A stretch of DNA of 64,000 nt, from positions 27,466,001 through 27,530,000 of the forward strand of contig OY740812.1 of the NCBI GenBank assembly GCA_963514005.1, read 5' to 3'. Below are positions 1 to 64,000 of this stretch, in pieces. This DNA comes from Raja brachyura (taxonomy: Eukaryota). The notes under the pieces were generated by a model, which saw nothing but the letters and a program-made list of their open reading frames with translations, ran no database searches and had not been told where the DNA came from. Each line of letters opens with the position of its first letter. Within the stretch, counting starts at the first letter, position 1. The position numbers and the translations under genes are program-made.

Positions 1-1542
1 TCTACAAATTGCTAGGATGCAAAAGTAGGATAGCATAGAACTAGTGCAAAGGTGATCATTGGTCAGCTTGGACTTGGTGGGGCGAAGGGCCTGTTTCCAC
101 ACCGTATCTCTAAATTAAACTAAACATTATCACAGAAAGTAATCAAACATCAAAATGTGCATCAGGATTCCCATTTTTGTATTTCCTAAAATGCACATGT
201 GAAATTGTAGAAATTAACCTGTGTCGTAGAGTCCTAGAGTCACACAGCACAAAACAGATTATTCGGCCCAACTCGTCCATGTCAGGCAAGTCCTCATCTA
301 AGCTGGTCCTCTTTGGCCCATATCCTTCTAAACCGTTCCCATCCATGAACTGTCCAAGTGACAGTTAAATGTTGTTGTTCTACCAGCCTCAATGACCTCC
401 TCTGGCAGCTGGTTCCATATACCCAACACCCTCTGTGTGAAAAATACTCCATGGCCATCTTCAATACAAAGTTTCTGATATTGAATAAATTCCAAAATCT
501 AATTCAGATTTTCCTTAATTTTGTCTTCAGTGGAGGAAATTTATACACGCATGAAAGGGTTAATCAACGGTTCCCCCTCTGTTATCAGGCTTCTGAATGG
601 TCCTTGCATAAGTTGGGGTACTGCCTGATTCACCTCTACCTCACTGTGAACATTAGACTTTGTCTATTGAACTGGTGCTCTACCGCGCTGAGAACTATAT
701 TCTGCGCTCTCTATCGTCATCTTTGCTCTACCTATTGTATCTTAATTTGACTTGATTGTATTTATGAATGATATTATCTGATCTGACAGCAAGCAAAACA
801 AAGCTTTTCACCGCACCTTGGTAGATGTGAAAATAATAAACCCAAACTTTCGGCAAGCAATGCCACCCAGTATGGGTAAATGAAGTATCTACACCGTAAA
901 TGTCCCAGTATTGCACTGCAGTTACAATATGAGAATGATGGGAATATTGCAAGTATTTCTAAAAATATTTAAGATTCCTCCAAGTTAGTGTGGAACTGAA
1001 AGACCTGCTGTAAGAGATCAGTAAGGAAAATCCATAAATATTCGAATAACAAAATCTCATTGCTAAAGAGGAAGAACTCTCCTGTCACACGGACAATACC
1101 AAAATATGGCCAACAGCAGAGAATAAATGGCAGAGGAATCAAAACTGAAATGAAATGTTATCATTGGATGACCTGCATCTGTGAGTAGGGTGATAGATTG
1201 TTCAAGATTATGTGAAGCAACTTAATACAACAGACCTTACAAAGAAAGGGAATCTATTTGTGAAAGTGATCACGTCACCCAACTGAATAACCAACCAACT
1301 TCTATTCTAATCAAGCACTCGGTGGTGATGAGAAAGATAGCTGGTCATAAAGGTTATAGATTGTGGAGGAACTGATCTTCTGCTAGGAAGACAACAGTTT
1401 GCAATTATCTGACACACAACTCGTGTTAATCCTCACAGAGTGTTAGGGTGGGAACAGGTCTATTGGTTACAGTTCAATTCCCCGTCCAGTTCTGAACACA
1501 AGGAGTAGAGGAGTTAAGGGTGATCAAAGCTTAACTTAACTA

Positions 1543-2033
1543 CAGGGCCACCACTGCTTTTCCAGCAGCTGATAGTGCAGAATTTCCTTTAAACCCGACA
1601 ATATCAAGAGAAACCACTTGGAATCCCCTTCAGAATTTCCCCAAAAATGTGGTCCCTAGGTCGGGTGAGGCGAGCGGTCTTGACCTCATCGGGATCTCTG
1701 TGCCGATTGGCGGGTCGAATTTGTCCCCTGCAGCTGGAGCTCTGGAACTCCAGCCGGGCCGAAGCTGGCAGGTCCGTTCCCATAGCCGATGTCCGATGCC
1801 AACTCTGCGGGTATCTTGGCTCCCCAGCGGGCAAGGCAGACCGTTCTGGTACCATGGGACTCTGTTGGTCAGGCAAAATGGATAATCCAGTCTGAAGAAG
1901 GGTCTCGACCCGAAACATCACCTATTAATTTTCTCCAGAGATGCTGCCCGACCCGCTGAGTTACTCCAGCTTTTTGTGTCTAATCCAGAAATGCTCTGGA
2001 ACCAAGGGTGCCAGAAAAACAGTGGAGGACCTG
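1543..2033. mobile_element. Tigger/pogo-like MITE
   Basis: TA|CAGGGCCACCACTG at the left end and CAGTGGAGGACCTG|TA at the right: imperfect TIRs with a TA duplication. Contains a 90-bp retro-insertion. Confidence 0.65.
1891..1980 (+). mobile_element. Penelope-like terminal-repeat mini-insertion with hammerhead motif
   Basis: 8-bp TSD taatccag. Begins tCTGAAGAagggtctcgacccGAAAcATC. A second copy at about 2140-2231 has TSD acagtc and a G-to-A change in GAAA. Confidence 0.7.
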
Positions 2034-5000
2034 TACCGAGATTATCAGATTCACAATGCACTGCACTCTGAATGTCTACTAATTTTGGTCCCGCAGCCGA
2101 AACCATCAGATTAAACACAGCAGAAGAGAGGAAACAGTCTGAAGAAGGGTCTCGACCCAAAACGTCACCCATTCCTTCTCTCCAGAGATACTGCCTGTCC
2201 CGCTGAGTTACTCCAGCTTTTTGTGTCTACCACAGTCCTTTTATTTACATTTTTCATATACACCTTTTACATACACCTTCCTTGGCCTGAGGCTATTCTA
2301 AAGCAATTAGTCACCTTCGTTCCATAACACTCTAATTACTGAAATAATTCATTCACATCTTTCCATTAAAACAATTCTTCACAATACCAGTTTAAATTAC
2401 CATTACACTAATTTAAATTAAGTTCCACTGACCCTGCTTTCCCAGATTACACCTTGCATGCTTTATATGTTTATTTAACATTTTATATACCCGTGAGCTT
2501 TTAGTAGTTACCTCTGTTCTGGAAGGTAAAGCATGATTTTCTTTCATAATTACTTACTACCACTCATTTTAAATTTCCACAATCAGACTTCAAACCTCCC
2601 AGCACAGTAGAGTAACGCCGTGTTTTAAACAGATCATGGGGGTGGAGGGGAATGGTGTCCGTTATCGCTGATTATCCATTATATGTGTAAAGAAAAAAAC
2701 GAGTAATAAAGTATCATTGCACAAGTGGTAGAAGTAAAGAACTGCAGATGCTGGTTAATACATAAAAGGACACAAAGTGCTGGAGTAACTCAGCGGGTCA
2801 GGCAGCATCTCTGGAGAACATGGATAGGTGACGTTTCGGCTGGGGACTCTTCTTCAGACTGGGCCTGGAATCCAGGCAGCTTGACATCCCCGGCCTGCTG
2901 TCGTCCATGGGAGAGGCGAGGATCAGCGAAGTCGATGGTCACGGCCCGCGGGCGGCCAGAGTGCTGGTGGAGGGTTGGGGATGGCAGCGGCAAGCGTCAG
3001 GTGGAGACGGCCAGGGAAGCTGTGTGGGCCGACGGTGGTGGCAGGAGGTCCGGCCTGGCAGCCGGTGTGGGCAAGGGGTGGTATTGGCGGTGAAGATCGG
3101 TAGAACTGCTCCTGAAGCAGACAAGGCAGTGGTGGTGCAGGTTGCCGGCAGCTTCACTGGTCCTGGTCTCGGAGAGAGCGGGGAGATGTGGAATGTAGCT
3201 GCTGTTTTACCCGGTACCACTGCAGGTGTCAGCCTTGCAGCATTCGGGTGACAGCACAATCCAGCGGTGGGTCGCGCCCTGAAACGTCACCTATCCACGC
3301 TCTCCAGAAAAACTGCCTGATCCGCTGAGTTATTCCAGCACTTTGTGTCCTTCAACATTGCACAAATGTCCATCGAAGCAATTGCTTGTCAATTTCAATG
3401 GCCTCCCGCAGCCTGTGTTCTCAAGGAGACTGTGGTATCTGATTACTGTGAGGATGCTGTGTCTGCTATAACTGAAACACATTATAACGAGTGTAGGAAG
3501 GAACTGCAGATGCTGGTTTAAACCGACGAGAGACACCAAAAGCTGGAGTAATTTAGCCGGTCAGGCAGCATCTCTGGAGAGAAGGAAGGGGTGACGTTTC
3601 GGGTCGAGACCCCTCTTGACTGAGGTCGAATAACTCATTGCTGCTCTGGACAATGGTCATGAACATTAACACTGACAAGCATCTCCTCCCATTGTTTCCT
3701 CCCAGAAAGCAGAAAGTCTACAGAAGGACATACAGTTTGGCCAAAGAAGTAGCAGACAGAATACAGTGTAGCATAGTGTGGAGTCATGCATTTTGGTAGT
3801 AGGAATAAAGGTGCCGACTATTTTCTAAATGGGGAGAGAATTCAGAAATTGGAAGTACAAAGGGACTTGGGAGTGCTGGTGCAGGATTCCCGGAAAGTTA
3901 ATTTGCAAGTCGAATCAGAAGAAAGGCAAACGCAAGGCTAGCATTTGTTTCAAGAGGGCTAGAATACAAAAATAGGGATGTAATGGTGAGGCTTTATAAA
4001 GAGCTGGTCAGACCGCAGTTGGAGTATTGTAAGGTTAATTCCCGGGATGGCTGGACTGACATATGATGAAAGAATTGGACGACTGGGCTTGGATTCACTG
4101 GAATTTAGAAGGATGAGAGGGAATTTTATAGAAACACATAAAACTCTTAAAGGATTGGACAGGCTAGATGCAGGAAAAATCAATGTCCCAGAGTTCACAG
4201 AGTTAGAATAGAGAGGAGCATTCTTCCTCTGGTGTAGTGTCTTTGCTGAATGTTCTTCAGGTCAGCTTCAGTTCCAGGAGCGCTGCCAATATCCCATGCC
4301 AATATAATTCACCTTCCCATTAAGAAATCCATGCTTGCTTTATTGAGTATGTGCCACATTTAAGTGGTGTTAGCCAATCGTGAACTTAAGCCCACTGCTG
4401 GGAAATAAGCCAAGGAACAGTTGGATGCAGACAGAAATGATGATAATACGCAGGCAGCATGCATATAGTATTCTGCCCACACTGGGTCAAATGGCTCTTC
4501 CTAAAGATAGACACAAAATCCTGGAGTAACTCAGTGGGTCAGGCGGCATCTTTGTGGGAACGGAATAGGTGATGTTTCGGGTCGAGACCCTTCTTCAGGC
4601 TGAGAGTCAGGAGAGAGGGAGATTAGAGGTATGGAAAGGTACAGAACAAATCAGAGCCGGCGCCGATGACTCAGGAAAGGTGGACCCATTGATCAGCCAC
4701 TCGACTTCCAGTATTTTCACCTCTCCAAAACTGTGACAGAGGGAAACGTTTTATGCACAATTGCAAATCGAAGATCTATTTCATCCGATACAATACTTCT
4801 TAAAGAGACTGTGGTGTCTGATTACTGTGGGGTTGCGGTGTCTGCTATAAGTGAAACACATTATAAAGAGTGTAGGAAGGAACTGCAGATGCTGGTTTAA
4901 ACCGACACCAAAAGCACCATAGAATTCCAGAGAATTGCCCCAAAATGAGTTGTCAGATTTTAAATTTAGCTCCAAGATTACCATTTTGAAATCACACAGA

Positions 5001-5527
5001 CCTCTGCTCTAGGTTGATAATTAATTTTAGATCCATTCTGGTTTTAGCCACTGAGTGAAAATAATCTTGAAAGCCTTGGAAGTGATTTGAAGAAAGTTCA
5101 AGAGGGTGACGTCTAATGTGAAATATGACAATAATGAAGAAATTGAAAACAATATTATTGATAAATTGAACAAACCTCCTGTATGTGGACTTTGTCAATG
5201 GAGCTGATATGCTACAATGCTGAGAACTATATCCTGCACTCGCTATCTTGCTCTTTGCTCGATCCATTGAATTTGAGTTTGACTTGATCGTATTCATGTG
5301 TGATACATCTGATCTATTTGGGTGGCATGACAGTAATAAACCTAAACCTAAAACCTACAGCAGTTCTTCAACGATAAGAAGGAAGGGCAAGAGAATTTCA
5401 TACTCCTGGCTAATACTCAAAAAAGCAGAAATAGTATCGGGACACTTATCCTATCCAATCAATTCATGAGTTTAAAAGCCACAACCAGGTTACCTCTAAG
5501 TCTCCGCTGTCCTGATTCTTACAAGTG

Positions 5528-6235
5528 AAGCATCCGGCACTCACCATCAACAACACCACAGTCACATCTGTGGAGTCATTTAAGTTCCTTGGAACTATCA
5601 TCTCCAGGGACCTTAAATGGGAGGCCACCATCGACTCCATAGTCAATAAGGCCCAACAGAGGATGTACTTCCCGCGGCAGCTGAGAAAACATAATCTGCC
5701 ACAGGCAATGATGGATGGTCCAGTTTTATACTTCCATCAGAGAGTCTGTCCTCACCTTCTCCATCATGGTCTGGTTTGGCTCAGCCACCAAGCACGACAT
5801 CCGGAGGCGGCAGTGCATCGTTCGATCAGCCAAGAAGGTTGGTGGCTGCAACCTTCCCCCCCTCAACGAACTGCACATTGCTAGGGGCCAGGAAGCGAGC
5901 GGGTTAGATCATCTCTGACCCCTCTCACCCTCACCACAAACTCTTTGAATCACTTCACTCCGGAAGGCGACTCCGGACTGTCAAAGCCGCCACAGCCAGA
6001 CATAAAAACTACTTTTTTTCCACGAGCAGTAGCTCTACTCAACAATCAAAAGTCTGAAGCCTCCTTTTCCTCTGGTATTTTATTTAATTCTTCTCACGTT
6101 TAAATTACAATATTTTATTTGTAATTGTTTTACTGCATATCGTGTTGTTACTTGCACGCAAAGCACCAAGGCAAATTCCTTGTAAGTATACATATTTGGA
6201 TAATAACATTTATTCAATTCAATTTAATTCAGTTC
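5528..6235 (+). mobile_element. Rex1/L2-like LINE 3' fragment
   Basis: VESFKFLGTIISRDLKW...KAQQRMYF.RQLRK and ESVLTFSIMVWFG motifs, with an (attca)n-like tail. Confidence 0.85.
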
Positions 6236-8230
6236 AATCCAGCAGTGCTTTAGATGCCAGCATCAGTTTAGTGTGGGTACTGCAAGTTCCTTTTGCTGTC
6301 TATTTTCAATCAGGGCATTGAGTACATAAGCAGAGAGGTTTTTACTTTTAGAGACACAGGCCCTTCGGCCCACCGAGTCCACACCGACCAGCAATCCCCG
6401 CCAATTAACCGACAAATCTGTACGTCTTTGGAGTGTGGGAGGAAACCGAAGATCTCAAAGAAAACCCACGCGGTCACGGGGAGAACGTACAAACTCTGTA
6501 CAGACAGCACCCGTAGTCGGGATCGAATCCGGGTCTCCAACGCTGCAAGCGCTGTACGGCAGCAACTCTACCGCTGCGCCACCGTGGCCGCTTCATAAAA
6601 TATTGGCTGAGCCGCAGCTGGAAAAAAGGGATGTCGTTCTGGTCGCCACACGACAGGAAGGACATGATCACACTGGAGAGTGCGTAGAAGTTCACTTGGC
6701 TGTAGAAACAAGGACCTGCAGACGCTGGTTTACAAAAGAAGACACAAAGTGCTGACTAACTCAGTAGATCAGGCAGCTTCTCTGGGGAACATGGATAGGC
6801 ACCGTTCCTTTGGACTATTAGTTTGGGGGGGGGGGGAGAAAGCTGGATAAAGGGTGGGGGCAGGACAAAGGTATGTAGGTAAATTGCCTTGGCAAATGTA
6901 AAAATTGGCCCTAGTATGTGTAGAATAGTGTTAATGTGCAGGGATTGCTGGCCAGCGCGGACCAGCCCGGTGTTTCCACACTGCATCTCTAAACTAAACT
7001 AAAAAACTAAAGCCAGCTCAGTGGTAGGTGGCTTGGGTAGCTCACAAACAATAAATGGTCCAATTTTAGGTAACTAACCAAGATCCCACCCCTCTCTTTA
7101 TTCTTCCCCTCGCTTCCTTGTTGCCTACCAAGAAGTGAACTAATTTCTCCCACTATCTTGCCCCCTCTTTCCCCTTCCACTGAAAGAGTTAGTTATTAAT
7201 TGATTGTTGTCATATTTAAGCTTTCCTGGTGTAAAAGGCCAATTGTAATGCATGATGGGATTTGGACAACTCCCATCGTGACAAGGTTTTTTTTTAACTT
7301 AAGTTGAATAGTTCACGGCTCTCTTACAAGGTTTTTTATGCAAGTTGAAAAGTTCGCAGTTTTTTACAAATTTTGTTTAGGTAAGTTGAAGAGGTTAATC
7401 AGATAAGAAGGGGCCCAGAGGATGCCATTGGGGTGTCTGGCTTTTGGCAAAGAGTGAAAAACAACTCCATATTTGGAGGTGGAAGATGATTTTTTGTACA
7501 TTTCCGTCATGCAATTTGTTTTATATCTGTAGGTATATAAGCTTGAGTTCTCTGGTATTTCTTTGTGTGTGCTGCTGGAGATTCAGACGTGAAACTGTAG
7601 CCTCTGGGTCTCGAGATTCCACACCCGTCAGACGTTAAATTAAAGCTTTGTATGGTCTTAAGAATTTGTATTTTGTCTATCTTTTTAAGTGAACTTTTTC
7701 ACCACTACATTCCATCCTCTGGCCTCACAATTCACGCATCTTCCCCGCTTATCTCACAGCCTTTGGTCTTCTTTGCATCTGTGGCCATCGTTCACCAGTC
7801 TGCCAAAGAATCCACCTTTACCTGTATCCACCTGTCACTTGCCTGACTTTGTCCCACCCCCACCTCTCTTCCAGCTTTCTCCACCTTTACTACAATCGGC
7901 CTGAAGATGTGTCCCGGCCCGATACATTATTGCCTATCCATGTTTTCCAGACATGCTGCCTGACCCACTGAGTTACTCCACCATTTTGTGCTTTTGTTGC
8001 TCAATGACAATATAATTTGGAGTTAATGATGTTCCCATCCACTATCACACAAAGCCAGTTAAAGCATTTGGAGATCATCTTTTCAACATTATTTCTGGAT
8101 GAGCACTTAAATCTTGTACATTTACTAGCTTCGACTGCTTCCTTCTATTCCATACTCACCACACATGTTCCTGTGGACATATTGAATACCATATTACTTT
8201 AATAAAACATAATTTAATAAAGTTTCTTAC

Positions 8231-8297
8231 CAATGTCTGTGTGGCGTTTCCTGCCTCATTGAAATGTCGTTCAATGTAATGCGCTGACAGCAAATCA
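8231..8297 (-). CDS. ADAM11: ADAM11-like coding exon 4 (prodomain)
   Basis: Acceptor ttttttactcag, donor gtaaga, 67 nt. Phase 2 start matches exon 3. Reads (H)DLLSAHYIERHFNEAGNATQTL, typical of the ADAM11/22/23 prodomain. The next exon was not found in the window. Confidence 0.85.
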
Positions 8298-10087
8298 CTG
8301 AGTAAAAAAGCAGAGTAAAATCAGACTTGTCAGTGGTTAGAAGATTTATTGGTAGGTCAGAACCAAGTGAGCAAATGTCAAAGCCCAAAATCATGAATAT
8401 TTACAGTTACAGGAGACATCCAATGACAGAAGCCTATATATTTTTCTATTTCTTCCTCTAATTAACTTCCAACATTAGTAATGCTCCATTACCTTGCCCA
8501 AAGACAATCTTGTTTATTAATCACGGTACGTAAAAATGTTCTTTGGCTTTGACCCAAATTTGTTATTTTACTGCTCTAAAATCATGCCCCTCAGTTCTGC
8601 TGTAAAAATGTTACACTATTAAGGCTATTTCATTTACATATTCCATTTACAGATTTCAGTAAAGTCGTCCTTCATCTCCTCACTAATTTGCCAGGTCTAT
8701 CGTCATATAGCTCACATTCGTTATGACACCTGCCCTAAGCCACTTCCAGGACATTGAAGGTTAGTTTGCCAAGGCGAGAATTAGCTGTAACGTTAACATT
8801 ATGGGTGGCAGAGTGGTATAGTTGGCAGGGCACTCGGGGCCCTCGTTCAATCCTGATCTTGAGTGCTATTTGTGTGGAGTTTGCAAGTTCTTCCTTTCAT
8901 CAGAAGATTGGAACAAGATGCAGGAGTATCTCAGCGGGACAGGCAGCTTCTCTTTAGAGAAGGAATGGGTGACGTTTCGGGTCGGGAATCTTCTTCAGAC
9001 TGTGGCTGGATGGGGGTTGGGCGAAGATGGAATAATCGAAACAGGGTCTCTGGTGGTGTGAGACAGAAGCTCTACCCGTTGTGCCACTGAGCTGCCCTTA
9101 TATTTAACTGATTCGTCTCCAAATTCAAAAATTGAGGTGCAGGATACCAAGAATATTGACCTCAACTAAACACAGTGAAATCACATTATGGATGCAGAGT
9201 TTAAACAATTTCCTTTGATGTATACTATGCCATTTTGCAGTCCCCCCAAATACACTTGTGGATGTCGGTCTGACACAAACTACTCCTTATTTAGTGCAAT
9301 TCCCCTCATGGACCTGATTCCTTCGAACTGATACTCCATCAAATATAGATCTTTGTCTTCCTTTGACCTACAGCAAGTAATGCCATCCTCTTCAAACATA
9401 TTAATTAGAACAATTGAGGAATTTAGAACAAAAGGCTTGGTGATCAATACTAAGCTTAGGTATTATATCTACATTTATGTGTGAGCAACACTACACTTGA
9501 TCTATCACTTTTACTCGGCCAGTCCCTGGAGCACACACAAGGCAATGGGGAATGTCATTGTAGGTTAGAATGGGAGACTTTTAAAGACACTCTGGACCTA
9601 GAATTACATACCAGCTGAAACAGAGAGTGCATTAAATGAGGAAGTATGCTCACACTGCTAATACACAGGGACTGGGGGAAATATCTGATTCCATTCTCCT
9701 ATCATTCAGTTCTATGGTGGCTTTGATATAAATTATTCTCCAGTTATCGGGTTTTAACCTGAGAAGTTTGTTCCTTCATTTTTGCCAAGTGAGTACAAGT
9801 AAAACATGGATAAAGTGTTTAATTTAGTTTAGTGATACAGCATGGAAATAGGCCAATCGGCCCACTGAGTCCAGGCCAACCATCAATCATCCGTTCACAT
9901 TAGTTCTATGTTATCCCACTTTCTCATCCACTATCTACGCACTAGGGCAATGGTCAGCAACCTTGTTCTGCATAGCAGCCGGGACGTATGTCTGTGAGCG
10001 GATGGCAGGCCACATCTATCACATGTGCACATGGATCCCGCCCCCATCCCGCCATGGATGGCAGGCAGCAAATCACATGTTCACTTA

Positions 10088-11704
10088 CAGTGGCTTGCAA
10101 AAGTTTTCATACCACTTGAACTTTTCCACATTTTGTCACGTTACAACCACAAACGTAAATGTATTTTATTGGGATTTTATGTGATAGACCAACACAAAGT
10201 GGAGCATAATTGTGAAGTGGAAGGAAAATGATACATGGTTTTCAAATTTTTTTACAAATAAAAAACCGAAAAGTGTGGTGTGCAAAAGTATTCAGCCCCC
10301 TTTACTCTGATACCCCTAAATAAAATCCAGTGCAACCAATTGCCTTCAGAAGTCACCTAATTAGTAAATAGAGTCAACTTGGGTGTAATCTAATCTCAGT
10401 ATAAATACAGCTGTTCCGTGAAGGCCTCAGCAGGTTTGTTAGAGAACATTAGTGAACAAACAGCATCATGAAGCCCAAGGAACACACCAGACAGGTCAGG
10501 GATAAAGTTGTGGAGAAGTTTAAAGCAGGGTTAGGTTATAAAAAAATATCCCAAGCTTTGAACATCTCACGGAGCACTGTTCAATCCATCATCCGAAATT
10601 GGAAAGAGTATGGCACAACTGCAAACCTACCAAGACATGGTCGTCCACCTAAACTGACAGGCCGGGCAAGGAGAGCATTGATCAGAGAAGCAGCCAAGAG
10701 GCCCATGGTAACTCTGGAGGAGCTGCAAAGATCCACAGCTCAGGTGGGAGAATCTGTCCACAGGACAACTATTAGTCGTGCACTCCATAAATCGGGCCTT
10801 TATGGAAGAGTGGCAAGAAGAAAGCCATTGTTGAAACAAAGCCATAAGAAGTCCCGTTTGCAGTTTGCCACAAGCCATGTGGGGGACACAGCAAACATGT
10901 GGAGGAAGGTGCTCTGGTCTGATGAGACCAAAATTGAAGTTTTTGGCCTAAATGCAAAATGCTATGTGTGGCGGAAAACTAACACTGCACATCACCCTGA
11001 ACACACCATCCCCACTGTGAAACATGGTGGTGGCAGCATCATGCTGTGGGATGCTTTTCTTCAGCAGGGACAGGGAAGCTGGTCAGAGTTGATGGGAAGA
11101 TGGATGGAGTCAAATACAGGGCAATCTTGGAAGAAAACCTGGTAGAGTCTGCAAAAGACTTGAGACTGGGGCGGAGGTTCACCTTCCAGCAGGACAATGA
11201 CCCTAAACATACAGCCAGAGCTACAATGGAATGGTTTGGATCAAAGCATATTCATGTGTTAAAATGGCCCAGTCAAAGTCCAGACCTAAATCCAATTGAG
11301 AATCTCTGGCAAGACTTGAAAATTGCTTTTCACAGATGCTCTCCATCCAATCTGACTGAGCTTGAGCTATTTTGCAAAGAAGAATGGGCAAACATTTCAG
11401 TCTCTAGATGTGCAAAGCTGGTAGAGACATACCCCAAAAGACTTGCAGCTGTAATTGCAGCGAAAGGTGGTTCTACAAAGTATTGACTCAGGGGGGCTGA
11501 ATACATTTGCACGCCACACTTTTCAGTTTTTTATTTGTAATAACATTTGGAAACCATGTATCATTTTCCTTCCACTTCACAATTATGCACCACTTTGTGT
11601 TGGTCTATCACATAAAATCCCAATAAAATACATTTACGTTTGTGGTTGTAACGTGACAAAATGTGGAAAAGTTCAAGGGGTATGAAAGCTTTTGCAAGCC
11701 ACTG
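10088..11704 (+). mobile_element. Full-length Tc1-family DNA transposon (IR/DR type)
   Basis: TA|CAGTGGCTTGCAAAAG at the left end and CTTTTGCAAGCCACTG|TA at the right. TIRs of about 213 bp (10088-10300, 11491-11704) and a TA target duplication. Confidence 0.97.
10468..11486 (+). pseudogene. Tc1 DD34E transposase with one frameshift near 11047-11051
   Basis: HTH region with GRPPK, then WSDETK and QQDNDPKH...SPDLNPIE (D-34-E). Split between ORFs 10468-11145 and 11046-11486; one G is missing in the W-G-C codons. Confidence 0.93.
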
Positions 11705-14700
11705 TAGATCCCGCCCCTTCGAGGAAGCCACCCAGAGCACTGGCCAAAGATCATAGAGCGGAGCAAGAAACTCCACGATGCAGAAAATGCACTATGCACA
11801 ACATGCTGTATCAACAATGCCAACCATCTGCACGGGTTTGTAACTGAAGGTGCTGGGTGCAAAGGCAAGGAGGTTGTGTTGAACTTCGTTAAAACATTGG
11901 CTTCATTAAGTCTGGGACATTGGACACTGCACTGTACAGTGCGAAAGCACAGCAGAGAGCGCAGACAAGATTTACTAGAACAGTGTAGGAAGGAACTGTA
12001 GATGCTGGTTTACACCGAAGGTAGACACAAATTGTTGGAGTAACTCAGTGGGACAGGCAGTGACTGGAGAGAAGGAATGGGTGACGTTTCGGATCGAGCC
12101 CCTTCTTCGGTTGCGTCTATTTTGTGCATTTTCTGTCTATTTCATAGAAAGCCCTGCGACCTTACTTTAGTTACAATGTATTTTAGGAGAGCGAAAGCTG
12201 AGAAGAGATTTGGTTCAAAATCATCGCAGGCAGAGGGATTAAGGTGGAACGGGTTGCACCGGAGTTTGGGCAGTTTGTTGTAATGTTCTGATTTCATTGC
12301 ACAGTATTTTTCTTTTTATTGTCTTGTACAATTTATGCATAATTTATGTTTTGGTAAGCATCTGCATTGATACGGTTTACGGGAGATACATACACAATGG
12401 CAGTAAATCGACTGCTCATACAGAGAGCATAGGAACAGCAGACACTCCAGCTCTCCCATCCCACCATCAGTCCAAACCAGTTATATAATTCCATACAATG
12501 CCTCCACGGATACTTGTGAATAGACAAAAAATGCTGGAGTAACTCAGCGGGCCAGGCAGCAACTCTGGAGAGAAGGAATGGGTGACGTTTCTGTCGGCGC
12601 TTGTGGCTCTGCATTTGCGACCACCAGCGCAGGCCTCCTTGCGTCCTTACGTCACTGCGGGCTCGGGGCCCAGGAGGTACCGGCGGTGACGGAAGTCTGC
12701 GGCCCAGATGATTTTGGGCTACGGGCCGCATTCAGCCCGGGGGCCGTAGGTTGCCGACCCCATGTACTAGGGGCTATTCACAGAGGCCAATTAATCTACA
12801 AACCCACACGTCTTTGGGATGTGAGAGGAAACTGGAGCACCCGGAGGAAACCCACATGGTCGCAGAGAGAACATGCAAACTCCACACAGACAGCAATCAA
12901 GGTCAGGATCGAACCTGAGTGTCTGGCACTTTGAGGCAGCAACTCCACCAGCTGTGCCATAACATCACAAAGGAAATGGTGGCAATTAAATTAAAAAGCT
13001 GCAGTTCAAAAATTTAGCAAGACCGTGGATGTTGAAAGAAATGGTAGACACCATCGGCCAATTAACTTAGTTTAGATATACAGCATGAAAACAGGCCCTT
13101 CGGCCCCAAAGTCTGTGCCAACCTCCAATCACGAGTTCTATGTTGAGTTGTGTGAGATATTTCACAAAAATATAGACCTTATGGAGTAGGACAAGATGGG
13201 GATAACAAACATATTAAATATATTTTTGTGGAATATCTCTCACAATGCAATAATTTGTAATCCTTGCACAGTGGTACCGAGTGTCTCCTCAGTAAAAGGT
13301 TAAAGAAGCCTAACAGCTCAGATGTGAATGGCTGAGGTTGTGATCTTCCCTGTAACTCTGACCCACTCACTCAATCCTTACAGTACAGTCTGATCCTACT
13401 CCTGTGGTTAGACACCTGGTCTATTTAGTTAACTTTAGCCTATTTGACTGAGGGAACCATCGCTCCATATTCCCTACCTTCTGGTACTAACCAGATGCCA
13501 ACTGAGCTGTTGAAAACATCTATGGGTAATTCACTGGTGGTGTGGCACGGTGGCGCAGTGGTAGAGAGTTGCTGTCTTACAGCGCCAGAGACCCGGGTTT
13601 GATCCTGTCTCGGGTGCTGCCTGTACAGAGTTTGTACGTTCTCCCCGTGACCGTGTGGGTTTTCTACGGGTGCTCCAGTTTTCTCCCACATGCAGAATTT
13701 GTAGGTTAATTGACTTCAGTAAACAGCCCCTAGTGTGTCAGATGAGAAACTGTGATAACATGGAACTAGTGTACGGGTGATTGGAGGTTGGCACGGATGC
13801 AGACCAGGCCATTCGGCCCTCCAAGCCTGTTCCGTGATTCAATATGATCAGGGACGATCATCCAAATTCGGGGAGTTTTGACGACTTTTTTTTTGTCCTT
13901 TGTTCATCTCCGGCCTTTGTCCATATTATAACCAAAGCCCCCCTCACCAGGAAGGACAAGGAAACCGCTTCTTGACCATGATCCACCTCCTGTATCCACC
14001 CATCACTTGCTAGGCTTTGTTTCACCCACATCCAGCTTTCTTCCCCTCACTACAATTAGCCTGAAGAAGGGTTCCGATGTGAAACGTTGCCTATCCATAC
14101 CCTCCAGGGATGCTGCCTAACCCGCTGAATGTTTCCAGCACCTTGTGTGTTTTCTTTTGCAAAACCTGCTTTTGCAGTTCATTGTTTCTACATCCAGAAC
14201 AGCAGTAGCTTCTAAAAGCTAAAGGAATCAACAGAGATGGTGGGACAATGGGAACAGCCCGCGGAATTATTGAACGATGGCATGAGGTAGGAGGGCCAAA
14301 TGTCCTGATCCTGCTGCTAACTGCAAAATATTTCCCAATCTGCAGTGGTGATTGCTAGTAGAAGGCAGGCTAAGTGCAGTGAGACGGAGATCGTGGTCTA
14401 AGGAAGATCAGTCCCAGGTTCTGTGTATTACACATCGTGTTCATTGGAAGGTCGTGTGTTGGATCACAGTGCATCATTAACGTGAGTGGAAGTTACCAGA
14501 TGTCAAGAACCACCCGTTCCAGTTGCCAACTGCAATCTTTAGCTGCAAGTATAACTGCTTGAATGCACATGTGAAAAATGAATTGATCTGTCAACCTTCC
14601 AGAGTTCAGCACGCTTCATTCATGCTCGAATGCCCAAATGCTGTTGAGTTTGGAACCTGGAGGGATTTGGCCGTCATCGTTTTGCTTTTGCTAAAAAGGG

Positions 14701-15985
14701 CTAGGAACAAAGATAAAAAGCTATCGCAGTGTCTCAGCATCAGTAAAACCAGCCGCAGATGCGTTCGGGACTTGTGGCAATCCTCACTGTCCCTTTACCA
14801 GTAAGTCTAAACTGTGAATAAACCAAGCTTAGATCATGCCAGCTGTTTCCTCTTTCCCAAGAAGACCACTAACATTGTGCCAGAGCTCACCAATGATGGC
14901 CCACTGCTGCTGCTCTACATACTAACTCCTGGTTTACTTTTTCCAAAATCTGGCAAGTGCCGCCCTGATTCAAAGCAGCCAATGTGGGCGACACTGGTCA
15001 CTAGGACAGATCCTCCCCCAGACACAAAGCTCACATGTGGCACCTGCACAAACAACCTGCTGTCCACTTTACATGGAATGTGCATGAGATGATATTCATG
15101 CTAATGTTATAGGAGCAGAATTAGACCATTCAGCCCATCAAGTCCACTCTGCCATTCAATCATGTCTGATCTATCTTTCCCTCCCAATCCCATTCTCCTA
15201 CCTTCTCCCCATAACCCCTGATACCCGTACTAAACAAGAATATATCAATCTCCGCCTTAAAATTATCCATTGACTTGGCCTCCACAGCCGTCTGTGTCAA
15301 TGAATTCCACAGATTCACCTCCGTTGACTAAAGAAAGCCCTCCACATCTCCTTTCTAAAGGTACGTCCTTTTATTCTGAGGCTAAGGACTTTGGTCCCAG
15401 ACACTGCCACTAGTGGAAACATCCCCTCCACATCCACTCTATCCAGGCCTTTCAATATTCGGAAAGTTTCAATGAGGTCCCCCTACTCCTTTTAAACTCC
15501 AGCGAGTTCAGGCCCAGTGCCGTCAAACGCTCATCATATGTTAACCCAATGAACATTCTGTGAGCATTGGGACAAATAATTCATACAGACCTGTGGACTC
15601 GGCAAAGGAGACATTTTTTGGAAACCTCCCAAAGGATGGTGAATGCTAGAGATCCAAAACAGGTTAGGTCACTTTAATTTACTTATCTAATAATCCGTTG
15701 GTGCACCCTTGACCAGGGATTTCAGTCCCCCAACTCATCCTCTACCCCCTCATAGCTATTTGCAATCCCCCTACTCACCATCCTTAGATAGACAAGTCTC
15801 ACTTCTAGTGGATGACCATTCCTGGCTGACGTCCCCTCAATGTTTACAGACCGACCCTGTCCTTCCTTGTGGACAGCAAGGCTCATGAGGAGAGGCTTTC
15901 CCCTTGCCATAAGTCAGGTTCAGTTCTGGGGCTTTAGGTGCAACTGAATTTTCAAGCACGTGGCCACAAACCAAAGCAATTGTTA

Positions 15986-16564
15986 AGGGCCTGTCCTACA
16001 AGCATGCAACTCTATGCGATGAGCGCGACCTAACGTGGTCGCTTGAGCCGTCCGGCGTCGCGGGGCCGGTCCCACTTCGATCGCCGGAGCCGTGCGGAAT
16101 TGTGCGGAGTTCGTCCCGACACCGCGCGGGGCTCCGAAAAACTGACAATGTCCAAAAATTCCGCGCGGCAACGGCTTGTCGGCTCGCAGTCGCCTCGATG
16201 CATTACATACCGCCCCGACATCGTGCCTCCGTGAACCTATCTGTAGGTGCCTCCGTGACCCTCTATGTGTGTGGCTCCGTGGCCCTCTGTGTGTGTGTGC
16301 CTCTGTGCCCCTCTCTGTGTGCCCCTCTCTGTCCTGGCGAACTTACCTTAGACTTCGCTCCAAGTTCGCCTCACTTTGCGCCGCGTTGCGCCACTCACCC
16401 GACCTCCGCGCAGCCCCTACTGCCGGTTTGGTCGCACTTGCCGCATGCAGGCGCATGCTGGTGGCAACGGCCCTGTACAGGGGATCACCCGACCTCCGCG
16501 CGGCCCCCGCTTCTCATTTGATCGCGTGCAACGCATAGAGTTGCATGCTGGTGGGACAGGCCCT
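15986..16564. mobile_element. PIF/Harbinger-like MITE
   Basis: TTA|AGGGCCTGTCC...GCATGCAACTCTATGCG at the left end and CGCATAGAGTTGCATGC...GGACAGGCCCT|TTA at the right, with a 3-bp TTA TSD. Confidence 0.85.
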
Positions 16565-19500
16565 TTACTGGTTGTGCTGTGATCAGTGAATTATCTGATG
16601 ATTTTCCAGACCATTGCTTGTCTTCGATTGACTTTGACATTACTTCACCAACTCTTTCTCAACCTACAGTCTCATCTTTTGATCGAACTTAACAGAAGTC
16701 AAATACCCAATGCAAACACTTTATGTGAGGAGAGGATGCAAAATTTTCATTACACTAAAGTTCGGAGCGTTCCCCAACAGGCTGAAGTAATTATGATCCT
16801 AACATTATCACCTGCAAAGAAGGAACTTGAATTGCAGATAAATTTAGTTTGAGTTCAATTTAATGTCACGTGTACCGAGGTACAGTGAAAAGCTTTCATC
16901 ACGTGCTATCCAGTCAGCAGTAAGACTGTGGATGACTTGATTGTAATCATGTATAGTGTACAGATACACGATGAAGGGAATATGTTTAGAGCAAGATAAA
17001 GGGTTCAGTAAAATCCGATTCAAGATAATCCGAGGGTCGATAGTAGCTCAGGACCATTCTCTAGTTGTTGATCGGAAGATTCCGTTGCCTGATTCTTTGA
17101 TTCTTTGAGCAATTGCACTGTAATTTCCACGAACAAAATTTGTGAAAAAAATCTTGTTGTGAAAAAAAAAGTGAACATTACACTACCCCAAAGCATCGCA
17201 ATGGATTTATTTGCACTGTTACGAGCCAAATAAGGAACAGCCACCATGAAGAGACTGTAAATGATAAATTTGCCACAGATTCAACAGAGAATTAATTGTT
17301 TAACAATGAAGAAACAACTGTTTTATTGAGCACAGTTGTGCTCAGTTTACAGACAGATCAGTGAGTGTCTGTGGGAGCTGCCTGGTTTGTCCACCACGAT
17401 AACACCTCCGCGACTGGTGTCTACTGGGTGAATGGACTCAAGGGCTGGTCAAGCAACATCTCATGTGGTTGTACATGTAGAAAAAATGCACATTGATATT
17501 GTGCCAGATTGCACCATCACAATCGCGCATTACGTCAGATCCCACGAGCCGGACAACCCATCACATGCGGTGGCACCGACATGTACTGGTGGGAGGTGGA
17601 AGCCCTGGGAGTTCTCAACACTGAATCTAGACTGCCAGCAGACCCATGGACCCATGAAATGGCTAACTACCGACAAGGAAACTGCTTCTTGACCATGATC
17701 CACCTCCCTCCCTCCCTCAGCTATGAATCAGTGCCCCTCCATATTGAACAGCACTTGGAAGTAGCACTGTTGCAATGAATGCACACAACTTACTCAAGTA
17801 GGTCCATCGCCAAGAGTTAGGGTGGCACGGTGATGGTAGAGTTTGTGCCTTGCAGCGCCAGGGACCCAGGTTCGATCCTGACTACGGGTGCTGCTTGTAT
17901 GGTATATTTCCTCCCACACTCTTAAGATGTACAAGTTTGTAGGTTAATTGACTTGGTAAAATTGTAAATTGTCCATAGTGTGTGTAGGATATTGCTAGTA
18001 TGCGGGGATCGCTGGTCGGCGTGAACTTGGTGGGCCCAAAGCGCCTGTTTCACAGCTGTGTCTCAAAAAACGAAACTAAATTAAAAAACTAACGTTGGTT
18101 GGTAACACAATCAGTGACCAAGCAGGTTGAGTTCTACGGAACAAAGCTGCCAGGTTGGGTCAGTGAATGAACGAATGAGAGGTTAATGACTTGATTACAT
18201 CCTTCATTATCTACTCAAGCAGATCCAGCTGCCCATGAGAGCTTTGCAGTAGTGATCACAACATGTCCTCTGGAGGTGAAGTCCCAGCTTCACCCCAAAG
18301 ACACAGTGCATGGTGTTGAGTGGCACTGCCATCGTGCTAAACAACTGGCTCAGAACACATCTGGCAGCTTGCAACAGGTACTGTGGACCATCATAAGCAG
18401 CAGAAAGATGTATCAGCACAAGATACATCCTCATAACACAGCATCTCCTACACTTTACTTTTATCATCAAGCAAGGATATCAAACCTGGGTCAGAGAGGA
18501 ATGCACATGACATGCCTAAAACTGGGATAGACAGGGTGAATGGACAACTGGTCAGGAGTTAACCCCCCAGTGAAGCTGGAAGGCAGGACCAATACACATT
18601 AAACCACCACAACACAAGGCTAGGAGATCTCAAGTCAATGGGTCAAGTCAAATCTCTGCAACCCTCGCGCATCCAGTAACGAATAGAAATACATTAAACG
18701 CTGAACAGAATGAGCTCCACAAAGCTCTCATTCTCAGTACGGGCGGGTCACAGCATGTGAGTGCTGCAGGTAAGACTGAAGCATTTCCAATCCCAGTCAG
18801 CCAGATGTCAAATAGATGAAGCATCTCAGCTTCTTCCTGAGCTCAGTATCACCTTGGAAACTGGCCCTCAGCTGATTGAAACGTTAATGTGCTGGAGTAA
18901 CTCAGCGGGTCAGGCAGCATCTCTGGAGGAAATGCACGGACAATGTTTCAGGTTGGGTCCCTTTCCGACTGGAAGAAGGATCCCGACGCAAAACGTTACT
19001 TATCCATTCCCTCCACCTCCACAGATGCTTCCTGACCCATTGAGTCATTCCAGCACTTTGTGTTTTCCTCAAGATTCCAGCATCTGCAGAGTCTTGCGTC
19101 TCCTCTAATGATTTGATTCACTTATAATATAATAAAGAAACATAGAAACATAGAAAAATAGGTGCAGGTGTAGGCCATTCAGCCCTTCGAGCCAGCACCG
19201 CCATTCAATATCATGGCTGATCATCTAAAATCAGTACCCCATTCCAGCTTTTTACCCATATACCTTGATTCCTTTAGCCCAAAGGGCTAAATCTAACTCG
19301 CTCTTGAAAACATCCAGTGAATTGGCCTCCACTGCCTTCTGTGGCAGAGAATTCCACAGATTCACAACTCTCTGGGTGAAACAGTTTGAGTACCCAATAC
19401 AGTTGCGTTAATACAGTGAGGCTGTTCCTAGACCCACTGCATCACAGCGCAGGAGACCAGGGCTCTATCCTGACCTCGGGTGCTGTTGTGTGGAGTTTGC

Positions 19501-19964
19501 ACGTTCTCCCTGTGGCTGCGTGGGTTTCCTCTGGGTGCTCCGGTTTCATCCCACATCCTAAAGGTGAGCGGGTTTGTAGGTTAATTAGCCCTCTGTAAAT
19601 TGCCCCAAGGAGGTAGGGATTGGTTGCAAAAGTGGGATAACATAGAACTGATGTGAATCATTGATAATCATTGTGAATTCAGGAGCCAAAAAGCTTGCTT
19701 TTGTGCTGTATCTTTCAATCAATATATATTGGATCAATGTAGGATTAGTGTAAATGGATGGTTGAAGGTTGGCACAAACTCAGGAGGCGAAAGGACTGGT
19801 TTCTAAGATGCATCACTCAATGACTCGAAATGACATAATTCCAGCAGTAATACTGAAAACCTGCGCTCCAGAACTACTTGCGTCTCTTGCCTTTCTGCTC
19901 CTATCTAATTACAATGGCATTCACCTGACAAAGTGGAAGATTATCTGGATTGATCATAGATATA

Positions 19965-20550
19965 GAATCATAGTGTGGAAACAGGCCCTTCGGCCCAACT
20001 TGCCCACACTGGCCAACATATCCCAGTTACACTAGTCCCACCTGCCTGAGCTTGGTCCATATCCCTCTAAACCTATATAACTGTTTCTTAAACGATGGGA
20101 TAGTCCCAGCCTCAACTACCTCCTCTGGCAGCTTGTTCCATACACTCACCACCCTTTGTGTGAAAAGTTACCCCTCGGATTCCTATTAAATCTTTTTCCT
20201 TCACCTTGAACCTATGTCTCAGATCCTCGATTCCCCTACTCTGGGCAAGAGACTCTGTGCATCTACCCGATCTTTTCCTCTCATGATTTTATACACCTCA
20301 ATAAGATCACCCCTCATCCTGCTGCACTCCACGGAATAAAGACCCAGCCTACTCAACCTTTCTCCATAGCTCACACCCTCTAGTCCTGGCAACATCCTCG
20401 TAAATCTTTTCTGAACTCTTTCAAGCTTGACAATATCTTTCCTAAAACATGGTGCCCAGAACTGAACACAATATTCTAAATGCGGTCTCACCAACGTCTT
20501 ATACAACTGCAATATGACCTCCCAATGTCTATACTCATTACTCTGACTCC
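19965..20550 (-). mobile_element. CR1-type LINE 3' fragment
   Basis: LYKTLVRPHLEYCVQFWAP...RGDLIEVYKIM. Other CR1 fragments lie near 225-440, 3740-4180, 15105-15545, 19135-19380, 25143-25500, 51590-51860 and 63335-63525. Confidence 0.9.
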
Positions 20551-20828
20551 TGTACAAAAAAAGCAGGACAAAGTTGTTAATTGGTGGCTGATCAGTCTAC
20601 CTTCAGTTATCAGCAAAGTGCTGGAGGCTGTTGTCAACAATGTTGTCATGCAGCACATACCAGTAAATGACAACCCCTGATGCACTGTTTGAGTTTTGTC
20701 AGAACTACCACTGCTCCTGGAAAAAGTAGACACAAAATGCTGGAGTAACTCAGCGGGTCAGACAGCATCTCTGGAGAACATGGATAGGCTGCGTTTTGGA
20801 CCAGAACCCTTCCTCAAACATATTGTAG

Positions 20829-20853
20829 TGGGGGGGGGGGGGGGGGGGGGGGG
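20829..20853. repeat. Poly-G tract
   Basis: About 25 consecutive G within a Penelope-like repeat. Confidence 0.9.
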
Positions 20854-23002
20854 CTGGTGGTGGTAGAAAACTGGACGAGAGATGAGGAGGGGACAAATCC
20901 TGGCCTGTTACATGTTTGCTCTAAACCTAGAGCAAAGTTTCAAATCCCAGAGGTGAGGTGAGATGGACTGCCTCGGATATCAAGGCAGCGTTTAACTGAA
21001 AGGTGCAACAAGGATCCCTGGTCAAACTGAAGTTAATGTGCTTCAAGAGGAACACACCACCATGGTCAGAGTCACACTCAAAGGATTAGGGTTGTGAACT
21101 TGGAGATCAATCATCCCAGCTCCAGCTCATCGTGACAGGAGTTACCCGGGATTGTGTCCTAGTTCCAACAATCCTTAGTTGTTTCATCATTGACATTTTC
21201 CATCACGAGTTCAAAAATGGAGATAGGATTGATTGATTGATTGATACAGCACAGAAACAGGCCCTTCGGCCCACTGAGTCCACATCGATCACCCGTTCAC
21301 GCCAGCTCTACATTATCAAACTTTCATATCCACTCACTGTACACTAAGGACAAATTACAGAGTCCAATTGACCTGCAAACCTACACGTCTTTGGGATGTG
21401 GGAGGAAACCAGAGCACCTGGAGGAAACCCATGTAGTCACATGGAGAACATGCAGACTCCACACTGACAGAAGCCGTAGTCAAGATAGAACCCGAGTCTC
21501 TGACACTGTGAGGCAGCAGCTCTACCTGCTGCATCACTGTGCCGCCACATAACCATATAACAATTACAGCACGGAAACAGGCCTTCTGGGCCCTTCCAGT
21601 CCGTGCCGACCATTTATTTTCCCCTAGTCCCATCTACCTGCACTCAGACCATACCCCTCCATTCCCTTCCCGTCCATATACCTATCCTGGGAGCTTGATG
21701 TGAGTTCAAATCACAGTTCTTCGTGTAATGAAGCAGTCGGTGCCAGCATGCGGCAAACCTAGATAACATTCAGGCATGGGTGGATAATGTCAAATAATAA
21801 CATTCAACCACAGGATTCATTTGCATTGGTTCAGTGACAGATAATGATCGCTTCCAAGAAGACCGTCTAAACCCTATCCTTGAAACTCAATGTATTACTA
21901 TCACTGAGTCCTCCACCATTGAACAGAAGCTTAGTCTCACCTGCTACACTAATACTGTGGCTAGAAGCACAGGACAGATGCTGGGAATCCTGGTGAATAA
22001 CTCACACCCTGATGCCTTTGAGATTTTAGAGCACCTTAGGGCAGGACTGTTGGTTAGTAGCCATTCGGCCCAGCGAGTCCATGCCGGCCTTCGATCACCC
22101 GTTCACCTAGTTCTATGTTATCCCACTTTTGCATCTACACATTAGATGGTAGACAAAAATGCGTGAGAAACTCAGTGGGTGAGGCAGCATCTATGGAGCG
22201 AAGGAAATAGGCAATGTTTCGGGTCGAGACCCTTCTTCAGACTGAACTTAGCATTCCCTTCTTAGCATTTTTGTCTACCTTCGATTTTCCAGCATCTGCA
22301 GTTCCTCCTTAAACATTAACCCTACACACTAGAGGCAATTTACAGAGGCCAATTAACCTACCCGTACATCTTTGGAATTTTGGAGGAAACTGGAGCACCT
22401 GGAAGAAACCCATGTAGTCACAGGGAGAATGTGCAAACTCCACTCAGACAGCACCTGAGGTCAAGATCGAACCCGGGTCTCTGTCGCCAGGAGGCAGCAG
22501 CTCTACCAGCTGTATCACTGTGCTGCCCCTAAGTTTATTGCCAACTGCAAATTACTCTCCATGTAGGTGGATGGTAGGAAAATCAGGTGTGATTAATGGG
22601 CAATAGAGATGAATATTCTGGGAAATAAGTGGGGAATGAGACTGATGGGTTGGCGCTGACAACTGGCATGGATTCAATGGGCTGAATGGTTTTCTACGTC
22701 ATAAGGAAATAGGAATAGCAGTCCAATGGAATGCTTTTCACGTTCCTGAAGGAGCTCCAGTAACACTCAAGATTAACACCATCAAAGCAAAGCAGTCAAC
22801 TTGGCAGGTTCCCCCAGAACAACCTAAACATCCATGACCTCCATGACATTTGCACAGTGCCCGTCACTTCTGCCAACTTCAGAATTCACTGTAGTTTCGC
22901 ACCAGATGGCTCTGTCAGCGCCTTCCGAACCCGGGGCCTCTGTCACCTAGAAGATGGCTTCCCCTTCAAGTCATGCACTGTGCTGATTCAGATACAAATC
23001 AC

Positions 23003-23313
23003 TTGCACGGTGGGCGCAGCTATAGACTTGCTGCCTCACAGCACCAGAGACCCAGTTTCGATCCTGACTACGGGTGCTGTCTGTACGGACTTTTTACGTT
23101 CTCCCCGTGACCGCGTGAGTTTTCCACGGGTGCTCCAGTTTCCTCCCACACTCCAAAGACGCAAAGGTTTTTGTAGGTTGATCTTCGGTAAAGATTGTAA
23201 ATTGTCCCTAGTGTGTAGGATACTGCTGGTAGATACGGGTCGCTGGTCAGCCCGGATTCGGTGGGCCAAAGGGCCTGTTGCCGCACTGTATCTCTAAATT
23301 AAACTAAACTAAA
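23003..23313 (+). mobile_element. tRNA-derived V-SINE (representative full copy)
   Basis: A/B-box-like head, V-domain gttctccccgtgaccgcgtg...tttcctccc, CR1-like tail and (aaact)n. Further plus copies lie near 13543-13800, 17820-18090 and 19440-19720. Confidence 0.85.
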
Positions 23314-26300
23314 CACTGGTGCAGTGTCTAAATCTAAATGGGACTCACAGCCCAATAACACCACAGAAGAATTCACCAAACAGACTGCAGCAGTTCAAGA
23401 TGATGACTTCCCATGCAAGTCAGTGACAGTCGGGTCCCAAAACATGAATAAATGAAAGGTGTGGAAGTAAGCAGTGCCGTAATGGTCACTGGACATAACT
23501 GCAACTGTTAACTAAATATTTTATTATTAAAAAAAGTGAATAAAATTGTGGACTTTTGCTCAGTTTATAACCCTGTAACATAAGCCAAATGCTGTAAAAA
23601 CAATTCTGTTGACGTTGCTGGGAATGTTTAAGAGATGATTTTCAGGGTAATGAACCTTTTCATCGGTTCTGGCGGTCAGCTTGAAGAGAATTCTCTGCGA
23701 TATCCCGCATGATGGTTGAATTATTTGTGCACATTTTCTTGACACATTTTCCGTGTGAAATGGAATTTGCTTCACTGAGCTACATAATGGAAATGTACAG
23801 AGATTGTGGAAAATGGAGCTGTGGCCAAAACTGTCCAAATGCAAGCTAAGGAAACATATTGCACCCTGTATTTACCAATGAAATGAATGTCTAGTTTAGT
23901 TGAGTGTAATTTAGCTAAACAGCATGGAAATAGGTTTTCAGCCCACCAAGCCCATGCCAACCATCGATCAACAGTTCACACTGGTTCTATGTTATCCCGC
24001 TTTCATATCCACTGCCTTTAGGGCAATTTATGAGTCAATTGATCAACAAGCCTTGGGATGCAAGAGGGATCCAGAGTACCTGGAGAATGTCCACAGGATC
24101 ACAGGGAAAACGCGCAAACTCCACCCAGACAGCATCCGTGGTCAGGATCGAACCCGGGACCCTTGGGCTGTGAGGCAGCAGCTCTACCAGCTGTACCACT
24201 GTGTTGTCCTATGTTATTTCTTTATATTGCATATAACTCAGCAGGTCTGACAGCATCGCTGGGGGACATGAATAATGTCTGGAGTTGCAGAGCAATCTGA
24301 AGAAGAGTTCCAATGTGCAAATTCACCAATTCACGTCCTCCAGAGATACTAGCCGACCCGCTGAGATACTCCTGCACCTTGTGTCTTTTTATACAGTTGG
24401 GAAGCATGTGCTTCTTATACTCTGCTGCCATTGTCAGAAGCAGAAGCCACCCTGCAGATACAACTCCATGTAACATCCCCCAAACCATGGACGAACTATC
24501 GGCAGCTCGTTACATGAAGGGAAGACTTATGTTCTTATATCAATCTTCTGAGAGTCCAAAATAACTGCACTATTAAATCTTATCAAATAATAATAGTTTG
24601 GATAATTTTAAAATTATATCACAGTGAACTTTGACAGTTGGAACAATGAAGGAATTTTCCCAACAATTTTAAACTATTTGCTCATCCCAGGATTATTTAT
24701 TTGTGTTCTTCAAGGAAGGCAAAATCTACAAATGATATTCAAATCAATGGTTTGAATAGTTCTGAGTGCAAAACATGCCTGTGTAAAATGAGAAGAATGA
24801 GCAAATTAACTCTGGCATTTTGTGTCCATCTTCAGTGTAAACTGGCATCTCCAGTTCCTTCCTACACTGAGCAAATTAAGATATTCCACCATTTTAATTG
24901 TCATTTTCTATTGCAAAAGCTAAATATATAATGTCTCACACATCAACACACTTGGAATCATGGAATCATAGAATTAGCATGGTGACAGGCACAGGCCTAC
25001 CTCATCCACACTGACCACAATGCCCCATTTAAGCTTCTCCTTTTTGTAAACGTTTTGCCCATATTTCTCTAATTTCTATTCCACTTTCCTATTCTACTTG
25101 TTCAATCTCTTTTCATTGAATATAGAACAGAGTTTGGTGGCACTGGGCCTGTACTCGCTGGAGTTTAGAAGGATGAGGGGGGGACCTCATTGAAACGTAT
25201 CGAATAATGAAAAGCTTGGATAGTGGAGAGGATGTGGAGAGGAGATGAGGAGGAATTTCTTCAGTCAGCGGGTGGTGAATCTATGGAATTCTTTGCCACA
25301 GAAGGCTGTGGAGGCCAAGTCAGTGGATATTTTTAATGCAGAGATAGATACATTCTTGATTAGTGCAGGTGTCAGGGATTATGGGGAGGAGGCAGGGGGA
25401 ATAAGGTTAGGAGGGAGAGAAAGATCAGCTATGATTGAATGGTGGAGAACACTTGATGGGCTGAATTGCCTAATTCTGCTCCTACCACTTATGACCTTAT
25501 AACAGCCCACAGGTAGACACAAAATGCTGGAGTAACTCAGCAGGTCAGGCAGCATCTCTGGAGAGAAGGAATGGGTGACGTTTTGGGTCGAGACCCTTTT
25601 TCAGACCGATTTAAACCAGCACATTTTGTGTCTACCCTCGATTTAAACCAGGATCTGCAGTTCTTTCCTACACATTTTAACAGCTCACAATGTCTGTGCC
25701 GACATGATGCCAAGACCAAATCTTATCTGCCTGCACAGATTTCATATCCCTCCATTCCCTGCAGATCAATGTACCTATCTAAAGGTCTCTTAAATGCCAC
25801 TTTGTATCTGCCTCCACCACCATCTCTGGCAGCGAGTTCCAGTCTCTCACCACTCTCTATGTAAAAATGAACTTGTTCTGCACATCTCCTTTAAACTTAT
25901 CCACTCTCACTTTAAAGTTATGGCCTCAAGTTTAGATTTTTTCCCATTCTGGAAAAAACATTCTGACTGTCAGATTTTGATAGAACCTACATCAGCAAAT
26001 GTTTGTTATCAACACTTGGCCTCGTGTTTTATTCTGTCAGTGGCTTTCCCTACAACTCTCAATCTGCCATGCCTCAATTCTCCAATTGCCTGTGCAGTCT
26101 GTTATCAGGTTGAAATAGTCCAACACAAGATAATGTCAACAGCGGGAAAAAAACACCAACAAGTTGCACAACTCCCTTTTATTATTGAATAAAATTACTC
26201 AGCTCTGCTCTTTAGGCCCAGACCTAGACTAGTTGTAAATCAGACACTGCATGTGCATCAGTTTGAAATACTCTCCCCCCTGAAAGATCAGTATAAATCA

Positions 26301-27557
26301 CTCTAATATAAATAACAATTACATTTGAAGTTTATGGGTGAAAATATAGCAGATGCAATGTAAAGGGAAAATGTGAGGGCATACACTTTGGTGCACAGAC
26401 TGAAAGGCGCAGCATACACTAAATGGTAAGAGATTGGGTACTAGTTATTTTTAAAGGAACCAGGACAGGTATGTACACAAGTTTCTGAAAGCCAACATGC
26501 AGGTATATCACATAAAGGCTTTTGGATAGGTACATGAACATGCAGGGAATGAAGGTACATGGATTATGTGGTGGCCTCCTACAGGTATATGCAATTAGTT
26601 TCAAGATAAAGGATGGAAACAGGCCCTTCGGCCTGTTCGACCGATTCCATGCTGACCATCGATTATCCATTCACACTAATTATATGTTCTCCCACCTTCT
26701 CATCCACTCTCTACACACTAGAGGCAGTTTTACAGAGGCCAATTAACCTGCAAACCGCAAATGTCTTTTGGCACGGTCAGAGGGAGAACATGTAAACTCC
26801 ACACAGCCCGAACTCAAAGTCAGGATCGAACCTGTGTATCTGGTGCTATGAGGCAGTAGTTCTACCTGTTGCACTAGAGTGCCACTTTATTGAGGATTAT
26901 GAGGATAGATTGAATAGACAGTAACATTCTTTCCCCCATAGCAGGGATGCCTTAGATGATAGGGAAATGCTTGACCCAGAATGAAAGCAAACACCGTTTT
27001 TTGGGTCAACCAATATCTATGCAAGTTCTGAGCGACCTCTGAGCATACCATTGTACATCAGCCTCCCTAAAGTGAGCTCATTTTTGAGCTATTAATTGTC
27101 CACAGCAGGAATGTCACCATGCTTGTGAGAGTCATATCAGGAAACCGGACAAGACCAGAACATTAAAGTAATTCGGGACACTGAATCTGTTGGATACATT
27201 CCCATTTACCCAAATTCACTGGAACACACGAAACTGCGGGTGCTGGTTGACACAAAAAGGCACAAAGTGCTGGAGTAACTCATCCAGTCAGGCAGCATTC
27301 CTGGAGAGCATGGATAGGTGAAGTTTTGGGTCAGGAATTTTCTTCAGAGGGTCACCTATCCATGTTCTCCATAGTTGCTGCCTGACCCACTAACTTTTTA
27401 ACCCAAATTTATTAGTTAGTTTACAAAGCTTCAGGTATTAGAAATATGATTAAAATTTCATTTAAAAATTTGAATCTACTATTATTGATATTGAGGTCTA
27501 AATTTTGTTTCACTCTTCTAACAACGGCCCTGAGACTTGTTCTGGATAAATACTCAC

Positions 27558-27634
27558 TGGTTGAGATCTAGATCCAAAATGAAGGATGAACCGAACACAT
27601 CTATCTGGAAACTTGCATGTGCCAGATGAATCAA
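27558..27634 (-). CDS. ADAM11: ADAM11-like coding exon 3 (prodomain)
   Basis: Acceptor gttttatag, donor gtgagt, 77 nt. Reads LIHLAHASFQIDVFGSSFILDLDLN(H), the conserved ADAM11/22/23 prodomain motif. The paralog choice rests on the HLA.. and LDL.LNH residues and on adjacency to DBF4B. Confidence 0.85.
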
Positions 27635-28183
27635 CTATAAAACAAAGTGCACAGTGGCATTAAGAACCGTCAGTTTCATGAGCTCGGAGTTACATCTATA
27701 ACGCATGTTACTACAACATTAACATAACACTGGCGAGTTTTTAGGCCATAGTAGATCCTGTGTGCTGGGACTCCCCTCCCGCTTTTAACCGAGAACTTTA
27801 ACGCTGACTAGCGATGGAGGTCCTTAATCTCCGCAATGAACCCTTCTGCTCGTTATTTTAAATGTTGCATATTATGTAACTAATTCATGGGAGAATGAGG
27901 TCAGATCTCAAGCCACCACCCCTCCCTCCTCTGAGCAGCATCTACCGAGTCCTCTCTGTTGGGAGTTTTGCACGGATTGTTAGACAGGAGATGATGTTCT
28001 CCGCTCAGCCCCCATTCATCTTGCAAAACAGGTTTTATTTTTGGCAAGAAAACGCAAATCTTAAACCATCTGCGCCCGAGCAGGGCTGAAACACTTCAAA
28101 ATGGTTCTAGGTGGGAATGTGTACACATAGCTCAGATGTCTGTGGTTCTAAAGCGGGCACGGAGCACACTGCATGGAACCTAC

Positions 28184-28347
28184 GTTGCTATTTCGGATTT
28201 TCGTGTCCAGCCGATCGTGTCTGATCTCGGTTGCCGAGTGGACGCTGTGGATTAATCGCTGGGGTTTGGCGGTTCCCTGTAACACGGGTCTGCCTTTCGG
28301 CTGCTCATTCCCCGCCGTCTCCGTGTGTAGCTCGGCGTTAATAAACC
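28184..28347 (-). CDS. ADAM11: ADAM11-like coding exon 2
   Basis: Acceptor cttttgtttttaaag, donor gtaggt, 164 nt, phase 1 to phase 0. Reads (G)FINAELHTE...KPQRLIHSVHSATEIRHDRLDTKIRNSN, carrying the P.RL...LDT..R motif of this subfamily. Confidence 0.8.
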
Positions 28348-28691
28348 CTTTAAAAACAAAAGAGTGGCAGGTTAACGGCGAGCGATAAACAGCACCGCTC
28401 GCTCCCTGATTACAGATCGATCTTGCATTTCAATGCAGAATGTGAGTGGCTTCGGGAGATATCCACCGTGGGAGCGTCGCCCGTGTGGGTGACGGGTGTG
28501 TTGGACTTGTGTGCACTGCAGAATTTCTGTTGATGCAGCAACTGCGTTGAAAATAATGGACGGGTTGCAGGTTTCAGAACGCCAGTGTAAGCTAAATTTC
28601 GCCCTAACGCAGAGGGGGGAACAGGATTGCATCGGTATTTATCTGAAAAGCGCCAATTTTCAAAAGGGGAAAAAAAAGTCCACTGGCTTAC

Positions 28692-28749
28692 CTGTAGAAT
28701 CTGCGAGGTAGCAGAAAGCAACAAAGATCCAAGTGAGCCCTGGAGCCAT
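28692..28749 (-). CDS. ADAM11: ADAM11-like coding exon 1 (signal peptide)
   Basis: Kozak context aaccATGG. Reads MAPGLTWIFVAFCYLADST(G), a hydrophobic leader. Donor AG|gtaagc in phase 1 matches exon 2. Confidence 0.8.
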
Positions 28750-29300
28750 GGTTTCACATCCCGCGCACCCAGCATGAGATGTTGGGGCTCACTTTGTTTA
28801 TTTGCACCCCCCTTCCCCTCCCCTTCTCCGGGAAGTAAAGTGATGCTTATGGGGATGTGAGCGGAGGCTACAGCCGCTCCATCATGGTCCCGCAGTCATT
28901 CATTCCCTCAGCAGCCGAGTGAGTGCATGAAGAAGAATGGCATTCTCTCATCCCTCGCTCCCAGCCTGTGCCACCAGTAATATTGCCGCCCAATACAGCA
29001 CCAGTCAGTCTGGTTAAACCCAGCCTACATCCCTGTATCATGCAATGATGAGCAATACAGTTCATCCTCTTCTCAACGATTGGAATCAGATACCTGGTTC
29101 CAATCAAAACGCATTACTCATACAAGCGGCATCTCCTGATGTGGTGCGCTGCACTACAAGTGCCTTTCCGAACAGCGCCTTGGGTATCAGGTTGTTTTGA
29201 TGTGAAACCTAATTCACCAGTAGTTAACGATAGGGCCGTTCTTCTGTAAACAATTGGACCGCACGCGGTTGTCACCCAATACTTTCAAAGGACTTTTAAC
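28750..29300 (-). promoter_or_regulatory. Putative 5' UTR/promoter of the ADAM11-like gene
   Basis: Repeat-free, CpG-retaining region immediately upstream of exon 1. The transcription start site cannot be determined from sequence. Confidence 0.45.
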
Positions 29301-32300
29301 AAAATATGCACAAATTGTAATCGCTATTTGGACAAATCACTTATCCGTAGTGAACTGGATATGAGTTGCAAGGCAAAATCGCCCAGACTTATTGTATACA
29401 TCTAAGTTGGTATCCACAAACACGAGTGTTTTCATTCAGGGTTCAATGTCTGTAGAAATACATAGATCCTGGTTCAGTTTTTAAACAGTAGACTATGGAG
29501 GTGGGACTAGCCAGTGGAGGCCATGGAAACAGGCCCTTCGGCCCAACGAGTACATGCCAGCCATGGAGGTGGGACATTTTTAGTTTTAGAGAAGCAGTGT
29601 GTGAAAAAGGCCCTTTGAACCCCTGAGTTCACGCTGACCATCGATCACCCGTTCACACTAGTTCTGTTATCCTATTTTCACACCGTGGGCAATTTACAGA
29701 GGCCAATTAATCTACCATATTTGGGATGTGGGAGGAAACCAGGATATCCAGAGGAAACCCATGCGGTCACAAGGAGAATGTGCAAACTCCACACAGACAG
29801 CATCCGAGGCCGGGATCAAATCTGGGTCTCAGGCACTGGGAGGCAGCAGCTCTTCCAGCTGCACCACAAACCAAAGGCAAGTTGCAAGAGCTCATTATCC
29901 CAGGTTTAATCTTTAGCAACTGAATTGCTTCTTCTTAGAAATGCTGCAGATTTTTAAGCTAACAAATACAAGTTGATGTGGTCATTATCATTTAGTGTAT
30001 TTCAGTGCAAGAGTATCTTTAAGAACTGATTGAATGTGTGAGGTTTGACCTTCTGGTATTGTTGCATCTGACACCACCTTTACCTGCGAGTTTACTGCCT
30101 TCATTAAAGGATGCTCAACCTTTAGTCCTACCTCTCAGCAAGATGGACGTTACTGAGACTGCTGACACTATATCTGCACTGGATTTGTGATGTTGCTGCT
30201 TAAGGGAGTATTGGGCAGTGATCCCAGATGAACAGAGAATGGGGTTCTCCAAGTACAGCTGTGATATTGGCTGGCAGTGGCAATGCCAGAGATGTTGGCC
30301 AGGTCTCGAGATATAAACGGCCTCAGCCAATTGACGAGCCTGTGGAATTAATGGAAATGTTCCCAAGGGCAAAACATACCATCCAAAACCATGGGGGAGA
30401 AACACAACAATACACTGAAAGAAGACATTGTTGTTATTGGTGGTTGGGCCAGAGATATGGGATATATTGAGGAGTAAACACCATGAACTTCAGAGGTGGC
30501 TCGGGCAAGAGTATAGTGAATATCCCAAAGGGATATTCCAATTTGTCATCATCAGAGATGTTTGAGAGCTACAGTTCTGGTATGTGCAACCAGGGACTCG
30601 AAGAAATGAACGTAAACAGATGGTTAGTCCAGTGTCAGTAGCAGAGATTACATTTCCAGTCCTCTTTAGATTGGGCATTGAGGAATTGCTTAATTTATGG
30701 ACTGGTTTAGTTTAGAGATGCAGCGTGGAAACAGGCTCTTCAGCCCACTAAGTCCATGTCGACCAGCAACCACACATTCTCTAATTCTATCCTACACACT
30801 AGGGACAAGTTACAGAAGCCAATTAGCCTACAAACCTGCATGTCTCTGGAGTGTGGGAGGAAACTGGAGCAACCGGAGAAAACCCACATGGTCACAGGGA
30901 AAACATACAAACTCTGGATCAAACCCGGGTCTCTGGTGTTGTAAGGCAGCAACTCTACCGCTGAGCCACTGTGCCGCAATGTATTTCAGAGTATTTATGC
31001 AAACCTATTTAACACATTGGATTTAATGTTCCAGGTGTGCCAGTTTCACTTGGGGAATTGTGTGTAAGAAAGAGCTGGTTTAAATTGAAGATAGACACAA
31101 AATGCTGGAGTAACTCAGCGGGACATGCAGTATCTCTGGAGAAAAGGAGTGGGTGACGTTTCAGGTTCGTGACCCTTCTTCAGACCCAGTCTGAAACGGC
31201 ACCAATTCCTTCTCACCAGAGATGCTGCCTGTCCCGCTGAGTGACTCCAGCATTTTGTGGCTGTCTACACTCGGGACATTGTTCCAAGGTATAAACGGAG
31301 AACAAATCCACAGAAATAATAATGGCAACATGGTCTTCATTACATCTCAGTCACAGGGGTGCAACAAGAGGGCTTGGCTGGAAAGATCACATGATTTGAG
31401 TAAGACTGTAAGTAACACGGGAGCAAAGGTTCTGCATGTTAGAGCAGCTGCTGGGCGTCAGAATGCTCTTCAAATGAGCACATCACGCAGGAGTCATAGA
31501 GCTTTACAGCACGGAGACAGGAGCTTCCTCCCACCTCATTCATGCTGAACAGGTTGCCATTCTGGGCTAGTTCAATTTGCCTGCAGCGGCCCCATATGCA
31601 TCTGAACCCTTCATATCAATATATCTGTTCAGATGTCTTTTGAAGTTCAGGTTCCGCAAAGACAGTAGTACCTATTTGGATTGGATGCAAGGTTGCAAGG
31701 ATATGGAGAAATCCTGTGGGGATACTGCACCAGCTGAAAGCCTATAACAAGAATGTAGAAATATAAATGTAGCATCCATCGATTAGATACCTGAAGAGGG
31801 TGACAAGGACAGTACAATTAAGGCCAGCTCATTGACAAGCCAAGTATCATAACAGGCAATGACACACTGGTAATTAGATTTATTGTCTGTTAAAAGTTAT
31901 GCTGATCAACTGGCTGGAGTTTTTGCAGTCATATTCAACCTCTCATTACAATGGTCTCCCCACCTGCTTTAAAAATACATCAATAATACCAGTGCCAAGA
32001 AGGGCCTGGTGACATACCTCAATGACTACCGATTGGTGGCACGTGACGAGCGTGCTTTGAAAGGTTGGTTATGATGCAAACCAACGCCTGCCCCAGTACT
32101 AACCTGGGCTCTCGTCAATTCATCTTCTGCCACAGCAGATTGGCAGCTTCAAGTTCCTGATCATACTCATCTCCTTCTGCAGGTGACCAATGGACACATT
32201 GACTAATTACCATTGCAGCCGGTTCAGAAATTAATGCTCAAGAACTGGGAGGCTGCAGAGAATGGTGAACATTGCCTAGTCCATCACGGTACTGACCTTC

Positions 32301-35300
32301 CCACCATGAAAAGGATTTGCCTCAAGGTGACAGCTAATATTGTCAGATTAACACCACTCTGGGCATGCTCTCTTCTTCCTTCTACCATCAGGAAGGTGTA
32401 GGAACCTGAGAATTATTACTTCCATGTTTCAGAACAGTTACCTCCCATTAATTATCTGGGTCTTAACTGCTCTGAACAACCCTAATCACAAATCTGCCTT
32501 GGCACTGAACCTTTATGAACTTTACACTAGTATGTTTGGTCTATGTACTTCGGTTTTGCATTATTGTGTTCAAGTTATAGTCAGAGTCACATAGACGGAA
32601 ACAGGCCCTTCGGGCCACCTTGCCTATGCCAACCAATGTGCCCCATTGATACTAGTTGAACCTGCCAAGGTTTGCCCCATATCTTTCTAAATCTTTCCTA
32701 TCCATGTGCCTGTCCAGTTTATTTGGAATAATTGATAAGTTATTATATATATGTATTTTATTTATGTGTTCCTGTACCTAATGTACCTGTAAAGCTGCAA
32801 CATGTGATAACTCCATTGCATAGAAAGGAACTGTAGAAGCTGGTTTATATCAAAGATAGACACAAAGTGTTGGAGTAACTCAGCGTGTCAGGCAGCATCT
32901 CTGGAGAAAATGGATGGATGACGGGTCGGAACCCTTCTTCGGTCATGATATCATTGTTCTGGTTCGTATCAGGTGCATACAGTCAATAACCAAGCTTGAC
33001 TCTTGTCGGTCAGGGTGCAAATTAAAAATATCCACGATCATTTTCCAATGCGGCATTGAAAAATGATTCAGCACTTACTCAGGAGACCATTTGGAGTTAC
33101 AAGGCAGCAGAAGAGGATGGTGTGTCCAGGAGTGTATTGTAGTCACGGGACACGGGTTTGCACTGGGAAAAATGGGCAAAATCTGAACTGAATACTCGGA
33201 TTTGGAGACTATATTTTCAAAACAAAAAGCATGGCTCTGGAATGGATTGTTAGCCCCACCGGCCACCACACCCCGGTCCCCAACCAGATCAGCTTGAGAA
33301 GTGCCAATTCAGCCATAACGTGCAGATCCTGGCAGCAGAGTTACAGACGAGAGATTCAACAAAGTAGTCACAGAAAAGTAGTCACACATGGCTTCCAGCG
33401 TGACTATCCGGGACAGTGAGATTGCAGTGAATATTGGTAGATCACTGCAAGAAGGCAGCAGCGGTGATCAAGGTACTGTTACAGATGGAATTTGATGATG
33501 ATCCGAATGACAAAGAACGTGAAACTTGGCCCAAAAGAACAGATAAAAAGTTAAGCACCTTTCTGGAAGTAATCACACCACCATTTTCAACAAAGCGTAT
33601 AGATGTTGTGTGGTAAGCTGGTCTTGAAAATGTTATGTGGTTTAATGCCAAGTATTTACTTGGCAGTAAATGGGACTATGATATCCCCAGAAGTGGGTTT
33701 GTGATGAGTGAGCAGTATCAGCATTGAATATAGCTTCCTTGATGTAAAAAAAATGCTGAAGGCTTTCTATTGAGAGTCATTGATTTGCATTGCCTGCCTT
33801 TCAGGAGTCTCGTAATAGGGACTGGCTCTTTCACTTCCTGCAATGCAATGCAGAAATTCCACTGGGATAGCAATGAAATACCAAGGTAGAAGATTCAATT
33901 ATAGAAGAGTATGAAAAGGCCACCATGAAGTTGAGGAGCAAACTTATAATCACAGAGTATGTGAATCCCAGACTAGTTCTCTGTGCTTCACTAGCCCAGA
34001 ATGAAGGATCTCCAACATCATGAAGATAGCTGTAGGGAGGAACTTAAGATGCCGGTTTATACTGAAGATAGACACAAAATGCTGGAGTAACTCAGCAGGT
34101 CAGGCAGCATCTCTAGACAAAAAGAATAGATGGCTTATCGGTCCGGTACCTTTCCTCAGACTGTTTCTGAAGAAGGGTTCTGACACTTCTCAGAAACAAA
34201 GGTTTCCGATTGAAACAATACCCATTCCTTTTCTCCAGAGATGCTGCCTGACCCGCTGAGTCACTCCAGCATGTTATGCCTATCTTCACCATGTAGATAG
34301 CTGGCAGTTTCCCTTGGAGCCACTGGTTGGTCATCAGTGTGTTTCAGTCTTCAGTTGTGAATAGCTGCGAATGGTCCGGGGCAAAGGCATAATTTGGACA
34401 GTGACAATGAGGAAATCTTCACCGCTCCTGGGACAGACAGTGCCATTCAAGATTGGGAACCAAAATGCTGGAGTAACTCAGCGGGTCGAGCGGCATCTCT
34501 GGAGAGCATGGATAGGTAGCACTTTGGAACAGGACCCTTCTTCAGACGGTTTCAATGGGCCACTCTTTGCCACTGTGTTCTGCTGCAATGTGTCCATGAA
34601 GATGTTGATGTTAAGACAAGGATAAAACAGGATGTGAGACTAGACGTGTTTGAAGCCCATCTAGAAGTGTGATCTGCTGGCATGGATATTTGTTTAATGT
34701 TAGAACTTAGAACGTAATCACAAATTTATTTTTTGCAGTGAAAAGACTAAGGGCATAATAACTTTATTATTGGTTAAATGTATGTTAAATGATGGTTTGC
34801 ACAAGTTTATTACCTTCATTTAAAAATGCAGTATAGTTTAGATGAATGTATTTGAAAAAAGTGAGCAGATGTAGTGGGCTAGACACATTTAGTAATTACT
34901 AACTTGGAAAGGGTATCTGTTAGCTGATGTAATGTGCTTTAGTCCACGGCACTATTAAAGCATCACAAAGTGCTGGAGGAACCCAAAGGCAGCATCTATG
35001 CAGAACATGGAGAGGTGACATTTTGGGTCAGGACCTTTCTTCCGTGTTGGTGCGAGGAAAGCTGGAAGAGAGGAGAGGGAGGTAATAGGTGAATACAGGT
35101 GAAGGGGTGGGGAGTTGATAGGCAGGTTGATAGAGGGGTTAATATCCTTAATCGGACTTTGGTGGCTTTCCATTGTACTAAACAATATTCCCTTTCCCTG
35201 TATCTCTATACTGAAAATGGACTGATCATAATCATGTATTGTCTTTCTGCTGACTGGTAAGCACGCAACAAAAGCGTTTCACTGTATCTCGGTACACGTG

Positions 35301-36272
35301 ACAATAAACTAAACTGAGACAGTGGACAAAGGCCAGAAATGAAAAGGCAGAAGGTGTGGGACCAAAGGATGGAAGAGTGTGATTTGAGAAGCGAGAGGAG
35401 AGAATGTATGTGGGAGGTGAAGGGGAGAGGAGAAATAGGTTTGAGTTCTGGTGGGATATTGGGGAGGGGGGGGGGGGGGAGATAAGAGGGAGGGGGAGGG
35501 TTTTGTCATTACCTAAAATTGGAGAATTTTACGTTCATACCATTGAGTTGCAAGCTACCCAAGTGGAAAACGAGGCGTTGTTTCTCCAGTTTGAGAGGGA
35601 CTTCACTTTGGCAATGATGGAGGCCCAGTATAGGAAGATGAGTGTAGGAATGGGAAGGATAGTTAAAAGGGTTAGCAACCAGCAACCAAGTGCAAGCGTT
35701 TGGTGAACAGTCATGGGTCTATGCCTAGTCCTGCCGACGTACAGACCACATCAACACCGGATGAAATAGCATTAATTCAACACTCCAGGGATTCTGGCAT
35801 GCCAGGGAACTTTTGATGACCAGATGGTCCTTTGAGTCATGTTCCAACTACCCATATACAGAGCAGCAATATTGCCACTCTGAGCACAATGGCCAATAAA
35901 ACACACCCATGCCTCTACTTCCAAGTTCAGCATGTCCGCAACAACTCTCACCCACCTTTACAAATGCATCGTAGAAAATATTTTCTGCGACGGATCACGG
36001 CATGGTTTAGGAACAGCTCCATCCAAGACCGCAAGAAATTGCAGAGAATAGTAAGATTGAACGAGAACTTACCAGTTCGAAGGTTGATCTTTATTTCATG
36101 AGGAGTTGCGGTGAGGGATTTCTTGAAGAGCCCGCCGGCACGCATGCGCGACATTCTTCAAAGCAGCGGTGTGGAATCACAGAAACAACAACAGAAATGA
36201 TTTGGCATAGTAAGATTTAAAGAGACTCTGATAACCAGCTGAAGATGATCGAGGGTTGGGAGCGGAGGGCAC

Positions 36273-36382
36273 GAAATCCCTCACTGCAACTCCTCATGAA
36301 ATAAAGATCAACCTTCGAACTGGTAAGTTCTCGTTCAATCTTACTATTTCATTTCGGAGTCACGTGAGTGACTTCGTGAAGA
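36273..36382. repeat. DIRS internal complementary region (ICR)
   Basis: 36273-36348 is the reverse complement of 36047-36122 (1 mismatch). 36346-36382 is the reverse complement of 41312-41348. The two halves overlap at ATT. Confidence 0.95.
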
Positions 36383-36529
36383 CTTTAAAGCTTCTGTGAT
36401 TACACGCCCTGGACCACGTCCATGCAGACACACCACTAGCAAGGATGGATTGGAGTAAACAAGTTGATGAAAACGAGGTTATACTGAAACAAAAGAAGAT
36501 TTATTAATAACACAGCAAACAATCCCCTT

Positions 36530-37513
36530 TTAATCAGGGACATCCCCACGTTCTCGCCCGGCGTTCAGCACGGCCTCCGCGAACTGTAGGGGAGCAGCAA
36601 CAGGCTTATTATAGAACCGCTGGAACACAGCTTCACTCGCCCATCCTGCTGTGGCGAGGATATGGTCCATGGGTACCTCCATGACCCTCGCCGCCGACGT
36701 AGATGCAGCCCTGGTGGAGTGGGATTTAAACACATTAGTGTCAATACCTGCCTTATCCAAGACGATCCGGAGCCACCTGGATATCGTCTGGACTGTCACT
36801 CGATGGTGAGGTCTTTTGTGAGTGACAAGCAGGTACAACTCCATTCCTCTGATGCTCCTCGTCACCTTGATGTAGTAACGGATGTGAGTGGCTAAACATA
36901 GCCGAGCATCTGCGGGGTATGCCGGGAACTTCAGCTGCAGCCCTGTGCACCCAGGTCTATGCTGCTTAAGTAGCTCATCAACGAAAAAGACTACTTCTCC
37001 AGGGGTCGACGTCATCCTGTCAATACGAAGTTTATGGAGCGTCTGAACCCGCTGTGCTGAAGTCAGCGCTAGTAACATCACCAATTTCATAGTGAGTTTG
37101 TCCAGCTGTAACCCTTCCATGGGCGACCACGACCTGAGCAGGGTAAGTACATCCCTGACATCCCAGGTGATGTTGTAGCGTGGTGTAGGCGGATTCAGAT
37201 TGAATATTCCCCGCATAAGCCTGGACACTAGCCTGTTCGATCCTACCTCGATGTTGAGGTAGAATGATAGCGCACTCCTGGCGCTGTTGATGGCACTGTA
37301 ACTCAAGTGCTCATCGTGGTGCAACCCCGCGAGGAATTCCAGGACGTCGGCTATGGAGACATCATCATAGGTGATGTGAGAGCGACTGCAGTAGGCTTCC
37401 CACTTGGTGATGTGGGAGAGATATCTCCGCCTGGTTGACTCTCGACATGATGCTCCAATGGTGTTCATGGTCCGGGTGGTGAGGCCATACTGCATCCATG
37501 GCCTGGTCAGAAC
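36530..37513 (-). CDS. DIRS tyrosine recombinase (intact)
   Basis: SAM-like N-terminal domain (INSARSALS) and catalytic residues R (SAQR), K (LKQ), HxxR (HSTR), W (AGW) and Y (FQRFY). The start is uncertain; see findings. Confidence 0.92.
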   Translation of the reverse strand, partial: VLTRPWMQYGLTTRTMNTIGASCRESTRRRYLSHITKWEAYCSRSHITYDDVSIADVLEFLAGLHHDEHLSYSAINSARSALSFYLNIEVGSNRLVSRLMRGIFNLNPPTPRYNITWDVRDVLTLLRSWSPMEGLQLDKLTMKLVMLLALTSAQRVQTLHKLRIDRMTSTPGEVVFFVDELLKQHRPGCTGLQLKFPAYPADARLCLATHIRYYIKVTRSIRGMELYLLVTHKRPHHRVTVQTISRWLRIVLDKAGIDTNVFKSHSTRAASTSAARVMEVPMDHILATAGWASEAVFQRFYNKPVAAPLQFAEAVLNAGRERGDVPD

Positions 37514-39437
37514 CTGCAAGCCAGTAATCTTAGATAGGCATGGCAGGGGTGTAACTCCCCTGAAACAGGGTGAGAAACCAAATGTGGGCAACCCTCTAAA
37601 GGGACCCAAGGTTGACTAATCATGTCAAAGACCACCGGATACCAAGGCTGCGTAGGCCAGTCGGGTATGACAAGAATGCCTCTGGCAGAATCCATCTTGA
37701 TTTTTTGTAATACCCGACTGATGAGGCAAAACGGGGGGAATGCATAGAAAACCCAATTCCCCCAGTCTAGCGAGAATGCATCAATCGCTAATGCCCCAGG
37801 GTCTGGTTCCCATGAAACATATGTCGGTACCTGATGGTTCAACCGGGACGCAAAAAGGTCTATATCCGGTTGGCCAAATTTGGCTGCAATTTGGGCAAAT
37901 ATTTGAGGATGCAGCATCCACTCAAGACTATCATTGAATTTGCGTGACCTGGTGTCTGCCACAGTATTAAGCCTACCTGGCAAATAGGTGGCTGAAATCC
38001 AAATATCACGATCAATACACCAGAGCCAAATAGTATTAGCCAATTTGTCACAAAAGACTGACCTGGTACCGCCCATATGGTTTAAATATGCCACCGCCGT
38101 GGTGTTGTCTATTTGGAGACGGACATGAGTTCCACTAAGATTAGCACAATAAGCCCGTAGACCGTGAAATGCTGCAAGCAGCTCCAAATAGTTAATCCCT
38201 TGTATTAGCAACATGCTAGCTTCAAGGGAATCCCACCTGCCTCCACAACTTGAAGAGCTGTCCGCAGCTCCCCAGTCTAGGGAGCTTGCGTCAGTTTGCA
38301 AATATACCACCGGATTGGGCACAACAATGGGTTTGAATGTCCTGCCAATATTGGACACCCACCACTGTAGCTCAATCTTAGCATCAGAAGGCAGCCCCAT
38401 AGGTCTGTCAAAATGGCCAGCGTTCTTTTTCAACGCAGCAATCTTGGCTCTTTGTAGATTTTGATAATGCAAAGGCCCAAACTGGGCTGCCGGAAATAAA
38501 GCTACGATTTTTCCAATCACCTTAGCTGTATGCCGAATAGATGGTATACTGGCGGATGCGAGATCCTGACATGCAAGGGAGACATCCTCAACCTTGTTAA
38601 ATGGTATGGTGGCCCTCATTTGAATAGAGTCCACCGTGAAACCCAAATAATCCAGAACCTGGGATGGGTAGAACTTGGATTTGTCTGGATGGACTATAAA
38701 CCCTAACCGCTGAAATATAGTGACAGTAGCTGAAACAGCCCTTTCAGCTGCTTCCAGAGTGTTGCCAATAATCAGGATATCATCTAAATAGGCCATTACA
38801 ACATGGTGTTGTATGCGTAATTGGGCCATAATAGGCTTGAGTAATTTAGTAAAGAGCCTAGGGGCAGTAGTAAGCCCATTTGGCAAGGCCCTATATTGCC
38901 AGAGCTGATCCATCCAGACAAATTTCAAAAACTTCCGGTGATGTTTCCGGATGGATACTGAATAGTATGCATCTTTCAAATCAATACATGCCATAAAGCA
39001 ACCAAGCGAAATCAGTGATTTGGCTGTCTCAAATGTATCCATTTTGAAATGTGTGTATGTTACAAAAGTATTCAACTGGGTCAAGTCAATAATCACCCGA
39101 CAACCTCCATCCTTTTTTGGTCTAGTAAAAATATTGGAGACTAATTCAATGGGCTCGTGAATAGTTTTCTCTATCACGCCTTTTTGTTCCAAACGAAAAA
39201 ATTTTCAGCCGTGCCTGCTGCCTGCTCAACGGCAGACAGCGTAAACTTCCGTTTAGGCATATGCTGGGATGGAGGAATGTCCCCGTGAATAAATTCAATA
39301 GAATGACCCCGAATATTTTGTAAAACAAATTTATCTGAAGTAACAGATTTCCAAGCTTCAGCAAAGAACCGGAGTCGCCCTCCAACATGTGATATTAAAG
39401 GGGCAGGAGAAAGAAAACCAGACCGCCTTACCTCCAT
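37507..39437 (-). CDS. DIRS pol (RT, RNase H, Dam-like methyltransferase domain), frame break near 39196-39205
   Basis: VGGRLRFF..W start; RT motifs IDLKDAY, LPNGLTTAP and YLDD; RNase H motifs TDAS, INYLEL, DNTTAV and N..AD..SR; MT-like motifs DLFAS and YAFPPF. Confidence 0.92.
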
Positions 39438-39439
39438 GG

Positions 39440-41131
39440 TCACCGGCGGTCCCTGACATACTTGGGTGGCCGAGGAGGTGCTGGGTTGGGCTGACGATGA
39501 GGTGGCTTCATCTTCCACTGGGGTCGCTGTGTGCCTGACCCCAAAAAAGGCCGCTGCTGCTGGCCTTGTTGATAGTAGTGTTGAGTAGCAGCATATGGTC
39601 TTGGTGCTGATGCGACCGGACCTCGCGGTCGAGCAGGAGGAGCTTTTGGCACCATCGGTCTGGGGGCAATCTGAGATCGCATAAGTCCCACCGTTTTGGC
39701 TACCTCGTCAAGCTCCTTGACTCTCTTCGGAAGGTCCTCTCCGAAGAGTTGTCGGGGCGGCGGTGGCGGTGGTGGTTTACACAACCCAGCAAATTTTGGG
39801 TTGATAGAAGGGCGGATACTATTTTTCCGAAAATCATTGATTTCGTGCAGGGTGGCACATAACAGCGCCAATGCATCCTCTTGGTCCAATGACAGGTCAC
39901 CACCATCGACCGACCGCGCAAAGGCGGTAATACCGGCCGTAAGAAGTTTGAGGATCCGCTGGAGTTTGACCTCCTGATGGCGGATAGCCACGCCGATGTT
40001 GCCCCATATGGGCGTATTGACCAGAGGCACGTTGAGGGCATTACAGTTGGAAGGGGGCTTGTGGCGATGAATGGCCTGCGAAAGTACTTCCTCCTGGAGC
40101 CGGTGATTCGTAAGAAAGTCTACCGTTGCTGCCAGTTTCGGTTGAAGCGGAAGTCCAGTTGTGACTGGTGCAGCAAATTTGGCCGCCACATCCAGTAGCT
40201 CAGCTGTCGGTGGCTCCGACGGTGCTGGTGTAGGGTCAAACCCTTCTTCCCCTTGTGGCTCGCTGATGAGAGAAGCTAGCGAGGTGGCCCTGTGCCTGTC
40301 GATGTTCGTGGGTGCGTACTGCTGTTGATTATGGAGCAACAGCTCCAGCAGCCGCTCTATGCGGTCAATACGCCCACCACCCTGAACACTCGGGTGGTCG
40401 GAGTCCTCCGGCTCAGAAAACATGCCGGGGCTCCTATCATCGGCCCGCACCTCTGAGAAGTGATCTCGGTGCCGGAATAGATCGCTTTCGGCCGCCGCAG
40501 CGAAACCGTGCGATTCCCGCGCGGGCGAGGTGTTCAACCGCCTCTTCTTGGCGGGAGCGGAAGCCGTTGCCACAAAGGGCCCTGACGGCTTGGGGTTGAC
40601 TCCAGCAGAAGCATGGAGCGACGCCCGTGCGGGCTTGCCGGCTGTCCACATATTGGACGGTGCCGACGCATGGTCTCGTCCACCCATCCATGGGGGACTC
40701 GGCGACCGAGGCGGGACCGTACCCAAGCCCCCCGTCCCGGCGGCGGGGGTTGGGAGTTGGGTAGCAGACCTTAACGACCCAGGTTCCGCCGTTGCACCAG
40801 ACCGCTCCATGGCGGCTGGTGGAGCCTTGGCCCGAACCGGGTTAGGCTTACGGGCTCCTCCCCTGCCCTTCAATGAAGGGCTAGCGGAGGGGGGTCGGGC
40901 CGCAGCATGAGACCCCTTCCCCGTTGTCGCCAAAGGCGAACTTGTGGCAAGGTCCACCCTTTCAGGAGGCACCCCGTTGTCCTCCTCCACGCACTCCTCC
41001 TCGGAGCTGTGGCGACTCAGCGGGTCCCGACCTGCAGCAGCAGACGCCAACGGTTTCCCCGCCTTCTTCCCGGCCCCAGGTGTAAACGATGAGGGCGCCG
41101 GGCCGGCCGAACGACGATTTCGACCAGACAT
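39440..41131 (-). CDS. DIRS gag-like ORF1 (563 aa from MSGRNRR)
   Basis: Intact ORF at the element's 5' end, with a Pro/Ala-rich N-terminus, a helical-looking core and a basic Pro-rich C-terminus. Confidence 0.85.
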   Translation of the reverse strand: MSGRNRRSAGPAPSSFTPGAGKKAGKPLASAAAGRDPLSRHSSEEECVEEDNGVPPERVDLATSSPLATTGKGSHAAARPPSASPSLKGRGGARKPNPVRAKAPPAAMERSGATAEPGSLRSATQLPTPAAGTGGLGTVPPRSPSPPWMGGRDHASAPSNMWTAGKPARASLHASAGVNPKPSGPFVATASAPAKKRRLNTSPARESHGFAAAAESDLFRHRDHFSEVRADDRSPGMFSEPEDSDHPSVQGGGRIDRIERLLELLLHNQQQYAPTNIDRHRATSLASLISEPQGEEGFDPTPAPSEPPTAELLDVAAKFAAPVTTGLPLQPKLAATVDFLTNHRLQEEVLSQAIHRHKPPSNCNALNVPLVNTPIWGNIGVAIRHQEVKLQRILKLLTAGITAFARSVDGGDLSLDQEDALALLCATLHEINDFRKNSIRPSINPKFAGLCKPPPPPPPRQLFGEDLPKRVKELDEVAKTVGLMRSQIAPRPMVPKAPPARPRGPVASAPRPYAATQHYYQQGQQQRPFLGSGTQRPQWKMKPPHRQPNPAPPRPPKYVRDRR

Positions 41132-41286
41132 TCCGTACTCCAATCCACACCCTTGCTGAAAGACAAAACCGACAGCAAGGGCCAACCAGCTTAAGGTTAG
41201 TTTAACTTACCTAAGCGGCTCCTTATGAAGTGCTGGCGAGGAGCGCGCCCCACCGCCAGCTGTCGGCAGCAATGCGTTGCGACGAT

Positions 41287-41317
41287 ATGTCGCGCATGCG
41301 TGCCGGCGGGCTCTTCA
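41287..41317. repeat. DIRS inverted terminal repeat (partner at 36124-36154)
   Basis: 31-bp perfect inverted match of tgaagagcccgccggcacgcatgcgcgacat. Confidence 0.93.
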
Positions 41318-43547
41318 CGAAGTCACTCACGTGACTCCGAAATGAAATTGTAGATGCAGCCCAAACCATCCTTGCATCCATTGACTCCATCTACACCACA
41401 TTGCCTTGGCAAGGCCACCAACATAATCAAGGATGAGTCTCACCCCGGTCACTCCCTCTTCTCCCCTCGTCCATCAGCAAGAGGTACAGAAATGTGAAAC
41501 GGCACAACTCTGGATTCAGGGACACCTTCTTCCCAGCTGTTACCATCCTATCACCAACTGGAGAACACCTGGAGGTCTTGAGTTACCATCTACCTCATTG
41601 GAGACCCTCGGACTATCTTTAATCGGATGTTACTGCACTAAACATCATTGCCGTTATCCTACATCCGTACACTGTGCACAACTCAATTGTAATCATGTAT
41701 TGTCTTTCCACCGACTGGATAGCACACAATAAAAAGCTTTTTACTGTACCTCGGTACACGTGACAATAAACTAAACATGTGACCAAAGAGATGACAGTGA
41801 ACTGGAGGGGCAATTGTTGCTGTGTATTTAATTGAGTTTAGAGATACAGTGCAACTCGCCGGCCTACCAAGTCCACACCGAACAGTGATTGATAACCCAT
41901 ACACTAGTTCTACCCTACACATACATGGGACAATTCTTTACAGAAACCAATTAACCTTCAAGTATTGGAATGTGGGAGGAAACCAGAGCACCCGGAGGAA
42001 ACCCACGAGGTTACAGGGAGAACATACAAATACCATATAGGCAGCACCCGTAGTCAGGATCAAACCCGGGTGTCTGGCGCTGTGAGGCAGCAACTCTACC
42101 GCTGCGTCACCCTTCATTTAGTCCTTCAAAGTATCCTCCTCACCCACCCTACATAGCATCTCATGTATAATCAAACATGAGCAAGCATAATTGACATATC
42201 ATATCACTCCCATCATTCCATCATCTTCCTTTTGGATTTATATGAAAATGCTAACTCGTGCCAACATTGGCAGCATAACAAGGAGCTCCAACCTACAGAA
42301 CTAATTGTCACAAATCAGAATACTAAAGTTGCAATGAAGAATAAATATTTATTTAACTCGGTGGGGGTGGGGGTGGAGGATGAGGCATGGATTTTAAAAA
42401 AATAGAATGCTCACAGTTTCTTTCCACACCCAACTAAAATGTGACACAAATGAGTGGGTGTTTTCAACAGTTTCACCACGAGGATAGAAAATATTTTGAG
42501 AACAAAATAAACTGTCACCAGGTTCTCATCTGAGATGATATATTTCATGCACAAATGCAGTGGTGAGAAAATAACCAAATCAGAAACACTACACGAGCAG
42601 AATATAAATTTGGATTCAACTAAGATAAATCTAGCATCTAGCTCAGGAAAGACCACTTTTTAGTGCTTCCTCCAATTCTTTGCAATCCGTCCCCTATATC
42701 TACTTTGTGTTGCTTCCCCCGTCTTCTCCTCTCCCTCTCACCCCCTCCAGCCCTCAACCTCCACCAGGCTAACCAAAGGCGAGACTACCAGTACTTCATT
42801 AGCTCAGAGTTATTACAAATGGATAAAGGTAATAATGTAAAAACAAGCAACAAAATGAACAATTGAATGGCTTTTTGTATGAAGTAGATAAAAAAATCTG
42901 AGCATGCAAAAATTTATAATGGATCAGGAAAATTAACTTGCCAAGATCGATGTGAGCAAAGTAATGTTGAAGAGCAACATAATGGCCCTAGAGTGAGAAC
43001 TCCGTGAGGACAGACAGTTTCTATCCCAGCTTCAAAGGAAGAAAGAAATTTGCGATATTGCAATTTCCAAATTGCTCTCAATTCAGTGATCATACCTCTG
43101 GATTCAAAAATGCCACATATAGAATCAAGAGTGTTTTATTGTCCCAGATAGAACAATTAAATTCTTACTTGCTGCAGCACAACATAATATGTAAACATAA
43201 TACACTGTACATAATATGATAAACAAGAGGAAAAAAAGTTCAGTGTGTATATATACACACATACGAGTACACACACATATGTATGTATATACACACACGC
43301 ACATACTCACAAAAAAAAGCAGTGCAATAATAATAATAATAAGTCTATTGTAGTTCAGAGCTTATTTGAGGTTGTAATGTTTAATAGGCTGATGGCTGTG
43401 GGGAAGAAGCTGTTCCTGAACCTGGATGTTACAGTTTTCAGGCTCTCGTACCTTCTTCCCGATGACAGGAGTAAAATGAGTGTGTGGCTTTGAGTCAGCG
43501 ACTCCGGTAAATCTCTTTGATGGTGGGGAGGTCAGAGCCGGTGATGG

Positions 43548-44378
43548 ATTCAAGTCAAGTCAATTTTATTTCTATAGCACATTTAAAAACAACTCTTGTT
43601 GACCAAAGTGCTTAACATTAGTGCAGGTACTAACATGCTACATACAATGGTACATAGCTCAACAATACATACATAAATACATACATACAGCGCTCCTTCA
43701 GAGGACCTCAAGAAAGGCTTGAGAGTAGAAACAAGTTTTAAGTCAAGAGTTGATGGAGGGGGCAGTTCTGATGGGAAGAGGGATGCTGTTCCAGTCTAGG
43801 TACTGCAACTGCAAAAGTGCGGTCACCCCTGAGCTTATGCCTAGACCACGGGATGGTCAGTAACTCCAAGTCGATCTGAGGGACCTGGAGGTGATATGGT
43901 AGATAAGCAGATTTTTAATGTAGGTGGGGGCAAGCCCATTGAGGGCTTTGCATACATAAAGGAGCTTGAAATTGATTGGGAACCGCACTGGGAGCCGGTG
44001 GAGAGAGGCCAGAATCGGGGTGTTGTGGTCCCTTTTTCGGGTGCCCGTCAGGAGTCTCGCAGCGGCGCTTTGGACCAATTGCAGGCGGGACAAGGATGAT
44101 TGGCTGATGCCAGTGTAAAGGGAGTTGCAGTAATGAAGGCGGGAGGAGATAAATGAGTGATTTTTTCGAGGTTGTCAAATAGGAGGAATTATTTTATTTT
44201 AGCTATCGTGCAAAGCTGGAAGAAGCTAGCTTTTACCACGGCATTGACTTGTTTGTCAACGCGGAGTCAAATATCACGCCAAGGTTTTTGACGTGAGGTT
44301 TGAGTACTGGGGTAAGGCTTCCAAGGCTGCCTGCTATCGTTTTGATGGAGTCCGAGTGGCAGAGTAGGATGACCTCAG
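43548..44378 (-). mobile_element. L2 LINE 3' fragment nested in a Rex1-like LINE (about 43125-44965, minus strand)
   Basis: RLQLVQSAAARLLTG...TPILASLH.LPV motif and (ttgac)n tail. The host resumes ggtgatgga|ctgggcagtg and carries GAPQ.C.FSPLLYSLYTHDC. Confidence 0.8.
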
Positions 44379-45431
44379 ACTGGGCAGTGTTCACAACTGT
44401 TTGCATTCTTATCCACTCCTAGGCATTCAAGTTGCCGGACCAGGCTACAATGCAACCAGTCAATATGCTCTCTGCTGTTCACCTGCAGAATTTCAAGAGA
44501 ATCCTCTCTGACATACCAAATCTCCAAAATCTTCTCAGGAAGTAGAGGCGTTGATGCGCTTTATTTAGAATTGCATCAGTGCACTGGGTCCAAGAAAGAT
44601 CTTCGGAAATATACACGCCCAGGAATTTGAAGATTTTGACTCTCTCCACCATCCTGTTGATATAAACCTTCCTTCCTCATCATCCTTCCTCTTCCAAAGT
44701 CCACGACCAGTTCAAGGTTTTACTGATATTGAGAGCCAGGTTGTTGTGCTAGCACCATTTGGTCAATCGGTCGATCTCACTTCTATACTCCGACTCATCA
44801 CCATCTGTAGTTCATCCAATAACATTCGGCCAACTTGAAGATGGAGTTCGCACCGTGTCCAGTTACAGTCGTGAGTATAGAGTGAGTAGAGCAGGGGGCT
44901 GAACAAGCAGTCTTGAGGAGCTCCCATACTGATTGTTAATGAAGAAGAAGTGTTTCTTCCAACCAACCTCATTGCAGACTTTGACCATCATGCTTTAACA
45001 CTAAATTCTGTACTTTGGTATTTTCTCTTTGCACTACCTGTTGCACTTGTGTATGGCTTGATTGTACTCATGTGTGATATGATTTGATCTGACTGGATAG
45101 CATGCGAACAAAAGCTTCTCAGCTTCCTCATTGCCTGCAGCATTAGACTGTTGATTCTCCTTAGTCCTACTGCTCCCCTGACTGATTCCCAGCTGGGGCC
45201 CTTTACACCGACCCCACTGAGTCCTGCTGCCCTTCCTCCTCTGCTAATCACAGAACTTCACCCGCCACTCATTTCTATATCACCCCACTTCTCTGTGTCC
45301 CACTCCTCCCTTGACAGTATCTCCTCCGAGTCCTGCACCACCCCCTCTACCCCCTCAGACCCAGAATATCCTTTAGGTATTCACCATCCCCCTTTCGAAT
45401 GCTAAATAGTCTGCCCTCAACAGAGGCCTAA

Positions 45432-47164
45432 AGGCCCTGTCCCACTTACGTGTCCATGGCACGCAAATTACGCAACCTCGTTGTCGCGTTGAGGCACACG
45501 GGCATCGTGTAGCCGCACGGGAGCGGTCCAACTGAGAAGCATGTAGGGGCATGGAGTTGTGCGCGAGATCTCGCAGCACTCCGAAATTTTGTAGCGAACG
45601 AAATCTTCGCGCGCCACCGGCCCGTCGCGTAACTGACGGCCAATGTGGGACAGGCCCAAGACCCTGGCGCAATGCAACGTCTCACCTCCAGCCAGGCATG
45701 TGGCATCAGGGTAGGCAAGGTAGGCACTGCCTACCCTGACTAAAATTATAACATAGTAATGTCTAAATATAAATAGTAAAGGCATGGGAGAATGATGCCT
45801 ATGTAAGAGACCGATCTCTTCGGTAGGCATAATTCTCCGTGCCTTTCATCCGCAGCGCTTGTAACACGGGAAGGTCTGTGCAGCCCACGTGTCTTCAGTG
45901 CTGCCTGAAGCCGTCAGTTTCAAGCAGGGCTGAAGGCAGCAGAAATTCTGCCTTTGCAGCACTGCGCATGCGCAGCGCAAGTTTCTTGGCGGGGTTTTCA
46001 AATATGGTTTGTCGTGTACCAATGATGTGGTAAGTACATTTCTTGGTGATGTTTTTAAATACCATATTTCCCGGGGTGTGGGGGTGGGGGGAGAGCTCCT
46101 TTCCAAGCCTTTGGGGAGTCTGGCCCGGGGTAAAGTTGCGGGGAGGGCACGAATGTTATGGAGGAGGGGATTGGGATAATGCCACGGAGGCGTGGAATGC
46201 CACTGCATTGAGGCGGGGCGGGGGAGAAGTAGCTCGGGTGGCTGAGCGGCCACCGGGCCGGACAGCGGAACCAGCCGCCACCTTAGCTCCTTCTGCCGGT
46301 CCCCGCTCACCTCTGGCAGACCTCCGTCTAAAAACCTCTCTCCTGCCGCTCGCTGGCCTCACTCATGCCCTTAAATTCCAACAGCGCAATTGAGGTTACT
46401 CAACTGTGGGAATTTAAGGATTTGCAGGAAGCTGCTGACATGAGCGAAGTTGGCGAACGGCAGGTGACAGGTGTTCCGACGGAGAGCACTGCCAAAGGTG
46501 AGCGGGAAGGCGCTGAAGTGGCAGCCAGTTCTGCTGCCGGGTCCCGGTGGCCGCTCGCAGCTACCCGAGCTGCTCTATCCCCAGCTACAGTGCGTGGCTT
46601 CACGCTCAGAGAGCTGCGGCAGCGGTGACTGAGTTACTGGCATTATCCCCGACACCCTCCTTTCAACACTCGTGTCCTCCCCACAACTTTATCCCTGGCA
46701 GACTCTCCACACGCTGTGAAAGGAACTGTTCCCCCAATTGGTCCCTTGAACAAGTGTTGTCATTCAATAAGATGACAACTGATTCAACTATTCCCTGTGG
46801 TCCCATTTTTCCCACCATCTCTCCATCTCTCATCACCCTTCACACAATTGAAGATAGACACAAAAAGCTGGAGTAACTCAGCGGGACCGGCAGCATCTCT
46901 GGAGAGAAGGAATGGGTGACGTTTCGGGTCAAGATCCTTCTTTCAGACAGAAGAGTCTCGACCTGAAACATCACCTATTCCTTCTCTCCAGAGATGTTGC
47001 CGGTCCTGCTGAGTTACTCCTGCATTTTGTGTCAATCTTCAAATGACGTCACGCGCTCCAAACGGCTGTGCATTCAAATGAAGTCACGTGCGACCTACGT
47101 GCCTCAACGCGACCACGAGGTCGCATAATTAGCGTGCCAAGGACACGCAAGTGGGACAGGGGCT
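45432..47164. mobile_element. PIF/Harbinger-like MITE with nested insertions
   Basis: Imperfect TIRs of about 66 bp (aggccctgtcccactt... and ...aagtgggacaggggct) with TAA/TTA flanks. Inserted into a Penelope-like ORF relic. Confidence 0.8.
46849..47042. repeat. Head-to-head (palindromic) Penelope-like terminal repeat pair
   Basis: gaagatagacacaaaa...gtgacgtttcgggtc is followed by its reverse complement. Similar pairs lie near 18885-19100, 24235-24390, 31085-31260 and 34065-34290. Confidence 0.8.
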
Positions 47165-47675
47165 TTACCTTTTGTACTCCTGCACCACACCTCACCAAGC
47201 TGTCTGTCACAATGTCGAGGTCTATGCCTCTGGACCGATTACTCTGGCAAGGAGCCCTCTGCCATGACCCTTTCTTCTGTCTCCAACATTTCTCCTGGCT
47301 TTCTGCATTCTCTGGACCTATTAATTTCCAATTGCCACTGCGGTGTCAGTCTGACAAAGGGGCCCGACCCGAAACTTCACTTGTCCATTTTTTCCACAGA
47401 TGCTCCCTGATCATCCGAGTTCCTCCAACACTCTGTTTTGTTCAAGATTCCAGCTACTGTAGTTTGCATCTCCAGCTTTTCAGTTTCTCAGTACACGCAA
47501 GAATCGCAAATAAATACCAAGACCAAATGCAAACACAGAATTTCAATCTGAAGCACAACTAGCGTCAATTCATAATTGATCAATGAATTTGTGAATCTCA
47601 GTTTCAATGCCTCAGTAACATTAAAAAATCATTTTAATGTAATCAAATTCAAAGACAGTGAGCTGCTTTTCAACG

Positions 47676-49884
47676 TTTATTTCAAAGATTCTAACGTGTA
47701 CATTCCATGATTAAAACTATTTTTCTGCAGTTCAATTGCTTGATGAGAAGTTGATCAGCAAAACAATTTTCAATATAGAACTTGTTCACAAGTTTTGTCT
47801 TCCAAACCATTAGACCATTGAACTGCTTGCAGTACTTAATGTACAAGTCAAAAATGATTTGTTATTAGGTAACACAGACAAACACATTATATGCAAAAAA
47901 CTTCCATGATAATGCTCCAAAAAGTGTTGTTAAAAATACAGTTCATCCGCCGCATTGGTAATCAATATAATGCTGTCCAATGCATTGGTAATCAATCAAT
48001 GTAATAGAACATCTATTGCATTTGTTTCCACATCATTCAATGCCTGGGAAATTAAGACAAGGAACTGCAAAGACAGTGTGTTTGTTGTAAAATGTTAATA
48101 CAGGATATGCTACTTTTGATTTAAAAAAAAAGGTTCCATTTGTGGAATTAGAACCACAATCACAACCAAATTTGTTTTAATGCTTGTCCCCCCCCCCCGC
48201 ACCCCAAAGATGAAAGGCATCTATTTAAGTTTAAAATCGATAATTGTTGAAAGGTGCATACCAGCACAATTTTCACCTTTCACTATAAAGGGCAGATAAT
48301 GCTAAGTTTTTGTTTAACTGCGTGGTTAGCAAGAACTCAGGTGGTGCAAAATATGAACAGAATGGCAAAAGAACGTGGGTTCATTTTATTGAAAGGGAGA
48401 AGAAATAAGTATTCCTAATGAAATATATATTATAAATTTGTTGGGTGGAGCAAATTCATTTAAATTATTCGCTTTGCTTTTCTCCATCCGCCCTGCTTTC
48501 AAATGAATAGAGACAGTTCCAACACCCAGCCTTTTTTTTTAAACATGGGTGCTTAAGTCAAAACAAAGAGCAAGACAAATGTTTCAATTTCTACATCTTT
48601 AATAGTGGTGTTTATTTGTACAATTACTAGGTGACCATTGGCTGACAGGAGGCTTAGAACTATCAGCTTTATAGGTCAGAATAAATTAAAAATCCATTGC
48701 CTCCCAACTATTTTTAAGTATTAAGAAATTACGGTTCTAACTTGTAAATTAAGCAACAAATGAGTCTCGATAGTTTTTCCCCTCTATTGTACTTGAATTG
48801 TAAATGAATTAGAAAATAAGAATTCAACCCCAATTTGATTTTAGAGAGACTGCCCACAATGGATCTTCAATATTCAAATCGGTTTAGAGACAGAATATAG
48901 AAAATTGACAGAATGCAATAAAACGTCAGTCAGCGACTGCGTAGAATTGCTTTTCTAAGATTTTCTGTAGCACTGCAAAAACTTGCTAAAAATGATTGAA
49001 ACACTAGTTCAATTGCATAAATACATCTCGAGAGCTTTGTTCGGTGTCTATTGTTCAGCATACAATATACCGCTGCTCTAAATTTCTGAGCTGAACTTGC
49101 TACATAATAAATCTTTTTTTCTTTTTAACCATTCTCTCTCTGCAGCCTCTTCCCCTCATATAGATATTTACATCTGTCTGTTATTTTGGAAGGTAATACC
49201 GGTGAGCCATTCTGAATATTATATTCTGCCCTGTTATATTCCGGCTAACAAAGAGGCCTGCTCCGAGAGCTGTAGAGTTCTACTTGGCAAATCTGTAACG
49301 ATGTAGGCAAGAATCAACGGGCAACCTTTCCATTGTTAAGGAGCAAGGAGTGGCAGCGGATGGAGGAGAGATGGTTGGAGCCCCTTCACGGCATCAAAAA
49401 TTCACATCCCACACTGAACATTGGGCATGAATTTACACCCTACCACTTTTACAATGAACTGGAGGTATCATTGCATCACTGACATGGAACGCTCTACACT
49501 GGCCTTTAAGAATACCCGGATTTAATTTGCTCATATTATGCAGTGCCATGAAAACCATATCTGTCGAGGAATGGGAAAGAAAACAAAAAGATGCAACATG
49601 CATTGGTTGGATTCATGAGTGAGGATTTCTTTTTGTGAGTTTATCTGCCAATACCCAATTGTGGACTGGAAAATCAACAGAGCAACATTAATTAAAAGAT
49701 GAAACTGAAGCAGAAACTCAATTAGGACTAGTAACACCAAAGCTTCTGTAAATCGTTTCCTGACCCATTAAGAGTAAAATAATTAACAACATTTAATGAA
49801 AGTCAATAGCTTTGGTAATATCAGTAATAAGTGCAATCAATCAGATAGGACTCAATAATATACAATGTGATACTTGCTTTAGTG
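47676..49884 (-). other. Putative long 3' UTR of DBF4B-like gene, with a candidate AATAAA at 47681-47676
   Basis: AT-rich stretch of about 2.2 kb after the stop, free of recognisable repeats. Several minus-strand AATAAA hexamers occur; the true end is unknown. Confidence 0.4.
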
Positions 49885-51505
49885 TCAACTCATTAGATCG
49901 TGGCCCTCTTTATTGATCAAATCCACCTCTGATTTGCTCTTTAAAACAGAGTTTAACTGAGTCTCATACTCTGCATCTTTCATGTCTACACATGCCTTTC
50001 GCAAGATTTCCATGTTAACAGATTGTTGACCTTCGTTAATGGTCCATTGTGCAGGTAACTGAATATCCCATTCAGATTCTGATGAAAATATATCTGTTTG
50101 ACCTGTATTATTTTTAAAAGCAAAATGGCAGAAGTTGACAGAACTTTTACATCCACTTTCATCCATTTTTGCATCCAGGAATGGGTCATATCCAGGCAGT
50201 CTCTTGGTACTGGTTTTATCAGAGGCAGTAAGCTGCACTACAGGACTTTGCGCTGCCATTCCAGGTTGAATTTCCTTGTGTGTGTTTTCAAGTTTTGTTT
50301 CTCCTGTAAGCACAATTTCCGTATCAAGGACAACTTTGCTTTTTGGCGACACAAAATCTTCAGTGTTCGGAACAGCTGATACCACCAACTTATTTATATC
50401 CTGATCTGTAGTGTTGCTCAAAGTAACTTTCAGTTGCACTTCCTCATTGAAAGCAATTTCAGTGGCCTTAACAAATTGAATGTCTTCACTCACTTCTTGA
50501 TTATTTGTGGTAGTAGTGTTTGATAAATATTTTTGTTTCTCTTCACAATTCCAAACAACTCGTTGAAGATTTACCATGTTTTTGAAATTGGTCTTTGTTT
50601 GCAAGTCTTCTAGACCTTCTTTAATATTAGACGGTTTGTCCAAGTTCAGCTTAGTTGATAAGTCAAAATGTTCCCCCATGGCAATGTTCATGGAATATGT
50701 AGTTGGAAGCACACTTGGTTGAAAACAAGTAGATGTGAACGTTTTGTCCACATCTGATAAATAAAACAATTCTGTATGTGCTTGGGACAAATTATTGACA
50801 AAAGAATTGGTACTTTTAAAGAAAGTAAAAAAATTACACACTTCAGACAAATCATTCAGTCTAGGTCTTAGATTGTTCTCATTTTGTGAACTAGCATCAT
50901 TGGACCTTTTGCGTTTTTTGAAATTGCAATTATTCCCCATTGTATTTGCATCGCAATCAACCTTCTGGAATTTAGGGAATGCCTTCACACAACTCAAAAT
51001 TTCCTCAGGAGCAGAGTTCATATGTTCTTGCATTTCTTGATGGCAGGTTACTGAACTTCCCTTTTTGTCGGCATCAAATGAGGCTTCCTCCATATGAGCA
51101 TTCATCACATCCAGTTGTTCATCAGATTTGTGGCATGCCGCTTCCCCTACTGTTCTGAAATCCAATAATTTCACCACCAGTTGTTTAGAACATCTATCTG
51201 TTCCATTTGTGGAGTTTACAGATGCCTGGTCATGTTCCTGCTGAAGGGGATTGTGTTTCGATACGTCCATGTTTCTGTCTTCCTTCGTTCTGTCGGGTTT
51301 TACCTGCTGCAGCTTTGAATCCTGTCCCATCATTTCAACGTGTTCCAGATTTTTTAAAGGGAGATTTATCACTAGGCTATCAGACACCGAGTCAAGGGAA
51401 CGATCTTGTTCTTCATCCTCAAGAACAAAATTAGTAACTGCCTGCAGTGATTCCACGTACATCTTAGATAGGGAAATTCCAGTATTTGATGCAGTCTTTG
51501 TGGAT
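49885..51505 (-). CDS. DBF4B: DBF4B-like terminal exon (about 539 aa C-terminal tail, TGA stop)
   Basis: The long ORF 49885-51585 is entered at acceptor acattcag| in phase 2, matching the previous exon (Q-R-STKTAS). Contains an NLS-like KKRKR. Confidence 0.8.
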
Positions 51506-52273
51506 CTGAATGTAAAGCACCAATAAATATTACACGTCAAAGAGAGACAGTCAAATATCACTGGAATCTTGCAACGTTTGTTCATAAGTTAAGAAGCAGA
51601 ATTAGGCCATTTGGCCGATCATGTGAGCTCCGCCATTCAATCATGGCTGATCTATCTTTCCCGCTAAACCCCATTCTCCTGCCTTTCCCCCAGAACCTCG
51701 ACATCAATACTAATCAAGAATCGATCTATGCCTTAAAAATATTAATTGACTTGACCTCTGCAGCCTTCTGTGGCAAAGGTTTCCACAGACTCACCACCCC
51801 CTGACTAAATAAATTCCTCCTCATCTCCTTACTAATGGAACGTCCGTTACTTCTGAGGATACAAATTATTAGAGAGCTTAAAGTGAAGAACAGCTCAACT
51901 TTTGAGCAAGTGAGACCCAGATTGTACTGATATCTGCCTGGCAGTGGTCAGCAAGTTCTAGTGTGTGTTTATGCCCCTGGGCACGTTAGTGCAAAATGGA
52001 ATGCACTCAATGTGCAGCAACTGTATCTGGCCCCTTCACTTTTTGCCAATCACAGAGAGTGCAGTCTTTTGAATCTTCATTTTTTTTTTGTTGTATTATA
52101 GATTGTTCTGCAATAAAATGAATCGAATACAACATGGTAGATTAATTAGGGAACACTATTTCCATTACGTGGGCTGATTTGGTTACAATATGAGTTTTGA
52201 TCAGGAACTAGGTCTACACTAATCAGATGCAGGCTGCCATTGTCACCACGGAAAGTTAGAGAGAGTTACTTTT

Positions 52274-52810
52274 AGAAACATAGAAACATAGAAATTAGGT
52301 GCAGGAGGAGGCCATTCGGCCCTTCGAGCCTGCACCGCCATTCAATATGATCATGGCTGATCATCCAACTCAGTATCCCGTACCTGCCTTCTCTCCATAC
52401 CCTCTGATCCCCTTAGCCACAAGGGCCACATCTAACTCCCTCTTAAATATAGCCAATGAACTGGCCTCAACTACCCTCTGTGGCAGAGAGTTCCAGAGAC
52501 CCACCACTCTCTGTGTGAAAAAATTCCTTCTCATCTCAGTCCTAAAGGATTTCCCCCTTATCCTTAAGCTGTGACCCCTTGTCCTGGACCTCCCCAACAT
52601 CGGGAACAATCTTCCTGCATCTGGCCTGTCCAACCCCTTAAGAATCTTGTAAGTTTCTATAAGATCCCCTCTCAATCTCCTAAATTCTAGAGAGTATAAA
52701 CCGAGTCTATGCAGTCTTTGTTCATAAGACAGTCCTGACATCCCAGGAATCAGTCTGGTGAACCTTCGCTGCACTCCCTCTATGGCAATAATGTCCTTCC
52801 TCAGATTTGG
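52274..52810 (-). mobile_element. CR1-type LINE 3' fragment
   Basis: QRRFTRLIPG...WNSLP motifs and agaaacatagaaacatag tail. Confidence 0.93.
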
Positions 52811-54016
52811 ATGTCCTTCCTCAGATTTTAAAATTGATAAAGCAGAATTTTAAAAAGTCTTGGAAAGCAACAATCTTGGGGGGGAAATTGGTTTACACAT
52901 AACTTCCTTATAGTAAATCATTCCTTTCTCTTAGGAACCTCATTGTACATGTAGGATATTATTTTCTATAATGCAAGGTTACTTAAGAATGCAGCAAGCA
53001 CGTTAGAGCACAGGTGCCTGTATTCTCTTAAAGTATTCAAAAGGTTTGCAACAATGGAAAAGGTATTTGATAGCACAAACTATCAGCAAGGCACGAGGAT
53101 GGCAGAGGGCAAGCGTGCTAGATTCCAACTCCTGAAACTCAGTCCACTCACAGACCCTGCTGCCTTGCTACACAGTCTTTGCATTTGGGAGCTGTGCAGC
53201 TGTAGAAGGTATCTGCAACTGCTGACATCTCGTGAGGTGATCTCGCCTGGTCCTTTGAAGGACACTAAAGCACAAATTGAGTAGTTTTGAGTCGTTGGAC
53301 ATAACGTTTAATTTAAATAAGAAGGCACCTTGCCTCAGTCCAAAATTTGGCTTTAGAATTACAAATTTAAGTTCCGTCATAGAAATACATGAACACTACA
53401 ACATGGAAACAGACCGCTCCACCTAGCCAATCTCTGTAATTGCCCTTATCTTTACGCATCAGTAACTTTAGTCGCCTTTATCTTTTGGGCCCCCTTTGTC
53501 CTTTGTTCTCAGGCCTTCATCCTCTCATGCATTTCAAATTGAAAGCTACCCTCTATCCAGATCACATCTCCTTTTCGTTAAGTTAATGAAAGCAGAATTT
53601 AGTGTATTGGGTCTTTTTCTTACCGAAGCTAAACACGTGGCCTATAAGTGGGAGCCTATTTATTGCAAGTCATGCTTTAAACACGTGACTATAAACTAGA
53701 CTGTGCCTTCCATTTAATGTTGGCCAGAAGTATTTATTTTGGAAGCTTTTATTTTCATTGTAGAAATATTAGTCATTCTACTCAAAGGATTAAATTAACA
53801 TTATTTCACTGCAGCATCTTGTTTCGTATCTTTAGAGGTTTAAAAGCAAGAGTCGTATTTTACCAATTAGGCACCAAGTGTGCATTTCAGCGAATGAAAA
53901 ATGTGGGGATGGTTTGTGCTGAATTAATGCACTGCACAATAGTCTGAAAGACAATATCTTTCTACAAACAATATTCTAAAATGAATAAATAAATGTTCAT
54001 ATATTTGAAAACTTAC

Positions 54017-54141
54017 CGTTGGATGCTCCCATTACTTTGGCACTCTACAAATTCATTTGTTAATCTAGACATAATACCATCAAGGACATTGAAATGAGAG
54101 GGATTACTGGCAAAATCCTGATGCTGTTTTGAATGAAGATG
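54017..54141 (-). CDS. DBF4B: DBF4B-like exon (motif C, C-terminal half of zinc finger)
   Basis: Acceptor ttttttaatttcag, donor gtaagt, 125 nt. Reads HLHSKQHQDFASNPSHFNVLDGIMSRLTNEFVE, completing the CxxC...HxxxxxH DBF-type zinc finger. Confidence 0.9.
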
Positions 54142-56835
54142 CTGAAATTAAAAAAGGGGAATTAAATAGTTTTTCAAAGTTATTTAAAATGTTGCTAAAA
54201 CCCCCAGTGAAGCCTCAAGTTATGTGATTTTTAATTGGGATCAGCAGAGCAGTATCTAACTAATGACATGCCCCATGGTATTGAACTGGGCCAGCTGTCT
54301 GCAGTCTTCCCATGCCAGTGTCTGTCTGATGCACATGTTCAGGGTCTGCATCACTGCCACAGAGTATCCCAGGCTCCAGGCTGGAGGCTTCAGTGGCAAA
54401 TGATACCATAGGAAAGCCCTGCTTTGACATCTGGTAAAGCGTTTGCCCTAGTTTTGCTGGTTGCCAAAAAGATCTTTAATTAATTGTCAAATGACCAACG
54501 GTCAGGGAGACATTAACAAACTATTTAAAATGAAGTTAAGAATGAAAACTATTTTTGAAATTATATAAACAAAGTAGGTAAAAAAAAAAAATTCAAAACA
54601 TCAAATTAATCCAAAGTAATAAAATACAACTTTTCTTTCCCTTTATCTTTTGAGAAGAGTCCTGCAGTCCCTACTAATATTGTTTCTACAGGTTGAAGTT
54701 GGTCCAGCATGTGAGAGGCAATTCCCCAGTGTAGATAGTGAGAATCTCAGCAAGAGGTATTCAGAGTTGGTTAGTAGTCTGGTTTAGTTATGTTCATTGT
54801 CACGTGTACAAAAGTACAGTGAAAAGCATTTTTGTTGTGTGCTATCCACTGGAAAGACTGTACATGATCCCAATCACACTGTCCACAGTGTCGATACAGG
54901 ATAAAAGGAATGTACATATATTGCCAATTGCAGAAGATGCAGACTTCCTTCTATTTAAACAGTTAAATGGGCAGTTACATAGTTAAAAAATCCAAACCCA
55001 TAACTTGTATCTGCGCAATTGCCATTTTAAAATAATTTATTGAGGTTTATATTAAAATACTGCTATGGAAGGGATAGTTACAGCAGAATCACAGTTACCA
55101 CCCAGTTCTTGGCTACAATCCCAACAACATATCTTTTCTCTTCCAAACTTTCTTTGTTTTGTTAGTTTAACGTTCAGTTACTGTTAAGTCACATCCATGA
55201 AAGAACATGATTTAGGCCATGCCACCTAACAAGGAACTGCCCTGGACTACAATCTGGCTATGAGGATGCATTACATGTTTATAAATGTAATCAAATGAGC
55301 AAAGTAGATGACTTTCAGGCTAACAAATGCGCATTTGCTACTGCCCAGCTCATCTGGCTAAAAGATGGAAGAAGGAAAACATGGACTAACCAAAATATTT
55401 CTTCTTTTAGCAAAAAATGAAATAGGCCGAGCAGAATATATGTTGAGTTCCGATAAATACATAAATGTTTCTTTTAATTACAACCAGAGCAATTGTTGAA
55501 TCCTTCGCTATTAAGCTTATGCACCTGGAAAGGTTTCAGAAAAATGAGTGAACAGTAATAATTGAGTAATGACAAGGAACGGCAGATGCTGATTTAATGC
55601 TGGACAAATGCTGGAGTAACTCAGGGGGTCAGACAGCCTCCCTGGAGAACATGGATGGGTGATGTTTTGCGTCAGAACCTTTCTTCGGACTATTATTCTT
55701 CAATTAGTATTCTGACTTATTATTATTCAATTATTCTTCAGTAATAATTGAGAATTGTTTAGTGATATGTATGACTCGAGGGTTTCATTGTTAAATGATA
55801 GCACAGTGAGACGACTCTCCTCCTCAGGTTCCTCTTTTCCTCGTATGATCCGTACTCAAGGTTCCAATGTTGCTTTGCTCTTTACATGCATGTCCTCTTT
55901 AGTGATACATTGAGCTTGTTCCAATTTGACACCCAACTATTCACTCAGAGCTCCACCACACAGAAATGGTTAGAATAGAAAAAAATAATTAATTGCCACT
56001 GTTGAGCCTAATCGCTGCTCAACTCTGAACACTTTCATAGGAAACAGCAGAAAACAAGTAAAACCAAAAATGCTGGAACCAATTTGGAAAGCATTGGAGA
56101 CCATTAAAAAGGAGACAAAAGGGTAGGGTATTTCTGTCTTGATGTTGGAGGACTTCTGCACAGCGTCAAAGTAAAATGCTTGAATATTATTAGTCTGCGA
56201 GGGAGACATTAGGTCATCAGGGAGTGGAGAAAGAAAACAGATCGTCTTCCATGAGATACAACCATAGAAACAGCATGGATGGGTGTTATTTGGCTCATGG
56301 TGTCTATAAAGTGACTATTTTGTCATTCCTAATAGGTTACAAGACTTCACGTTTTTTTGCAGCTACTTCTTTTAAATGTGACAAAGTGGCTGCCTCCACC
56401 ATTCTTTCAAGTGGTATGTCCTAAATTCACTGTACTCAGTGATAACATTTCTTCTTTGACTCTTTTCTAATTCTGTACCAGTTACCTCTAATCAATATCC
56501 CCCATCTTTTGTCTCAAAGAGATAGGCGGGAAGTGGTTTAGTGCAAGGAAACCGGCAGAGGTATTAACATGTGTTCTAATCATGGTTTTCCTGTTCCAGG
56601 ATTAACTAGTTTAGGAACTTGCAACCTTTGTTCATGATAATTTTGAATAGTTTCAAGCAGAGTTTGCCACAGTAAGGAAGTGTCTGCTGATGGTCATTAA
56701 GCTGGTTATTTGTTGTCTAGTTTGGAGCATGGTAAACCATTGGGATTGTAAAAGTTTGAAAGTAACTGAAAGAGTATTCAGCGAATTATGGATACTGCAT
56801 ATCCACATCTGAAGAATTTACCAATGTTAAAGACG

Positions 56836-57962
56836 AGAAACATAGAAACATAGAAAATTGGTGCAGGAGTAGGCCATTCGGCCCTTCGAGCCTGCACCGC
56901 CATTCAATATGATCATGGCTGATCATTCAACTCAGTATCCTGCACCTGCCTTCTCTCCATACCCCCTGATCCCTTTAGCCACATCTAACTCCCTCTTAAA
57001 TATAGCCAATGAACTGGCCTCAACTGCCTGCTGTGGCAGAGAATTCCACAGATTCACCACTCTCTGTGTGTAAAATGATCTTCTCATCTCGGTCCTAAAA
57101 GACTTCCCCCTTATCCTTAAACTGGGACCCCTTGTTCTGGACTTCCCCAACATCGGGAACAATCTTTCTGCATCTAGCCTGTCCAATACCTTAAGAATTT
57201 TGTAAGTCTCTATAAGATCCCCCCTCAATCTTCTAAATTCCAGTGAGTACAAGCCGAGTCTATCCAGTCTTTCTTCATATGGAATCCATCCTGCCATCCC
57301 AGGAATCAGTCTGGTGAACCTTCTCTGTACTCCCTCTATGGCAAACACGTCTTTCCTCAGATTAGGAGACCAAAACTGTATGCAATACTCCAGGAATGGC
57401 CTCACCAAGACCCTGTACAACTACAGTAGAACCTCCCTGCTCTTGTACTCAAATCATTTTGCGATGAATGCCAACATACCATTCGCATTCTTCACTGCCT
57501 GCTGCACCTGCATGCCTACTTTCAATGACTGGTGTACCATGACACCCAGGTCTCGTTGCATCTCCCCTTTTCCTAATCGGCCATCATTCAGATAATAGTC
57601 TACTTTCCTGTTTTTGCCACCAAAGTGGATAACCTCACATTTATCCACATTATACTGCATTTGCCATGCATTTACCCACTCACCCAACCTATCCAAGTCA
57701 CCTTGCAGCCTCCTAGCATCCTCCTCACAGCTAACACTGCCCCCCAGCTTCGTGTCATCCGCAAACTTGGAGAGGTTCCATTCAATTCCCTCATCCAGAT
57801 CATTAATATATATTGTAAATAGTTGGGGTCCAAGCACTGAGCCTTGCGGTACCCCACTAGTCATTGCCTGCCATTCTGAAAATTACCTGTTTACTCCTAC
57901 TCTTTGCTTCCTGTCTGCCAGCCAGTTCTCTATCCACATCAATACTGAACCCCGAATACCGT
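56836..57962 (-). mobile_element. CR1-type LINE, 5'-truncated (RT C-terminal half, 3' UTR and (tttctatg)n tail)
   Basis: SGVPQGSVLGP, FADDTKL, LVRPFLEYCIQFWSP and RLRGDLIETYKI motifs. Frameshifted. Confidence 0.95.
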
Positions 57963-58204
57963 GATTAAAGACTTAAGACAATACCGTGATTAAAGACACA
58001 ATAGAGACTAAAATCTCTATTGTGCTTACTGCGTTCCCAGAACAGGCGAGCTTCTAGGAAATATGCAGCTTCCATTTACATGCAAGCTATATTTTTTTCT
58101 GCATTAAAGAGAAATTGCAAGGAAATAAAGGAAAGAATAAAAAGTATTAAACGTTGTGCTTATGGGACACGCACATCGATATCTTCGCAAATACTCTGAT
58201 AAAA

Positions 58205-58309
58205 GTCAGATAGGGTCTGAAGAAGGGTCTCGACCCGAAACGTCGCCTATCTCCTTCGCTCCTTAGATGCTGCTGCACCCGCTGAGTTTCTCCAGCTTTT
58301 TGTGTAACC
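58205..58309 (+). ncRNA. Penelope-derived mini-element carrying a minimal type I hammerhead ribozyme motif
   Basis: CTGAAGA(a)-GGGT ctcg ACCC-GAAA-cGTC core. Stem I agatagg/cctatct. 11-bp TSD ctctgataaaa. Confidence 0.65.
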
Positions 58310-58832
58310 CTCTGATAAAAACAGTTCTTTACTTACTGACAATGATACAAGTAACAGACCCTCAGTGGGTCAGGCTGCCTCTCTGGAGAACATGAATAGG
58401 TGATGTTCCATGGGTGAACATAGGTGAGTGGGGTTTTTGGTCGGCAGATCATTGGACAAAGGTCAGGGATGAAAAAAGAACAGAAGCTGCGAGACAAAAC
58501 AATTGAAGAGTTCCAATTGTGAAGCCAGAGGAAGAAATGTACGTAGGAGGTGAGAGGAAAAATAGGTGCGAGTCCAATGAGGCACAGGAAAAAGGGTTTT
58601 AGAGGTTACGTAAAATTGAAAAATTCAATGATCATACAGTTGGGTTGGAAGCTACCCAAGTCATGCTTCTCATTCTGAAGCTATCTGACCTGCAGAATTA
58701 CTCCAGCACGTTGTGTCTTTTTTTTTTTTATAAACCATCATCTGCAGTTCATTATTTCTACAATTAACAGAACTTGGCAAGCAAAGCTCTTGTGCTTTTT
58801 GAAGTTCTTTTGTAAAAAGTCAATACACTTAC

Positions 58833-58959
58833 TGCTGCAAGATCATGAAACGTTTCATGGCAACATTCACAGAAGCTATGTCGTTTCTTTAGTATATGCA
58901 ATTCTGCTGGTTTTGTACGGGTTTCTACATCTCCTTCACTGTCAGTCATTCGACAGACC
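58833..58959 (-). CDS. DBF4B: DBF4B-like exon (motif C, N-terminal half of zinc finger)
   Basis: Acceptor ccattgtgcag, donor gtaagt, 127 nt. Ends KKRHSFCECCHETFHDLAA. Confidence 0.9.
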
Positions 58960-59784
58960 CTGCACAATGGAAAGAATGCAAGAAGGCATTTTTGCACGTT
59001 ACATTCACACACAATGGCTTCAAAGACAAAATGGGGCACAAGACTAGAAATACATGCCTGAGCTATATATAATGGAAGCAAGTTTCTTTTCATCTACGAA
59101 TAAGTCAACACTTCCCCAAACATTAAATATTTCAAGTCTTTATAATAACTAATCAAAATGTAATTAGCTTGATGTGCTCCAAATGAGAAATAGTAACAGA
59201 TACTGCCAGTGAGTAAGCACAAAGGACTCCAGATATATCCAACTACCAGATAGTCTGCATTAAAATATTTGGGGAGATGACCAAAATATGTCAAACGCAC
59301 TTTAGATTCATTTAAGATTTTAACATTCCTATTTTTGAAAATTAGTTAAAATGAATCGCATTAAAAAATTCAACAGCATTATCCTCACTAAATTCCATTT
59401 TATCAATAGGATTAGGGATGTACAATTGACTGGAAATTTAACTGGATCCATCACACTGATGCTAACTATCGGAGAAGGAAAGAGAGATCAGAGGGTGGAA
59501 TATCTGTGATGAATGACTCATCTCCTAGCTGTCCTCTGTTTACAAGTCATCCATTACCAGGAGGGGTGTAGCTCCTGTGACACTTGAGCAGCTCCACACA
59601 ATCCAGGCCAAAGTCGTTTACTACAAGGGCATTCCATTTGTTATTGGTTCATTGGTGCCTGTGGTGTGGTCTATTTACAGAATGCACTGCAGCAACTTGT
59701 CAAGTCCACTATGGCATCACCTCCCATATAATGCAAACTCTATTACAGAGGACACAGACAACAGGTTCTTAGGATTGCCACTAG

Positions 59785-60082
59785 TTTAATTTAGTTTAGA
59801 GATAGAGCCTGGAAACAGACCTTTCGGCCCACCGAGTCCGTGCCGACCAGCAATCTAGCACTAACACACTCAGGACAATTACCAATTTTTACCAAAGATA
59901 AATTAACCTACAAAACCTGTATGCCTTTGGAATGTGGGAGGAAAACCAGAGCACCCAGGGAAACCCACGCGGTCACCGGGAGAACATACAAACTCCATAC
60001 ACACAGCATCCGTAGTCAGGATCGCACCCGGGTCACTGGCGCTGCAAGGCAGCAACTGTACCGTTGCGCCACCGTGCTGCCC
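59785..60082 (-). mobile_element. tRNA-derived V-SINE (representative minus-strand copy)
   Basis: Same family. Other minus copies lie near 6340-6590, 9820-9947 plus 12765-12960, 21240-21548, 22070-22530, 23895-24210, 26615-26885, 29580-29865, 30705-30978 and 41835-42110. Confidence 0.85.
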
Positions 60083-60373
60083 TGTCACCAGTTCAAGTTC
60101 TCACTAGGTCACTAAAATCCTGACCTGGAGATGTATTGACATCCATTGGTATCATTGACTCCTATCTCCCTATCCATCAGCTTTGTGAGAGCACCTTCAC
60201 TTGAAGGACTACGCTGGATTTAAAAAAAAGTGACTCATCGTGATCTCAACATCATGGGTAATAAATAAACACTCTTCCAGATATATCCCATAACCCAATT
60301 AAATAAATCTTGGTAGTTAACGTTCACAACAAAAAAGTTAATATACATTTTTTTTTTTTTAAAAGCTATTTAC

Positions 60374-60508
60374 CCGAGTCTGCTCTTTTCTTGGCCCTGA
60401 TATCCATTCTTAGATTTCTTCCGATGATCAAAGGCACTATGTCCTTTATGGGATTTGTAGTTCAGTTCAGGATAGTCCACAAATTGGTGATAAAGGGGTT
60501 TAAAATGC
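60374..60508 (-). CDS. DBF4B: DBF4B-like exon (motif M, second part)
   Basis: AG acceptor, gtaaat donor, 135 nt, phase 2 at both ends. Reads HFKPLYHQFVDYPELNYKSHKGHSAFD... Confidence 0.85.
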
Positions 60509-61979
60509 CTGTGTACATACAATTTGCAACACTTACAAATGATTCAGCAGAGAGTCTGAACTTTATGAACTTAACCATATTTCTTAAGTCAGTAAACTGT
60601 ACACATTTTGCTTAAATTGGGTGGCATATATGTGAGGTGTGCAGGGAGGCATTTGCCACCAGAATGATCAAAAGGCATTAACATGTCGAGCTCAGGAACA
60701 AAAAAAATCTTTGAACTCCAGGAAGGAAATCAAAGTGGTCGGAGAAAGAGGTGGCATTGCTATTGGAACTCGAAAGCAAATTCCAAGGTCACTGGATCAT
60801 AATATAGAAACAAAGAACTGCAGATGCTGGTTTATACCAAAGAACAAAGTGCTGCAGTAACACAGCACGTTAGGCAGCATCTCTGGAGTAAAAGGGTGGA
60901 TGACGTTTTGGGTCAAGACCCTTTTTCAGTCTCACAGTCCCGAAATGTCCCCAACCCCTAAGTTGCTCCAGTACTTTGTCTATCTTTGGCTGGATCATAA
61001 ACTTGGAGCTTTATAGGAAACGATGTCAGAGAGAAATGCTGGCAACGGTGATCCCTAATCCAGAAAGAGAACCAGAAAGCATTGAGAATGAGGGAGAACC
61101 GCCAGTAGTCAGACTCCTCCGATGTCGTGACTGAAGGCAATTCCCCCGAGAAGCGATCCCATGAGGACTGACCTGGAGGATGACCGGAAACAGGCAGAGG
61201 AGCTGCTAAGGGACAAAAGGAATAAGGAGAATGGTGTTCTTAGAGTTAGTCTGGTTGAGGATATTACACAAAATGTGTTACAACAAATGGAAATACGAAC
61301 ACCAGAATGAGGTCCACCAAACGAGTTACTCCATTATAACCCCAGTGAGCTCGGGTTCAATTCTGACTTCCAGCGCTGTCTGGAAGAGTATGCATGTTCC
61401 TGCTGTGATATATGGGTTTCCTCTCACATTCCAAATTCATGCAGATGGGTAGGAAAATTGATCATTGTTAATTGCTGTTAATGTTTAAAGGAGTGGTAGA
61501 ATCTGATGGGAGCTTGATTCTTTCATTTACAATGCCAGATAGTCTGACATCTATATATAACTAAAAATCTCATCTTGACCACTTCCTGTCAGCGCTGTAT
61601 ATTGATTTTAGAAAAAACGCTCCCATATATCGCTATGACTTTTGGCCATCTTACTCAGTCCTCCTCCGCTGAGACAGCCCAGAGGCATATTCCGATCGAT
61701 GAAAAATAAAAAAGTTATGAGTGTTTAAATAATGTTGAGACCAGCTGATTGGTCCTTTCGCCTGTCAATCACCACAAAGAAGGTAACGCCCCTTCCAGGG
61801 AGCAGGACTATAAAACCCCGGATGCCTGGACGTGAGTCAGTCATTCTGGAAGATCGCGAGGGAGTGTCCACAATAGTGATTCTAAGCTGTGAATTAACTG
61901 AGCTGTGAGTCTGCAATGTACTTGCAATAAATGATTTGTTAGTCCTCCATGACAATGCAATGAGTTGTTTGGCAATTTG

Positions 61980-62250
61980 GTGGCCTGCACTCTGCCTGAA
62001 ATGCTATGAAATTGAGTTTTGTGGCCTGCACTCTGCTTGAAATGCTATGAAATTGAGATTGGTGGCCTGCACTCTGCTTGAAATGCTATGAAATTGAGTT
62101 CGGTGGCCTGCACTCTGACTGAAATGCAATGAAATTGTGTTTGGTGGCCTACACTCTGACTGAAATGCAATGAAATTGTATTTGGTGGGCTGTACACTGC
62201 TTGAAATGCTATGAAATTTAATTTGGTGTTCTGCATTCTGCTTGAAATGG
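61980..62250. repeat. Minisatellite, unit of about 40 bp, about 7 copies
   Basis: Repeats of ggtggcctgcactctgcttgaaatgctatgaaattgagtt. Confidence 0.95.
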
Positions 62251-62266
62251 AATTTCAAGGAATAGC

Positions 62267-62437
62267 CGTGAGTGAACTGCCAGCCCACCAGCCCTGAGTG
62301 ACTGAACTGCCAGCCCACCAGCCCTGAGTGACTGAACCGCCAGCCCACCAGCCCTGAGTGACTGAACTGCCAGCCCACCAGGCCTGCGTGACTGAGCTGC
62401 CAGCCCACCAGGCCTGCGTGACTGAGCTGCCAGCCCA
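62267..62437. repeat. Minisatellite, unit of 30-31 bp, about 5.5 copies
   Basis: Repeats of gagtgactgaactgccagcccaccagccct. Confidence 0.95.
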
Positions 62438-62673
62438 ATAATCCATTTGGCCCACAATGTCCATACTAGCCCTCTGGCAAGCAGTTCATTCGGTCCACAA
62501 AACCCACACGAGCTCTCCAGAAAGCCGCCCCCCCCCACTGACCACCAATATTGGAATTGTTGCACATAAGTCATCCATGCTGCATGACATGTGCAACATT
62601 CAAGGCAAGATCTAAACAAAATTCGAAAAAGTATGTTGTAATCAGGTGCGAAAAAATTAAAAAGCATGCTTAC

Positions 62674-62719
62674 CGACTGGAATCTTCAATTTTAAGAAAT
62701 GGATGTTTTAGTTTTCCCA
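62674..62719 (-). CDS. DBF4B: DBF4B-like exon (motif M, first part)
   Basis: Acceptor ttttttgtgcag, donor gtaagc, 46 nt. Reads GKLKHPFLKIEDSS(R), closer to DBF4B LKAPFLKIEDESR than to DBF4 LKKPFVKVEDMSQ (both recalled from memory). Confidence 0.85.
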
Positions 62720-63616
62720 CTGCACAAAAAAGAACATTAAAATGCATTTAATATCATCTCGAATAAACTGATTCACAGAACGTATTGATGATATGTATTG
62801 CCTGTAGGAGTTGAATTGACAATCTTGACAAGGCTACAATACATTTCATAGACGGTTTGAAACCATTGGAACTGTGGTTTTCGTCCGACTCTTTCAATAC
62901 ATACTTTTGATAAAGATTTTTCAAAATAGCATCTTGTCATTTTTATTTTACTGATGGATTCTCTGTGATATTATTATGGTAATTATAATACATAGTTTTA
63001 TGTTACTGTTAGTTAAAGTAAAGTGGGATTGGGAGAGTTTCAAGGTGAGAAAATCTGACTGTCAAGCATTTTCTTGACTCCGTGGTATCACTCTCGTCTG
63101 AGGCAGTTTTATAGAGGGACAACACAATACTATCAACTCATTAACATAATATAAACTACAATTTGACTGTAGCAGAGGGATACTATACTCTCGGACACGT
63201 CACCATTTGGATGAAATCCTGAACTGGTGCTTGTCTTCCCTCTCAAATCAATGTAAAAGGCAATGTGGCATAACAACATAATAGAAGCAGCAGTATGCCA
63301 TCCTTCAAGGTCTTCTTCCAAAGGCTGTGTGCATTTACCCTATCATGCCCCTCATAATTTTGTATACTTCTATAAAATCACTGCTTAGTCGCCCAAGATC
63401 CAAGGAGTAAAGTCCTAGCCTGCACAATCTCTTCCTATAACTCAGTCCCTTGAGTCCTGATAAAATCCTCGTAAAACATCTTTGCAGTCTTTCCAACTTA
63501 ATGGCAACTTTCCGATAGCAGGGCAATTAAAAGGCTAATCTGCCTCAACACTATTTCCCACATGCCCATTAATCCATCAATCTCTGTTTCAATCCAATGG
63601 CTGGTTCCAAGGATGC

Positions 63617-64000
63617 GTAGGAAGGAACTGCAGATGCTGGTTTACACCGAAGATAGACACAAAATGCTGGAATAACTCAGCGGGACAGGATATAAAAATT
63701 GGGCGTCATTTCGGGTCGAGACCCTTCTTCAGACTGAGAATCAGGGGAGAGGGAGACACAGAGATAAGGAAGGGTAAGATGTGAAAAAAACAGGACATCT
63801 AAAGAGATGATAGCTAACGAGGTGAAAGGTGAGGATTAGGGGGACTCTGTCCCTGTTGTGCCTGGGGGGGGGTGGGGGAGAGGAGGGTGAACAAGAGTGC
63901 AGCGGAGTTCTTGCTCCCCTCCCCTCAGTTACAACAGGGACAGAGTCCCCTTAGTCCTCACCTTTCACCGGATCAGCCATTGCATAATCCTGCAACATTT
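63617..64000. mobile_element. Penelope-like element fragment with inverted segment
   Basis: Terminal repeat at 63617-63735 and a 39-bp inverted repeat at 63821-63859/63931-63969. The plus arm encodes NRDRVPLVLTFH, typical of the PLE RT to GIY-YIG linker. Confidence 0.7.

Follow-up and report, generated by a model that had tools for sequence, protein, structure and literature searches.

A recent, lineage-restricted Penelope-like element end in a DBF4-family intron of Raja brachyura, probably a run-off copy of the element leader

The insert at 58194-58320 of the window (the whole 64,000-nucleotide stretch of Raja brachyura DNA analyzed) is almost certainly an end fragment of a Penelope-like element (PLE). 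On balance we judge probable the whole explanation, in which it copies the last ~98 bases of an intact PLE, is recent and lineage-restricted, was likely produced by leader-primed reverse transcription that ran off at the capped end, and is probably inert. By itself the insert is ordinary, and the interest is carried by the junction pattern of the family as a whole.

The insert is flanked on the forward strand by perfect 11-bp copies of CTCTGATAAAA, at 58194-58204 and 58310-58320. Three further organisms, each represented by one contig from a separate study (B, X3; D, X11; E, X14), show the empty site, with 58193 joined directly to 58310, 116 bp absent and the 11-bp target present once. The duplication reported in the initial annotation is therefore a true target-site duplication (TSD), its reading as a retrotransposed insertion stands, and all of its coordinates are borne out by the sequence. 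Since organisms B, D and E carry empty sites, the insertion is lineage-restricted. In X1, the best holder and possibly the source of the window itself, a contig spans the 5' junction and the 3'-junction contig has just 21 letters within the insert, while the contig of organism C ends at 58204. The site has no coverage in X9, a second sample of organism A. Between the TSD copies, a non-parental filler at the 5' junction (58205-58214, forward strand), where the parent has CCTGACCA, ends in the extra G or Gs common in short copies, and may have arisen by snap-back on the element or by re-copying of the target plus an added G. It is followed by sequence from the pLTR at the 3' end of a Neptune-type PLE that is young (58215-58312, forward strand); the 3' edge is ambiguous by 3 nt, as the CTC opening the right TSD copy also matches the element's own next bases. 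No other copy among the matches listed shares the full 105 bp of the insert. A partial older copy of the same PLE family is found at 58361-58403 on the minus strand, ~40 bp from the insert and in the opposite orientation; it predates the insert because it is present at the empty sites.

The insert lies within a GT-AG intron of phase 0 (54142-58832, minus strand) that splits the zf-DBF domain of a DBF4-family gene, whose halves match Pfam PF07535 at positions 1-17 (E 0.028) and 19-45 (E 1.9e-6). The antisense position in an intron of this family, as first annotated, is thus upheld. The more specific name DBF4B is plausible, being favored over DBF4 by putative DBF4 motifs N and M, in upstream exons at 62699 and in L119. 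A family search of the genome for a name for the host gene gave no match, and its last exon has no homologue by protein search or Atlas. A 567-codon open frame at 49885-51588 on the minus strand is probably this long last exon, and short-period tandem repeats occupy 61700-62470 in an intron of the gene. Older decayed PLE ends are located at 55606-55690, 60844-60929 and 63657-63734 on the minus strand, in the same orientation as the gene, a weak hint that hammerhead remnants on the sense strand are tolerated in the introns of this gene.

The 98 nucleotides at 58215-58312 are identical (98/98) to the end, or pLTR, of an intact parent copy, L115. This copy, a partial tandem whose unit measures 3971 nt, has an ORF of 1192 aa, which encodes a reverse transcriptase (RT) with GIY-YIG at the C terminus. 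The matches of the ORF to RVT_1 (E 2e-4) and GIY-YIG (E 2e-3) are both under the Pfam cut-off; it shows the motifs DKG, YIDD and YIGET, a C-x4-CxxC linker at residue 1059, and Atlas hits of 0.97 to RT/GIY-YIG clusters. Protein search found further copies with open frames of 1203-1204 aa, and 10 of 30 unselected loci run on upstream into a common 3' UTR and GIY-YIG coding region. Because the RT, the C-x4-CxxC linker and GIY-YIG are found in one ORF, the parent was assigned the architecture of Neptune/Nematis, defined by a CX2-5CxxC zinc-finger linker before EN (passages of PMC8557442); the label Neptune type is given by motif and is to be taken as putative. What had been described as the tail of a micro-element is the 5' leader of this parent. 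Comparison with the parent places at 58267-58312 (forward strand) the start of a 41-codon upstream ORF, cut short in the insert, which in the leader of L115 extends from +54 to +180 and overlaps, out of frame, the start of the main ORF at +167. A donor-like AAG/GTATGC is located at the main ATG of L115.

The hammerhead motif of the insert is of the known minimal kind, and we regard it as a putative ribozyme. The type I core (58217-58244, forward strand) comprises CUGAAGA (58217-58223), one extra A (58224), stem II as GGGU (58225-58228) and ACCC (58233-58236), GAAA (58237-58240), a palindromic ACGU (58240-58243) and GUC, with the cut predicted after 58244. PLEs carry minimal type I hammerheads in the pLTR (passages of PMC4209133), and the features described in those passages are all present here: the core nucleotides, a single additional base between 9 and 10.1, G10.1-C11.1, and a palindromic stub of stem III at 15.2-16.2. 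The initial assignment of a PLE-type core is thereby confirmed, and a further likeness is the prevalence of single copies related to truncated PLEs. The core is also kept within the family, since its majority 32-mer is alike in subfamily groups of 183, 28 and 12 copies (244 of 340 hits could be anchored, and 21 were left unclassified), with differences at a single loop base and at position 1.1; the flanks of the core differ among the three groups. Two-sided covariation was not found among these groups: stem II is invariant across the majorities and so uninformative, and positions 2.1-1.1 show one one-sided change (U:A to U:G). Of the 14 matches given by an Rfam scan of the window at E<=5, none was to a hammerhead family, which is uninformative for so small a motif. 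One of these matches, a MIR2118 hairpin at 46852-47037, was rejected as spurious, as it derives from a head-to-head pair of older copies of the same PLE end at 46858-47032; similar pairs are located at 31095-31259, 34072-34278 and 18891-19063.

The annotated 7-bp stem I is present in the sequence, with AGATAGG at 58208-58214 and CCTATCT at 58246-58252 (forward strand), but does not belong to the element, since its 5' strand is filler. The 3' strand (58245-58252, forward strand) pairs over 2 bp with parental sequence and over 7 bp with the filler (pair probability 0.59-0.67); the insert can fold stems I and II together (0.57-0.67). In the parent, the 9 nt upstream of the core are CCTGACCAG, found in 8,804 exact copies, and helix I is limited to 2 contiguous bp (U:G or U:A, G:C), as in D. 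virilis Penelope (passages of PMC4209133); its pair probability is 0 in the monomer ensemble, where another fold is favored. Genome-wide, AGATAGG stands ahead of the core in only 9 of 27,229 exact-core copies, and those inspected have unrelated flanks, the strand coming from an inverted piece of the element or from target sequence plus G. The fold is at shuffle level (z 0.02 for 56 nt, z -0.07 for 105 nt), and a two-copy cofold, in which stems I and II pair between molecules and not via the ACGU palindrome, bears neither way on a dimer. On sequence grounds the 7-bp stem is a private accident of the junction and not a family feature, and it was through this accident, which supplied a stem I strand, that the insert was picked as the best-folding copy.

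The genome contains 27,229 exact copies of the 37-nt hammerhead core and 32,108 exact matches of an internal 42-mer, and the window contains 30 related blastn hits, the insert included. A large family was thus found on counting genome-wide copies, as had been suggested, whereas copies with the same full 105 bp or the same filler were absent among the matches listed. The 5' junctions were analyzed in the first 100 exact-core places, within the first 5 Mb of contig C1, which is not a random sample. Parental upstream sequence is lost at once in 58 of these copies (short) and retained in the other 42 (long). In 60 copies first scored as short, two of which were later rescored as long owing to indels, the parental match ends 0 to 6 nt before TCTGAAG (8, 17, 13, 14, 5, 2 and 1 copies, respectively). 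The 10 long copies of the unselected L031-L060 set reach from 449 to more than 1470 nt upstream, and none ends in the next 440 nt. In several organisms 58215 is also a site of loose ends, where the upstream letters are mixed, in 4 of 4 runs of one contig comparison and 3 of 4 of another. The base preceding GTCTG is G in 3,584 cases versus T in 1,609, with a G/T ratio of 0.80 in the window. Furthermore, there are 1,042 perfect head-to-head palindromes centered on AG(T/A)CT, a pattern that also fits older subfamilies. An inverted piece is present in 16 of the 60 copies first scored as short, and a duplication of at least 8 nt, by a simple finder, in 22 of the 44 non-inverted ones. At L063, L076, L081 and L121, the 5' junction of a short copy contains small units that were copied again (the first 5-8 nt, or an internal AAGAAGG), which suggests that a telomerase-related RT realigned at the end of its template.

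This 5' edge coincides with the initiator-like word CCAGTCT, 2-3 nt before the hammerhead core and, in the parent, 29 nt below a TATAT. The start shared by the short copies likely marks the RT running off the start of the element RNA. No fixed difference separates 58 short from 15 long copies; two minor alleles occur in short copies only (7/58 and 6/58, versus 0/15). As short and long copies share their alleles apart from these two, their sequences give no sign of a separate short master.

The 3' ends of 66 copies are bimodal, with 38 at +91-97 and 24 at +128-135, two sites 35 nt apart; the four remaining assignments are artefacts of indels or mismatches. The insert ends at the first site and so without the 35-nt PLE tail. 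Two long copies at C1 ~1.5325 Mb (L049 and L050), tail-to-tail and ~20 bp apart, one with and one without this tail, would fit priming on the two strands of a single target.

These observations may be brought together as follows. The mRNA of the element would start at the A or G of CCAGTCT, with the TATA-like word at -29 and 2-3 nt ahead of the hammerhead core, so that 58215-58312 would correspond to the first ~100 nt of the parent mRNA. The RT/GIY-YIG protein would nick the target and prime at +95 or +130. Because of the proposed start at the initiator, these priming sites would occur twice on the mRNA, once in the 5' leader and again at the 3' end. Run-off cDNAs of 95-130 nt ending at the cap would result from priming in the leader and would be the short copies including this insert, and the long copies, with their variable truncation, would come from priming on the same sequence at the 3' end of the mRNA. 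On reaching the end of its template, the enzyme would add or re-copy a few bases, producing the extra G, snap-back and head-to-head joining, and in this insert the bases added would by chance complement the 3' strand of stem I. The ribozyme strand of the insert is probably not transcribed, because the upstream half of the promoter is absent and the insert is antisense to the host gene; the insert is probably an inert stub. We favor run-off by some margin over its competitors taken together, with the start site predicted from DNA. Elements of this account have been described: in PAc, a Poseidon element of Anolis carolinensis, the RT initiates internally at two sites that bound the tail and takes uncleaved RNA as its main template (passages of PMC11167929), and a TATA plus Inr in the pLTR, solo pLTRs and TSDs of 8-10 bp are on record (PMC3846280).

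Several points stand against run-off. Preceded by a pyrimidine tract, the CAG of CCAGTCT is also compatible with a 3' splice site, and helix I is where an intron of D. virilis Penelope ends (passages of PMC4209133). The extra G could stem from realignment onto an internal GGGTCT rather than from the cap, the two minor alleles are confined to short copies, and the duplications of at least 8 nt are seen in just half of the non-inverted short copies of a non-random sample.

The acceptor-like CAG and the D. virilis intron also belong to the most probable alternative, in which the 5' edge is a stop on full-length RNA, the RT stalling past the hammerhead at a bound protein, at a folded dimer or on a splicing intermediate at the CAG. 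The edge does coincide with the border of the ribozyme core on its 5' side, and with a pyrimidine tract and YAG that older subfamilies retain. A structural block should presumably halt the enzyme ahead of the structure instead of letting it be copied first; no common upstream exon is found in the 60 short copies, and no strong splice donor was seen by eye in the 235-nt 3' UTR. In addition, the excess of G and the end-to-end palindromes fit a free template end, and we consider such a stop unlikely.

RNA cut by the ribozyme appears not to be the template, since only one of the first 100 places listed begins at the cut, and cleaved RNA was rejected as template on this count. Matches without the 4 nt before the cut number 38,661 versus 32,108 with them. 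The first 100 include 24 extra places, of which 23 were inspected after one identical duplicate was dropped: one joins at the cut, and the others have either point changes, for the most part CpG transitions, or a junction lying further upstream. Spliced or circular copies, with the leader donor joined to the CAG acceptor, gave 0 genome matches at the one junction tried. The apparent use of uncleaved RNA agrees with the in vitro behavior of the anole element (passages of PMC11167929).

The initial annotation had put the insert forward as a candidate for a self-cleaving, non-autonomous micro-retroelement with a 7-bp stem I inside it. Such an element would be separate from the PLE and resemble a retrozyme or a SINE, spreading from short masters with PLE protein acting in trans. 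Short copies are indeed the majority (58/100), with a defined 5' edge and often with TSDs, the insert folds both stems together, and animal retrozymes derive from PLE pLTRs (passages of bioRxiv 10.64898/2026.07.22.740005). Against the proposal stand the identity of the insert with the 3' end of an autonomous parent and the origin of the stem I strand, found in nine copies from inverted element pieces or target plus G, with unrelated flanks where inspected. No other copy among the matches listed has the whole filler, and the insert is a single unit, not a tandem, with 0 matches to a head-to-tail junction at the one splice-type join tried; a separate micro-element of this kind is thus very improbable. 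A non-LTR retrozyme was rejected, as a single unit lies between the TSDs and the paired copies in the sample are mostly head-to-head, not head-to-tail, and a SINE-like family was rejected on the unshared filler (among the matches listed) and because no change was fixed between the 58 short copies and the 15 long ones compared. Ordinary random 5' truncation, common in PLE insertions (passages of PMC8557442), or later deletion of longer copies (recombination or deletion having been invoked for solo pLTRs in a rotifer, PMC3846280), can be given hardly any credence, as 58 of 100 junctions fall in a window of ~7 nt with none of 10 unselected long copies ending in the next 440 nt, a distribution that largely refutes random truncation, and as the TSD and empty sites show insertion at the present size.

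Comparison with known systems places the family close to the Neptune-clade PLEs (passages of PMC8557442), with which it shares a single ORF with RT, CX2-5CxxC linker and C-terminal GIY-YIG, a partial-tandem pLTR with hammerhead, inverted copies and an optional tail of 30-40 nt (here 35 nt). It differs in its very high number of young copies, mostly ends of ~100 bp, the clade being placed by motif alone. Kilobase-scale tandem duplications containing PLE ends are also found, with units of ~4.2 kb and 3.5 kb (L116 and L142). In contrast to the pLTR hammerheads described in passages of PMC4209133, helix I of the present parent lies 2-3 nt from the predicted 5' end of the RNA, and the 7-bp helix of the insert is private. 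PAc (passages of PMC11167929) has, like the present family, two 3' end sites bounding a tail, ~50-90 nt past the ribozyme cut, and shares extension of both strands and uncleaved RNA as template. The ORF of PAc starts at stem II, while the present main ORF lies at +167 behind an upstream ORF, and those passages do not mention 5' ends clustering at the ribozyme in the genome, as they do in the present family. Non-LTR retrozymes (passages of bioRxiv 10.64898/2026.07.22.740005) resemble the insert in being non-coding, hammerhead-bearing and pLTR-derived, but are tandem units each with a hammerhead, whereas the insert is one dispersed unit with the same sequence as an autonomous parent.

Published work already describes solo pLTRs, tails, TSDs and palindromic junctions. 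In the literature searched, including passages of PMC6155905, PMC6765202, PMC2377424, PMC8969392 and PMC12602865, we found no paper on this PLE family or on a 5' hot spot at an initiator, and no earlier statement of the cap-end cDNA account of young PLE insertions. The family may already be catalogued in Repbase or Dfam, and hammerheads of cartilaginous fish may be included in Lünse et al. (as cited in passages of PMC6765202) or in the supplements of PMC4209133.

The single insert matters little, as a dead end of a known element kind. The element behind it is intact and very young and, with more than 27,000 exact cores, offers junction data in large samples and a natural ORF that can be cloned, for studies of internal priming, of run-off at the cap and of cleavage assisted by protein; presence or absence at such loci provides lineage markers. 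PLE transposition and the role of PLE hammerheads are stated open questions (passages of PMC8557442 and PMC11167929). We give about even chances to the broader reading of this genome as an in vivo record of the Penelope cycle, in which most young insertions would be free-standing cDNAs similar to 'strong-stop' products, extending from an internal priming site to the mRNA cap with the hammerhead as their first bases. If true, solo pLTRs, head-to-head palindromes and the requirement for a tandem promoter would all follow from one mechanism, and RNA cut by the ribozyme would almost never serve as template.
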